64,000 nucleotides of DNA from Octopus bimaculoides (lineage: Eukaryota). Below the pieces are notes generated by a model that saw only the letters and a list, made by a program, of their open reading frames with translations, searched no databases and was not told the origin of the DNA. The DNA lies in the NCBI RefSeq assembly GCF_001194135.2, contig NC_068982.1, forward strand, positions 38,004,513-38,068,512. Direction: 5' to 3'. Positions 1-64,000 of this stretch are shown here, in pieces (position 1 is the stretch's first letter; each line of letters begins with the position of its first letter). The position numbers and the translations under genes were made by a program.

Positions 1-775
1 GCCGACACTGCCAGATATTTTGAGCATCTCTACAGTGATTCTTGATGGGCCGGGGCTTTTCCGGTCTTCATACTCTTAATTGCTTTATCTACCATGGTAC
101 TGTCAACTCGGATAGCTGGTCCCTCTGTTGGGTCGACATACGGCAGACTCTCTTTCTCCCATTCATTCTCTTTATTGAGCAATCTATCGTAGTGGCATCT
201 CCAGACCTCTTTCTTTGCAGCCTCATTTAATGCAAGCGTAACATCATCCATGCGAACACATTTCTCTCCTACGACATCACTATTCTCTCTCTTACAACAC
301 GAAATACCTCAAGTCTTTGGTCCTCACGGCGCTGAACATTGGCAAATTTTTTCTTATCTGCTTCCCCTCTGGCTAAATAAACCTGTCGCCTAGCTTCCCT
401 TCTGGCAGCCTGATACAATCCCCTGCTACCACCGTTCTTCCAATCCCGTTTCTTTTGTCTAATAGCCCTGTCTACCTCCTTGTTCCACCACCACCACGTT
501 ACTTTGTGTTGAGAGGGGACTTTACACCAGCCACAGATCTGGTCGGTGGCTCTCAGCAGGTTGTCCCGCAGAAATCTCCAATTGTCTTCCACGTTGTATG
601 ATGCTATATCCCCTTCTATTTCATCAAATGCTTCGAGTAACATGTCTCTAAATCTGTCCATTTGCAGGGTCTTTAAGCTTCCACACCCTTCTCCTCCAAG
701 CCGGTCTACTTCTGGGCACCCATTTTGCCTTGATCCCAAAGTCGCTAACTACTAATCTGTGTTGAGGGGCACATC
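1..775 (-). mobile_element. RTE-like LINE ORF2 fragment (end of the APE domain through the linker before RT), frameshifted
   Basis: PQHRLVVSDF (end of APE), VTWWW-NKEVDRAIRQKK, AIKSMKTGKAP (pre-RT motif) in ORFs 269..739 and 30..251. Confidence 0.9.
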
Positions 776-1249
776 CACACAGACATTGTTAATTTTCTGC
801 GAATTCAGTACTCTTGAATTAATTTCTCTGCTAATCGTTTATGTTTTCTATTAATTCATTTGGAAAGGGACAAGTATTTCTGTAGCATTTTCACTGTTTT
901 CCACTGGAGGTTAACTGTGTCGATGTTACTTTTGTTGTTGCTCATTATGCTAATCAGTGGTCTGTCCAATTACTTGTAATTTGTGGTTCTCAGTACATTC
1001 CATATACTTAGCATTTCAAGGATCAATGTTGAAGATTGTAATTTTTTTACTATAAAGATACCCTTCCCATCACCATCTTTAACCGATTTGACAAGTAAGG
1101 TACTTTATTTTGTTTGACTTCATACACTGAAGCCAACAAACCACTAAGCTACAGTACATGTGGAAAGAAACAGTCATGTATGTGCATATAAACACATATG
1201 TAACTATTCATCTATCCTCTCGTATTAAAAAGAAATCTCAACAAAACTA

Positions 1250-1464
1250 AATATTCTTTTCTACTCAAGGCACAAGGCCTGAAATTTTGGGGGAGGGGCC
1301 AGTTGATTAGATTGACTCCAGTACGCAACTGGTACTTACTTTATTGACCCCGAAAGAATGAAAGGCAAAGTCAACTTTGGCGGAGTTTGAACTCAGAATA
1401 TAAAGACAGACGAAATACCGCTAAGCATTTCACCTGGCATGCTAACATTTCTGCCAGCTCACCG
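1250..1464 (-). mobile_element. tRNA-derived SINE, same family as 20806-21037
   Basis: Reverse complement of the GAGCTGGCAGAA..GAGTTCAAA..CTTTGCCTTTCATTCTTTCGGGG motifs. Further decayed copies at about 4949-5158 (+), 24258-24455 (-), 43920-44040 (+), 50465-50615 (-), 56812-57020 (-), 62000-62120 (+). Confidence 0.85.
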
Positions 1465-3670
1465 AAAATTACATATTCGTCACCAAAATAACAAAAAGAT
1501 AGGAAATAATAACAAATTCAAGTTTATGTTTAATTGTAGCTTTTATGTAGAGAATATACAGGTAAAGGTCTTCAGAGATATTTAAGTTAGCTAGAAATAG
1601 AAAAGAAAGAAAAACATTAAAATATAAGAAATTTAAGAGGATATTACGATCATTTCATGAAAATGGAATAGAGTTCTCTTTCTAAGCCAAGAGACAATTT
1701 TCAAGTACATTAAGTTTAATAAAGACTAAACATTTTGTAAATGGCACATGTCATAATTCATACACAGTATTTATTTTTGCTCTATCTTCTTCCTCATTGT
1801 TTATGATTTCCAATAGCAGTAGTTACAGTTTATACATTCCAAATGCATCCAATTGTACTATATTTGATAATCAACATTCTCCTGGACATTGTTCACCATT
1901 TTTGAATCTTGAATACCAAACTGTTAACAGAAAGTTCATCTATCTGCAGTAATCTAATATCAAAAAAAAAAAAAATCTCTTTCAGATTAAATATTAATTT
2001 AATAGGGATACCTTGATCATTTACTTCATCTCTATGTCCCACTAACTGTTAAATGAATTTTATCAAAAGATTTGAATACCTCATATCTAACAAGTATGAA
2101 TATTCTAAATGGATTTAATACTAACAACAGTAGATACATTTAGGATTAAGTGATCAATGAGATGTGATAATTAGAAATAGTAGTTTTTTGAAATAAATTC
2201 TAGTAGATGTGTTACAGCATGGCAGAGAAAAGCAATTGTAAACTGGAAGAAGTTATAAGCACCAAGATTTTTTTAAGATAACTAAATTTATTAAACCTAT
2301 TAATGCCAGCTTCTCATAGACCTTAAGTACACAACAACTGCAGAAACTTTTACTACTAACACTCTCACAGAAACCTCTCAACAGTTCAGCAAGACTTTGA
2401 ATAAAGTTAACAACCCCTTCTTTGAATAAAATAATGCTAAAGTGTAAAAATTTTTCCAGAAAACTTATTAGTAAATAACACCTGCAAACCAGTCATTACA
2501 CATACTAACACTTATATATATTCATGTTATAAAATGTAAAGGCTCCTTAGTCAGTAGGTAGTTTCAGTCTGCACTTGAGACAATCAGTAAATAAGTTCCC
2601 ATTAGTCAGATTATCAGCTAGCAATAAAGTCCCAATTCGGTAGATTATCATTTAAGCTGTCAGCCAGCCAACTAGTCAACACTCTGAGTTCAACCCAATA
2701 ACTACCACTTGTCCATAGTTAATCAAGTTTCTCAGATTCCACAATTGAACTAAGTCAGTCTAAAAATGCAGATACTCTTTCAGAGAGCCAATGGGGTGAG
2801 GCAGCTTCTACATGGTTGCTTGGAATAACCAAATTTCCCTAAATTTACATCCTAAAGAAGGGTACGAAAAAGAAGAATACATTGAACAATATAGTTTTAG
2901 ACACACAAACTGATAAGGTGTCATAGCTAAAACACTTTTGATAATGACCTGCATCATCAAGGCTGACTTGGAGGCTATAAAGCAGTCATGACTTCTCATA
3001 TAAACCCACTTTCAGTTCGAATATTCATGATTCTAGTGAATAATATTTATTTTCCAGTTACCCCAATCCTCTTAATAATTTCTTTTGCTAAAAACTCAGA
3101 ACTAAAAATGTTGACTTTTTTAGGAGCTGTTGATAAGCTTGTTGTGTTATGTTCCCAACAATAATTTAAGAACTTCTTCTAAAATAGCCATTGAGAGATT
3201 TTGGCACAAAACTGATATATTTAGTACATAAAGTTAATTTTGATTTTGCAGATAAGACGTTTACAAATAATGATGAACATCAAGTTACACACTATCTGAG
3301 AATAAACTGTAATTACTATAAGAAAATACTTACATACATGATTTGCACATTGATCTTATGAGAACAATAAACAAATGAGGAATGAAAGGAATTATACTTT
3401 GTATATCTGAGAGTGAGGTAATAAAAATTAAAAAAAGAATTCCATTTCCAATTCATGGATAACTTGTTAGCAGTCACAGGAACATAAAGTTGCAGAAACA
3501 ACTATTCCAGTCCATCATTAACAAACATGAAGACATAAAACATTGAATAAAAAAAATTTTAATGGTCTAAAATTTTCAGGACCCAAAAACTACAATCCAT
3601 AAAAGATGCTGAATTTCTACATTATAATCCAGCAAGCACAAAGTGGAAGAAAATTATGAAACAAAAAAAG

Positions 3671-3706
<36 letters not shown>

Positions 3707-4125
3707 TGAATGTTAGGCTGTATTTTTTCCAGAATTTAAGTTGAATCTTTCAGACTAAAAAAATGAAAAGTGGGGAAGTCAATTTTATACACTAAGACAA
3801 CTCTGGAGGACGCACAAATTCCATGTGAAAAGCAGCAGGAGTTGGAAAGCTAGTGAAGATGTTTGAATGCTTCCATTATATGATTACTATATACCACATC
3901 AACTTGTATGCTGGAAAATATGGTAAGTGGAATCTATTTCAGAAGTAGCTATATAATTCATAGAGGATCAAATGTTAATTATTTTGTATCATTACTTTTG
4001 TAGCATTTGGAAAATGGATTTATTTTAACTTGACAAGTTTTGGCAACAGTAGAAAGTTCAGAGTGAATCAAGTCAACATAAAACACAATATACTTCACAA
4101 TTAAGCTGTTCAATATGGTTTATTG

Positions 4126-4415
4126 CAGGGGTTTTCAAACTTTTTGACTTGCGGACCCCTTTATATTTCAGGCTTTACCTTATATACATAAATATTTGCT
4201 TAAAATAACATATATTTTTACATTTATTTATTTAACAGTATTTAGCAAATAGGTTTATTGTCAATTATACACACAGGATTTTTTTAACACATACTTAGTG
4301 AGAAGGATGTGCTTGCTTGGCTCTGCACGGACCCCCTGTCTTGGCTTTCCACGGAGCCCCTGTCTTGTCCTTGCGGACCCCCTGTGGTCCGCGGACCACA
4401 GTTTGAAAAACCCTG
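4126..4415. mobile_element. hAT (Charlie/Buster-type) MITE, 290 bp
   Basis: TIRs CAGGGGTTTTCAAAC / GTTTGAAAAACCCTG (14/15). 8-bp TSD GTTTATTG / GTTTAGTG with central TA. Subterminal GCGGACCC repeats. Confidence 0.92.
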
Positions 4416-4528
4416 GTTTAGTGCTTCTTATATGCAGTTCCATTTCTGCAAACATTTGAGATGTAACAAAATAAAAAGGTTTTTAGTGAAGAGAGAATAC
4501 TTAACATACATACTTTAACAGGGACCGC

Positions 4529-4677
4529 TTAAACTGTCACTGCCACTTTCTTCTTTTTCTTCTTCTTGTTTTTAAACTTACTCTCAGGGGTGTATTTCTT
4601 TTTTTTTACAGATTTATGGCCATCATCATTTTTCGGGAATTCTTCAACTGTCAAAGATGTTGAGATAAAAAGATAAT
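4529..4677 (-). CDS. SURF2: SURF2 last coding exon (YLFISTSLTVEEFPKNDDGHKSVKKKKYTPESKFKNKKKKKKKVAVTV*)
   Basis: Acceptor ttgaaag|, phase 1, lysine-rich tail, TAA at 4531-4529. Gives DLYP-N/Y-YLF versus recalled human DLYPPELF. Confidence 0.8.
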
Positions 4678-5340
4678 CTTTCAAATGTGATAAAAACAAA
4701 AAAATCTGCATGACATGTGATTACTTACACAAATATTCCTTACTTGAAAAACAGGTAAGGGTTGGCAAGAGAAAGATTGCTTTGGCTATTTCATTCATGC
4801 TACTAATATTGTTGGAAAGGATATAAACATTGATTCAATATCTCCTCGATTATAGAGCTTTTAATCCAAAAGAAGCCAATATTAACTGAGATGAATCAGA
4901 CATAAGAACTGGTGGGCTTAAAGTATTTTAATAATATATATTATTATAAGGCAGTGAGCTAGCAGAACCATTACCATGCCAGGCAAAATGCTTAGTGGCA
5001 TTTTGTCCGCTTCTGAGTTCAAATTCCACCAAGGTCAACTTTGCTTTTCATCCTTTTGGGGTTAATAAAATAAGTACCTGTGCAGACTTGAGTCAATTTA
5101 ACCAACTTAGCCTCTCCCTGGACCTTGTTCACATTGTGTTAAAATTTTGACACAATGTTTGTGTGTATGTGCATGTACACGTTTGTGTGAGTGTGTACGT
5201 ATGTAGACATTATGAACACAGGAGGTTTTATGTCTATGTATTGTGAGAATATGCTTGCATGGATTTTTTACCTTTTTTTTCTACCTATTAGAGTAACTTC
5301 CCTTTTGTTCAACGGATTTTCATAGCATCTATTGCCATTA

Positions 5341-5399
5341 ATAGCTGATGAGAATGCATCGTAGCTCTTCGCTCTGACATTCGAAACTGCGAGTTCTAT
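5341..5399 (+). ncRNA. Minimal type-I hammerhead ribozyme motif, canonical core
   Basis: ATAG|CTGATGA|GAATG..21nt..CATTC|GAAA|C TGCGA G|TT|CTAT. Helices I, II and III all pair. Confidence 0.8.
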
Positions 5400-6731
5400 A
5401 ATGACAACTTACTGTTTGTTCTAAATTATACATATATATATATATATATATATAAATAAAAAATTCAATTTATTTGTATATGAAAATTAACATTCTTTTT
5501 ATTAAATATATTTGGATGGAACCTGTCTCTAATTTTCATATGTACACTGTATATTTTTTTTACACGGTTTTATTTTGCATGGTAGTCTCTGGAATGTGTC
5601 CCCCATGCAAAAAGAGAACTGAGTGTATATATAATTAACAGGCTTCTTTCAGTTTCGTTTTATGGAATCCACTCACAAAGCTTTGGTCAACCTGGGGCTT
5701 TAGTAGATGAGGCTTATCCATGGAGTCGTGGTGTCATGCAGTAAGATTGAACCTGAAATCACATGGTTGGAAAGTAGACAAATGTAACCAATGTGTTTCA
5801 CCCTTTTCAGAATGGCAGGGTGTGATTTGAAGCTTCTACTGCTATGGCCACCTGATGATTAGATGATGATTTTGCACTTCTTCATTTTCAGTTTCATCAC
5901 ATCCCTGATGAGTACACAGATGACCAGTATGAAGGAGACAGATTTGAAAACAAGATGATGAACTTCATTGTTTGTGTTCAGTAATTGAATACTGCCCTTT
6001 GTTCAGCTTCAAACTGTCGCACTACTATTGTTGGTGCCCCTTCATAACACCTTCCAATGTGCATGCATTTCAAAGTCATTAGCAAGAATTTGCACATGCA
6101 ACTGACCTTCCCAATGAGTCTTAGGATCATCACGTTGAAAAGAGCCCTCTTTTGGCAGATGGGTGAGTTTCTTATGTAGTGAATATGTTTCATGGTTGTT
6201 GCTTTGTCACTGATGCACTTCATACACTTGAGAATTGTTTTACTAAGGGATTGTGTTCTTCAGAGTGATTCCAAAGATACATTGAAGACAGCAAACATGG
6301 AAAGCTTCCAATGTTCTTGTTTGCTTTTAGTATAGCAATTATATTTTTACATCGTTGTAACAAAGCTAAAATAACATGCTAATTATATAAAGGCTCATTT
6401 GTAGTTTAGTCTACTAAGGAAAAAAGAGAGAATGAAAAGTTGCTTTTATAAAAGAAAGTTAAGAATTGAACTGAAATACACCTTGTGGGAGCCACTATGC
6501 TGTAGATCGACCTGCTAGAAATAACAGCCCAAATTTCCATCCAATTATTTGCTGCTGTTGTATTTAAGGAAAGGGATACATTGGATACAGTAGTTCTTCA
6601 TACACCTTAAAGGATGAAATTGGCATGGTTGGAATATCTTAAATCAGAGGTTGACTTGATCAAAATTGAACAGAGATTAAACAACAAATGTTATTTAATA
6701 AAGTCAAAAGTCTGTTTTAGTAATAACTTAC

Positions 6732-6899
6732 TTGGATAAAGATCACTTAAGCTGTCGTTATCACTTTGTTCTTCCTCATCTTCTTCATATTTTGATTTCT
6801 TCTTTCTTTTCTTCCCAATGTCTTTACAATTTTCTGAACAATTAGCTTTCTGTTTCTTTGAAACTACATATTCCTTGCTCTCTTTCTGGAATTCTTCCT
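6732..6899 (-). CDS. SURF2: SURF2 exon 4, copy C (EEFQKESKEYVVSKKQKANCSENCKDIGKKRKKKSKYEEDEEEQSDNDSLSDLYP)
   Basis: 168 nt, phase 1-1, taacag| ... |gtaagt. Open frame; paralogous to copies A and B. Confidence 0.7.
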
Positions 6900-7631
6900 C
6901 TGTTAAAGATATGATAAAATCAAAACTTAAAAATTTTTTTTTTTAATTCATGTAAATTTAAATAAAATTCCTAAGCATTATAAGTTAATGGAATATATAG
7001 TATTAAGCCAGCAGCACATTTGTGTAACGTAGCAGCTAAAATAAATGGACATTTAGTTTTTTTATTTGAAACATAAAACATTTCTATTATGTAAAGAAAA
7101 AAAATACTATGTCTCCTAAATATAGATAATTGAAACAAATGAAATGTTTTTTTGTGTTACTTGATTCATATAAACAAGAAACATAAAAGTAATTTACAGA
7201 GAAAAGTTAAGTATTATGTTGGCTTGTTTTACACCTGTTATTTTCTGTGAAGACATGGACTCGCTGATCATATATATTTGAGGAAGAATTTTATAGCTAG
7301 GTCCCTTTCTGTTGCCAAATAAGTGAATATATTATTCCACTGGTATTTGAGAGCGCACAGTTACAAGATATATTGCATACATGGACATCATCATTTTGCT
7401 CAGACACACCATGCAAAAATGCAAAATGTCAACATTCAAGCACACACACACATACATGTGTGTGTGTGTGAGATGTACGTGGATGCTAACAGAATCAAAG
7501 AAGTGACAGGAGATTGAAGTAGAAAGAAATTGTAGAAAGGAGAGAAGAGGATTTATGGACAAATGTCTTAAAAGTCAATCTCAGGATGTTATTTAATACA
7601 TTCTGTTTTAGTGAGAAACACCCTAACTTAC

Positions 7632-7781
7632 TTGGATAAAGATCACTTAAACTGTCATTATCACTTTCATCTTCCTCATCTTCTTCATATTTTCGTTTCT
7701 TCTTCCTTTTCTTTCCAATATCTTCAAAATTTTCTGAGCAGTTAGGTTTCTGTTTCTTGCCCTCTTTCTGAAATTCTTCCC
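7632..7781 (-). CDS. SURF2: SURF2 exon 4, copy B (EEFQKEGKKQKPNCSENF...ESDNDSLSDLYP)
   Basis: 150 nt, phase 1-1, taacag| ... |gtaagt. Open frame; paralogous to copy A with an in-frame deletion. Confidence 0.75.
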
Positions 7782-8885
7782 CTGTTAAAGAATGAAATAA
7801 AATCAAAACATCATTAGTTAATGGAATATATATCATCAAGCTAGCAGCACAGATGTGTAATGGCATAATGTAGCAAGCAAAATAAATGGACATTTAGTTT
7901 TCTTGTTTGAAACATAAAACACATCTATTATATAAAGAAAACGAAAAAAAAACAAACAAACTAACTCTCACACATAATAGAAACAAATGAAATGTTTTGT
8001 CCTTACACTTGTTTTTGCACTATTTCAGTTACATAAATAAGAAATATCATGAAAGTAATTTATGCTGATGTGTTGGTTATTTTGTTTATCTCGTTATAGA
8101 TCTGCCTTCTTTCCATGAATTCATGGAACTCGAAAATATATTTGAGGCAGTATTTTAAAGCTAGATGCTCTTCCTGTAGCAAACTCTTAACATTTTGTCA
8201 ATTAAGGGAATATATTATTTCACTGGTCTTTGAAAGTGCAGAGAAACAGGAAGTAATGCTTGCATGGACATCACCATTTTGTTGAGATACATGATGCAGA
8301 AGTGACAGGAGATTGAAGTAGAGAGAAACTGTGGAAGGAAAGATGAGAGCTATGGGCAAAAGTAGTAAAAGCTGATCTCAGGATGTTGACAAAAGAATGC
8401 AGTAGTTGTTAGAAAGGAGCCATCTAACCAATGCAAGCATTGGTTGGATGTAAGAGCAGACATAAAATAGATGATGTGTACATTCAGTTTCCATCTACCA
8501 CTTTCATGCACAAGACACTGACTGGTTCAAGCCTATCATAGAAAACATTTGGTACCATGCAATGTAGAAGAACGCTAAAACGTAATTATGACGCTAGCTC
8601 CAGACACTGTGATGGCAACAGAAACACACCTTCAGGGAGCCACTGTGTTGTGGATTGATCTGCTGAAAACAACAGCCAAAATTTCCCTCAAATTACATGC
8701 TACTATCTTATTTATGGAAAGAGTACATTAGATAAAGAAGTCCTACATTCTCCTAAAAGCATGAAATTTGTTGGCATGTTTTAGATCATATGTCTACTTG
8801 ATCAGATTTGAACTAAAATTAAACAAGAACAAATCTAATTTAATAAAACCAAAACTCTGTTTTAGTTAGTAACACCATAACTTAC

Positions 8886-9050
8886 ATGGATAAAGATCAC
8901 TTAAGCTGTCATTATCACTTTCATCTTCCTCATCTTCTTCATATTTTGATTTCTTCTTCCTTTTCTTTTCAATGCCTTCAAAATTTTCTGAAGAATTAGG
9001 TTGTTTCTTTGGAACTATATATTCCTTGCCTTCTTTCTGTAATTCTTCCC
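8886..9050 (-). CDS. SURF2: SURF2 exon 4, copy A (W-EELQKEGKEYIVPKKQ...EEDEEDESDNDSLSDLYP)
   Basis: 165 nt, phase 1-1, ttacag| ... |gtaagt. EELQKEGKEY and DSLSDLYP resemble recalled human EECQKQGVEY and DSMTDLYP. Confidence 0.88.
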
Positions 9051-9978
9051 CTGTAACAGATGTAAAAAAAATCAAAACACACATTTTAAAATTCTTTATG
9101 CAGACTTAAATAAAATTCTTAAACATTATTATTTAAAGGAACATTATAGTACCAGTCAGTATTAAACTAGTAACATATTTGTAACAACCAAAATAAATAG
9201 ACATTTAGTTTCTTTTATTTGAAATATAAAACACTTCTATTATATAAAGAAAAAAAACCAACTTTCCTAAATACAGATAACTGAAACAAATGAAATGTTT
9301 TATCTTTCCATTTGTTTTTGCACTATTTGAGTTACATAAATAAGAAACACCATGAAAGTAATTTATACTGAAGAGTTGGTATTTTGTTTCTCTCGTTTTA
9401 CATCTGCTTTTTTTCTAATGTGAAATGTATGTGTGCGTGTGTTTGTATGTGCTCGTCTTGACATCATGTGATAATTATAAAACATGCATCATCGTTATAC
9501 AGCAAGTTGCTTTCAGTCTTCTGTGAAAAATGTTTGGCCTAGAGGAAATAGGTGAGGGTTGGCGACAGGAAGGGCATCTGGTTGTAGAAAAATTTCCTCT
9601 CAATAAGTTCCGTCTAATCCTCAAGAGTGACCTCCCTTGTGGGACGTCAGGAAACAAACTTTGCTTTAAAATTTTTGTGTTCATCTGTGAATAAGTTAAA
9701 GATAAAATAGGTCCCGAGTTAAAACTTGTAGCACGCATTTATATTCTAGCAGATTAGTTCTAAACAGAACAGACTTCAAAGGTAGTAGATTTCCGACAAA
9801 GGTGTCTATGGAGCCAATCCTGAATCGATTTGCACATGTTAATGCTACAAACTATTTGCATTTCACATAGCAAAAGGGAAAGAGAATGAAAGAATCATCA
9901 GAGACTCCAGTAGTAAAGAATTCATAATGCTAACAATTTATATGATACATTTTCTGATTTCTGTAAAGGAAAACTTAC

Positions 9979-10082
9979 ATTTCTTAAAAGCTTTTTGGAA
10001 TTTGCGCCCATTAATATGTTTTTGTATGGAAGACTGTAAATTGTTGATATATTTATATGTCAATAGACACAGCAGTTGATTT
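9979..10082 (-). CDS. SURF2: SURF2 coding exon 3 (NQLLCLLTYKYINNLQSSIQKHINGRKFQKAFKK)
   Basis: Acceptor tatttcag| and donor T|gtaagt. Matches SURF2 hQLfCkLTlrhINk...rHtqGrryQrA. Phase fits exon 2 (AA+A=K). Confidence 0.93.
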
Positions 10083-10551
10083 CTGAAATACAAAAGGTAC
10101 ATGTCAATAGCATACACGTTTGTGTGTGTGTGCATGTGTGTAAAATTCTTGACTCAAAGATGGAGACCAGAAATGCTAAAAAGACTAATATGGATTAAAG
10201 ATAATCGCAGAGTTATTGACTTTGAAGAAAGAAAGTTTAGTTTTTGTGAAGCAGTTTAACCCTTTTGTTACTCTATTTATTTTGAATCATATTCCCTTCT
10301 TTCAATTAATCTGGAAAATAAGGAAGAATTTATTAAAAAATAATTTTGCAATTATCACGTTTGGGACATAAATCAACATGAAATTTTGATTGAAGATTTA
10401 AATTTAGATCATTTTAAAACAAGAACTTTGTATCATAAAGCCTTAAAGAGTTAAGCAATGTTATGCATGCAAAATAGCCATAAAGAATAATCAGTGATTG
10501 TGAAGACAAGTATTTGCAGTGATTTGAAATGAAGAAAATCAAACATCTTAC

Positions 10552-10709
10552 TTGGGAAATCTTTTTGTACTGTCAACAAGGTGTTGTCTGTATTTGTCAT
10601 AATCATAATCATTAAGAGCTTTGAGTCTTTTGTGTTTTTTCCCATGAAGGTAACTGTTCACAACTTTTGCATCACATGACATTTCATGGCCAGATAGACT
10701 ACATTTGAT
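10552..10709 (-). CDS. SURF2: SURF2 coding exon 2 (IKCSLSGHEMSCDAKVVNSYLHGKKHKRLKALNDYDYDKYRQHLVDSTKRFP)
   Basis: Polypyrimidine acceptor ctcctcactag| and donor |gtaaga. Matches the SURF2 motif vrCxLtGHElpC...YxxGKKyxrL...fdy. Confidence 0.93.
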
Positions 10710-10754
10710 CTAGTGAGGAGAAAAAAAAAATGATCTCAATATATGCAGACAAAT

Positions 10755-11372
10755 GGACACTAAACTTCGCTTGTGAAGACTTGTTGAGGCAAGTGAAATC
10801 GAACTAAATTCGACGACTGGCACCCGTGCCAACGTCGTCTCCTTCATTGGACACAAAACTCAGCTTGCGAAGACTTATTGGGGCAAGCGAAAGCGAAATT
10901 GGGATAGCACCTGTGCCCAGCATTGCCTTTCTGGCACTTGTGCCCGTGACATGTGTAAGGATTTTCGAGCGAGATCGTTGCCAGTGCCCCTGGACTGGCT
11001 CGTGCGGATGGCACATAAAATACACCATTTTGAGCGTGGCCGTTGCCAGTACTGCCTGACTGGCCTTCATAGGATTTTCGAGCGAGAGCGTTGCCAGTGC
11101 CCCTGGACTGGCTCTTGTGTGGGTGGCACATAAAATACACGATTTTGAACGTGGCCATTGCCAGTACCGTCTGACTGGCCTTCGTGTGGGTGACACGTAA
11201 AAGCACCCACTACACTCTCTGAGTGGTTGACGTTAGGAAGGGCATCCAGCTGTAGAAACTCTGCCAAATCAGATTGGAGCCTGGTGTTGCCATCCGGTTT
11301 CACCAGTCCTCAGTCAAATCGTCCAACCCATGCTAGCATGGAAAGCGGACATTAAACGATGATGATGATGAT
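10755..11372 (+). mobile_element. 5'-truncated RTE-like retroposon 3' end with internal minisatellite and (GAT)n tail
   Basis: Repeated units TTGCCAGT..GACTGGC and GGCACATAAAATACAC, then AGGAAGGGCATCCAGCTGTAGAAAC...CCAACCCATGCTAGCATGGAAAGCGGACATTAAAC(GAT)n. Highly similar to 57333-57733. Confidence 0.85.
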
Positions 11373-12734
11373 ACAAAACCTGATTAATTCTTATTTCCTT
11401 CAACATTGCCATAGATAGACGATAGAAATGATTACAGGAAGAGACTTAAATGGCAGGCCAAACATGCCACCTAGTACAACACTACTTCCTGGATTTTAGC
11501 AGAATTTGAATTGTTGCAAGCAGTTGGACATAGTCTCAGGCTGTGCTACTTCTTATCTGCATTTTCCTTATTTCAAGGATTGTTAGAAAGCATTAATGAA
11601 AAAGGTGTTCCAACACAAGTTGCTACCAAATTCAGGATCTTAAACACATGAACACACAGATAATGCTTTGAGAGGCTGGTCTAGCAACCAGTACATAATC
11701 ATATCAATTTTTTGACTTCATCACAAATATCACTTCATAATGAATACATGATTTCATGAGTACCATCTAAAGCCACTGACCATGAACTGGCCTATTCCTG
11801 AGTATCGACATAATGACCAGCAATACACTACGAGTTTCTCTCTCTCTCTCTATTTTTTTTCTGACACCCTTTGGGCGCTTCTTCGCTTTTACTCTGACTT
11901 TGAAAATGAAAGCACACTTAAATATAAAAACAAGACAAAAACAAACTACTAAATAAATTCTTATTAATCTATGTACAATATCTCAATTACTTCTTCCAAT
12001 TTTAATTTATTGTTCTCAGTGATTGTATTCTTTCTGACGGTTATTTTCTTACGATAACTTCACCATAACTTTGCCTTGGTTCACTCTTATGGCCACGTGT
12101 ACCACATGTTCGATGTGAACAATCCGATTTTCTTCAAAAGTTCTATAGTATGGTCATTGTCCTTAGCTTCTATATGAACCTCTCTGTAAATTATAATTTG
12201 AAATGACTATAATAAGTCATGTCAAAAAAGCTAATGAAAAAAAAAAATGACATGCGATAAAGGGAAGAATCGCTAACAAAGCCTTCCAAACTTTAGAAAT
12301 AAAATAAAATTCACCAGATAACTTTATTTACTTTTATGCCAATATCCAAAGGTCCTCATCTTCTACATTTACCAACATGTGAACGACATATTTTAACACT
12401 CCCTGTGACATTTTGATAGAATTACTTTTCCTTTGCCACTAACCAACGTGTATTTGTTTATATGGTGATATTATCCGTTTTGGGATTTATATACATCAAG
12501 ATATTTTCAAATTGTTTAACAGGAAAATGACAATAAACACGCTTAAAATGAGAGGAATGACAATATTTAATAATCTTAGTTTAGGTAATAAATAAAAAGG
12601 ATAACTGTATTAAAAGAGATACCAGAATCGTTAGTGCTATTTCGAGAGAAGTGAACTAAAAAATGTCGAGGTCTATAACGTAAACAATATTAACACTTCT
12701 TTGACTAGATAGGAGTATTTGCTATGTAACATAC

Positions 12735-12833
12735 CTTGCCAGTATCAGATAAATACTTGAGGTGGCTATTTTCCGACAGAATTTTTTGTATCTCTGCAGA
12801 TAATGTTGGTGAATTATTCGTATCGGTAGCCAT
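12735..12833 (-). CDS. SURF2: Surfeit locus protein 2, coding exon 1 (MATDTNNSPTLSAEIQKILSENSHLKYLSDTGK)
   Basis: ATG at 12833-12831, 33 codons, donor AAG|gtatgt. Resembles the recalled SURF2 N-terminus ([20 protein letters not shown]) and splices in frame to exon 2. Confidence 0.9.
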
Positions 12834-12920
12834 CACGCGTGGTGTATAACACGGTGCCGGAAGTATGGATAAAACTTCCGTTTTAAATCTCCATGACAAC
12901 ACGTAATCAATAATATCAAG
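12834..12920. promoter_or_regulatory. Bidirectional promoter SURF2/AXDND1 with two inverted ETS sites and an RFX X-box; probable non-coding AXDND1 exon 1 ending at 12920
   Basis: CCGGAAGT at 12857-12864, ACTTCCGT (ACGGAAGT on minus) at 12874-12881, ATCTCCATGACAAC at 12887-12900, strong donor CAAG|gtgagt at 12920/12921. The region is locally CpG-enriched. Confidence 0.7.
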
Positions 12921-13489
12921 GTGAGTTATTTATTCTTAATTAAAATATTTTTGAGGTATCCCTTTTCACTTCAAGAAAATTCTACGACACGACCTATTTG
13001 ATTTATTTCATTTTCTTTTAATCTTATATTAACTCTGAGTCTTTGGACTGAGGCTAAGCTGAAGTACCTTTTTCAAGGATTCAGACGATCATATTGATTG
13101 AACCGGTACTTAGTTTATGGAGATCGTTTTGTCAAACTGCTAAGTTACGAGACATCAAGAGACCAAAGCCACCCTACAGTCTAAAAACCGATGCAAAATG
13201 GATCACAGACACATACCTATACATATACAACATGTTAGTCCGTCATTGTTGATGACCAACAACATCACATAGGAGAAGAAAACGGGTGACGGTATGTCCA
13301 GCTACGACCGATCAGTCAGATATGTCCCCCACCCCCATTCCAAAACACTTTCACCTGAAAATTTTGTATATTCGGATTCTACATAGTAAATACTATATGC
13401 ATAGAAAATTTCATTAAAAAATATTCATTTTTCTGAAAGTTATGACCTCCCAAAGTCTGGGGGGTAAAACCCTGTAGTTATGCCATGTG

Positions 13490-13915
13490 GTCTACTGGGA
13501 GTGAAGGGAAAGAGTTGGTTCTGGATTTGCGCAGTTTGCGTTTTCCTTGTGTCCCTGCAATCCTGTTTTGTTCATAGGAGGTGACACCTCAGTTGGTTCA
13601 GCTTCACCAGGCAGGGCAGTCTTGTGCTTGTGTTTCCCAGGCGTCGGGGTTAATCTCAAAGCATTTCAGCGAGGCTTTGAGTGTATCCACGAAACACTTT
13701 TACTGTCCACTTTGTTTGTACTTGCCCTCTGTCAGTTCACTCTAAAATAGTCTCTTGGGTGTCGTGTGTCAGGCATTGAAATAAGGTGGCCTGCCCACCT
13801 GACTTATGCTCTCCTCAGTAGTGTGTAGATGGTTGGTAAATCAGCTTAAGAGAGGACCTCTATGTCTGGGACCTTGTCTTGCCAGGTGATTTTCAATAGC
13901 TCTCTCAGGCATGCT
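13490..13915 (-). mobile_element. RTE-BovB-like LINE C-terminal fragment
   Basis: Minus translation CLRELLKITWQDKVPDIEVL...VRWAGHLISMPDTR with stops and frameshifts. Confidence 0.88.
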
Positions 13916-14694
13916 TTCATACATACATACATACATGCATGCGTACGTACGTACGTACGTATGTTACAATTCCTATGTAGTAAATAAATGAAAAGAGGGA
14001 AATGTTCACCACAAGAAGTTGAAACCTGGAAACAAATTTGCTTTGTTTGGTACCTACCTGTATTTTATGATACTTGATATATACTTGCCACACCTTCAAC
14101 CTTCTTTTTTTTGTTGGTTGATTGGTGAACATGGTAAAACATTGGGTTTTATGCCATTCAGCATTTTTTTTCGTATTTGTTTTAGTCATTAGACTTCAAC
14201 CATTCTGGGGCACCCTCTTGAAGAATTTTAGTCAAACCTAATATTTATTTAGAAAAAATCCTGGTACTTATTCTATTAGTTTCTTTTGCTGAACTGCAAA
14301 ATTTATATGATTAAATGATGCAGACATGGCTGCATGGTAAGAAGCTTGCTTTTTAACCACATGGTTCCAGGTTCGGTTCCACTGCATGCCACCTTGGGTA
14401 AGTTCTTTTACTATAGCTTTAGGCTGACCAAAACCTTGTGTGTGGATTTGATAGATGGAAATTGAATGAAGTCTGCCAATATATGTATATATATATATAT
14501 ATAAGTCAGTAAATAGTGGGGTTGTGTTAACCGCACGTGGAGAAATAATAGGAAAATGAAAAAAAGCCAGAATGCTGAACTGGGAGCATAATTTAATAAA
14601 GATTTTTTCTAACCGGTTTTCATTGCGATGAAGCAAATTATCAAGAAGAAGGAGAATGAAAATGTTTTTTTACAAAGAAGTACAAAATGAAGAA

Positions 14695-14736
<42 letters not shown>

Positions 14737-15049
14737 TGTGTCCTTGTGTCTGTGTTTGTCTGCCACCACTGCTTGACTCCTGGTGTTGGTTTGTTTATGT
14801 ATCCATAACTTAGTGGTTTAGCAAAAGTGACCAACAAAATAAGTACCAGGCTTACAAAAAAAAAGTATTGGGGTTGAGTCCCTCAACTAAAAGTTCTTGA
14901 AGGCTGTGCCCGAGCATGGCTGCAGTCTAATGACTGAAACTGATGTAAGTTTAACGATAATAATAAATGCTGTTGTTAATGTATCTAACTATCATTTATT
15001 ATCTATCTAGATTGTTTATTGGTGCAAATCATTCATTAAACTACCTAAA

Positions 15050-15107
15050 ATGCCTACAGAACCAGAGATCATCAAAGAGAAACCCAGTATAGACAACTCA
15101 AGTAAAG
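15050..15107 (+). CDS. AXDND1: Axonemal dynein light chain domain-containing protein 1, first coding exon (MPTEPEIIKEKPSIDNSSK)
   Basis: Acceptor ctag| at 15010, ATG at 15050, donor G|gtatat. The phase joins the next exon (G+AA=E). The start codon is inferred. Confidence 0.65.
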
Positions 15108-15519
15108 GTATATTTCTCTTTTTCTTGACATGCTTTCTATTTTGTGTTGTTTTCTATGCTCCAAAATGTTTGGCTGGGTTTAAAATATTGACATATTTAC
15201 TTTATAAACTGAATATTTCATTGCATTTAAATCAAGGTTCTTGGAGAATATGCTAAAAAATGAAACTACATTAACAAGAAATGCTTAAAATGGAAGTGAC
15301 AACAAGTCTTCTTTTACTTGTTTCAGTCAGTGGACAGCAGCCATGCTGGAGCACCACCTTGAAGGGTTTTAGCCAAACAAATTTATCCCAGTGCTTATTT
15401 TCTTTAAGTCTGGTACTTACTCTATCAGTTCCTTTGGCCAAACCGTTAAGTTATGGGGACATAAACAAACCAACACCAGTTATTATGTAGTGTTGGGAGA
15501 CAAACACAAAGACATGGGG

Positions 15520-15553
<34 letters not shown>

Positions 15554-15683
15554 AACTTACTAAGCGATGATATTTCAGCTCTTTTTCACTCAGTTTTGTT
15601 TAGCATTTGGATATATATTTTTTTTTACTGTGCTGCAAATATCTTTCTATAAAATAGAATATATGTAATTTTTTTTTCACCAG

Positions 15684-15832
15684 AAATTCTTCCTGCTCTT
15701 GGGACACTGCCTAAAACTGAGAATTATTATCTGCCTCAAGAAATTGTCTTTGCTTTGTCTAAACTAGACCAGTCTCCTCATGAAAGCTCCTCAAAGCCAC
15801 CGAAAGATGTTCATGCTATTAAAAATTTGACT
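15684..15832 (+). CDS. AXDND1: AXDND1 exon (ILPALGTLPKTENYYLPQEIVFALSKLDQSPHESSSKPPKDVHAIKNLT)
   Basis: ttttcaccag| ... |gtaagt. LPQEIVFALS resembles recalled human IPKEVLLSLT. Confidence 0.85.
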
Positions 15833-15894
15833 GTAAGTAGAAAAAAATTGTTGATATTTACTTTTTTTTATATTTGTAAAGAGTTTTCATCTAA

Positions 15895-16114
15895 TCCTTT
15901 AACATTCAGATTACTCTGTCAAGTGTAATGCTTATTTATTCACATTGTTTTAAATTAAGCATGCATTATCTTGTACCTTCAAGATTTTGATAATTTGATT
16001 GTTTATTTTTAGATTGACATTGTAGGGTAGATGTGAGAGGCCATACCTGTTCAATTTGAGCATAAAATAGGTAGGACTTTTGAGCCTTATATGGCTGGTT
16101 TAAATGCTAAAGGG
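15895..16114. mobile_element. piggyBac-like MITE (220 bp)
   Basis: Right end AATGCTAAAGGG|TTAA, decayed left end CTAA|TCCTTTAACATT; body alignable with 18648-18867. Confidence 0.8.
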
Positions 16115-17577
16115 TTAAGATTAGTCAAATAGCCCTCTAATCAAACAGACCTATAACATCAATTGCAATGACATTTCTCTTCCTGTATCCAGTTTACTAT
16201 AATTTATTTAAAGAATGGTTAGAGTTCATTATTAGTAGACTTGATGTATTAGAAGCTTGCCTTCTTTTCTATTTTCTTATGCACAAAACTGTTGGTTTAT
16301 TTCACATTTCTTGAAGGAATTGGAATAAATGGTTTTTTTTTTTTTGAAAGCATTAATTTCTATGACACTGAGGTGACACAAGTACGGAAGCTTTGATTTT
16401 TTGGTTTAATTTTCCAGTTATATGAAAAATGCCATTGGGAATGAAAGTGGATGAAAGGTTTCTTTTTTGGTATCTTGATTCAGATACACACATTTCAAAC
16501 AGAAGTATGGTTACAATATTCCTTTTAAATTCCTGTTTGGCTAGATCAATAAATTATGATCAATGAAATAAATACTATGCTCTTCTCAATGTTCCCAAGT
16601 GAGTAATATAACTCAGTTTTGGAGTCATTGGTTTAGATTGTTTGATTGTGTCTAATTAGGATTCTGCTTACCAACATCACATCCTTACTTCTATTGATAA
16701 AAATTCTATTAATAAAAATTCTTGATAATTTTTTCTATTAATCTTGTAATAGGAGAATATTTTGTTTAGTTGAAAGGTGGATGAGAGTCAGTGTGAAGTT
16801 CTAAATACAAAATATCTATTATTGTTAACAAACCGATGTGTTGTCATTGCAACAAATGACAGAACAAGATATTTACACCAAGTGAAACAGTTCATGTAAG
16901 ATGTATGTCAGTAATGATAGTAGCTGTCATTGAGTGAACTGAAGTCACCACTTTCTAGTGTTGAAGTTGAGTGGTGTAAATTCCAGCAGCCATTGATCTT
17001 GGCTGTGTTATGACTACTAACTAGTTAATAGATAAACTATCTATAAATAGCTGATGGTCCCTCAAAGAAAAAGTACCATGGACAAAATTCTTAAAGACAA
17101 ACCCATACATTGTTTAATGTAATTACCCATGCATGGAAGATGAATGTTCAATGGTGATGATGATGAAGAATCTAATGAGTTAAATTTGTGTACATTGTAC
17201 TGCACTTACTAATAGAGACTTGAAATGGTTAATTGCTTGTTGACATCATCAATCCTTGATAGAATCCTGTTTGTGTCATTTAGTCGTTTTCACATCTGAA
17301 TACAGTGATTCAGATTTAGTTCCTAGGCAGTCGGTCGGTGTTTGAATTCTCCTTTCCAAAAGTGTTTCAAACAGCTTCTATCTACTCACATTTACTAAGA
17401 ACATGAATCAATCCTTGGCTATTGAAAATGACATTTACTCAAGTGGAACAGAACCAAACCCTTGTGGATGGTTGTGAAGCAATCTTCTTAACCATTTGGC
17501 CATATTACACTTGTACAATATTTATACAATCATCATAATTAAAATACCATTGATATGCAATTTTTATGTATTTGAAG

Positions 17578-17678
17578 GGTTCTACAAGAAAACGACCTGA
17601 TAATGTATGGCATTATAAAAGAAGAGAAAAGTTCAAACATCTCACTGACAACACTGTGTGCATCTGTGGCTCTGGAAA
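17578..17678 (+). CDS. AXDND1: AXDND1 exon (GSTRKRPDNVWHYKRREKFKHLTDNTVCICGSG)
   Basis: tttgaag| ... |gtgagt. Matches recalled [28 protein letters not shown]. Confidence 0.92.
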
Positions 17679-17895
17679 GTGAGTACCATGAAATTATTAT
17701 CACATGTCATTATAATGTCAGCAGAAGTGGTGTTGCTGTTTAGTTTCTTCTCTTTTATTTTCTAAGTCCAGATTCCATCAGGACTAAATTCTGTCATTTC
17801 TCCTTCATAGTTTGATAAAATAACTATCAGTCAGTAAAACATTTTGACTGCATCTGCAATTTGTACACACAAATGTAGAATATTAGCGACCTTCA

Positions 17896-17912
17896 ACCTC
17901 TCTCTGTCTTAG

Positions 17913-17962
<50 letters not shown>

Positions 17963-18039
17963 TAGTCTACTCCTTTGTCTGTCTGTCTGTCAGTCTAACT
18001 GTCTGTCTGTATGTCTGTCTGTCTCTCTCACTGTCTGTC

Positions 18040-18102
<63 letters not shown>
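17896..18102. repeat. Compound (TC)n/(TGTC)n microsatellite
   Basis: Read directly from the sequence. Confidence 0.98.
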
Positions 18103-18104
<2 letters not shown>

Positions 18105-18504
18105 CCTTGTGCTATAACAAGGAATTATTATCATTATTACTAGTTTGCTAAGAAAGTGGGCTTGATGTTAATGTTGCTTGAGAGCACTGTGTTAGTAGGT
18201 GTGATAAGATGCATGAGTAAAGTGAGAAACAGTTCACTAGAGAATTTGACAGCAACAGGGATTTCATCTAAAATTTCAGTTTTTAAATATGTTGGAGTTT
18301 TTATGAGGACTTTGAGAGGAGTAGAACCAATATCATGTAAAAGTGGTAAAATGTCAAATAGGTTTAAACAAAAAAAAAAAAAAAAAAAAAAGAAAACGAA
18401 AAATCACAAATGAAAGCTGCCTGATAATAATTTTATAATTTACTGGAAAATGTCCTTAAAATATAAAAAAGTCTAAATTTCTTGTATTTGTTTCCTTAAT
18501 TTAG

Positions 18505-18610
18505 GGACATCTCATTTCTATACGATGCCTTACCTCCAGATAAATCAGAAATATATTTTAGAGACCTGGAAAATAAGATGGCTCAGAAAAAAACTGATGA
18601 TAAACTTCAA
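18505..18610 (+). CDS. AXDND1: AXDND1 exon (DISFLYDALPPDKSEIYFRDLENKMAQKKTDDKLQ)
   Basis: aatttag| ... |gtatgt. Contains the conserved DISFLYD motif. Confidence 0.92.
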
Positions 18611-18647
18611 GTATGTATTTTAATTATCCTTTTTTATGTATTTTTAA

Positions 18648-18867
18648 CCCTTTAGCATTCAGATTTCTTTGTCAAGTTTATTGCCTATTTATTCACATTG
18701 TTTTGAATTAATCCAGTATTATCTTGTAGCTTCAAGATTTGAATGATGTGTTTGTATATTTTTAGAATGACATTGTAGGGTAGGTGTGAGAAGCTGGATC
18801 TGGTCAGTTTTAGCATAAAACACATAGACTATTTAGGCTGGTTATGGTCAGTTTAAATACTAAAGGG
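18648..18867. mobile_element. piggyBac-like MITE (220 bp)
   Basis: TTAA|CCCTTTAGCATT ... AATACTAAAGGG|TTAA. Confidence 0.9.
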
Positions 18868-19474
18868 TTAAATTATCTTTTACTTGTTTAACTTATTGGA
18901 CTGTGACCATGCTGGGGCACTGCCTTGAATATTGAGAATCATATACACATATATATATTATTGACCTTTGCTTGTTCACTGGTAGATTGTGGTTTAGCAT
19001 GGTGGTGATGACTCCTTCAAAGTGCTGGGTATTAAAACACCTGAAAGTGATAAACAGGTGAGACAACTCACCCCAAATCCCATTTGAGAACAATGGACAT
19101 CAACGTTTCACCATTTTTTGCTTATCAACATTACGTACTTGAACTGACTTTTGAAAAAAATTTGTTTATCTAAATAAGGCTTGAGGCTACTGTAGCATAA
19201 GAGACTACAAGGAATGTAAAGAAGGGGGCCTATAAATTCAGAAAAAATATCAATTGCTAGGAAGCTTAAAAGGAATGAACATCATAGGCCAGAGGAAAAC
19301 AAGATGATGGTAGTGAGTTTCAGAGAGTAGCAGTTTGCGAAAAATACTTAGTAGAATAAAAGGACTTATGGACTAACAAAAAGCCCAACAAAGAATCAAT
19401 GCACCTGGTAAAAGAAGTGGGTAACATGTTTAAAGTTCTTGACAGAGGGTCCTACATCAGAAGGCTCCTCAGAG

Positions 19475-19632
19475 CAATGACCCTGGAAATATCCAGACTT
19501 ATAGAAAAAGTACAACAAAGATATGATGGGGAAAAAATTTCCTCAAGAAGATCAGGTGAACATGTATGTGAAAATCGCTTTCATGTTGAAGCCAGGTGAA
19601 TTTTACTCAAGAGGAATTAAAAAGCTAGTTTT
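19475..19632 (+). mobile_element. Mariner transposase C-terminal remnant
   Basis: GKKFPQEDQVNMYV...KPGEFYSRGIKKLV resembles the mariner tail (..EFY.RGI.KL). Confidence 0.5.
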
Positions 19633-20805
19633 GCCTCAAACCCTCTGCTATTCTTTCTTAAGTAAAACACAAACCTATGTAACTCCCTCATTGCAAGTAC
19701 TTTTACATTGATGGAAAAACAGAAAATTTAAATCTCCTCAAAGATGTAATGATTGCACTTGATCTAACATTATTTTCACTGATTCATATATACACCACTA
19801 TATTGCACTTGTTCTAATATTGTTTACACTACTTGTACATTAATGAAACGTGTTGTATGTTGGTGGATTCCATCAATAAAATCACGTAAGTCATGAAACA
19901 ACAGTTAAAATGTATCTATAACCAGACATTTTAATTAGTCAGTTTACTTCTTCAAACTCAATCAAGGTCTTCACTCACAAGTATATATCATTTGGTAGCA
20001 TTTTCTGTGCTTTCATTAACTTGTTGCTATTATGCAAAAGTATCTAAGTCCAAAACGTTGCTTTTCCAGAAAACGAAAAAATAGTTCCACCATTCCATTC
20101 CTTTTACATTAGCAACAGTTTCAGCTTAACAATAATACTTTGTTGGGAGCATAAATTGTAACTCCATGCATGAATGATATTTTCAGTCAAAAATATTTTT
20201 GCCAAACTGTAGTATGTGGGGCTTACTACACTTTTGAAAAATGCTAAACCGTTGTACTACACTTTGACAATTTTCATCTGAAGCAGCTGGAGATACGATA
20301 GTTGGACCTTAAGAATCGGCTATTGCAGGCAAAATTAAATATTGAGAAAAAAAAAAAAAAAAAAAAAAAAAAACCGCATTTGGCCAAATTTGGACATACG
20401 ACAGCTTAACATAATAGCAACGAACTTTTTGGGTACCTACACAGTCACATGTAGCTATAGACACTCTCTCGACCTTCCTACCAGCAGAACATTTGGGATG
20501 TGACAGTTGGAGGAATGGGGGATGCAGCAGTACTTGTCTCGAACTCTTTCTCATAAGTGAATGAGAGCAACGTAAAATGAAGTATGAACTGTATTTTCGA
20601 AAGAATTAAAGTAAATTAAAAGTTGCTTCCCTTGCTTAAGTAAGAGTTGCTTACCTTGCAATATTACTCGCTTTCAGCTTTTACTGCCGTTTGAGACGTC
20701 TATTTAATAAATTGATTCCGATTCTATGAAAAATTGAAATATTTGCCAAAAATGAAAATAATTAAATATACAGATAGGCACAGGCGTGGCTGTGTAGCAA
20801 GAAGC

Positions 20806-21037
20806 AAGGCGACGAGCTGGCAGAAACGTTAGCACGCCGGGCAAAATGCTTAGCGGTATTTCGTCTGTCTTTACGTTCTGAGTTCAAATTCCGCCGAGGT
20901 TGACTTCGCCTTTCATCCTTTCGGTGTCGATAAATTAAGTACCAGTTACGCACTGGGGTCGATGTAATCGACTTAATACCTTTGTCTGTCCTTGTTTGTC
21001 CCCTCTATGTTTAGCCCCTTGTGGGCGATAAAGAAAT
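20806..21037 (+). mobile_element. Young tRNA-derived SINE (Nin-domain-like) nested in another SINE
   Basis: AGGCGACGAGCTGGCAGAAACG...GAGTTCAAATTCC (B-box)...GTTGACTTCGCCTTTCATCCTTTCGG; CpG-rich; TSD AAGAAGC at 20799-20805 and 21038-21044. Confidence 0.88.
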
Positions 21038-22465
21038 AAGAAGCTTGCTTCCCAACCACATGGTTCCGGGTTCAGTACCACTGCTTGCACATTTGGCAAG
21101 TGTTTTCTACTATAGTCTTTGGCTGACCAAAGCCTTGTGAGTAGATGAGGTGGACGGAAACTGAAAGAAGCCCGTCGTATATATATATATATATATATAT
21201 ATNNNNNNNNNNTGGAGCCTGGTGTTGCCATCCGGTTTCACCAGTCCTCAATCAAATCGTCCAACCCATGCTAGCATGGAAAGTGGACGTTAAACGATGA
21301 TGATGATGATGATGATGTATATATATATATATATATATATTTGTGTATGTGTTTGTGTCTATGTTTGTCCCCCCATCACCGCTCGACAACCTGTGTTGGT
21401 GTGTTTACGTCCCTGCAACTTAGTGGTTCAGTCAAAGAAACTGAAGAATAAGTACTAGGCTTAAAATTGATAAGTCCTGGGGTCGAATTGTTTGACTAAA
21501 ATCCTTCAAGGCGCTGCTCCAGCATGTCCACTGTCAAATGACAGAAACTAGTAAAAGAATTAAAGAATAAATTAACTAAAATGATCATGATTTCACTCAT
21601 CCATGTTCTCACCCTCCTTTCTTTTCCAACTGGGGTATCCATTGTATCTATTCCACTGGAAGATTGCTATCTCTGTCCCTCTAATCTCACATCAACTGGC
21701 ATGAAGCCATCCTCCTCAGTACTATTCTGCCCCTCCCAGTTGAGGGATTTTTGCCTTGCAAATTACTTGATGACCCTGTCAGTGATGGTGCTATGTAAAA
21801 AGCATTGGTGTCGGTGCTACATAAAAAGCACTGCTAATGGTGCCATGTAAAAATCACCCAGTCCCCTCTGTAAAGTGGTTGACGTCAGGAAGGGCATCCA
21901 GCTGTAAGAAGTATGCCAAAACAGACAGTGGAGCTTGATGCAGTCCCATAGCCTGTAAATTGTCCTGCTAAATCGTCCAACCCATGCCGGCATGGAAGAT
22001 GGACGTTAAATGATGGTGAATGATGAAACGAAATTAGAAAAAGAGTAATCAAATTGAGGTTTATATTTCTATGTGTGTATTCCTTTAACAATAAGTTTAA
22101 ACATGGATTTATTGAGGTTGGCTCCAGCTACTACTAGGAAGTCAGAGATGTTTGCAAATCTTCCCATTTAGAGTTAGTTGCTTAAAAGCTACACACTAGC
22201 CTAAAAACCGCACAATAGGACAGCTTTTAAGCTAGTGCATACATACATACAAAAATATCCTGTTGTTGATGTTGAAATTCCAATAAGGCAGCCTTGGATC
22301 TTTCTTTATTTGCTAGAAATCTTGAAATAAAACTGAACAATGTCATACATACATACATATATGTTTGTATGTATATGTCTGTATATGAACATGTGTGTGT
22401 GAGTTTTCACCAGTATGTTTTAATATGATGAGATAATTAATGTGATTTTAAAAAATTAATTGCAG

Positions 22466-22542
22466 TTGCCTTTTGAATTGTGTCCTGACGAATATTACTT
22501 TGTGAGTAAAAAAGGAGTGAAATCTTTGAAAATTCAAGATGA
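22466..22542 (+). CDS. AXDND1: AXDND1 exon (LPFELCPDEYYFVSKKGVKSLKIQD)
   Basis: attgcag| ... |gtaaga. Matches recalled [22 protein letters not shown]. Confidence 0.9.
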
Positions 22543-23151
22543 GTAAGAAATTTACCCAATTTTGATGTTTTCTAAATACCTAAGTTGATTCACTTACTTC
22601 ATAAGACCCATCACATCATCTGTACCAAAATAAGTATGTTATTTTAAAATCTGAAGAAAAAAACTTAAAAATATGTGTGTGTACACTTAGCCTTCATTCA
22701 CAAGTAGGTATGACTTTCACTAATTGCCTTTTGGCATCTATGTAGTTGTGAGTAGACATAGATACTTTCTTGGCTCTCCTGCTCTGGATCCAACAGATCA
22801 TCAAAGCTCTGACTGATGAAAGGAGAGCTGACTGCACCAGCAGTGATCTTGTACTCATTTTCAGCTGGCTGAAGGGAATAATATGAAAGGATACACTTGG
22901 TGTCCAGGAATCAAGCCCACGATCTTATGATCATAATCCCCAAACTCTAACTATTAGGCTACAAAAAACCCAGCTTGATCTATGAATAAATATTAGAAAT
23001 AATTTCTGTCATTTTACTAAACTCCTCTAAGTTACTGAATATTTTGAAAATTAACTGGAAGTCATAAATAATCTGTTCTTGCTACAAATATGTATTGCTC
23101 CTGAGCACTGAATACAATAAGCTCATTATTATTTTTATGAACATTAGCTGT

Positions 23152-23244
23152 GCCCACATAGCTCAGTTGGTAGAATATCAGACTTTTTAAAGATTGTTTC
23201 TAAGAAGTAATCTAAGGGTCATGGGTTTGAGTCTCTTGTGGGCA
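23152..23244 (+). pseudogene. Intron-containing tRNA-Lys(TTT)-like pseudogene
   Basis: GCCCACA/TGTGGGC perfect acceptor stem, TAGCTCAGTTGGTAGA A-box, TCAGACTTTT anticodon arm, about 20 nt insertion 3' of the anticodon, then AATCTAAGGGTC. D-, anticodon- and T-arm mismatches, and TTC changed to TTT. Confidence 0.75.
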
Positions 23245-23375
23245 ACAGCAGTTTAAGGAGAAAGAATCATTTTTATGAACATGACAAGGAGTCATATAAT
23301 TTTGAAGTTATTTCATGTAAAGTCTTTTGGAACAGAACATAATGAAGAATGATATTCTGTTTATATTTTAAATAG

Positions 23376-23432
23376 AACTTACAAAACACTGACTGAAGAC
23401 CACACAAAGCATCTCACACAGTTTCCATCTCT
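23376..23432 (+). CDS. AXDND1: AXDND1 exon (TYKTLTEDHTKHLTQFPS)
   Basis: aaatag| ... |gtaagt. Matches recalled KYTTLLTDSENRLLLFPSM; phases fit both neighbours. The start may be off by one base from manual counting. Confidence 0.85.
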
Positions 23433-23884
23433 GTAAGTATACCATTTCATCCAATTTATTATCATTTCATTCATCCAAATATGAAAAAATATTAATCTTC
23501 CACCTGCCATATAGCAAGTATCTAACAAAATGATGTTATTTGCATTAGAAGCCATTTCATACTTTGTTTATGTTGCTGGTGCATAGCTTCTGTTTCAAGT
23601 ATTGAAATATCTGCAGTCATAACAGACCAGGCAACATAACGTTTTGTATTATTTTTTTTTCAACATTTCTCTGTAAAAACATAAAAGGTGGGAATTGATC
23701 ACCCTATCAATTTTTTCTGAATATGATAGTTTCTTGTGAGCTTAGATTCTAATTTCAATTATCCTTTCACACATCTTATACAGCAAACATTTCTGAGAAA
23801 AGCATGGACGTCTCTTCTTCAAAAATGTGAATTCCTATGCTTATGTTACAAATGCATTAACTCATAGCTGTTCCACTAATTTAA

Positions 23885-24111
23885 CCCTCTAGCATTCAAA
23901 TAACTCTGTCAAATGTAATGCTTATTTATTCACATTGTTTTGAATTAATCATGCATTATTTCATGCCTTTGAGATTTTGATGATGTGATCATTTATTTTT
24001 AGAATGACATTGTAGGGTAGGTGTTCAAACTAGCCAAATCTGGCTGGCTCGAACAAAAAACAGGTATGGACATAAAATGGACTTAATGTGGCTGTTTTGA
24101 ATGCTAAATGA
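23885..24111. mobile_element. piggyBac-like MITE, same family
   Basis: TTAA|CCCTCTAGCATT ... AATGCTAAATGA|TTAA; body alignable with the other two. Confidence 0.82.
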
Positions 24112-24544
24112 TTAAGTGTCTTTATCAGGGACATAATACAGAACCTATGGCAAGGCACAAATTACTGGAATGCCTGGAGTTTTATATATTCTTGAAGAGA
24201 CATAATGTTTCAAATTTATGTTACCAAAATGTAAAATGAAATAAAATAAAATATTGATTTTAAGTTTTGGCACAAGGCAAGCGATTTCAGGGATGGGAGC
24301 TAAGTTGATTATATCGACTCAAGTGTTCAATTGGTTCTTACCTTATTGACTCCAAAAGGATGAAAGGCAAAGTTAACCTTGGCAGAATTTCAACTCAGAA
24401 TGTGAAGATGGACAAAATGCCCAGCATGCTAACAATTCTGCCAGCTCACTGCCTGAAAATAAAATAAAATATTAAAATTATAAACAGATATTTTTGATAC
24501 TTTTAGTAAGAGTAAAGGGATTGCATATGGTCTTCCTAAGCCCT

Positions 24545-25070
24545 CTAAGATTGGTGATGAATGTAGCTGATTTTCAGTTTTAACAGCTGTATGTCAATAT
24601 CTGTTGGAATATTGAGGGCAAAAAGGAAATTCCAGTGGGATGACACTCTGGTAAAAAAGGATTGGGTATCAGGGTTTATGTGGGGACTATAGATAGGAGA
24701 CAATGGACAGGAGAGTTATTGTAGACTTAGGTGGATATGGTTTGCAGCTAACTAACTCAGGGAAGCAGAGGCTGGCGTAATAGTTGTAGAAAGAGCAGAG
24801 TGAGGAGACAGCATGCCTGTGGATTAGAGTTTGGAGTGTGTTGATGAGTGAGTCATTGACTGGATTGATTTTTTTTTTTGATGTGGTTTAGGATGTGATA
24901 GAGATTCAATATGGCCTTCACTTAAGCTTTGTATTGAGTTAATGGTTGCTTGGGGCTGAAGTATTTTCTGGCTCTGAAGAGGAAGTTTAGTTTTTGAAGT
25001 GCAGTTTTTGATATGTTACATATGTAAGATTACCAGGAAATTATCCATGACTGTAAAACACTTGAGAGGG
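24545..25070 (-). mobile_element. L2/CR1-group LINE C-terminal remnant
   Basis: Minus translation contains TQSFFTRVSSHWN (SFF.R....WN motif); degraded. Confidence 0.6.
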
Positions 25071-25229
25071 TGAGTTAAATGATCGATTGATATGTGAAGT
25101 GATTGTGCCTAAATGCCGTTGAAAGAGACAAAAATATCATAAACAGCTTAAGACATTCACAAATATATTATCTTTTCTGTGAACTAGAATATGCTGAAGC
25201 TATTGGTATTTGTAATTATTTCATTGTAG

Positions 25230-25338
25230 AAAGCCTAACAGCCGTTTTGAGGTGATAAAGCTGAGAAATGCTATGCATAATATGCTAAATAAAGCTGGAA
25301 TGAATGAAGATTCCAAGAGTGAAGATGGTCTTACACAG
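25230..25338 (+). CDS. AXDND1: AXDND1 exon (KPNSRFEVIKLRNAMHNMLNKAGMNEDSKSEDGLTQ)
   Basis: cattgtag| ... CAG|gtaaaa. Matches recalled [23 protein letters not shown]. Confidence 0.93.
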
Positions 25339-26204
25339 GTAAAAAAATCACTAATGAAAATTCTGATGCAATGATCAACTACATGATAGCTCTACTCCTC
25401 TTCAGAATTGGTGAATCCTTCTATCACATGGACCACTGATGTGTACAGATGAAAGTTCAAGCTCTCCTTCTCTAATTAAATCTTCAATAAATTTTTTCAT
25501 TTTATCTAGTTTCAGCTCATGAGCTGTGGCCATGCTGGGGCAAATAATATAAATCATTAACTAATAATATTATTAAATTTTAACTCACTTGAGGTATCAA
25601 CCACCATGATGCTCAAAAATTGATGGAAGAAATATCCAAAGAACTTCATTTGATAAAAAGTAAGATTTAAGTGCATGTGGTACAAACAAGAAGTATTTTA
25701 ATAGGAAGGTCTCTCTAAAAATGAGGCTGAACTTTGTTTCTTGCATGCGAGAGTGCTTAGTTCCTGTTTTCTGTCCCAAACAATAACACTTTTTGAAATG
25801 CAGTTATGTGCAGTTCAGGTCTGGGCAAGAAGTAATTAGAGTCATTAGTTGCTGACAACACAATCTAAATGGCTGTTAGTCTTATTCATGATACAACCAG
25901 GATTTTTCTTGTTTAATTTTATTTTTAATATACAATGACATACGAGTGAATGCATAAGTGATTATGTTGTAAGAAGAACAAATACTGAAAGAATGGTGAC
26001 AATTGGTGGTATTAAATGTGGTTAAACTACAAACATGTAAAACATACATTGGAATGAAAATAGTCGAATCTTTATTCACTGAGTAAAGACTAAAGATGTA
26101 TGATAGAGATAATCTGAGAGAGGTGATTGATCAATACAATGTATATAATTCTAGTGCAGAATAACCATTTTAAATTGATTGTATGATATTTTGTTTTCTT
26201 CTAG

Positions 26205-26279
26205 ATGCACAATCTTCTGGAGCTGGTGAGGAAAGAGCAAGACATCTACAATGTTGTATTCCATGAAATAATCCGCCAG
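26205..26279 (+). CDS. AXDND1: AXDND1 exon (MHNLLELVRKEQDIYNVVFHEIIRQ)
   Basis: ttcttctag| ... CAG|gttgac. Matches recalled MHKLLHILKKEQTIYNMIFHELIRQ, start of the axonemal dynein light chain domain. Confidence 0.95.
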
Positions 26280-27635
26280 GTTGACATTTTCTCATTCCTA
26301 TATAAAGTCATTTTATATTATACATCATTTACTGTGTATGTGTATGTGTGCATATTCTTGTCTTTGGTGAAGATTTTACAAATGATATCAAGAAGGTAAG
26401 ACCATGGGCTTACCTTCTTGATATCATTCATAATTTTCATTACTGTTTTGTAAGTTGAGCAACATTTTACACAATTGTAAGCTAGTCTCTTGTCAGAATG
26501 GTTGGATTAAGTGAAAACTAACAACTGTTAGTATCTAGAAACTGGAACCATTCTGATTGCTATGCCATTTTGCTGACAACATAGAATACAGCCTCAGATT
26601 TGCTCTACAACAAATTCTTGTGGTGGTCTTCATAGCTGAGTAATATACACCATAGTTTAGGAAAATAAGATTACCTGAAGGTTATGAGTTCAGTCTCCAC
26701 TAAAGGTGGAACTTCAACAACAGCAGGACACCCATGAATCATGACCTTGGTGGATCTGGCTCTCCTAGAATGTCAGGAACTAATAAGCTGAAATACTTGC
26801 TTGATGGCAGTCTAAAAATTTCTGCTGCTGTCCACTCACTCCATAGTGACTTTGAATTTACTATTTTTTAAACATATTCTGAAATATTTAATTCTATTCT
26901 GTATTTGATATAAAATGAATTATTAATGATTGTCAAACTAGCACCAATATGTAAATTAGTTTGCTTTCTTGTAAGTTAAGTAGCATATTTTACTTAACTA
27001 AGCTATATTAATTATATATGCCATTTCTTAAGTATATATGTTTATTTTAATTATCATTATTTTCCTGATAATTAATACATAGAAAGCAATTTACCAGTAT
27101 CTTTATATGCGAGTGAGTTTAATATTGTCAAAAATATTGCATAGCCTTATTGGATAAGAGCTCTTGGGAGTGATAAAAACTACTGTAAAAACCCATGTAA
27201 TTTATGCATTTTTTTCGTAAAAATAAAAATAAACTTTAGGGGCGTTAAACTCCTCTGTTACAGTTTGGTGAATTATAATTATGAGAAACCAGAAACTGAA
27301 CTTTGGCAATTGTGTGTGCACACTAAATTCCTTATTGATCTGCACTCAATGCCAACCTTACTGAACTCATATGTGTAACCATCCATCCATCCATTGACCT
27401 TGCACCATCTGTGTTTTGCATCTATGTTTGTCCCCCATCAGCACTTGACACCCAGTGTTGGTGTGTTTACATCCCTGTAACTTAGTGGTCCAGCAAAAGA
27501 GACCAATAGAATAAGTACCAGGCTTTACAAAAAATAAGTACTGGGGTTGATTTGTTTGACCAAAATTCTTCAAGTCAGTGCCCCAGCATGGCTATAGTCT
27601 AATAACTAAAACAAATACAAGCTAAAAGATCCATC

Positions 27636-27746
27636 CATCCATCCATCCATCTACCCATACATGCATGCATGCATACATACATACATACATACATACATAC
27701 ATACATACATACATACATACATACATACATACATGCATACATGCAT
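27636..27746. repeat. (CCAT)n/(ATGC)n/(ATAC)n compound microsatellite
   Basis: Read directly from the sequence. Confidence 0.97.
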
Positions 27747-28021
27747 AACTAATGAGCTTTTGAACAATTCCATCTAACAAATTCCACTCACAAAGCATTG
27801 GTCGACTTGGGGCAAGGGTAGAAAAAACTCATCCAAGGTACCACACTGTGAGATATAGCCATCAACCACATGGTTGTAAAGGAAACTTGTTAAACACACA
27901 GCTAAGTCTATGTTTATATAATTTAAAGTAATGGCCGTATTGTTACTGCTATAGACATGCATTTCTAGAATTGAAGGCATGAAAGAGAAAAACAATCCTT
28001 TTGATGTGATTAATTTTCTAG

Positions 28022-28116
28022 GTGAGTGTGGACTGTATTGAACGTGGAGATCTGCTGGCTGAAATACGGCAACGCTACTTGGACCTTCTGAACCGAGTTC
28101 CTGAACAGATCAAAAG
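28022..28116 (+). CDS. AXDND1: AXDND1 exon (VSVDCIERGDLLAEIRQRYLDLLNRVPEQIK)
   Basis: ttttctag| ... |gtaatg. The VSVDCxxRGxLL motif is typical of the axonemal dynein light chain (p28-like) domain. Confidence 0.95.
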
Positions 28117-28676
28117 GTAATGTGAGATCTTATTTGAAATCACTTAAGAAAATAGCAGCTGCATTGTGATCACTGTAGGATAGAAAGAATCTCTTTGTTG
28201 AGCCTAGTCTATAACTTTAAGTTCCAAATTATATTGATTTTATTTCACCCAAGGGTAAAAGCAATGTATATTGGATGGTTTGAGTGAGTACACGATCCAT
28301 TAGTGATTTTGCCAGATTATGTAATCAATACTATATTTATAGTGAGACTACTGCAAGAAAATTTATTGGCTACAAACAAAGTTCTCCTCCTTACACTCTA
28401 GATATAGAATACCAATGAAAGAAATTTAATTTCTATATTCAATGACAATATTTATAGCAATAGATAACTGCATTGTTTTCTAGTTATTTGTTATAACCCT
28501 AGTGAAATTTCACATGACACTGGCCTGGTTGTGCAGTAAAGAAGTTAGTTTCCCAACTATGTGGATTCTGGTCAGTCCCACTACTGTGTGGTATCTTCGG
28601 CAAAGGTATTTTACTATAGCCTCAGACCAATCAAGGCCTTGTGAGTAGTATGATAGATGGAAACTGAAAGAACCAA

Positions 28677-28707
<31 letters not shown>

Positions 28708-28749
28708 ATCATCAATCATATATCTGCTTTGAGGTAGCACATGTGATGC

Positions 28750-29245
28750 CCCATATATAAAGGGTCCCCATACGATATCAAGTGGAGGATCTTAGACTGG
28801 CTGGGACCCTACATTAACAGAAGCAAACACTGCAAGCTTTGTATCGCTGAGTGAGGAAGGATACTCAAAGACTCCCAGGAACCTGGATCATTGAATACGT
28901 GCTAGGAAATTTACAGTCTTGCATCCATTTCAAACACTACCTACTGCAAGCATGGGATTCCCCATTCTCTGATTAGATCCAGAATGGTTCTTACAATCTA
29001 AAAGCAGACCAAGGTAAAAATCTCCTGTTCCCCATCTTTGGGCCCACAGGAACTAGTCTAAGTGAGGTAACTGGTCCTCACTGATTCCAGACTATTTATT
29101 CATTGGTGACTTACTGACCAAATGACCGTAACAAATTCCTGTCTCTCAGATTTACATCTGTCTTTGGCTTTAGAGTCTGATGTATCCTTTGTGGATACGA
29201 ATCCATTGGTCACTCTATGACTGGACATAGACTTAACTACTAAAG
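28750..29245 (+). mobile_element. Penelope-like element 3' remnant (GIY-YIG endonuclease C-terminus plus terminal repeat)
   Basis: From 28768: PYDIKWRILDWLGPYINRSKHCKLCIAE*GRILKDSQEPGSLNTC*EIYS, then frameshifted CIHFKHYLLQ. This is the W..L....Y.....C.LC..E...I......LN...E..S.C.H pattern of Penelope endonucleases. It ends in a TA-rich microsatellite. Confidence 0.8.
29171..29217 (+). ncRNA. Decayed hammerhead motif in the Penelope-like terminal repeat
   Basis: TAGAGT|CTGAT(GA deleted)|GTATCC TTTGT GGATAC|GAAT|CCATTGG|TC|ACTCTA. Perfect 6-bp helices I and II and a GUC site. Confidence 0.75.
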
Positions 29246-29498
29246 TATATATAGATATATATATCTTTTATCTTTTACCCTTTACTTGTTTCAGTCATTG
29301 GACTGTGGCCATCCTGGGGCACCTCCTTGAAGGATTCCAACAAGGATTTCCAACAAATCGACCCCAGTACTTATATTTTCTATTTAATACCTATTTGATT
29401 GGTCCCTTTTGATGAACTGCTAGGTTATGGGGACATAAACAAACCAACATTGATTGTTGAACAGTGTTGGAAGACAAAAACATACAGACACACACATA

Positions 29499-29501
<3 letters not shown>

Positions 29502-29571
<70 letters not shown>

Positions 29572-29590
29572 TCATCATCATCATCGTTTA
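29502..29590. repeat. (TA)n abutting the (CAT)n LINE tail
   Basis: Read directly from the sequence. Confidence 0.98.
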
Positions 29591-30575
29591 ATGTCCACTT
29601 TCCATGCTGGCATGGGTTGGATGGCTTGCCTGAAGACTGGCAAGCCAGGAGGCTGAATCAGGTTCCAATCTGTTCTGGCAAGGTTTCTACAGCTGGATGC
29701 CCTTCCTAACATCAACCACTCTGAGAGTGTAGCAGGTGCTGTTTACGTGCCACCGGCACAAGTGCCAGTCAGGCAGCACTGGCATCAACCACGCTCAAAT
29801 CGTACTTTTTACTTGCCACTGGTACTGGTATCAGCCATGCTTGAATAGTGCTTTTTACGTGCCAGTCAGTCGGCACTGGCATTGACCACGACAACAATTT
29901 CACTTGACTCAAAAGATCTTCTCAAGCACAGCATATAGTCTGATGATTGAAGTACTTTTAAACAGGCCGGTTATGCAATGCTGGCATCGGCCATGGCTAT
30001 GATCTTACTTGGCTTGCCAGGTTTTCTCAAGCACAGCATATCTCCAAAGGTCTCTGTCACTTGTCATTGCTTCTGTGAGGCCCAATGTTCGAAGTTCGTG
30101 CTTCACCACCTCATCCCAGGTCTTCCTGAGTCTACCTCTTCTACAAGTTCCCTCCACTGTTAGGGTGTGACACTTCTTCACACAGCTGTCCTCATCCATA
30201 CGCAACACAAGACAATACCAGCACAGTTGTCTCTCTTACACACCACATCTGATGCTTTATGTCCAACTTTTCTCTCAGGCTGCTTACACTCTGTTGTGTA
30301 TTCTGTGTATTCACATGGGCATTACACATCCAGTGGAGTATACTAACTTCATTTCTTTCAAGTCTACACATATCCTCAGCAGCACAGCCTATGTTTCACT
30401 GCTGTGTAGCATGGCTGTTCACACACATGCATCATACAGTCTACCTTTCACTCTGAGCAAGAAGCCCTTTGTAACCAGCAGAGGTAGGAGCTCTTTAAAC
30501 TTTGCTCAGGCTATTCTTATTCTAGCAGCTATGGTCTCAGAGCATCCCCCTCCACTATTGGCTTAGTCACCTAGG
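29569..30575 (-). mobile_element. RTE-like LINE 3' end: ORF2 C-terminus, repeat-built 3'UTR and (GAT)n tail
   Basis: RIRIA*AKFKELLPLLVTKGF...KGRLYDACV, then LRMDEDSCVKKC...GRLRKTWDEVVK...DRDLWRYAVLEKTWQAK* (stop at 30005). Continues into the AGGAAGGGCATCCAGCTGTAG...(GAT)n tail. Confidence 0.92.
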
Positions 30576-31187
30576 TAATGGAAGCTATCAACTACTTCTA
30601 GTTTTTCCCCCTGGCATGTGATGGAATCTGTTTTCTGTATATCGTCAGTGTTTATTGCCCCCATGCATGTCACACACAAAGACTGTCTTCCCAGTTAACC
30701 TTCCTTTGATATTGCTGCACCTCTTGTTTGTCAAAACCTGGTACATACATATATATATACATATATTAGTAAAAAGTAAGGGATTACCCCATATATATGT
30801 GATGGGCTTCTTTCAGTTTCCTTCTATCAAATCCACTCATAAAGCTTTGATTAGCTTGGAGATATATTAGAAGATACTTGCCAAACCATGTGATTGGGGA
30901 GCAAGCTTCTTACTACACAATCGTCTCTGTGTGTAAATATATATATATACATACATGGTTGGGATTAGGAAGTGCATCCAGCCATAAAACCATGCCAAAA
31001 CAGTTCTCGCTGAGGTTATAGTTTTACCATTGGATGCCATCTGTAGAAATTATGTTTTAATTTTTCATGTTTATACATATATTTTCTCACATACACATAC
31101 ATGTATGTAAACATATTAGTTCATATATTTTTGTGTTTGATGCTAGAAACTTTAGTTTATAAAGCAAAAATGCAATTTTTAATGCAG

Positions 31188-31280
31188 CTTATATGAAGAA
31201 GTGCTTTCACAACGAGCCCTTGACCGAAGGTTAACAGATGAACTAATTAGATTTAAGAGGGCTTTGATCCAACTCTCTGA
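31188..31280 (+). CDS. AXDND1: AXDND1 exon (LYEEVLSQRALDRRLTDELIRFKRALIQLS)
   Basis: aatgcag| ... |gtaagt. Matches recalled [23 protein letters not shown]. Confidence 0.93.
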
Positions 31281-33559
31281 GTAAGTAAGAATGTTTTTTT
31301 AATCCTTTCATTCACCAAAAATAGTTCTCATAATTTTCTTAATCTTTAAATGTGAGCAGTTAAGTTTATCAGGCATTGTCTTATGAGTCACAGGCTGTAT
31401 GTGTAAATGTTGGTTTTAGTCTATAACCTAGGATTATTTTTGTAAACACATTTTAACAGTTCAATACTTGATGTTGTAAATATGCAAAGAACTTGTTATT
31501 TTGGCATACCTTTATGTAATCACAAATGACTGTTATTATTGTATATCATTGTAAAAGAGATGGCTGAGAAAATAGTGGGTATGAAACATTTTGGTACAGC
31601 CATTGTGGCATTGTCTATTTGGCATTACCGATCTGATGCTGGCTTATTTGACATCAGATGTTTTAATGATCCCCTCATTCTCTCTCTTTTTTCTCTCACT
31701 CACTGTCTTTATGAGTTTATGTCTGCATGCACACGCATATGTGTGTGTTGTGTTTGCCTCTAGTGACAAAATATACTGTTGCCAAAACAGGCAGAATATC
31801 CAGTCAGCCATTATAAATCATCAGTTTCCAAACAGCTGCAGCCTGTCACCTCATTCTGGGAAAATAGAGTATTCTATTATAAATGCATAATAGCATTTTC
31901 TCTTGATCTCAGTTCTGTATCAAAATTTTACTGTTTGGCTTCACTTTTAATTTCTCCAGAAGTCAATGAAATAAATGTCAGAAATATGATGTTCACAAAT
32001 ATGATGAGGTCAATTTCTTCACTGTGAAAGTTATACTTGTGGCTATACTCATTGTAAAGTCAGTTGTAGTTTTTAAATAGTTAACTAAATCATTATCCAT
32101 CTAAAACTATGAACAACAATGAATATTTAATTAACACTTTAGCTCCAAATTAGATTAAACTGGCATGCAAATGAAATAAATTCATAATTACTATGAATTT
32201 TTGTATAATATTTATTTAAAAAAAAAACAATTTACAAGAATATAAATGGAAATTGTTCAAGATGTCTCAATAGTGCTTCTTTGGAAAATTATTCAAATGT
32301 TCAATATACATTGATAAAGTACACAACATTGCAACTATAAACAATTATCTGAATTGATGGAGGAAATAAGATATTATAATTCAATTAACTTGTGGTTGTT
32401 CAGGATGACCAATTTTGTTGGGTTGGTCATGACAATTCGGTAAAAAGTAAGAAGAGATAGAAGTAAGATACTCTGTCTCTTACTGAAATACCCAATGATA
32501 AATGTTTTGCATTTCCATGTCTTTAAAATTTCCAACAGTTGTATTTTATATATGTACAATGAATTTATTGTGCATACATGTTATTGTGAATGTGAAATAT
32601 TTGTTTGAATATCAACAATATTATACAGAAAAATAAGGCAAGTCTTAACATTTGTAATTTAGTAGCTTACCCCATACAATGTCAAATTTTTGTAAGTAGT
32701 GATTTTGGAAATGTTTTAATCCATATTACTTTTGGAAGTTCTGCCTGTCTGTCTGTCTCTCTCTCTAAAACATACATGTTATTGTATATGTAATATTTAA
32801 AGGCTTACACTGCGTAAGACAGAAATAATGTTTTAATACTAATAAGTGATAATTGCACATTGCTATTATAAACAGAATAAGACAGGTAATTATATCGAAA
32901 AATATTTGCATGCATACAGATATGTATATCATCATTATAACCCTAGGTTGTTTAACTTTTGCTGAATATGATATACAGAGTGTGTTATGCAAAACAAATA
33001 GAGAAAAGTGAGAATACATTTCATGGAACTGACAGAGTTCTGTGTAATACCTGAGGTGATTCTGTTTTGAAATTGTAAATCTCCAGCTTTTTATAACCTT
33101 GAGCAAAGCTCCTAGAACTTTTGGAAATACATTTTGGCAAGAATCTATATTTATTTTCTTTTAAGTCTACTGCCTTTCCTTGTTACACATCAACTGATAT
33201 TGATTGGATGGAAAACACTTATGTACATGTTCATGTCTTTTATGGCAATATGGTAAAGTTTATACAACTGGTCATGCCTTTTATGAAAATATGATTAGGC
33301 TGTGGTTCTAAACTGAGAAGCTGAGCAGATTGGTTCATAATTAGGCAGAGATCTGCTACAAACTAATGATTGCCAAATATAACTAAGTATTGAAATATAA
33401 ACTGGTGGAGTGAATGATATTAAATTTATGGCTGTGAAACCATTAAGATTTATCTAATGCTGTCTGAATATTTATACTCAGTCTTCTGATTCTATAAACC
33501 AGTTTTATTTATTGTTATGAAGTTTCAATAGTGTTCATTTTATATACTAATTATTTCAG

Positions 33560-33626
33560 AGAACTGGCATGTGTAAAAGCCCAGGACATTAAACTTACTG
33601 AAGAAATCAACACAACCAGGAAAGCA
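33560..33626 (+). CDS. AXDND1: AXDND1 exon (ELACVKAQDIKLTEEINTTRKA)
   Basis: atttcag| ... |gtaaga. Matches recalled ELCLVRAHDVKLTKE. Confidence 0.9.
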
Positions 33627-35342
33627 GTAAGAAAATATTTTTGAAAAATTATTTTTGTATAATTAAATTTATTTTTCAAGAAAGCAAGTTTCTTTCTTTC
33701 AAGTCTAGTATTTTGTACATTTCTTATGCTTCTGATAAATTCAATCAAATAATTTAGATTATGTCTTATAATGAATTTTTGTCTTCAGACTGAATTTATG
33801 AATTACATGTAAGAGAAGGATAAGTTGTCATACCATATTCAGTTGAAAGAGTTTATTTAACAAGTTCTCAAGTAAGAACTATTTTCTTTTGTTGAGAAGA
33901 TTTGGATATTTTACAAAATATAGTTTTTGGAGAATATGTTGTTGCAACTGTATTACAAGATGACAAACTCCAGCAATGTTGATGTAAATGGAGCAAAGAA
34001 GTTTGTGTACATTGGAGTTACTCATGATAAAGATATTTTTATACATTCCACTGGTCTGTCTAGAACAATTTTAAATAGTAAGGTTTTATTGTTTACTGCA
34101 GTTTCAGATTAGGAACTTTATCATAAACTGAATAGTTGACATTGCAGCTTCAAACTGAAAATGAAATTATTGTTTTCAGTCTGATCTATTGCTTACTTAT
34201 TAACAATTGCTATTAAAATCATTCTAATCTATTTAAGATGTTTTAATACTTTGCATACTTCTTCAATATTACCACATATAGGTTTTGATATCAGCTATAA
34301 AAACAATGTATAAAAAACATCATTATTCTGTTTCTGAGATTATAAACTAGAGAACTTGTTAAATGCTGAATGTGATCATAGTCTTTAAATTATTACATTG
34401 TATCAAAATATTATTTTTTTATGAAGCCTTTAGCTATGTAATAAAATTTCATTGTTATTACAGTAATGATATTAGATAATCTACCATAAAATAGAATTGA
34501 TATTTTCTGCAAGTCACATTGTCTCAGTAAACTTAACCTATCACAACAAAAATACTTTCAAACACGACATTCCTCAACAAAACATAGATTGTTATATTTA
34601 AAACTGCTTTCTGCAGTGAAGGGCAATTCAATTTTGAGTGGATATATCTGGTTTCCATATTAAAAAGATTAATGACATAATCACAGAAAGAAGGGCAATG
34701 TCTGTAATCTTCTTTTAGGGTCTCTGAGACTGAGGTGAAGTCAGGAAGAAATTATTCTCAGTCCCAAGACCTTTCCCAAATACTTGCAACAGAACATATT
34801 CTGCTAAAAGCACCACTCACAAACCAAATAGTGGTGTCAAACTGGATGAACACATTAAGTTTACCATCCATGAACATGAATGATCCCTCTATGGGCTTCC
34901 ATGCAGTTTCTATTTACCAAATTTTGCTCCCAAGACAATGGTTAACCCAAAGCTATGATAAAACATGTTTGTTCAAAGTTCCACATAGTGGAATTGAACC
35001 CAAAGCTATGTAATTATGAAATGAATTTATTTTACCACATGGCAATGTGACAAAAACTGTGTTATATTATCAGCGATAACTAGCCTAGATCTCACTGTCA
35101 GAATGTACCATTCCAGCACATAAGGATCAACAAAATTATTTAGGGTGACTATTTTGTTGTTTTTGTTATTATTTAATAATGAAAAGTTTTATTTACCACA
35201 TAAAAATTTGGCATTAAGAATATTACCAGAACTAGGAATTTGAATATTATGTACATAGTAGTAGTATAGGCATGCTACAAATGTGTGTGAGTGTACCTGA
35301 AAAACAGAGGGGAGAATGGGGAGAATGTGTGTGTGTGTTTTG

Positions 35343-35375
<33 letters not shown>

Positions 35376-35710
35376 TTTTTTCTTTCCATTCCTCTCTTTC
35401 TGTCTTTTACTTAGAAATGTGTGTGTGTATGTATGTATATATGTATGTATGTATCTATCTATCTATCTATATGGAGAGAAAGCTTGAGTGACTGAGAGAG
35501 AGAGAGAGCCTTCAAAAATATTGTTGGTCAAACACTCCCAAAACCACTTAGAAAAATTTGACATTGTACGAGATATGAACCAGATAAAGTCTCAAACTAC
35601 TAAATTACAAATGTTAGGACTTTCCTTATTTTTTGGTATAATATTATTGATGTTTAATTTCTTTTACTGAATTTGTTATTTGCTGGGAATTAACATTGTA
35701 TTTTCTTCAG

Positions 35711-35869
35711 TTAAAAACTGCTCTGAGTGAATCAGCCAAAAATGCCAACATGCTAAAGGAGTACCAAGAATTATATGATCTTCAGCGTCACCGTTTGGAA
35801 AAGCAGGTGAACAATACTACTCAAGAGCGAGACCTGTGGTGCAAGACAACTTATAATTTAGCCATCAAA
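35711..35869 (+). CDS. AXDND1: AXDND1 exon (LKTALSESAKNANMLKEYQELYDLQRHRLEKQVNNTTQERDLWCKTTYNLAIK)
   Basis: ttcttcag| ... |gtgagt. Matches recalled NAEKNAKIVEEYHDLYTLQRERME...ERDIWSSATYELALK. Confidence 0.95.
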
Positions 35870-37471
35870 GTGAGTTCTTCACAATTGCTTGTTTATTATC
35901 TTTTTCATCCTTTGGTGGATGGTAGTGAGTTGGCATACCACTGTAAGCATAGTGGTATTCCTGGAAAAGGTACTTTTGTTATGAAGTGCAGGTAAGATGT
36001 TTGCTTTTCAACCACTTGGTTCTGAGTTCAGTTCCACTGTGTGGTGCCTTGGGCAAGTAGTGTCTTCTCTGTTACAGTGAGGATCATGACAACTCCTGTG
36101 AAAATGGATTAGCTGAACTCATATAAGTAGCAGCATGTTTGACTGAGAGTGGGAAATGAGAAATTGCAATAAGTCGAAAAGTGTTGTTTGTGAGTTCGTG
36201 GAGCCACAGGAAATTATATAGTTTATTGAGAGTTGTTTTGAATTGGCTACAGTTGTTGGCATAGTATTTACTTGGATTCTTACAAAACTAGAACTGGAGG
36301 ACAAGAATTTAACCCTGCAGACAGTAGCAGAGGAATAACAAAGAATTATCAACTTGTGACAGAACATAAAGAAAATAGAAGAAAAAAAAATTCTCTCAAG
36401 CACAGACATGACAACTAGGAATAAATAAAGAAAAAAGAATATTATGACCAAGTCCATGCTATGGGTGTGGAGGTCTGTATTTTAAGAAAGACTGTCCATT
36501 TAAAACTTGGAAATGTTTCAGTTGTCAAAAATTAGGATATAAAAGCTACTGTGTCTGTTTTGACAGCTGGATGCCCTTCCTAACACCAACCACTGCAGAG
36601 TGGACTCAGTGTTTTTAATGTGGCACTGCACTGTAGAAGAAAATTGGGAAACCTACATTAAAGAAAACTCGGAGTGGTTGGCGTTAGGAAGGACATCCAG
36701 CTGTAGAAACTCTGCCAAATCAAATTGGAGCCTGGTGTAGCCATCTGGTTCACCAGTCCTCAGTCAAATCGTCCAACCCATGCTAGCATGGAAAGCGGAC
36801 GTTAAACGATGATGATGATGATGATAATGATGTATATATATATATATGCTAATTTTAATTTAAAAAAATAGGAATTTACAATTTTTACCTGTAAATTTGG
36901 ATTTTTATCCCTAATATTATTATCATTATTATTNNNNNNNNNNNNNNNNNNNNNNNNNNTATATATCCCAGAGTTATAGTAGAAGATACTTGCCCAAAGT
37001 GCCACACCTTGTGGTTTGGAAATTTCTTACTCAACAGCCATGTCTGTACCTATTAAAAATCTTATTTGCATCTGATATGAATGAGAAGACCCAACCACCA
37101 CAACAGAATCGAGATCCTAAAACCAAAGTACCACATAAAAAGCATTGGTGTGGTTGCTGGTGCTATGTAGAAAGCACTAGTGATGGTGCCACGTAAAAAG
37201 CATCCAGTACATTCTGTAAAGTGGTTGGCTTTAGGAAGGGCATCAACCCATAGAAACCAAGCCAAAGCAGACTATGGAACCTGGTGCAGCACCTGGCCTT
37301 ACCAGCTATTGTCAAACTGTCCAACCCTTGCCAGCATGGAAAACGGATGTTAAATGTATGATGATTAAATTTTGTATTTAATTAGCTTTTTAACTAGGTC
37401 ATAATCTTGAAATTAATTTTGATTTTTAGATTTTGTTTTTATCGATTATTGTTTTTATTTTTTTAAACCAG

Positions 37472-37740
37472 GTCATTGAAGAAGGTGATTTACTTATTGC
37501 CAAACGTCTTATTATTTATGAGAAGCAGTGGGCAAAAATTTGTCAGCATTACACTGTTACATTAAGTGACATAGACACTAGCCACTTGATTATAATACAA
37601 GGCCTGTTGGAGGTCTGGAAGGTTCACATGGAACAATATTTCTTGGATATTTCGCAATGGGAAGAAAAGTCATCAGCACAGTTGAAGGCATTACGAGCAG
37701 ATATTGGAAGTTACATTACACATTTTACAGAAAACCTTGA
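37472..37740 (+). CDS. AXDND1: AXDND1 exon (VIEEGDLLIAKRLIIYEKQWAKICQHYTVTLSDIDT...HFTENL)
   Basis: aaaccag| ... GA|gtaagt, 269 nt open. Matches recalled VIERNRVILARRLYLNEKGW. Confidence 0.93.
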
Positions 37741-38120
37741 GTAAGTTGTTTTATTTTTGCTTTATCTTGAATCAGGTAAGTTTCATATTGTACAATTCTT
37801 TGAGAAACCTCATATGAAAAGGCAGGTGGATATGTAGATATTTTAAGTTCTTTTGGAAATTCTTTGATGGACTGTGATATGGAAGGGATATAATCAAAAG
37901 TAGGAATCATAATTCTAAACATATTTGTTGTACAGTTATATGTGTATGTGCATGCATGCGTGTATGTGTGTGTGTGCATGCGTGTATGCATGTGTGTTTG
38001 TGCTTGTATTCATTCAAGTACACACACATATATATTTATATACATATATCTTTATACATATTATTCACATATATATAACAGGCACATATGTATGTGTGTG
38101 TATATATATATATACATATA

Positions 38121-38229
38121 TTGTATATGTGTGGGCTGTGACTGTTGAGGACATGCGTAAGCTCGCAAGGAATGAAGCCAGTATCCTCCGCTGGATGTGT
38201 AATGTAAATGTGCATACCCGTCAGAGTGT
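38121..38229 (+). mobile_element. RTE-like LINE fragment running into a gap
   Basis: WAVTVEDMRKLARNEASILRWMCNVNVHTRQS; same family as 29569-30575. Confidence 0.8.
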
Positions 38230-38946
38230 NNNNNNNNNNNNNNNNNNNNNNNNNNNNNNNNNNNNNNNNNNNNNNNNNNNNNNNNNNNNNNNNNNNNNNN
38301 NNNNNNNNNNNNNNNNNNNNNNNNNNNNNNNNNNNNNNNNNNNNNNNNNNNNNNNNNNNNNNNNNNNNNNNNNNNNNNNNNNNNNNNNNNNNNNNNNNNN
38401 NNNNNNNNNNNNNNNNNNNNNNNNNNNNNNNNNNNNNNNNNNNNNNNNNNNNNNNNNNNNNNNNNNNNNNNNNNNNNNNNNNNNNNNNNNNNNNNNNNNN
38501 NNNNNNNNNNNNNNNNNNNNNNNNNNNNNNNNNNNNNNNNNNNNNNNNNNNNNNNNNNNNNNNNNNNNNNNNNNNNNNNNNNNNNNNNNNNNNNNNNNNN
38601 NNNNNNNNNNNNNNNNNNNNNNNNNNNNNNNNNNNNNNNNNNNNNNNNNNNNNNNNNNNNNNNNNNNNNNNNNNNNNNNNNNNNNNNNNNNNNNNNNNNN
38701 NNNNNNNNNNNNNNNNNNNNNNNNNNNNNNNNNNNNNNNNNNNNNNNNNNNNNNNNNNNNNNNNNNNNNNNNNNNNNNNNNNNNNNNNNNNNNNNNNNNN
38801 NNNNNNNNNNNNNNNNNNNNNNNNNNNNNNNNNNNNNNNNNNNNNNNNNNNNNNNNNNNNNNNNNNNNNNNNNNNNNNNNNNNNNNNNNNNNNNNNNNNN
38901 NNNNNNNNNNNNNNNNNNNNNNNNNNNNNNNNNNNNNNNNNNNNNN
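38230..38946. other. Assembly gap (others at 21203-21212, 36934-36959, 43265-43369, 53364-53373, 57763-58279, 63544-63866)
   Basis: Runs of N; they explain the poly-X ORFs. Confidence 0.99.
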
Positions 38947-39946
38947 ATATATATATATATATATCATCATCATTATTTAACATTCATTTTCTATGCATGT
39001 CTGGGTAGGTCAGTTGACAGGGGCCGGCCAGGTAGAAAAACTACCCAAGGCTACTGTGTCTGTTTTGGCAGGGATTTTATGGCTGGACGTCCTTCCTAAC
39101 ACCAGCCGCTCCGCAGAGTGGATTCAGTGCTTTTTATGTGGTACTAGCACAGGGGAGGTTACTTTTGGCATGATTTGGATGCTGGATGCCCTTCTAAATG
39201 CCATCATCATTTAACGTCCATCGTCCATGCTGGTATGGGTTGGACAGTTTGATCATGGCTGGTAAGTTGAGGACCTGTATCAGACTCCAGTCTGATTTGG
39301 CATAATTTCTATGGCTGGGTGCCCTTCCTAATGCCAACCACTCCAAAAGTGTAATGAGTGTTTATGTTCCACCAGCATGGGTGCCAATTACGTGACACTG
39401 GCATCAGCCACATTGCCTCCATGAAGATCAATGCTCAAACGGTGCTTTTTATGTGCCACCAGCACAAGTGCCAGTTACATGACACCAGCATCAGCCACAC
39501 TGCCTCGATGACCCATATACAAATATATATGCATATGCATATATATATATATATTTATACTTACACACACACACACAAACACATATCTATATATTTAAGC
39601 GCATATAGATATATCATCATCATCATCATCATTATCATTTAATGTGCATCGTCCATGCTGGGATGAGTTGCAGTTTGACAGGATCCAATGAGTCAGAATG
39701 ACTGCATCATGTGTTTTTGGCATGCTTTCTATAGCTTGATGTCCTTCCTAATGCCAACCATTTTACAGAGTTCACTAGGTACTTTTGTGTGACAGTAGCA
39801 CTTGTGAGCTCACAAAGTAACTTCAAAATCAAAAAAAAAAGGCCCCTTGACTGTGTGGGGTTGTAGCAGAGAGGCAAGTGGCTTTATGTCAGGTGTTGAG
39901 GGGCTAAAGTATGATAGAGGAACAGGCACAGGATCTTGCTATAGAG

Positions 39947-40649
39947 CAGTGATTCCCAACATGGGGTATATTCCCCACCGTTGGAGCCTTGGAAAATTGT
40001 GGTGGGGCATGAGATCCATTATTTAATACAAACTAATCAGTGAAAGCTTTGTTCAAAATGGAAGGTACCAAGGTGTGACTATGTGATGAAGTTGAAAGGA
40101 AATACCCTGACACTGCCATTTCAGCAAAAGAACTTTTGATTAATTTCTCCACATCTTATTTGGTTGAATGTGGCTTCAGTGCTGTTGATGATTTGCCAAG
40201 AGAAATTACAAAACATGGTGGTTTATAGCTGAAGCTAACAAAATTGTCTCCTCAAATCAAGGAAATCTGCCATAGTCACCAGGTACAAGGTTTACAGTAA
40301 AGTGATTTATTTATTTTTTTTCCTTAGTCAATAAGTACTTAATAAAAGAGTTTCCAGTAGATTTTTTTGTATCAAATAATAGCTAACCACCTACACTTTT
40401 TTCTGCAAAATAGGGGTAGTTTATCCTGTTCAGGCTATATTATTAGCATTATCCTGCGATTGAGAATTTAAAATCACTTTAACTTTCTAAGACATCTGAA
40501 CGCTTCTAAAAGCAAACTTCGTTTATTTGTTTACGTTTATCGTAATTTGAATTTAATATATCAAAAATAATGTTTTTTTTCTAACATACATTTTTCTGGA
40601 AAGTTATTGTGAGGCCTGGGTGGGGGTGGAAATAGGTTGGTAAACACTG
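39947..40649 (+). mobile_element. hAT Buster/Charlie internal-deletion derivative (703 bp)
   Basis: TIRs CAGTGATTCCCAAC / GTTGGTAAACACTG; TSD CTATAGAG / CTATAGAA. Dimerisation-domain remnant KYPDTAISAKELLINFSTSYLVECGFSAVDDL...LKLTKLSPQIKEICHSHQ. Confidence 0.92.
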
Positions 40650-41554
40650 CTATAGAAGAAATACTTGGCTATCTTGCATTATACAAGAGTAGATAGTAGT
40701 AACTGAAAGAAGACAAAAATGGTGGTGATGAGGTCAAAGAGTACACTTGAAATACAAGAAAGTGAGTGTTAGTGAGAATACAGTCCGTGGATTGAGAAGG
40801 GTGGGTGAATAAGTTCACAAGAATGTGAGAAAAGGGTGACAGATGGCTAGAGATGGATGGGTGGATGAGGGGGTAGTAGTGAAAGATGAGTAAGTAAAAG
40901 TGTAGGTGTGGTCAATGGTAAATATCAGTATGAGGTAGAATACTATGTGGTTAAAAATTTACTTCCAAACACATGGTTTCATGTTCAATCCTGTTGCAAT
41001 GCTGCTGCATTGGACAAGTGTGTTTTAGCACAATCTGGGGCTGACCAAAGCCTTATGAGTGGATTTGGTAGATGAAGTCTAAAAGAAGCCTGTTTTATAC
41101 ATAGTTCAAATTTACAGGAAAACAAAGACAAAGACAGGGGTAGGAACAACAAGCAAGTGTATTAGTTTGATGCTCGGGAAAAATGGAAAAGCTTTTTATG
41201 TTTTGAGCCTACACTCTTTGACAGAAAAGGAAAATAAGAGGAAATAAATAGAAAGAGAATGAAAAAAATGTGTTGAGTTCAGTGGTCCAACATGTATACA
41301 GACATACATATATATATAAATTGTATTTAAAATTAAAGTTTACATGGGAGACTTTAAGGTGTAGTATCCAAACCTTGTTATGGGAATGTCCCTTGTAGTG
41401 TGCCTGTAGAGTACATTTGCCGCTTGTGGCTACCAGGTGTCATCCAGGGTAGTGCACTTTTGTTGCTGAATGTATGTAAGGAATTGCTTGGTGCATGTTG
41501 AGTGTATTCTAAATGATTAACATACAAGACAGAGTGTATGAGAAGGTTTATTTA

Positions 41555-41659
41555 GGACAACGATCATTTCAGTTTATTTCTGCACTGCTCCTTAGTGGGT
41601 GGAGAACAATGTAATGGAATTGAATGCACCCCTTATTGTAGAAGAAACCTCTTCAGGCC
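41555..41659 (-). ncRNA. Hammerhead motif with long helix II insertion
   Basis: Minus strand: GGC|CTGAAGA|GGTTT..~70nt..AAACT|GAAA|TGATCG|TT|GTC. Helix III is near-palindromic (A-T/C-GATC-G-T). Confidence 0.6.
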
Positions 41660-41878
41660 ATATAAAGAAGTTCAGTGTTATAAGATGTACATTTCACTGA
41701 TATGCATGGAAAGATGATGTTGGTTCATATGCATATGACACAAGTATATTAAAAGCTTTATAAGTCAATACTGTGTTCTACTGTGTTAGCAGTGTTATTA
41801 AATCACTTTTTAAGGTTATCTCTAGAAATTTTTTATAGAAATTATTGCCAGCACTGATTTGATACAATGTTTCATATA

Positions 41879-43167
41879 TTGGGTTGGCAACTAAGTTCCT
41901 GCTGTTTTTATAAATTTAAATTTTTTAAAAGGTTTAATAAAAAATAACAACTAATTAATCGATAATGTATTCGCCCTTGTTGTCTACAACTTCTTCTCAA
42001 CGTTCAGCAAGATTTTCAATACCTCATCGGTAGAAATCACCTGATTTCGACTTGAAAAATTGATCTAAGCTCTCAATTCTGCATCAGTATTGAATGAAAC
42101 TCTGTGCATAGCATTTAAAAGAGATTGAAATAGGTGGAAATCCATTGGTGCCAAATTAGGAGAGTACAGTGGGTGTGGCAGCACTTCCCAGCCATGCATT
42201 TGAATGGTTTCCTTGGTCATATTGGCGATATGAGGGCGGGCATTGTCGTGCAGCAGAAGAACTCCATGCTGCCAATTAGGTCTTTTCTAATGAATAGCCA
42301 TGTTGAGTCATTCCATCTGTTGAACATAGAGTTCTGCATTGACTATTTGGTTCTGTTCAAGCAATTTGTAATGGATAATCCCTTCCCAGTCTCACCATAC
42401 GCACAACATCGTTTTACGTGGATGAAGATCTTGTTTCACGCACGGTGTCGCTTGTTTACCGGGGCTAAGCCATTTCTTACACTGCTTCATATTGATGTAC
42501 AGGCATCGTTTTCATTGCCAGTAACGATTTGGTAAAGAAATAATTGCTTGTGTCCATGAATTAAGTGGTGACGAGCAAGCAAACCAGCGGAAATTGTGGC
42601 TTGTTGATTTTTTGTTATTGTCACTTAAAGCACACGGAACCCATGCTCCATACTTCTGAACCTTTCTCATCGAGTGGAGATGCTTCTCCATAGCAGTGTG
42701 GGAGCATTCCATTTTCTCTGCCAGTTCCCTTGTTGTTTGACAGGAATTTTCATGCAAAAGTCGGTTTAATCGCTCTTCATCGAACTCAACTGGATGGTCA
42801 GAATGAGGTGCATTTTTGAGGTCAAAATTTCCATTTTTGAACTTGGCATACCAATCATGAGCAGTTCTTTCAGCTATGGCACCCTCTCCATACACTGTAC
42901 AAATGTTGCAAGCAGCTTTTGCGGCCTTAGACTCTTGATTAAAAGCAAAACGAAAGAGGTGTCGAAAATACTTGTTTTTCTTAACTTGACATTCCATTTT
43001 AATGATCTGAAAATAAACAAAAATTAACTAAAATTAACTAGAAAAAAAACAAAATAGATTCCAAAATGATTCAAAAATACAATTCTCGAAAAATATAGAT
43101 TCCAAAATTAAAAAATGCAATGAATTCCAAAATTAAAAAAACGGCGGGAACTTAGTTGCCAACCCAA
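41879..43167 (-). mobile_element. Full-length mariner (Hsmar1/cecropia-like), 1289 bp
   Basis: About 30-bp TIRs TTGGGTTGGCAACTAAGTTCC.. at both ends (2 mismatches), TA TSDs. Confidence 0.97.
41955..42997 (-). pseudogene. Mariner transposase pseudogene
   Basis: MECQVKKNKYFRH...GAWVP, frameshift, then IVTGNEK, HDNARPH, YSPNLAPMDFHLF, GEYIID*; several stops. Confidence 0.95.
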
Positions 43168-43593
43168 TATATGAAATTTCTTTAGATTCCTATGGCTGGA
43201 GCATCAGAGATTCAGAGAATGCAAATAAATGAATAAATAAATAAATAATTGAAAAATAACTTTTNNNNNNNNNNNNNNNNNNNNNNNNNNNNNNNNNNNN
43301 NNNNNNNNNNNNNNNNNNNNNNNNNNNNNNNNNNNNNNNNNNNNNNNNNNNNNNNNNNNNNNNNNNNNNTTTGTTTGCATTTGATATGTATAACTATATT
43401 TTATTTACATTTTTTAATTACATTTTCAGCTTTAACAAATTGAAGCTGAAAGGAAAACGTTTTAAATTTTCAGGAAGTAAAACAAATAATGTTTTCAAAT
43501 ATATAAAAAAAATATAATTTATATGCTTCAAATGTAAATGAAATATATTAATATGAAAAAAAAAATTACTGCAGCTGTAAATCCCCTAACTCT

Positions 43594-43625
<32 letters not shown>

Positions 43626-44044
43626 GTGAAATCATGATCATTGATGTCGTCATTATCATCATCATCATCATCATTTAACATCCCATGCGGGCATGGGTTG
43701 GATGGTTCAGCATAAACTGACAAGTCAGAGTGCTATGCTTAGCTCCAATATTTGCTTTGGTAAGATTTCTACAGCTGGATGCTGTTCCTAATGCTAACCA
43801 CTTCACAAAATGTACAACACTTCACTGAGTTTTTAAACATTTTGAAGACGTTTAATTTATTTTTCTTAATTCAAAAAGTGAATAAGAGTTGGGAATTTTA
43901 CTGTTATTACAAGGCAGGTAAAGGTGGTGATTTGGTAGAATTGTTAGCGTGCCAGGCAAAATTCTTAACAGTATTTCATCCATCTTTAAGTTCTAAATTC
44001 AAATTCTGCTGAGGTCGGTTTTGTCTTTCATCCTTTCAGGCTCA

Positions 44045-44395
44045 ATATCTGTATCATGGCATATTGCTAAAGGTCTCAGTCATTTGTCATTGCCTCTGTG
44101 AAGCCCAACACTTGAAAGATGCTTCTACGTGCCACTGGCACAGGTGCTAGTTATGTGACACTGGCATTGGCCACATTTCCAACACTTGAAAGGTGCTTTT
44201 TATGGGCCACCAGCATGGTTGCTAGTTATGTGACATCAGCATTGGCCACATTGCCTCCGTGAGACCCAACACTCAAAAGGTGCTTTTTATGTCACCTGCA
44301 CGGGTGCCAGTTACATGACACTAGCATCGTCCATAACTATGATTTCCCTTGGCTTGACAGGTCTTCTCAAGCATGGCATGTTGCTTGAGGTCAGG
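44045..44395 (-). mobile_element. LINE 3' end made of tandem copies of the ORF2 terminal segment
   Basis: Repeated CATTGCCTC(T/C)GTGA..CCCAACACT units plus CTTCTCAAGCATGGCAT (HAMLEKTCQAK on minus). Confidence 0.7.
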
Positions 44396-44479
44396 AGTCA
44401 CAAACCTTTTTGAGAGCACTTGCCGAAATTGCCAATAACATTCTGGAAAAGTATTTTTCATGCACTTGAGATTTTTTTT

Positions 44480-44526
<47 letters not shown>

Positions 44527-44553
44527 CATCATCCTCATCATCATCATCATCAT
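44480..44553. repeat. (CAT)n trinucleotide repeat
   Basis: Read directly; source of the spurious poly-D/poly-I ORFs. Confidence 0.98.
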
Positions 44554-44814
44554 TACTGTGTTTTACAAAATACAAATAAAATATTCATTTGCAGCAATAT
44601 GCGGTAGTAATGAAAACATATACTTTTTTTATTATTTATAATTAACAGAAGTTACAGAGTAACTCAAGGGGCCAGAGTTTTATGCATTGTCTCTTATCAA
44701 ACCAAGAACATTACACACACACACTCATGCATGTACGTGTGTGTGTGTGTGTGTGTGCACATTTATATAAATATATATGTATATACTATATGTATGTATA
44801 GATCATGCATATAT

Positions 44815-44857
<43 letters not shown>

Positions 44858-45519
44858 TGTGCCTGTGTGTATATAAATATAATAGGCAAGAGGGCAGTGT
44901 AGTATATGTGTGTTAGCAACATCTCTTCATGTGCCACTTTCAAAATCAATACCTCTGATAAAATATCAATAGATCACACACCATAGTAATACTATGCTCT
45001 GTGTATTATAGTAAAATAACATAGTTCAACATCATTTACATTAGTGATATAAACAAAGAGCAAGTGGTACCACCAATGTCATTCTTTACATTATCAACAC
45101 TCAGGTTAGGCTGTCATCCTCTAAATGAGTTACTATATGCGGAACAAGCTAACAAGACAATTTACTAAACCTCCAAAAACTTCATGCCCTTGTTTGCATC
45201 AACTCATTATCTAATTGTTACCACATGCCAACCTGGCATCATTGTAAGTGTAACTAAGCATGTTCTCCAGTTGTAGCTGTTCAACACACATGATATTCAC
45301 ATGATATTCAGTTGCTAAATATTATATCTGAAAATATTTTATCCCTATGGCAAAAACAATGAAATATGACACTTGTTTCAAGCTGAAAGTTGTTGTGCCT
45401 GAAATCCCCTCAAATTACAGTAAATCACACATCAGCTTTCCATTTATGCCACATTCCTCACTGAGCACTGTTGTTTGAGGAGGTTTCAAACACAGGTAGT
45501 GAGGAAGTATGGAAATATG

Positions 45520-46620
45520 AAGCCTCTCTGAAGATGTCTAAGAAGGAAAATACTGCATGAACTGGTATCTGCCATTGGTTTGAATTAAGAAGTTACTTTC
45601 AAGGCCGAGTTAATGAAAACTATAAAGATGGCCCAAGTTAACATAACTTGCTCATGGATCCAAGAACTTAAGTGGGCAAAAACATGTCCTGGTGAAAGTA
45701 AAGATTTAAGGCAACTGCAAGCTGGCATTTCTTGCTTTATGAAGAGGAAAGATTTGGTGTTTGAACAGAAGACTAAAATTGCCCAGAAACTCCCAAAAGA
45801 TCTTGAAGAAAAAATTACAAATTGCTATACACATGTCATTTTACTGAAGAAGCAACATGACTACTTGTAGTGTCAGGTTGGTAACATGGATGAAAAGCCT
45901 TGTTTTTTTCAATATACTCTTGAATCAAAAGTACAAATACAAAAAAAGCATCATCTGATAAGCAGTGTAAGTCAAGAAAAGACTAAATTCACTATTGTAT
46001 TAAACTGTCTTGCAGAAGGAACTAAATTAAAGCCAAAGGTTATATTCAAATGAAAACAATGCCAACTATAAAGTTCTTGCCAAGTTTTTTTTTGTCTACA
46101 TTCATAAAAATGGTTGGATGAATGATGCTGGAGTGCATTTATGGATTGACAATGTGTGGAATTGGTGGCCAGGTGGCTTATGAAAGGAAAGGAGTTAGTG
46201 TGGGACATGTTCAGGTCTCACTTGACAGTTAATGTAACAATTAATGTAACAATTAATGAAACAATTTTATATTTGCATAATTTCAAGGGGATTAATCAAC
46301 CTCTTGATGCCCTCTTGAACCTTTTAAACACAATATTTGTTTGGAGTGGAATAAATAGATAGTGACTGAAGGAAAAAACATTCATGAAGGATGTGTTGTG
46401 CAATTTTGTGATGAAGTTTGGGGAAGGTGCACATGAAGAAACTGTAGTAAAATCTTTTAGAAGAGTGTGTTATTTCATATCCAATCAATGGGGAAGAAGA
46501 TAATTTATGGAAAGAAAATGGCAAGCAGGACAGTGACCGATCCAAATATATCATTTGAACTTCCAGTGATTTATATCTACATGCTGACTTTACATCAGAT
46601 GATGGACAGTATTTGAAGAA
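45520..46620 (+). mobile_element. pogo-like (DDE_1) transposase remnant
   Basis: FMKRKDLVFEQKTKIAQKLPKDLEEK...VGNMDEKP...FTIVLNCLAEGTKLKPKVIFK...LVWDMFRSHLT...GINQPLD; many stops and frameshifts; no TIRs found. Confidence 0.85.
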
Positions 46621-47395
46621 AGAATTTGAAGAATTCTAAAATGTGATCATACATGCTTTTATTGTCAATAAAATAATTATTTTTAAGCATAATTAACCAT
46701 GGAATTTAAATTTATAAAGTATGTATCAGTCAATGTTTTTAAATTACAGTGCAGTATGTTAGAGTTATGGTTTTAATCATCAATAAAATAACTTTCGAAT
46801 AACCTTTATTTTAAATGTTGTATAGTAATAATGCCAATGTGTGTATATTCAATAAACTGCTATTATGTATCATTAAACTGTCATTACCGACCGTAGTGCA
46901 TTGTGTATGTATCAGTAATTTTTTCTGTGAATTCACAAGTACATCAGCCACATATAAAACATGCAAATCTTGCACATTAGCTAAATGTTATGGTAAATAT
47001 GGGTATTATTGTCTGTTACTCCCATTAACCATAAATGTCTATATTCATGTGAATGTACAATCTTCTGTGCTATCATGAAGTTATACAGATGACATACATA
47101 TCGTAGTTGTCTGACTGGCCGCCTGGGTTTGGTGTGTTGTTCCTGTTAGCATTTACACTCAGTGTATCAGCTGTTTGAAACAGCCTGTGCTGTAGCAGTA
47201 ATATAATGCTGAATTTATACTTACATAACTGTGGTTAAGAAGCTTCCCAACAATATTTTTTGTTTCAGTCCCATTGCATGGTTCCTTGGGCAAATGTCTT
47301 CTACAGTGGCCTTGGGCTAATCAAAGCCTTGTGAGTGAATTTTGTAGATGGAAATTGAAAGAAACCTGTGGCATATATCATGTGTATATGTGTAT

Positions 47396-47397
<2 letters not shown>

Positions 47398-47466
<69 letters not shown>
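47398..47466. repeat. (TG)n microsatellite
   Basis: Read directly from the sequence. Confidence 0.98.
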
Positions 47467-47469
<3 letters not shown>

Positions 47470-48303
47470 GTATATGCTTATCTCTCATTGACTTGGCATG
47501 AAGTAATTATTATAAATGAACATCATTCATTTCCAATATTCTGCAAAAACATTTCTGGCCATGGGAAAATATTATCTTGTTTGGAAACAGATAATGGTTG
47601 GTGATGGGAAAGGCATCTGGCTGTAAAAATTCTCAATAAATTCTGTCCAACCCATGCAAGTATGAAAAAATGGACATTAAGAAAATGATGACGATGATCT
47701 CAGTGTTAATATGTTAAGTGTGTTCACCAAACATGAGTTTTAGTTGGAAATACTTGTGGCAACCTGTCTGAGTTATGGTAAGTGGTGTACAGTGATTATT
47801 AACTGCTCCACTGGTTGACCTCTCTCTGGTAAAGGTTTGCATTTTATCCTAGCTATATTAGTCAAATCCTAGTTTTGGGGTTTTATCAGATTTAAAAAAG
47901 TCGACTTGTACACTGCAATTTACTGTACACTAATTTAACTAGCAGGCATGGCCCTGTGCTTAAGAAGCTTGCTTTGCAGCCATGTGGTTTTTGGTTCAGT
48001 CCCACTGTATGGTACTCTTCTATTATAGCCCTGATCCAACCAATGCCTTGTCAGTGAATTTAGTAGATAGAAACTATTCTTTTACTTGTTTCAGTCATTT
48101 GACTGTGGTCATGCTGGTGCACCACCCTAAAGGGTTTTAGTTGAAGAAATCAACCCCAGGAATTATTCTTTATAAGCCTAGTACTTATTCTGTCAGTCTC
48201 TTTTGCTGAACTGTTAAGTTACAGGGACGTAAACACACCAACATCAAGTGATGGTGGGGGACAAACAAAGACACAAAGACACACACACATAAATATATAT
48301 ACA

Positions 48304-48342
<39 letters not shown>

Positions 48343-49023
48343 ACACACACACACACACACATATATGACAGGCTTCTTTCAGTTTCCATCAACCAAATCC
48401 ACTCACTAAACTTTGATTGGCCAAAGGCTATAGTAGAAGATACTTGCCCAAGGTGCCACACGGTAAGACTGAACCTGGGACCATGTAGCTGGGAAGCAAG
48501 CTTCTTACCACACAGCCATGTCTGCGCCTACGTGGAAGCCTGTTATATGTGTGCATGTGTGTGTGTTTGTGTGTGTTGTGTGCATGGTTTGTGTTTGTCT
48601 CCAACTTACAACTTTACAACTGGTGTTGGTTTGTTCATATCTCTGTAACATAGCGATTTGATAAACAAGACTGATAGAATAAGTATTGAAGTTAAGAATA
48701 AGTACAGGAGTACACAGCCACTTGCATGTTAATGTCATGAGCAGGCTCTTCTGTTGGTTGGATCTACTGGAACCCTTGTCATGTGCCGACAGAATGCCAC
48801 TAGTTTACTACAATCAGTGGATTATTTTTAAAACAACATGTTGATTCACTCTATAAATTTGAGACAAAATTAACTAGAATGTGCAGAGGTTTAATTTAAT
48901 TAGAAACATATTGCTTGTTGACTTCCATATTTGTTTTTCTCTATTTAATGAATTTTACATGACTTTATATGCTATTTTTAAAAAATATATGTATATAAAA
49001 AAAAATCCTGTTTCTCTTTTCAG

Positions 49024-49105
49024 AAATAACAATGGCACTACTGACACTACACATAATCTTCGGCGGTTAGATGACCTCTTTAAGAAAATGATTTATTGGG
49101 ATCAG
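49024..49105 (+). CDS. AXDND1: AXDND1 exon (NNNGTTDTTHNLRRLDDLFKKMIYWDQ)
   Basis: tctcttttcag| ... CAG|gtttac. Phases fit both neighbours; similarity is weaker. Confidence 0.75.
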
Positions 49106-51006
49106 GTTTACTATTTATTTTAATTTTCAGTTTATATATTTAAGGTTAAGTAAGGTTTATTTTCTTTTAACATTTCATTCACAAAGCTTTTGATGCTTCA
49201 GAAAACTTTGTCATTGAATTTTTGAGCATGAGTTGCCTGTTGCTTGAATCTCATGACATTGACCGTGCAAGTGAAAGTAGAGTTGATCATTTTCTTTTCT
49301 TTTCTTTTTTTTTTTTTGCCAAGGGTAACATCGTTTGTCTGTTTTGCACACTGGCATAGGATGGGTGGTTTGTCAGGATCTGGTGAGCGACAGGGCTTTA
49401 TTGTGCTCAATGTTAGCTTTTCCATGGTTACTATGGCTGGATGCCCTTCCTAATGTCAACCACTTCACTGTGTGTATTGGATGCTTTTTTTCATGCTGCT
49501 GGCTCTAGTGAGGATGTCAAGTAACCTGCAAGACAGAAAAAGAACAAGAAAAAGAAAAAGCTTCCCCAACTAAGTCAAGTGGGGGTATTTGTGAGTGGGT
49601 AGAGGTGGCTTTATGCTAGGTGATGGGAGGATAAGTATGGGTATCTTGCTATAGAAAAGGTACATGGCTTCCCTGTATTATATAAAGGCAGTTGGGAGTT
49701 ACTAGGAAGATAATGATAATGGTGACAAGGTGTCAGAGCAAACCCTCAAGGATTAAGAGAGAATACAGACAGTGGATCTAGTAGAAAAAGATGGAGGTGA
49801 GGGTTATATGAGCATAAAAGGAGAGTAACTGATGGTAAGAGAGGTGAATGTATTGAAAAGATTTAGTGCAAGATTCAGAGATACCACCTATGAGCTTGTA
49901 GCTTCAGTACTTAGTTACAGCATCATAATTCTTTAAATACCATAAGTGTTTGATAAACTCAAGAGAATGTCATTAATAGTTCTGTATGTGAGACAGGAAA
50001 AACATAAAGGAGTCAGTCATTGATGTAGTTAAAGATTTTGTCCTTATTTTAATGATATAATGCTGCATCTAATAGAAATTCTTAGGGACAATAAAATGCT
50101 GATTTCTATGTTATATGATTGTTTACAAAATTATAAACAACCAGAAAATAAGAAAATGATAAGTTTTGATATTCTAACCATTCCTTAATGTTGTGATAGT
50201 ATAAGTATAATAAAAGAAATCCATTCTGAGATTATAGTTTTAGACTGGCAACAATATCAAATTAAAATTTCATTTCTTTTGAGAAGACTTCAACCAATTT
50301 TTTAAGGAAGGACAGTTGATTTCATTGGTCTCATTACATTATTGGATCTTACCAGCATTGTTAGTTTGAAAGGTTCAATTGAAAATCAATATAATATCAT
50401 AAAAACTAATATCATAAAGCATTTATGCTGCTGTTCTGTTCTTCCTGAAACTTGCTTCCTTTATTTTGTTTAATATTAGCCAGCAGTTTTGGGGGAAGGG
50501 ATAAATCAATTATATTGACCCCAGTGCTCAACTGGTACTTATTTTATCAACCCTGAAAGGAGGAAAGGCAAAGTTGACCTCATCAGAATTTGAACTCAGA
50601 CCATAAACATGGACGAAAAGTATGCTAACAAATGACAAGCAGAAATAGAACTATCTCATTTTTGGACTAGACAGAAGAGGAGGGGAACACACTCAATCTT
50701 TGCTGGTTTGCATATAGAAGTAAAGTCTGTGTAGTTGATGTTCTGCTTGAACATCTTTAGGTTGAAACGTATAAGGAAAATATTGTCTCTGCTTCAGTAT
50801 CTAGATAGTTTATTGCCTAATAAAAAGGACATTCTGATTTGTCACATACTTTTTATAATGGATATGAACATGTTTATTTGTTTTAACTTGTTAAATAGAC
50901 ATTGTATTTTTGTGAGGAATAGCCATCTCTTGCATTAAATTCTAGAATATTCACAAATTTTATCAATGTTCTTAGTTTTTAATCATTTTAAACTATATTG
51001 GTACAG

Positions 51007-51189
51007 ATACTGATGGAGGAAAATGTGAATTATTTTGGAGAACTGCCATTGACAAGAATGGAAAAACTGGGAGTGCTTATCAAATTGCAAGCAGAATGGC
51101 AGGGTTTATGCTTTAAGTTGCTAGTGAGACATCAACCTTCACAAACACAGAAGACAAAAATGGATGCAGCCTTTGAAAAAATAACTTAT
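51007..51189 (+). CDS. AXDND1: AXDND1 exon (ILMEENVNYFGELPLTRMEKLGVLIKLQAEWQGLCFKLLVRHQ...AFEKITY)
   Basis: gtacag| start. Matches recalled ILNEKKEEFTGDVLL...LQENW...IFNRH. The donor TAT|gtgaat was chosen because it is phase 0 and precedes an in-frame TAA; the end is less certain. Confidence 0.8.
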
Positions 51190-52069
51190 GTGAATATAAA
51201 ATAAATTTTATAATTGTAGATTCCTGTGTAACTCTCTGTTGCAAATTAATAGGTTTTGATTATATAGAGCTAAGTGAAGATGATACTGAGATGAGCAATT
51301 GTTTAGAGTACTTATCAAAAACAAACAACATTAAATTTATACTTCAAGCTGGTTTCTTATTACATTCTTTACTAATTTAAATTATAAAATCAGTTCCTTT
51401 GTGAGAAGGGAAAGATTACATATTTATTTTATATTTCCAAATAGAAAGCTCATAATATTTTATTTCAAAGATTTCTTCTATTTTACTTAACCTCTAATAG
51501 TATACCCAAACTCCAGACTGCTGTCATATGATGCTCTGGACCACCTATAAGAAAAACAACTTACCATCATCGGCAGGAAGGAAATTGTATGCAAACATAA
51601 CTCATACAAGGGGATCACCTACAAGGAAAAATTACTGTTTGCAACACTTAGACGTTTGAACATATGAACCTCCTAAACTAATTTTTTAGTCTATTGCTTT
51701 TACACACTTTGACAGTGTTATTCATTTTCCAGAGTTGTTTTTTAGAGCAATCTCTGTATCAACATTGTTTACTAGATGGAAACTAGTCACATTTGTATTT
51801 TTAGACAAGTTTATTTAACCCTGTTTCAATTGAATTAGTTAAATAATGGGCAACACCTCTTTTTTGACTGATTTTCTTCCCTGTTAAAACACATTTTCAA
51901 AATGTCAAATAAAGTGTTAGAATGATTCATCAATGCTAAAGAAGAAACAAAAATCAATGTAAAATTTTTGATGTATATGCATATGCATTTGCGTGCATAT
52001 TTACATATTCAAAAACATCCATTTCTTGCAAATATTTTTGAATCATTTTGCTTTTATATTGTTATATAG

Positions 52070-52121
52070 CTGATGAAGGAGATGAAGGTTCAGAATGAAG
52101 TTCTCATAACTGGAGAAAATG
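52070..52121 (+). CDS. AXDND1: AXDND1 exon (LMKEMKVQNEVLITGEN)
   Basis: tatatag| ... G|gtaata. EVLITGENG resembles recalled EIRINGDNG. Confidence 0.88.
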
Positions 52122-52226
52122 GTAATACTTTTTAAGTATAATCCTCTTAAGAACATTATTATAATTATAAACTATCACATTATTACACAGATTACACTAA
52201 AATAAAAAAAATTCAAATTTAAGATG

Positions 52227-52279
<53 letters not shown>
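52227..52279. repeat. (ACT)n microsatellite in an AXDND1 intron
   Basis: Read directly from the sequence. Confidence 0.98.
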
Positions 52280-52414
52280 CTCTATTAATTGAAATATAGT
52301 TTCTTGTTTTTAGAAGTGCTTGTTTATACTTTTTCATTGCAGTTATAAACTTGCATTCTTTCTTTATAGTTTATTATGAAATAATTACACAATTTTACGA
52401 TTACTTTTATATAG

Positions 52415-52631
52415 GAACTGCTAAAGGTATCAGTCGGTTGTCTGAGAAATTGAATGGATGGATTAAAAAACTAAATAACTCTGTCAAAGACCCAAAATTA
52501 TTTGATCCTCAAGAAGATGATAATTTATTGGAAATTTTATCAGAAATTAATGATGCAGCAAATAACATAGTGAATAGCTTTGGAATGGTTGAAACACGTC
52601 ATGAACGAATATATCTTGAACCAAAACGTCG
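52415..52631 (+). CDS. AXDND1: AXDND1 exon (TAKGISRLSEKLNGWIKKLNNSVKDPKLFDPQEDDNLLEILSEINDAANNIVNSFGMVETRHERIYLEPKR)
   Basis: ttttatatag| ... CG|gtgaga, 217 nt open, phases consistent. Confidence 0.85.
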
Positions 52632-53373
52632 GTGAGATATTTATATTTACAAGGGACACTTTTTAGATAATGTAGGCGTAATTATCAAAAGAGATGTTGG
52701 TTATAACAAGTATAGCACATGTTTGACATTGATGATCATTATTTTGATGGGTGTCTCTGAAACTTGTAATGAATGCTTCGTGATTTCTAACAAGTGTTTA
52801 AGAGCTAAAGCTTAAATCAAGTTTTGATGAAATGAGAGACAAAACTTCCCTTTTATAGGATGCTGATACATTGCAAGTGAGATTCCCTCATAATATAATA
52901 CATTTGCCATTAATTAGGTGTCCTGAGGCAATGTAGAATAAAGTTTTCTGTCTAGAAATAGCTGCAAATTTGAAACCAGGAATTATAAACAGGTGGTTAT
53001 ATCAGGTCAGATATGAGGGCATGTGCTGTTTGCAGTGTGTTACTGCATTCACCATTTGCTGATATTTGCTTGTGTCATTCCAGGCAATCCTTTGAACAGT
53101 GTCTCAGTCAGCCACCCATCTCTGTGAGATACTTCCTCACCTACAATAATGAAATTATTAATATAATTTTACTTATGCCATTGGTCTCTTTATCTTATTC
53201 TTTTTTATATATACACACGCTAATACACGACCCATGTTATATTCCCCACTCATGTTGCAACCACGTCAGGGGCAAAACTAATCGGTATACAGCACTTACT
53301 CGGTATTACCTGTATCTTTAGGGTTTGGTTGACTCCAATACCCTTCATAACCTTTATATGTATNNNNNNNNNN

Positions 53374-53605
53374 GAACCTTATCAAAACTACATATTTGAT
53401 AAAATGAAATTAAATGAAGAGTTCATAATTGTTCCTTACTGGTGTCAATAGTCCACGTGGGGGCATTTTTTGTTGGTTGTAGTAGTAGTAGTGTCCCTGT
53501 TGGCAATGGTAAATGCCCCCACGTGGACTATTGACACCAGTAAGGAACAATTATGAACTCTTCATTTAATTTAATTTTATCAAATATGTAGTTTTGATAA
53601 GGTTC
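53374..53605. repeat. Inverted repeat, 95-bp arms with 1 mismatch and 42-nt spacer, starting at a contig edge
   Basis: 53374-53468 is the reverse complement of 53511-53605; preceded by a 10-N gap. Confidence 0.95.
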
Positions 53606-53635
53606 GTTTTTACAAGAACTGAAACATGTTAAATT
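53592..53635 (+). ncRNA. Degenerate hammerhead-like motif at the end of an inverted repeat
   Basis: TTGATAA|GGTTC GTTTTTACAA GAACT|GAAA|CATG|TT|AAA. Palindromic ACATGT helix III; two core substitutions; weak helix I. Confidence 0.4.
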
Positions 53636-53719
53636 AAAATTCATTTTTTATATATTGGTGTTTTCAAACTTCTTTTTTATAAATATATACCCACTCGTAT
53701 GCCACTTACACTTGTTTAT

Positions 53720-53756
<37 letters not shown>

Positions 53757-53934
53757 CACACAAACACATATACATACATGGACTTACATGAACACCTTAC
53801 TATTACCTGCTTAATTTTCTTTGTCATTTGTACTCTGTGTAGGTTTGATCTATTATTGTATAAAAATCTATATATTTATACTTAAATATGCATAATCTGG
53901 AAATCTTCAGTCTGCTTTCTTTCTGTTTGCTTGT

Positions 53935-53997
53935 ATACATACATACATACATACATACATACATACATACATACATACATACATGCATGCATGCATG

Positions 53998-54028
<31 letters not shown>

Positions 54029-54210
54029 TGTATATCAAACCCAAGCTGTTATATTTAATTTGTTTATTTGCATAATTGTCTACATATACATACATGTGTG
54101 TGTGTGTGTGTGTGTGCGCATGTGCGCATGTGCGTGTGTGTGGTGTGTGTGTGTGTGGTGTATGGTGTGTGTGTGTGTGTGTGCATGTGTGCGTGTGTGT
54201 ATGCATGCAT
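53935..54210. repeat. (ATAC)n and (TG)n compound microsatellites
   Basis: Read directly from the sequence. Confidence 0.97.
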
Positions 54211-54497
54211 GTGTGTGTCTTTTGTGTTTGCTTTTCCCTCCCCATTTCACTTGACAGCCAATGTTGGTTTGTTTACATCTCCTTAACTTAGCAGTTCAGC
54301 AAAAAGAGACCGATAGAATACTACCCATTCTTTTTTTAAAAAATGGACTAAGCTTGATTTATTTGACTACACTCTCTAACACTGTGCCCCAGCATGGTCA
54401 CTGTCCAATGACTGAAGCAAGCAAAGGATAAAACATGAAGATTTATGATAATATATGCTTAAATATGTTCTAAGAGTATCTTTTCCTTCTCTTTCAG

Positions 54498-54591
54498 GAT
54501 ATCCATATTTAATGTGGTGAACTGTGGAAATCACTTGTATAATATTGTTTCAAGTATCATAGACAGCCAGGATGCTAAGCTTGTAGATCAG
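54498..54591 (+). CDS. AXDND1: AXDND1 exon (ISIFNVVNCGNHLYNIVSSIIDSQDAKLVDQ); last exon confidently placed, gene incomplete
   Basis: ccttctctttcag| ... CAG|gtactt, phase consistent, no stop codon. The 18 exons sum to 2043 nt (681 codons). Confidence 0.75.
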
Positions 54592-54949
54592 GTACTTCAA
54601 AATCATAATCTTAATTTGTATGAGAAAATATCTCAGCATTTCCTTGTGAGTATTCAAGTGCATGTGTGTGTATGTTAGCGTATGTAAGTAAGTGTGTGTA
54701 TGTGTGTATATTAATGCATGCATATATGAGTTTATGTGGCATATATATACAGGTAGACTGAACTGTACTTTTAATACCACAGCACTTTGTTAGAGTCAAT
54801 CTGATATACATACATACTTCCGAATAAAAAATAAATAAATAAAATAAATACTAAAAATATACAAATATATACAAAAAAAATGAAGAAAATATATACTAAC
54901 AATAAGATAAATATATATAGGGGGAAAAAAATGCACATATCAAGCAGAG

Positions 54950-55230
54950 GTCGGCAATGCCTGTGCAGAGTTTTAGGTCCAATAAGGCTTGCACAACACC
55001 TCATAGACCCTCTCCAGAGACAAGCCAGAGCAAGATGTCTGGTGCCAATATGAGTTGCAGGCTCAGGTATGTGGGAGCGCTGTGATCTCTAGCACAAACC
55101 AAAGATCCCTAAAATGTCCAATGTCATTCCCTGCATATCTGGTTTTATATCAGAGTGACCTTCTCCTAGAGACATACTTCAACAAAAGCTGAGGGGTGCC
55201 TCACTCCCAGTGGTCTTTCAGCACGCCAGA
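54950..55230 (+). mobile_element. RTE-type retroposon 3' fragment
   Basis: TGGTTTTATATCAGAGTGACCTTCTCCTAG resembles recalled RTE/BovB-type 3' tails. Confidence 0.4.
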
Positions 55231-55551
55231 CACCGTCCCAGAATTTCTGCATACTCATGCTACATACATACATATGTATCTACACACATATTTTTATGCA
55301 TATATGTGCATGTGTATCTTGTGTTTGTGTGTGTGTGTGTGTGTGTGTGAATATATAATACACGCACGCACACACACACACACACACACACATATACGCG
55401 CAGGTGTAGCTATGTGGTAAGAAGCTTCCTTCCCAACCACATGGCTCTGGGTTCAGACCCACTGCATAGCACCTTAATGTGTCTTCTACTATATCCTCAG
55501 GCCAATCAAAGCCTTGTAAGTGGATTTGGTAGACAGAAACTGAAAGAAGCC

Positions 55552-55593
<42 letters not shown>

Positions 55594-55645
55594 CACCGGA
55601 GTAAGCACATAAAATGTGCAACAAGGTGGAAAAAAGAGTACTCAA

Positions 55646-55822
55646 ATACCAGAGGTAGAGTAATATGCTTTATTTAAAAGCAGCAGAAATATAACAAAAG
55701 TCTGTTACTCTGAGTTTCACGTTCCCGTTCATCCGATGAATGGGAACATGAAACTCAGAGTAACAGTCTTTTGTTATATTTCTGCTGCTTTTAGATAAAG
55801 CATATTACTCTACCTCTGGTAT
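55646..55822. repeat. 177-bp fold-back palindrome (88-bp arms, 4 mismatches, 1-nt centre at 55734)
   Basis: ATACCAGAGGTAGAGTAATATGC... pairs with ...GCATATTACTCTACCTCTGGTAT; flanked by (TA)n. Confidence 0.95.
55733..55766 (+). ncRNA. Hammerhead-like motif (U4C core variant) at the centre of a 177-bp palindrome
   Basis: CCGATGA|ATG GGAA CAT|GAAA|CTCAGAG|TA|ACAG. Helix II has a GNRA loop and helix III is the near-palindrome ACTCAGAGT. Confidence 0.6.
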
Positions 55823-55825
55823 ATA

Positions 55826-55870
<45 letters not shown>

Positions 55871-57265
55871 TTATGTGAGTGTGTCTTTGTGTCTATGTTT
55901 GTCCCCCACCCCACCAGTGTTTGACAACTGATGTTGGTGTGTCTATGTTCTCGTAACTTAATGATTTGGCAGAGGGTTTGATAGAATAAGTACCAGGCTT
56001 ACAAAGAATAAGTCCTGGGGTTGATTTCTTTGACTAACAGGTGGTGCTCCAAGTAAAAGAATATGTGTGTGTTTGTGTGTGTGTGTGTACATGTGTGTGT
56101 ATGTGTGTGTGTGTGTGTGTGCGTGCGCGTGTGTAAATTAAATGAAATTAGGAATAATAATTAAAATATAAAGTCATGTTATATGAAGTATGAAAAACAT
56201 TGAAATTGGGAAAGAAAATCTTTATTTAAACAGTTGTTACCCACATACATGTAAAGAGATGAGAGAAAAAACTAAAAAAAATGATGAAATAAGTGGAAAG
56301 AGAAGTGGAAAGAATAAAAAGAAAAAATAGAGGAAGAAAAAACAAGTGGGGAAAAGAGAAGAAAGCAGGAGTAAAATTAACATAAATAGTTGAGACAGGA
56401 GAGAAAGGAAGAAGGTGCATATACAGAGAAGAGACAAAAAAAATAAATAGGTTAACAGTAAGATTGATATGATATGGAGTATTTTCGAAAGATGCACAGA
56501 TAAAAGATTGGTTTGAAATACCAAGACAATGAAAGGGAGAAGGGAAATTTGATTGCAATATTGTGAAAATGAAAGAAAGAGGGCGACTGTTGGGAGGGAG
56601 TAACATGAGAAAATGCATATGTATAATGCTTGGAATAGAAAGAAACTTAACATGATTACCAATGTAAGAACAATAAATCTATATGGATAAAGTAGTATAA
56701 TATATCCAATTTCTGTGTATTTGAAGGTGGGAAATACAAAGATTAATAGAGTAAAGCATGATATCTAAATATATAAGAAAATGAAACAAAACCAAACTGA
56801 ATAAAATGGAATCCTTTCTACTATAGACACAAAACCTGAAATTTCTGTAGGGGCTAGTTGATTACATTGACCAACTGGTATTTATTTTATTGACCTCCAA
56901 AAGGATGAAAGGGAAAAAAATTGACCTTGGCAGTATTTGAACTCAGACCATAAGAAGCCAGAAAAAATACCACAAAGTATCTTTCCCACTCCTCTAACAA
57001 TCCTGCCAGCTTTCTGCCTTTGAATAGAATAGAATGAAACATAATATTATTGCATAACATGCAGTGGTTTATCTTAGGAGTTCATTAGTGTAAATATGCA
57101 TGTATATTTGAGGTTCAGTTGAAACTATGAGGTGTTACTCAGGCACACAACTATGTGTCCACTGCATGTTATAACAGAAACAGCTGTAAGAAAAAAAATG
57201 AAGTTCATAAGATAATTGTTTATTCCTCTGTCATCTCATTTTCTTATGTGTGCATGTATATATAT

Positions 57266-57313
<48 letters not shown>

Positions 57314-57332
57314 ACACATTTTATATATATAT

Positions 57333-57733
57333 ACTCAGCTTGCGAAGACTTATTGGGGCAAGCGAAAGCGAAATTGGGATGGCACCTGTGCCCAGCGTCG
57401 CCTTTCTGGCACTTGTGCCCGTGGCATACGTAAGGACTTTCGAGTGAGATCATTGCCAGTGCCCCTGGACTGGCTCTTGTGTGGGTGGCACATAAAATAC
57501 ACCATTTTGAGCATGGCCGTTGCCAGTATCGTCTGATTGGCCTTCATGCCGGTGACACGTAAAAGCACCCACTACACTCTCGGAGTGGTTGGCGTTAGGA
57601 AGGGTATCCAGCTGTAGAAACTCTGCCAGATCAGATTGGAGCCTGGTGTAGTCTTCGGGTTCCACCAGTCCTCAGTCAAATTGTCCAACCCATGCTAGCA
57701 TGGAAAACGGACGTTAAACGATGATGATGATGA
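57333..57733 (+). mobile_element. Second, closely similar copy of the 10755-11372 retroposon end with one fewer repeat block
   Basis: Shares CTCAGCTTGCGAAGACTTATTGGGGCAAGCGAAAGCGAAATTGGGAT and the same tail. Confidence 0.85.
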
Positions 57734-58423
57734 TATATATATATTACACACACACACACACANNNNNNNNNNNNNNNNNNNNNNNNNNNNNNNNNNNNNN
57801 NNNNNNNNNNNNNNNNNNNNNNNNNNNNNNNNNNNNNNNNNNNNNNNNNNNNNNNNNNNNNNNNNNNNNNNNNNNNNNNNNNNNNNNNNNNNNNNNNNNN
57901 NNNNNNNNNNNNNNNNNNNNNNNNNNNNNNNNNNNNNNNNNNNNNNNNNNNNNNNNNNNNNNNNNNNNNNNNNNNNNNNNNNNNNNNNNNNNNNNNNNNN
58001 NNNNNNNNNNNNNNNNNNNNNNNNNNNNNNNNNNNNNNNNNNNNNNNNNNNNNNNNNNNNNNNNNNNNNNNNNNNNNNNNNNNNNNNNNNNNNNNNNNNN
58101 NNNNNNNNNNNNNNNNNNNNNNNNNNNNNNNNNNNNNNNNNNNNNNNNNNNNNNNNNNNNNNNNNNNNNNNNNNNNNNNNNNNNNNNNNNNNNNNNNNNN
58201 NNNNNNNNNNNNNNNNNNNNNNNNNNNNNNNNNNNNNNNNNNNNNNNNNNNNNNNNNNNNNNNNNNNNNNNNNNNNNNNGTATTGAATGCTGTGAGGCAC
58301 GAACTGGAGGAGCAAAGAAGTACGTGCGAGCTTGGGGAGTCCAAGAACGAAAATGAGCAACGAGAGGTAGAGAGGGAGAGAGATAGTAGTAGTAACAGTG
58401 AGAGGCGAAGGACGAGCAGGGAG

Positions 58424-58463
<40 letters not shown>

Positions 58464-59105
58464 TAGTGACAGGGAGAGGCGAAGAACAGTAGAGGGAAGA
58501 ATGAGATGGGGAGATAGATATAGAGATAGAGATAGAAGGAGTCGCGTTAAAAAAATAGTTAAAACTTACTGTATAAATGTTAACGTGTGCGTTCTGTTGT
58601 GATACAAACAATATATGAGTATATGCATATATATGTACATGTATGTATATACCTTCATCCACATGTACACATAGATACATAACTGGGTACATGACGTGGC
58701 AAAAGAACATGGACAAAATGGTAAACAAGGTGCAACAAACAAGCAGGCCACATAGAAACATCCCCTTCATCAGCTGCCACCATTAAAACCCCGGCGTTTT
58801 GAAGAATTAAGGCAGTATGCATCGTTAAAATGGTTCTTCCCACGAACACAAATTAAATTGTTACATACATTATGATCTTCCAAAACTGAAACACGTGTAG
58901 TTCTTTCCGAATGATAATTTTAACTTAAGCAAGAGATAATTGAAGAAGTATATTCTATATCCTGCTATTGTACTGGTTTTATCCTCTTCTTGATGTGCAT
59001 ATAAATACCACGAGTTTTCCATCATAAACACTCAATATGTTATTTTTGCATTATCTGAAATGGAATACCCACAAATCTATTGATTGAAATCCCAATAACT
59101 GAACT

Positions 59106-59146
<41 letters not shown>

Positions 59147-59250
59147 GAAATTTGTTTTCTTCCATTATTGTTTAAATCTAATGTGAGGGTGACCGTTGAC
59201 TGGACACTATTCAATTTTTTTTCTCCGTGTTTTTCTCCTTGTCTCCGTAT

Positions 59251-59287
59251 TCTTTCTATTGAAGAGCGTAGCTTGAAACGTCAAAGA
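59251..59287 (+). ncRNA. Decayed loop-less (ACGT) hammerhead motif
   Basis: TCTTT|CTATTGA A|GAGC GTA GCTT|GAAA|CG|TC|AAAGA. Perfect 5-bp helix I and ACGT helix III; two core substitutions. Confidence 0.6.
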
Positions 59288-59731
59288 CTTTCCGTATTCC
59301 CGAGCGTCATACTAATACATCCTTTTGTTAGTTACACCACCTGTCCTCATCTGTTGTTGTTTTTTCGTATATTCTCCCATATATATATGTATATATGTAT
59401 ATACATGGGTATGTATGTACATGTGTATGCATATGTATGTATACATGTATGTGTGCATGTATATATGTGTGTGCTTGTGTGTGTACATGCATGAGTGAGT
59501 GCATATTCTCTTAGTCTTGACATGTGCCCATTTATTATAAACAAGGTATCGCCATTCATATAAATGGTGTTCCATTCATATGAAAGGTGTTATTTGTTTG
59601 CAGATCTCTCTCAAAACATGTCCAGGCTTCTTGACTTGTCTTCACTCCTGCATACTAAATTAGAAATGAAAGCATCACTGTTTATGCAAATGGTGTCATT
59701 TGTTTGAAGTTCTCCATGAAAGCATGCTTAA

Positions 59732-59951
59732 CCCTTTCGTTACTGTATTTAGTTTGAGTTGGTCTGTTTTTCTCTTAATTATTTTAAATATAACAAAGAA
59801 TTTAGTAAAATAACTTAGTTATCATTAAGCTAGTGTTAGGGACATTAATTGTGACTAAGGTTTGGTGGAAGATATTAATTAAAAACTTATGAAGACAAGA
59901 CATTTGTACCCAAAGCCAGAGACAGTTTCAGCCGGGTTGGTAATGAAAGGG
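59732..59951. mobile_element. piggyBac-like MITE, second family (220 bp)
   Basis: TTAA|CCCTTTCGTTAC ... GGTAATGAAAGGG|TTAA; the internal sequence is unrelated to the first family. Confidence 0.85.
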
Positions 59952-60230
59952 TTAAGGACTGACTATTTGTTGACTGACAGACAAGTGGTCGTAGTGGTTG
60001 GGGGTTATTGTTTCGTTTGAAAATAGTTCAGGGTTGGTGTCAGAAAAGGTATCTGGCCATAGAAATTTTGCCTCAATGAATTTTGTCTGACCCTTGCAAG
60101 CAAGGAAAAATTGATGTTTAAACAATGATGGTGAAAATGATAATGATAATGATGATGATGATGATATCAAAATATGTCCATGTATGTATGTGTATACACA
60201 CACATATAGATAGATAGTCATATGTATATA

Positions 60231-60313
60231 GGTTGGTAGGTAGGTAGGTAGGTAAGTAGGTAGGTAGGTAGGTAGGTAGGTAGTTAGGTAGGTAGATAGA
60301 TAGATAGATAGAT
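60231..60313. repeat. (TAGG)n/(TAGA)n microsatellite
   Basis: Read directly from the sequence. Confidence 0.97.
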
Positions 60314-61383
60314 ATGCTTGTGTGGTTATGGAGTTCATTTTGAAGCCATATAGTTTTAAGCTCACTTCCCTCTTTACTAAACTTTGGGCATGCATCTTCT
60401 AGCACAGTCTCAAATAGAGCAATACATTGTGAGCTGAATTTAGTAAATGGAAACTGTTTAGAAACATGTTATGCATATCTCTTTCTGCATGAAACCAATG
60501 GTAGTCTGGTTACCCCACAAATAAAGTACATACCTGCAAACACACACACACATACACACACATACACACACACACATACATACATACTTTTGTGTGTGTG
60601 TATTAATGTTTGCTTTTATGTCAAGTTATATATAAAAAGAATTTAACATTAAGATCAAAAATTACTCACTACATTTCAGTGGAGTACACATATATTAACA
60701 TTTACAAGGAAAAGGTTGACAGTGACTGTTAAGTTTTGGCCTGCTATATTATTTGTATAATATGTATATTCATTGTCATCATCATTATCATCATTTAACG
60801 TCCATGTTCCATGCTAGAATGGGTGGGAGGATACCACAAGAGCCAGCCAGGCTGAAGCTTGCACCGGCCTTCTGTGACTGTTTTGGCAGGATTTTTACAG
60901 CTGGATGCCCTTCCTAACACCAACCACTCAGCAGGGTAGACTTAGTGTTTTTCTGTGGCACAAACACAGGCAAGGTCAGTTTTGGCAAGGTTTTTACAAC
61001 TGGATGCCCTTTCTAACACCAAGCACTCAGCAGAGTGGACTTTGTGCTTTTTATATGGCACAAGCTAGGTCAGTTTTGGCAAGGTTTTTACAGCTGGATG
61101 CCCTTCTGAACACCAACCACTTTACAGTGTGGACTGGGTGCTTTTAAGTGGCACCTGCACTGACAGGGTCACCAAATACTTGCAAGACAAAAACTTTTAA
61201 GAGGAGAGGCAGCATTGGAGGAGATGATGATGAAAAGGTTGTAGTGAGACAGATATTGGTGTCTTGCTGAAGAGGAAGTACAAGGTTACCCAGCTGGAGA
61301 GAGAAAGATCAAAGATGAAGACAGAAACAGGTGTGCTACCACAAAGAAAATACACAGTTGCCCAGCCTGAGGGAAGTGCAGGA

Positions 61384-61411
61384 GAAGGAGAGAGAGAAAG
61401 AGAGAGAGTTA

Positions 61412-61481
<70 letters not shown>
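61384..61481. repeat. (AG)n-rich microsatellite
   Basis: Read directly from the sequence. Confidence 0.97.
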
Positions 61482-61484
<3 letters not shown>

Positions 61485-61954
61485 CAGGATGGAGATGGTG
61501 GCAAAATGCTGGGCATGCTCACAAGGAATGGGGATCAGAGTATAAATGAGATGGTGGAGTAAAGGGAGAGATATAGATGGTGGCAAATGCTAGGGCATAC
61601 CCTTGAGGTTCAGATGCCATAGTTTAAGTGACAAGATATTGCGAAGGGAGTGCAAGTAAGTGGTGAAAGACCTGGGTATATATAGAGTTGGAGGGGCTAC
61701 TGGATAGCAATGATACAGAGGAGCAAGGGTGTGAGAACAGGATTGGGGAGTGAGAGCTAGGCATAGTGAATGAAGGAGGAAATGCGAGAAAGAGATTTAA
61801 ATTGGTTTGTTAGGGTAGAGTGAGGGAAAAGTTTTCTACTAAAAGTTTTATATTATATTATATATATTCTACATGTATTATATATATATATGAATACATA
61901 CACACTCACACACAAACACATACAGACAGACACACACACACTCACACATATACA

Positions 61955-61999
<45 letters not shown>

Positions 62000-63183
62000 T
62001 CCTGGCTTATATTCTGAGTCCAAATTCTGCTGAGTTTGACTTTACCTTTCGTCCATTTGGGTTGATAAAATAAGTACCAGTTGAGCATTCCCCTCAAAAT
62101 TTCAAGCCTTGTGCTTATAGTAGAAAGCATCTAGTCTACATTGTAACATGGTTGGCATTTGGAAGGGCATCCAGCTGTAAAAATCATGCCAGAACTAACC
62201 TCACCTATACCAGTGCCATGTAAAAAGCACTGAATCCACTCTGCAGAGTGGTTGGTGTTACAAAGGGCATCCAGCCGTAAAATCCCTGCCAAAATTGATA
62301 CAACAGTCCAGGGTAGTTTTTCTACATGGCCAGCTCCTGTTAACCATCCTACCCATGCATGCAGGGAAGATGGATGTTAAATATTTATGATGATGGTGAT
62401 GATTATATATGTCTGTGTGTGTGTTTGTGCACATTATAGTCTTAGCATTCAAGTTGATTACACCTACCCATCCACACACATATATCTATGTATGTTTGTA
62501 TCCCTGTTGTATATGTTTGTGCATGTATATTGTACTGATTTACTTCAGAAAACATTGGAAGAAGAATAAAAAACACTTGCTTTGTATTCAAGAATTCTAT
62601 TGTTCTCAAAGTGCAATATAAACTAAAACAAAACATATATATATATTTATGATGTTTATTTCCTGATCTTAATTCTGCTCTTCTTTCTGTTTTATCAAAT
62701 TTTCTAGTGTGCCTGTTGACTTTGTTCTCACTTTGACCATTGCCCTCTTATAAACACTAATTTCCTCCTCTTCTTCCTCCTCCATTGCCTGTTAATTTTT
62801 TTTTCTCTCTCTTAATACTTTTAGTCTAATCTTTTAACACTTTCATATCTCTTTGACATTTTACCTCATTCTAATGATGTGTATTGTCTAAGACTTCTTC
62901 CACATGGCAAAATAATTTACATTTTATTCTGCAAAGTCTAAAGATTTCCCTCTCAATATCTTGAGGAACAACTGAGTTGTACCTATTTTCATGTGTAGGA
63001 ATGGATTGCATTTGTCACAATCTATTCCCTTTGCATGCAAGAATCCAAATTGCCAAGAAATAGATAATTAAATATGATAGATAGAAAAATAATTAAAAAA
63101 AACACTCAATACTATCAATACTAAAATGTCAAATTAGATATAAAACAGTAAAAAATTATTATTTTTCATTAAATTATAATAAA

Positions 63184-63991
63184 CTAGCAGAAATACCCGG
63201 CTTTGCCCGGGTTAAAGAGAATAATGAAATCTAAAAACGCCGTCTAGACTATGCAACCCTCAACTGTTAGTAGCTACGATACCATATTTCTACATTAATA
63301 ACTCTCCAATCCATGCCAGCATGGAACATAGACATTAAGTGGAATGCCAGTCTCTCATCTAGGAGGGCCTTGAAATCAATGTTACCAACTGGGGACTATG
63401 TGTGTCGCAGTGATAATAAAAAGACCCAAAGGAGGTCTGCAATGAAATAATTTTACTCAACACTTTGCAAGTGAATCAGTGGAGGCAAAGATGCGTCTCA
63501 TGTACTTGACAATTTATGCACCACATTGCAGAAATCACAATGTNNNNNNNNNNNNNNNNNNNNNNNNNNNNNNNNNNNNNNNNNNNNNNNNNNNNNNNNN
63601 NNNNNNNNNNNNNNNNNNNNNNNNNNNNNNNNNNNNNNNNNNNNNNNNNNNNNNNNNNNNNNNNNNNNNNNNNNNNNNNNNNNNNNNNNNNNNNNNNNNN
63701 NNNNNNNNNNNNNNNNNNNNNNNNNNNNNNNNNNNNNNNNNNNNNNNNNNNNNNNNNNNNNNNNNNNNNNNNNNNNNNNNNNNNNNNNNNNNNNNNNNNN
63801 NNNNNNNNNNNNNNNNNNNNNNNNNNNNNNNNNNNNNNNNNNNNNNNNNNNNNNNNNNNNNNNNNNTTATACATAGAATATAATTTCCAAATTTCATAAA
63901 GATCCGTTCAGTACTTTTGACGTAGTTTTGGATAAGAAAACAGATGACTAATGTGTGTGTTTGTGTGTGATGGGTGTATATATGTATAGAT
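63184..63991 (+). mobile_element. Probable non-autonomous Helitron/DINE-1-like element spanning the last gap
   Basis: 5' CTAGCAGAAATACCCGGCTTTGCCCGGG subterminal hairpin. 3' CCAAATTTCATAAAGATCCGTTCAGT motif, microsatellite and TATAGAT end resemble Lep1/DINE-type termini. Continuity across the gap is assumed. Confidence 0.5.
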
Positions 63992-64000
63992 ATCTGTATA

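Follow-up and report, generated by a model that had tools for sequence, protein, structure and literature searches.

Letunic, Copley and Bork reportedly surveyed tandem exon duplication genome-wide in 2002. Exons duplicated in this way generally have a symmetric phase, a length that is a multiple of three and their own splice sites, intron sequence is duplicated along with them, and the resulting tandem protein modules lie mostly in disordered regions. The SURF2 gene of Octopus bimaculoides, in which exon 4 is present as three tandem copies (A, B and C), shares all of these traits and differs from the general case in nothing of kind; a literature search found no description of tandem exon duplication in SURF2 of Octopus. 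Unproductive splicing coupled to NMD is also known, as poison or skipped-cassette events. Likewise, skipping of B or of A and B in O. bimaculoides gives an in-frame TAG before the last junction; unlike in those systems, however, the stop comes from a split codon at the junction of paralogous exons, is found in one species only and is not conserved. Mutually exclusive clusters, such as SNAP25 exon 5a/5b (PMC2581893) and those of a human survey (PMC5740500), likewise consist of tandem duplicates of similar length and phase, whereas the SURF2 copies are included together in annotated mRNAs and carry no feature of frame, intron length or splice-site class that enforces exclusivity.

Human SURF2 is a partner of the free 5S RNP and an MDM2 antagonist, whose structured part (residues 1-136) binds RPL11 and RPL5 of this particle and whose remainder is disordered (PMC11436901). 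The octopus protein likewise belongs to PF05477 and shares this layout, with the motif D-S-[LM]-[ST]-D-L-Y-P located in the disordered tail that follows the folded N-terminal domain. This motif occurs once in each of the 18 non-Octopus SURF2 proteins checked (two fish included; the human protein lies outside this set), whereas in Octopus it occurs three times and the tail past the motif is much shorter. A preprint on the octopus ribosome (PMC13321053) makes no mention of SURF2 or 5S.

The window, i.e., the whole analysed stretch of 64,000 nt, carries SURF2 on the minus strand. The coding part of exon 1 (12735..12833) starts with the ATG at 12833, was located by tblastn of amino acids 1-34 and ends at a gtatgt donor. 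Exon 2 (10552..10709; 158 nt, phase 0 to 2) was placed by conceptual splicing, and exon 3 (9979..10082; 104 nt) ends before gtaagt with a T that forms the first base of a split codon. The exon 4 copies follow: A at 8886..9050 (165 nt, GG...T), encoding (W)EELQKEGKEYIVPKKQPNSSENFEGIEKKRKKKSKYEEDEEDESDNDSLSDLYP, B at 7632..7781 (150 nt, GG...A) and C at 6732..6899 (168 nt, AG...A). The terminal coding exon (4529..4647) begins with TT and ends with TAA. All three copies are of phase 1-1, are preceded by cag and followed by gtaagt, contain no stop and end in ...SDNDSLSDLYP; the introns between them are 732 and 1104 nt long, and all sites are GT-AG. The initial annotation had described an intact tandem triplication of exon 4, and its phases, splice sites, open frames, copy lengths (all multiples of three) and DNDSLSDLYP motifs were reproduced from the sequence. 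Rfam gave no match over 4000-13500 of the window, the plus strand of the SURF2 region holds no ORF of note, and Pfam gave no match for two ORFs at the window start (33-748).

The conceptual splice of exons 1, 2, 3, A, B, C and the terminal exon is open and matches exactly the 320 aa protein model P0001, identical to XP_014776301.1, XP_052832493.1 and UniProt A0A0L8H114 (320 aa). P0001 matches the Pfam family PF05477 (SURF2) with E = 3.4e-41 and 141.8 bits (cut-off 25), and octopus SURF2 has 25 invariant columns in common with 19 homologs. The splice with A and B only equals P0002, a former RefSeq isoform X2 of O. bimaculoides (264 aa). Among the models of O. sinensis, X1 contains A, B and C (P0029, 326 aa) and X2 contains A and C (P0031, 270 aa); A is also joined to C in the O. 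vulgaris model P0003. The triplication of exon 4 is thus already in public gene models. The protein lengths of 224 (A only) to 330 aa (A, B and C) given earlier had to be corrected to 214-320 aa, being 10 aa too high. Inclusion of B and C in mature mRNA is predicted by annotation models (RefSeq Gnomon, the UniProt entry of the genome paper and the O. vulgaris annotation). No Logan-derived transcript contig or fragment of Octopus SURF2 was present in the protein collection searched; the copies have identical stretches of at least 31 nt in common, which probably break assemblies of the Logan type.

Each copy lies inside a duplicated segment of 0.8-1.3 kb, as delimited on the minus strand by self-blastn and the repeat families D1-D11. 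Segment 1 (8114..9416) comprises about 366 nt of upstream intron, copy A and downstream intron sequence; segment 2 (7247..8113), containing copy B, is shorter because the downstream-intron homology is partly absent; segment 3 (6469..7246) contains copy C, and its detectable homology stops sharply at 6469. Self-blastn aligned 9416-8617 with 7246-6469 at 76.6% over 817 positions and 9415-8856 with 8113-7602 at 74.9% over 570. Upstream of A, B and C the introns are homologous over about 370 nt, and downstream of them over as much as 270 nt. The flanking intron was therefore copied along with the exon, which marks a segmental event and not convergence, and the similar exons are adjacent and in the same orientation. 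The nhmmer E values of the three exon 4 units range from 1e-65 to 1e-72, so their similarity is not due to chance. Tandem Repeats Finder reported short arrays only in the SURF2 region, because the units are longer than its period limit.

Copy number was established in four other species. The genomes of O. sinensis and O. vulgaris contain three exon 4 units each, while those of Argonauta hians and the cuttlefish Acanthosepion pharaonis contain one each, as do the SURF2 proteins of bivalves, brachiopods, echinoderms and fish. The copies of the three Octopus species cluster by position and not by species and are thus orthologous; copy B of O. bimaculoides differs from its counterparts by an in-frame deletion of 18 nt. 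Since the same three orthologous copies are found in O. sinensis and O. vulgaris, the triplication predates the split of these Octopus species. As far as the compared sequences tell, it is octopus-specific and not confined to O. bimaculoides, which bears out the proposal of a lineage-specific amplification of a basic-plus-acidic DSLSDLYP module.

We therefore regard it as highly probable that a SURF2 segment of ~1.25 kb was tandemly duplicated to three copies in an Octopus ancestor and that the copies are included serially. Around the symmetric exon 4 (phase 1-1), the segment would have taken in the 3' end of intron 3 on one side and the 5' end of intron 4 on the other; the duplication would postdate the separation from Argonauta and predate that of O. 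bimaculoides from O. sinensis and O. vulgaris. Each copy would have carried its own acceptor, a purine-rich body and a gtaagt donor. Owing to the length divisible by three, the phase 1 ends and the own splice sites, all copies could be included in series with the frame intact, and single copies would also be skippable as cassettes. With three modules, the disordered region that follows the folded N-terminal domain of SURF2 would be longer. Two later substitutions in O. bimaculoides cause exon 3 or A joined to C to read TAG, so that skipping of B would be unproductive and skipping of C productive.

The junction codons of O. bimaculoides are TGG for exon 3-A, exon 3-B and A-B, AAG for B-C and TAG for exon 3-C and A-C, in agreement with the boundary bases and codons reported before. 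In O. sinensis, O. vulgaris and Argonauta every unit reads GG...A. All copy combinations are open in the first two, where the A-C junction codon is AGG and A-C forms are annotated as coding. The derived changes in O. bimaculoides are thus A to T at 8886, the final base of copy A, and G to A at 6899, the initial base of copy C. The rule that C can be translated only after B holds arithmetically in O. bimaculoides and fails in O. sinensis and O. vulgaris, where A joined to C is annotated.

These split codons could be a selected NMD-coupled device that ties inclusion of C to B and tunes SURF2 dosage. The usual guide to NMD is the 50-55 nt rule. In the alternative splice forms 166 nt lie between the TAG and the last exon junction downstream of it, the classical situation for NMD, and the TAG forms would be predicted NMD substrates; moreover, the minor isoform skips C in O. 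bimaculoides and B in O. sinensis and O. vulgaris, as the codons allow. However, the stop-generating arrangement is not conserved in the related species, two point changes suffice to create it, and annotation pipelines never report a TAG isoform as coding, so that the isoform difference is expected without selection. The GG...A boundaries of all relatives and the annotated A+C forms make a conserved NMD-coupled design, as suggested in the initial annotation, unlikely, and we consider a selected device quite improbable. The TAG junctions are best read as a species-specific by-product and not as a designed switch. Slightly less doubtful, although still unlikely, is the idea that the two single-base changes rewired the isoforms of O. 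bimaculoides, turning A+C into an NMD substrate and leaving C translatable only behind B. Octopus is known for massive A-to-I editing, and it is conceivable, as a speculation, that editing at the first base of C turns UAG into UGG and AAG into AGG and thereby restores the ancestral junction codons. A look-up of SURF2 in the supplementary data of one paper on cephalopod editing (PMC8382921) gave nothing.

An origin of B or C other than by duplication of the exon 4 segment was considered as improbable as the selected NMD-coupled device, namely that one of them corresponds by orthology to exon 5 of Argonauta, an older exon 4 paralog, and was gene-converted toward A. This Argonauta exon is distantly related to the unit (nhmmer E = 1.8e-8; self-blastn E = 5e-6), has no other counterpart in Octopus and, among the copies, is matched by blastn only by C (E = 1e-9). 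C is nevertheless nearer to Argonauta exon 4 (E = 6e-20), and the intron homology at 70-84% would need a conversion tract of >800 nt followed by even divergence.

Whether B and C are functional exons bears on a further explanation, according to which B and/or C are decaying pseudo-exons put into the models by ab initio or homology-driven gene prediction. The paralogous exons are 88.5-90% identical, compared to 70-84% for the flanking introns (Fisher p = 8e-7), which confirms the earlier remark that these introns have diverged with indels. Exon indels measure only 3, 15 and 18 nt, all multiples of three, whereas the adjoining introns have, per 200 nt, 3-15 indels whose lengths are arbitrary. 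The pooled post-duplication stems contain 7 synonymous and 9 non-synonymous changes, giving an omega (dN/dS) of ~0.23 (p = 0.006) by Nei-Gojobori counts, which disregard transition bias in a sequence rich in Lys and Glu. Single-copy selection tests are underpowered and not significant (p ~0.11 each), and B lost 18 nt in O. bimaculoides, as decay would allow. Against decay, the acceptor, donor and open frame are kept in 9/9 copies across the three Octopus species, the lowest pairwise dN/dS values (0.13-0.15) are those of pairs involving B, and the copies are present in three separate annotations. Between O. bimaculoides and O. sinensis exons are 95-97% and introns 85-96% identical; exons are barely above introns, and therefore recent constraint is not demonstrable in this comparison. 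On balance, pseudo-exons appear still less probable than the two preceding explanations. Least probable of all is a mutually exclusive cluster with one copy per mRNA, a possibility raised earlier, since despite the same phase, similar length and ~89% identity, as in known clusters, the protein models of two species hold all three copies serially and others two (P0001, P0002, P0029, P0031), joint inclusion is frame-safe, the introns between the copies are long enough to avoid a steric block, use of C as the only copy creates TAG in O. bimaculoides, and an examination of frame, intron length and splice-site class found no mechanism of exclusivity.

Under serial inclusion of the duplicated copies, the main product of the gene models has three consecutive modules of 50-56 residues, every one of which combines a basic run (KKRKKK), an acidic run (EEDEED) and DSLSDLYP. 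In the AlphaFold prediction, residues ~8-130 form a folded domain (pLDDT about 90) and residues 131-320 have low confidence. A helix at 112-127 spans the exon 3/4 boundary, and in this model the first residues of copy A would finish the last helix of the folded domain. A functional gain from three modules may be supposed.

The stretch 4508-4670 around the terminal coding exon keeps an acceptor region, GAAGAATTCC, and ...AGTGACAGTTTAAG...AAGTATGT, and the reading frame of its 3' part is shifted. A profile of nine units matched it by nhmmer with E 8.3e-10 and 34.6 bits, compared to at most 5.7 bits among 1000 dinucleotide-shuffled sequences; Smith-Waterman z values were 7-10, and blastn gave a match too. 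Judged by these similarities, the stretch is related to the exon-4 unit, being old and degenerate. The idea that the basic C-terminus (KKKKKKKVAVTV) arose in Octopus by a recent frameshift of the acidic tract was rejected as stated: this terminus, together with the 3' UTR, has its ortholog in Argonauta exon 6, and SURF2 proteins in general have a basic C-terminus, so any such frameshift is old; moreover, GAA and AAG runs easily align in a shifted register. A tblastn search of the window with Argonauta exons 5 and 6 gave nothing significant.

SURF2 of Octopus offers a clean, datable example of a symmetric exon lengthening an intrinsically disordered protein tail, with copies open in three species and, as it appears, a degenerate older copy now used as the terminal exon. 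Where paralogous exons meet in split codons, single-base changes can give closely related species different sets of isoforms; were editing at the first base of C true, the isoform repertoire would depend on it. Recent work links SURF2 to the nucleolar stress response and the free 5S RNP, and a naturally occurring variant with three modules could therefore aid in probing the role of the conserved DSLSDLYP tail. Current understanding is unchanged by the locus, which is a new example of a known process, the ordinary growth of a disordered tail by exon duplication.

Joining the minus-strand open pieces at their GT-AG borders gave a product that, in a protein search, matched 'surfeit locus protein 2 [Octopus bimaculoides]' (100% identity, 100% query coverage). 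The matched protein, P0001 (320 aa; XP_014776301.1, XP_052832493.1, UniProt A0A0L8H114), belongs to family PF05477 (Pfam, E = 3.4e-41), and the gene is placed on chromosome record CM046602.1 of assembly GCA_001194135.2. The SURF2 gene models are already public in RefSeq and UniProt; a literature search found no published discussion of octopus SURF2. All exons lie on the minus strand: the coding part of exon 1 at 12833-12735, exon 2 at 10709-10552 (158 nt), exon 3 at 10082-9979 (last base T), three copies of exon 4, namely A at 9050-8886 (165 nt, GG...T), B at 7781-7632 (150 nt, GG...A) and C at 6899-6732 (168 nt, AG...A), and the terminal exon at 4647-4529, which begins with TT. The three copies share a cag acceptor, a gtaagt donor, phase 1-1 and SDNDSLSDLYP at the end, and the introns measure 928 nt (exon 3 to A), 1104 nt (A-B), 732 nt (B-C) and 2084 nt (C to terminal exon).

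The conceptual splice of all exons (A+B+C) reproduces P0001 exactly, and the splice without C is identical to P0002 (264 aa), the former RefSeq isoform X2. The frame also stays open with A alone (214 aa), B alone (209), B+C (265) or none of the three (159); the exon 3-C and A-C junctions create TAG 166 nt upstream of the last junction. Rechecking the splices showed the boundary bases and junction codons of the initial annotation to be correct; its predicted lengths of 224-330 aa were each 10 residues too high.

The gene arranged head-to-head with SURF2, beyond 12833 on the plus strand (L005), encodes ~1229 aa and includes a PF10211 (axonemal dynein light chain) domain. This neighbour is common to Octopus and Argonauta, whereas in vertebrates SURF2 adjoins SURF1. 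The downstream neighbour (below 4529) carries Siah-interacting-protein and CS domains. Copies of an interspersed element at 10807-11445, ~14270-14670 and 20900-21400 have similar translated stretches (…HASMGWTI…, …GLVKPDGNTRL…) and have matches at several points of the Argonauta locus; a 115-nt tandem pair (10958-11183) lies among them, and a short N run is present near 21100-21250. Two overlapping, retroelement-fragment-like ORFs (159 and 92 aa) at 33-748 on the minus strand gave no match in a Pfam search.

The duplication of exon 4 is segmental. Self-comparison revealed three homologous segments (9416-8114, 8113-7247 and 7246-6469), in each of which homology extends ~370 nt into the upstream intron and up to 270 nt into the downstream intron. 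The paralogous exons are 88.5-90% identical and their flanks 70-84%, with mismatch fractions of 10.8% versus 21.0% (Fisher p = 8e-7). Flank indels number 3-15 per 200 nt and are of arbitrary length, while those in the exons are solely of 3, 15 and 18 nt. Copy B of O. bimaculoides (7632-7781) has an 18-nt in-frame deletion, with loss of KHVVSK-like residues, relative to O. sinensis (L002 8090-8257) and also to O. vulgaris copy B.

The loci of O. vulgaris (L001) and O. sinensis (L002) contain three units each, spaced at ~1.2-1.3 kb, and those of Argonauta hians (L003) and the cuttlefish Acanthosepion pharaonis (L004) one each, which bears out the lineage-specific amplification proposed initially. 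Of the 20 SURF2 proteins aligned, just the two from Octopus repeat the module. As A clusters with A, B with B and C with C, rather than species with species, the triplication is older than the divergence of these Octopus species. Introns of paralogs differ by ~20% and orthologous introns of O. bimaculoides and O. sinensis by ~5%, a roughly fourfold difference, which argues for a triplication well before the split of these two.

Splice sites and an open frame are kept in 9/9 copies of the three Octopus species, and pairwise dN/dS between paralogs is 0.13-0.42. Parsimony placed 7 synonymous and 9 non-synonymous changes on the three pooled post-duplication stems (omega ~0.23, p = 0.006 for a non-synonymous deficit, from small counts and with transition bias ignored); tests of single copies were not significant (p ~0.11 each). 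Synonymous differences between O. bimaculoides and O. sinensis number six in B, 2 in C and 0.5 in A. Frame preservation next to indel-rich introns is a stronger argument than the omega counts. The purine-rich GAA/AAG body of the copies resembles classical exonic splicing enhancers, and such a body would aid recognition of each copy as an exon.

Every unit in O. sinensis, O. vulgaris and Argonauta begins with GG and ends with A, so exon 3-A gives TGG, A-B, B-C and A-C give AGG, and no exon combination creates a stop. A is joined directly to C in O. sinensis isoform X2 (P0031, 270 aa) and in the O. vulgaris model P0003. The TAG of O. bimaculoides is the joint outcome of two derived substitutions, A to T at the last base of A (8886) and G to A at the first base of C (6899); the initial junction rule is thus specific to this species. 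The annotated minor isoform skips C in O. bimaculoides and B in the other two, a difference also expected if pipelines leave stop-containing forms unreported, and regulation is not thereby shown. That this pair of split-codon changes, perhaps in combination with A-to-I editing of C's first base, altered the O. bimaculoides isoform repertoire is a reading we consider unlikely. Mutually exclusive use of the copies, also suggested initially, was rejected because the main models of two species contain A+B+C, the lengths are in frame and the introns are long.

An nhmmer profile built from the nine Octopus units matched the terminal coding exon (4670-4508, minus; E = 8.3e-10) at 34.6 bits, and also the terminal exons of O. 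sinensis and O. vulgaris; the highest score among 1000 dinucleotide shuffles was 5.7 bits. The match to the terminal exon takes in the acceptor region, an initial GAAGAATTCC and a final ...AGTGACAGTTTAAG...AAGTATGT; TAA, the stop codon, sits in the equivalent of the unit's TTA-AGT (...AGTTTAAGT...), in a shifted frame, followed by the donor-like AAGTATGT. The terminal exon is thus related to the exon-4 unit but degenerate, and this state is old, since Argonauta exon 6 is orthologous to its 3' end and to the beginning of the 3' UTR. In Argonauta, SURF2 has a single exon 4 and an exon 5 that is also phase 1-1 (L003 11115-11369 and 11701-11793); exon 5 is matched by the profile (E = 1.8e-8) and shows weak similarity to exon 4 (self-blastn E = 5e-6). 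A counterpart of Argonauta exon 5 was sought in Octopus and not found. A single phase-1 exon, duplicated repeatedly, seems to have given rise to the octopod SURF2 tail.

The terminal exon also contains an internal phase-1 GAGA/GTAAGT (gtaagt at 4582-4577), conserved in the three Octopus species. P0003 splices from this GTAAGT to a very small exon lying 4 kb further downstream (L001 23379-23387; ctag before CTAACTGA), and its protein ends in ...ASETN. The counterpart in the window (~1590-1470, minus) is 85% identical but has CTAACTTAA, which removes the stop and leaves the frame open for ~40 codons.

Spliced cuttlefish or squid transcripts from Logan (P0005 and P0006, 185-187 aa) continue past DLYP into sequence that is intronic in octopods, reading …DLYPSKMLCDENGNED to a stop (Acanthosepion L004 14697-14895); decapodiform SURF2 may therefore end immediately behind the motif. 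P0032, a GenBank model in which SURF2 is fused to ACTR5, is probably an annotation error.

AlphaFold, run on the 20-sequence alignment, predicted a confident fold for residues ~8-130, with a last helix (112-127) spanning the exon 3/4 boundary, and low confidence for 131-320. In human SURF2, residues 1-136 are structured and bind RPL11 and RPL5, and the remainder is disordered (PMC11436901). On the predicted fold and the human layout, copy A completes the fold; B and C would add two further modules of disordered sequence, each combining a basic and an acidic run with DSLSDLYP. Octopus SURF2 would fit the textbook pattern of tandem exon duplication enlarging a disordered region.
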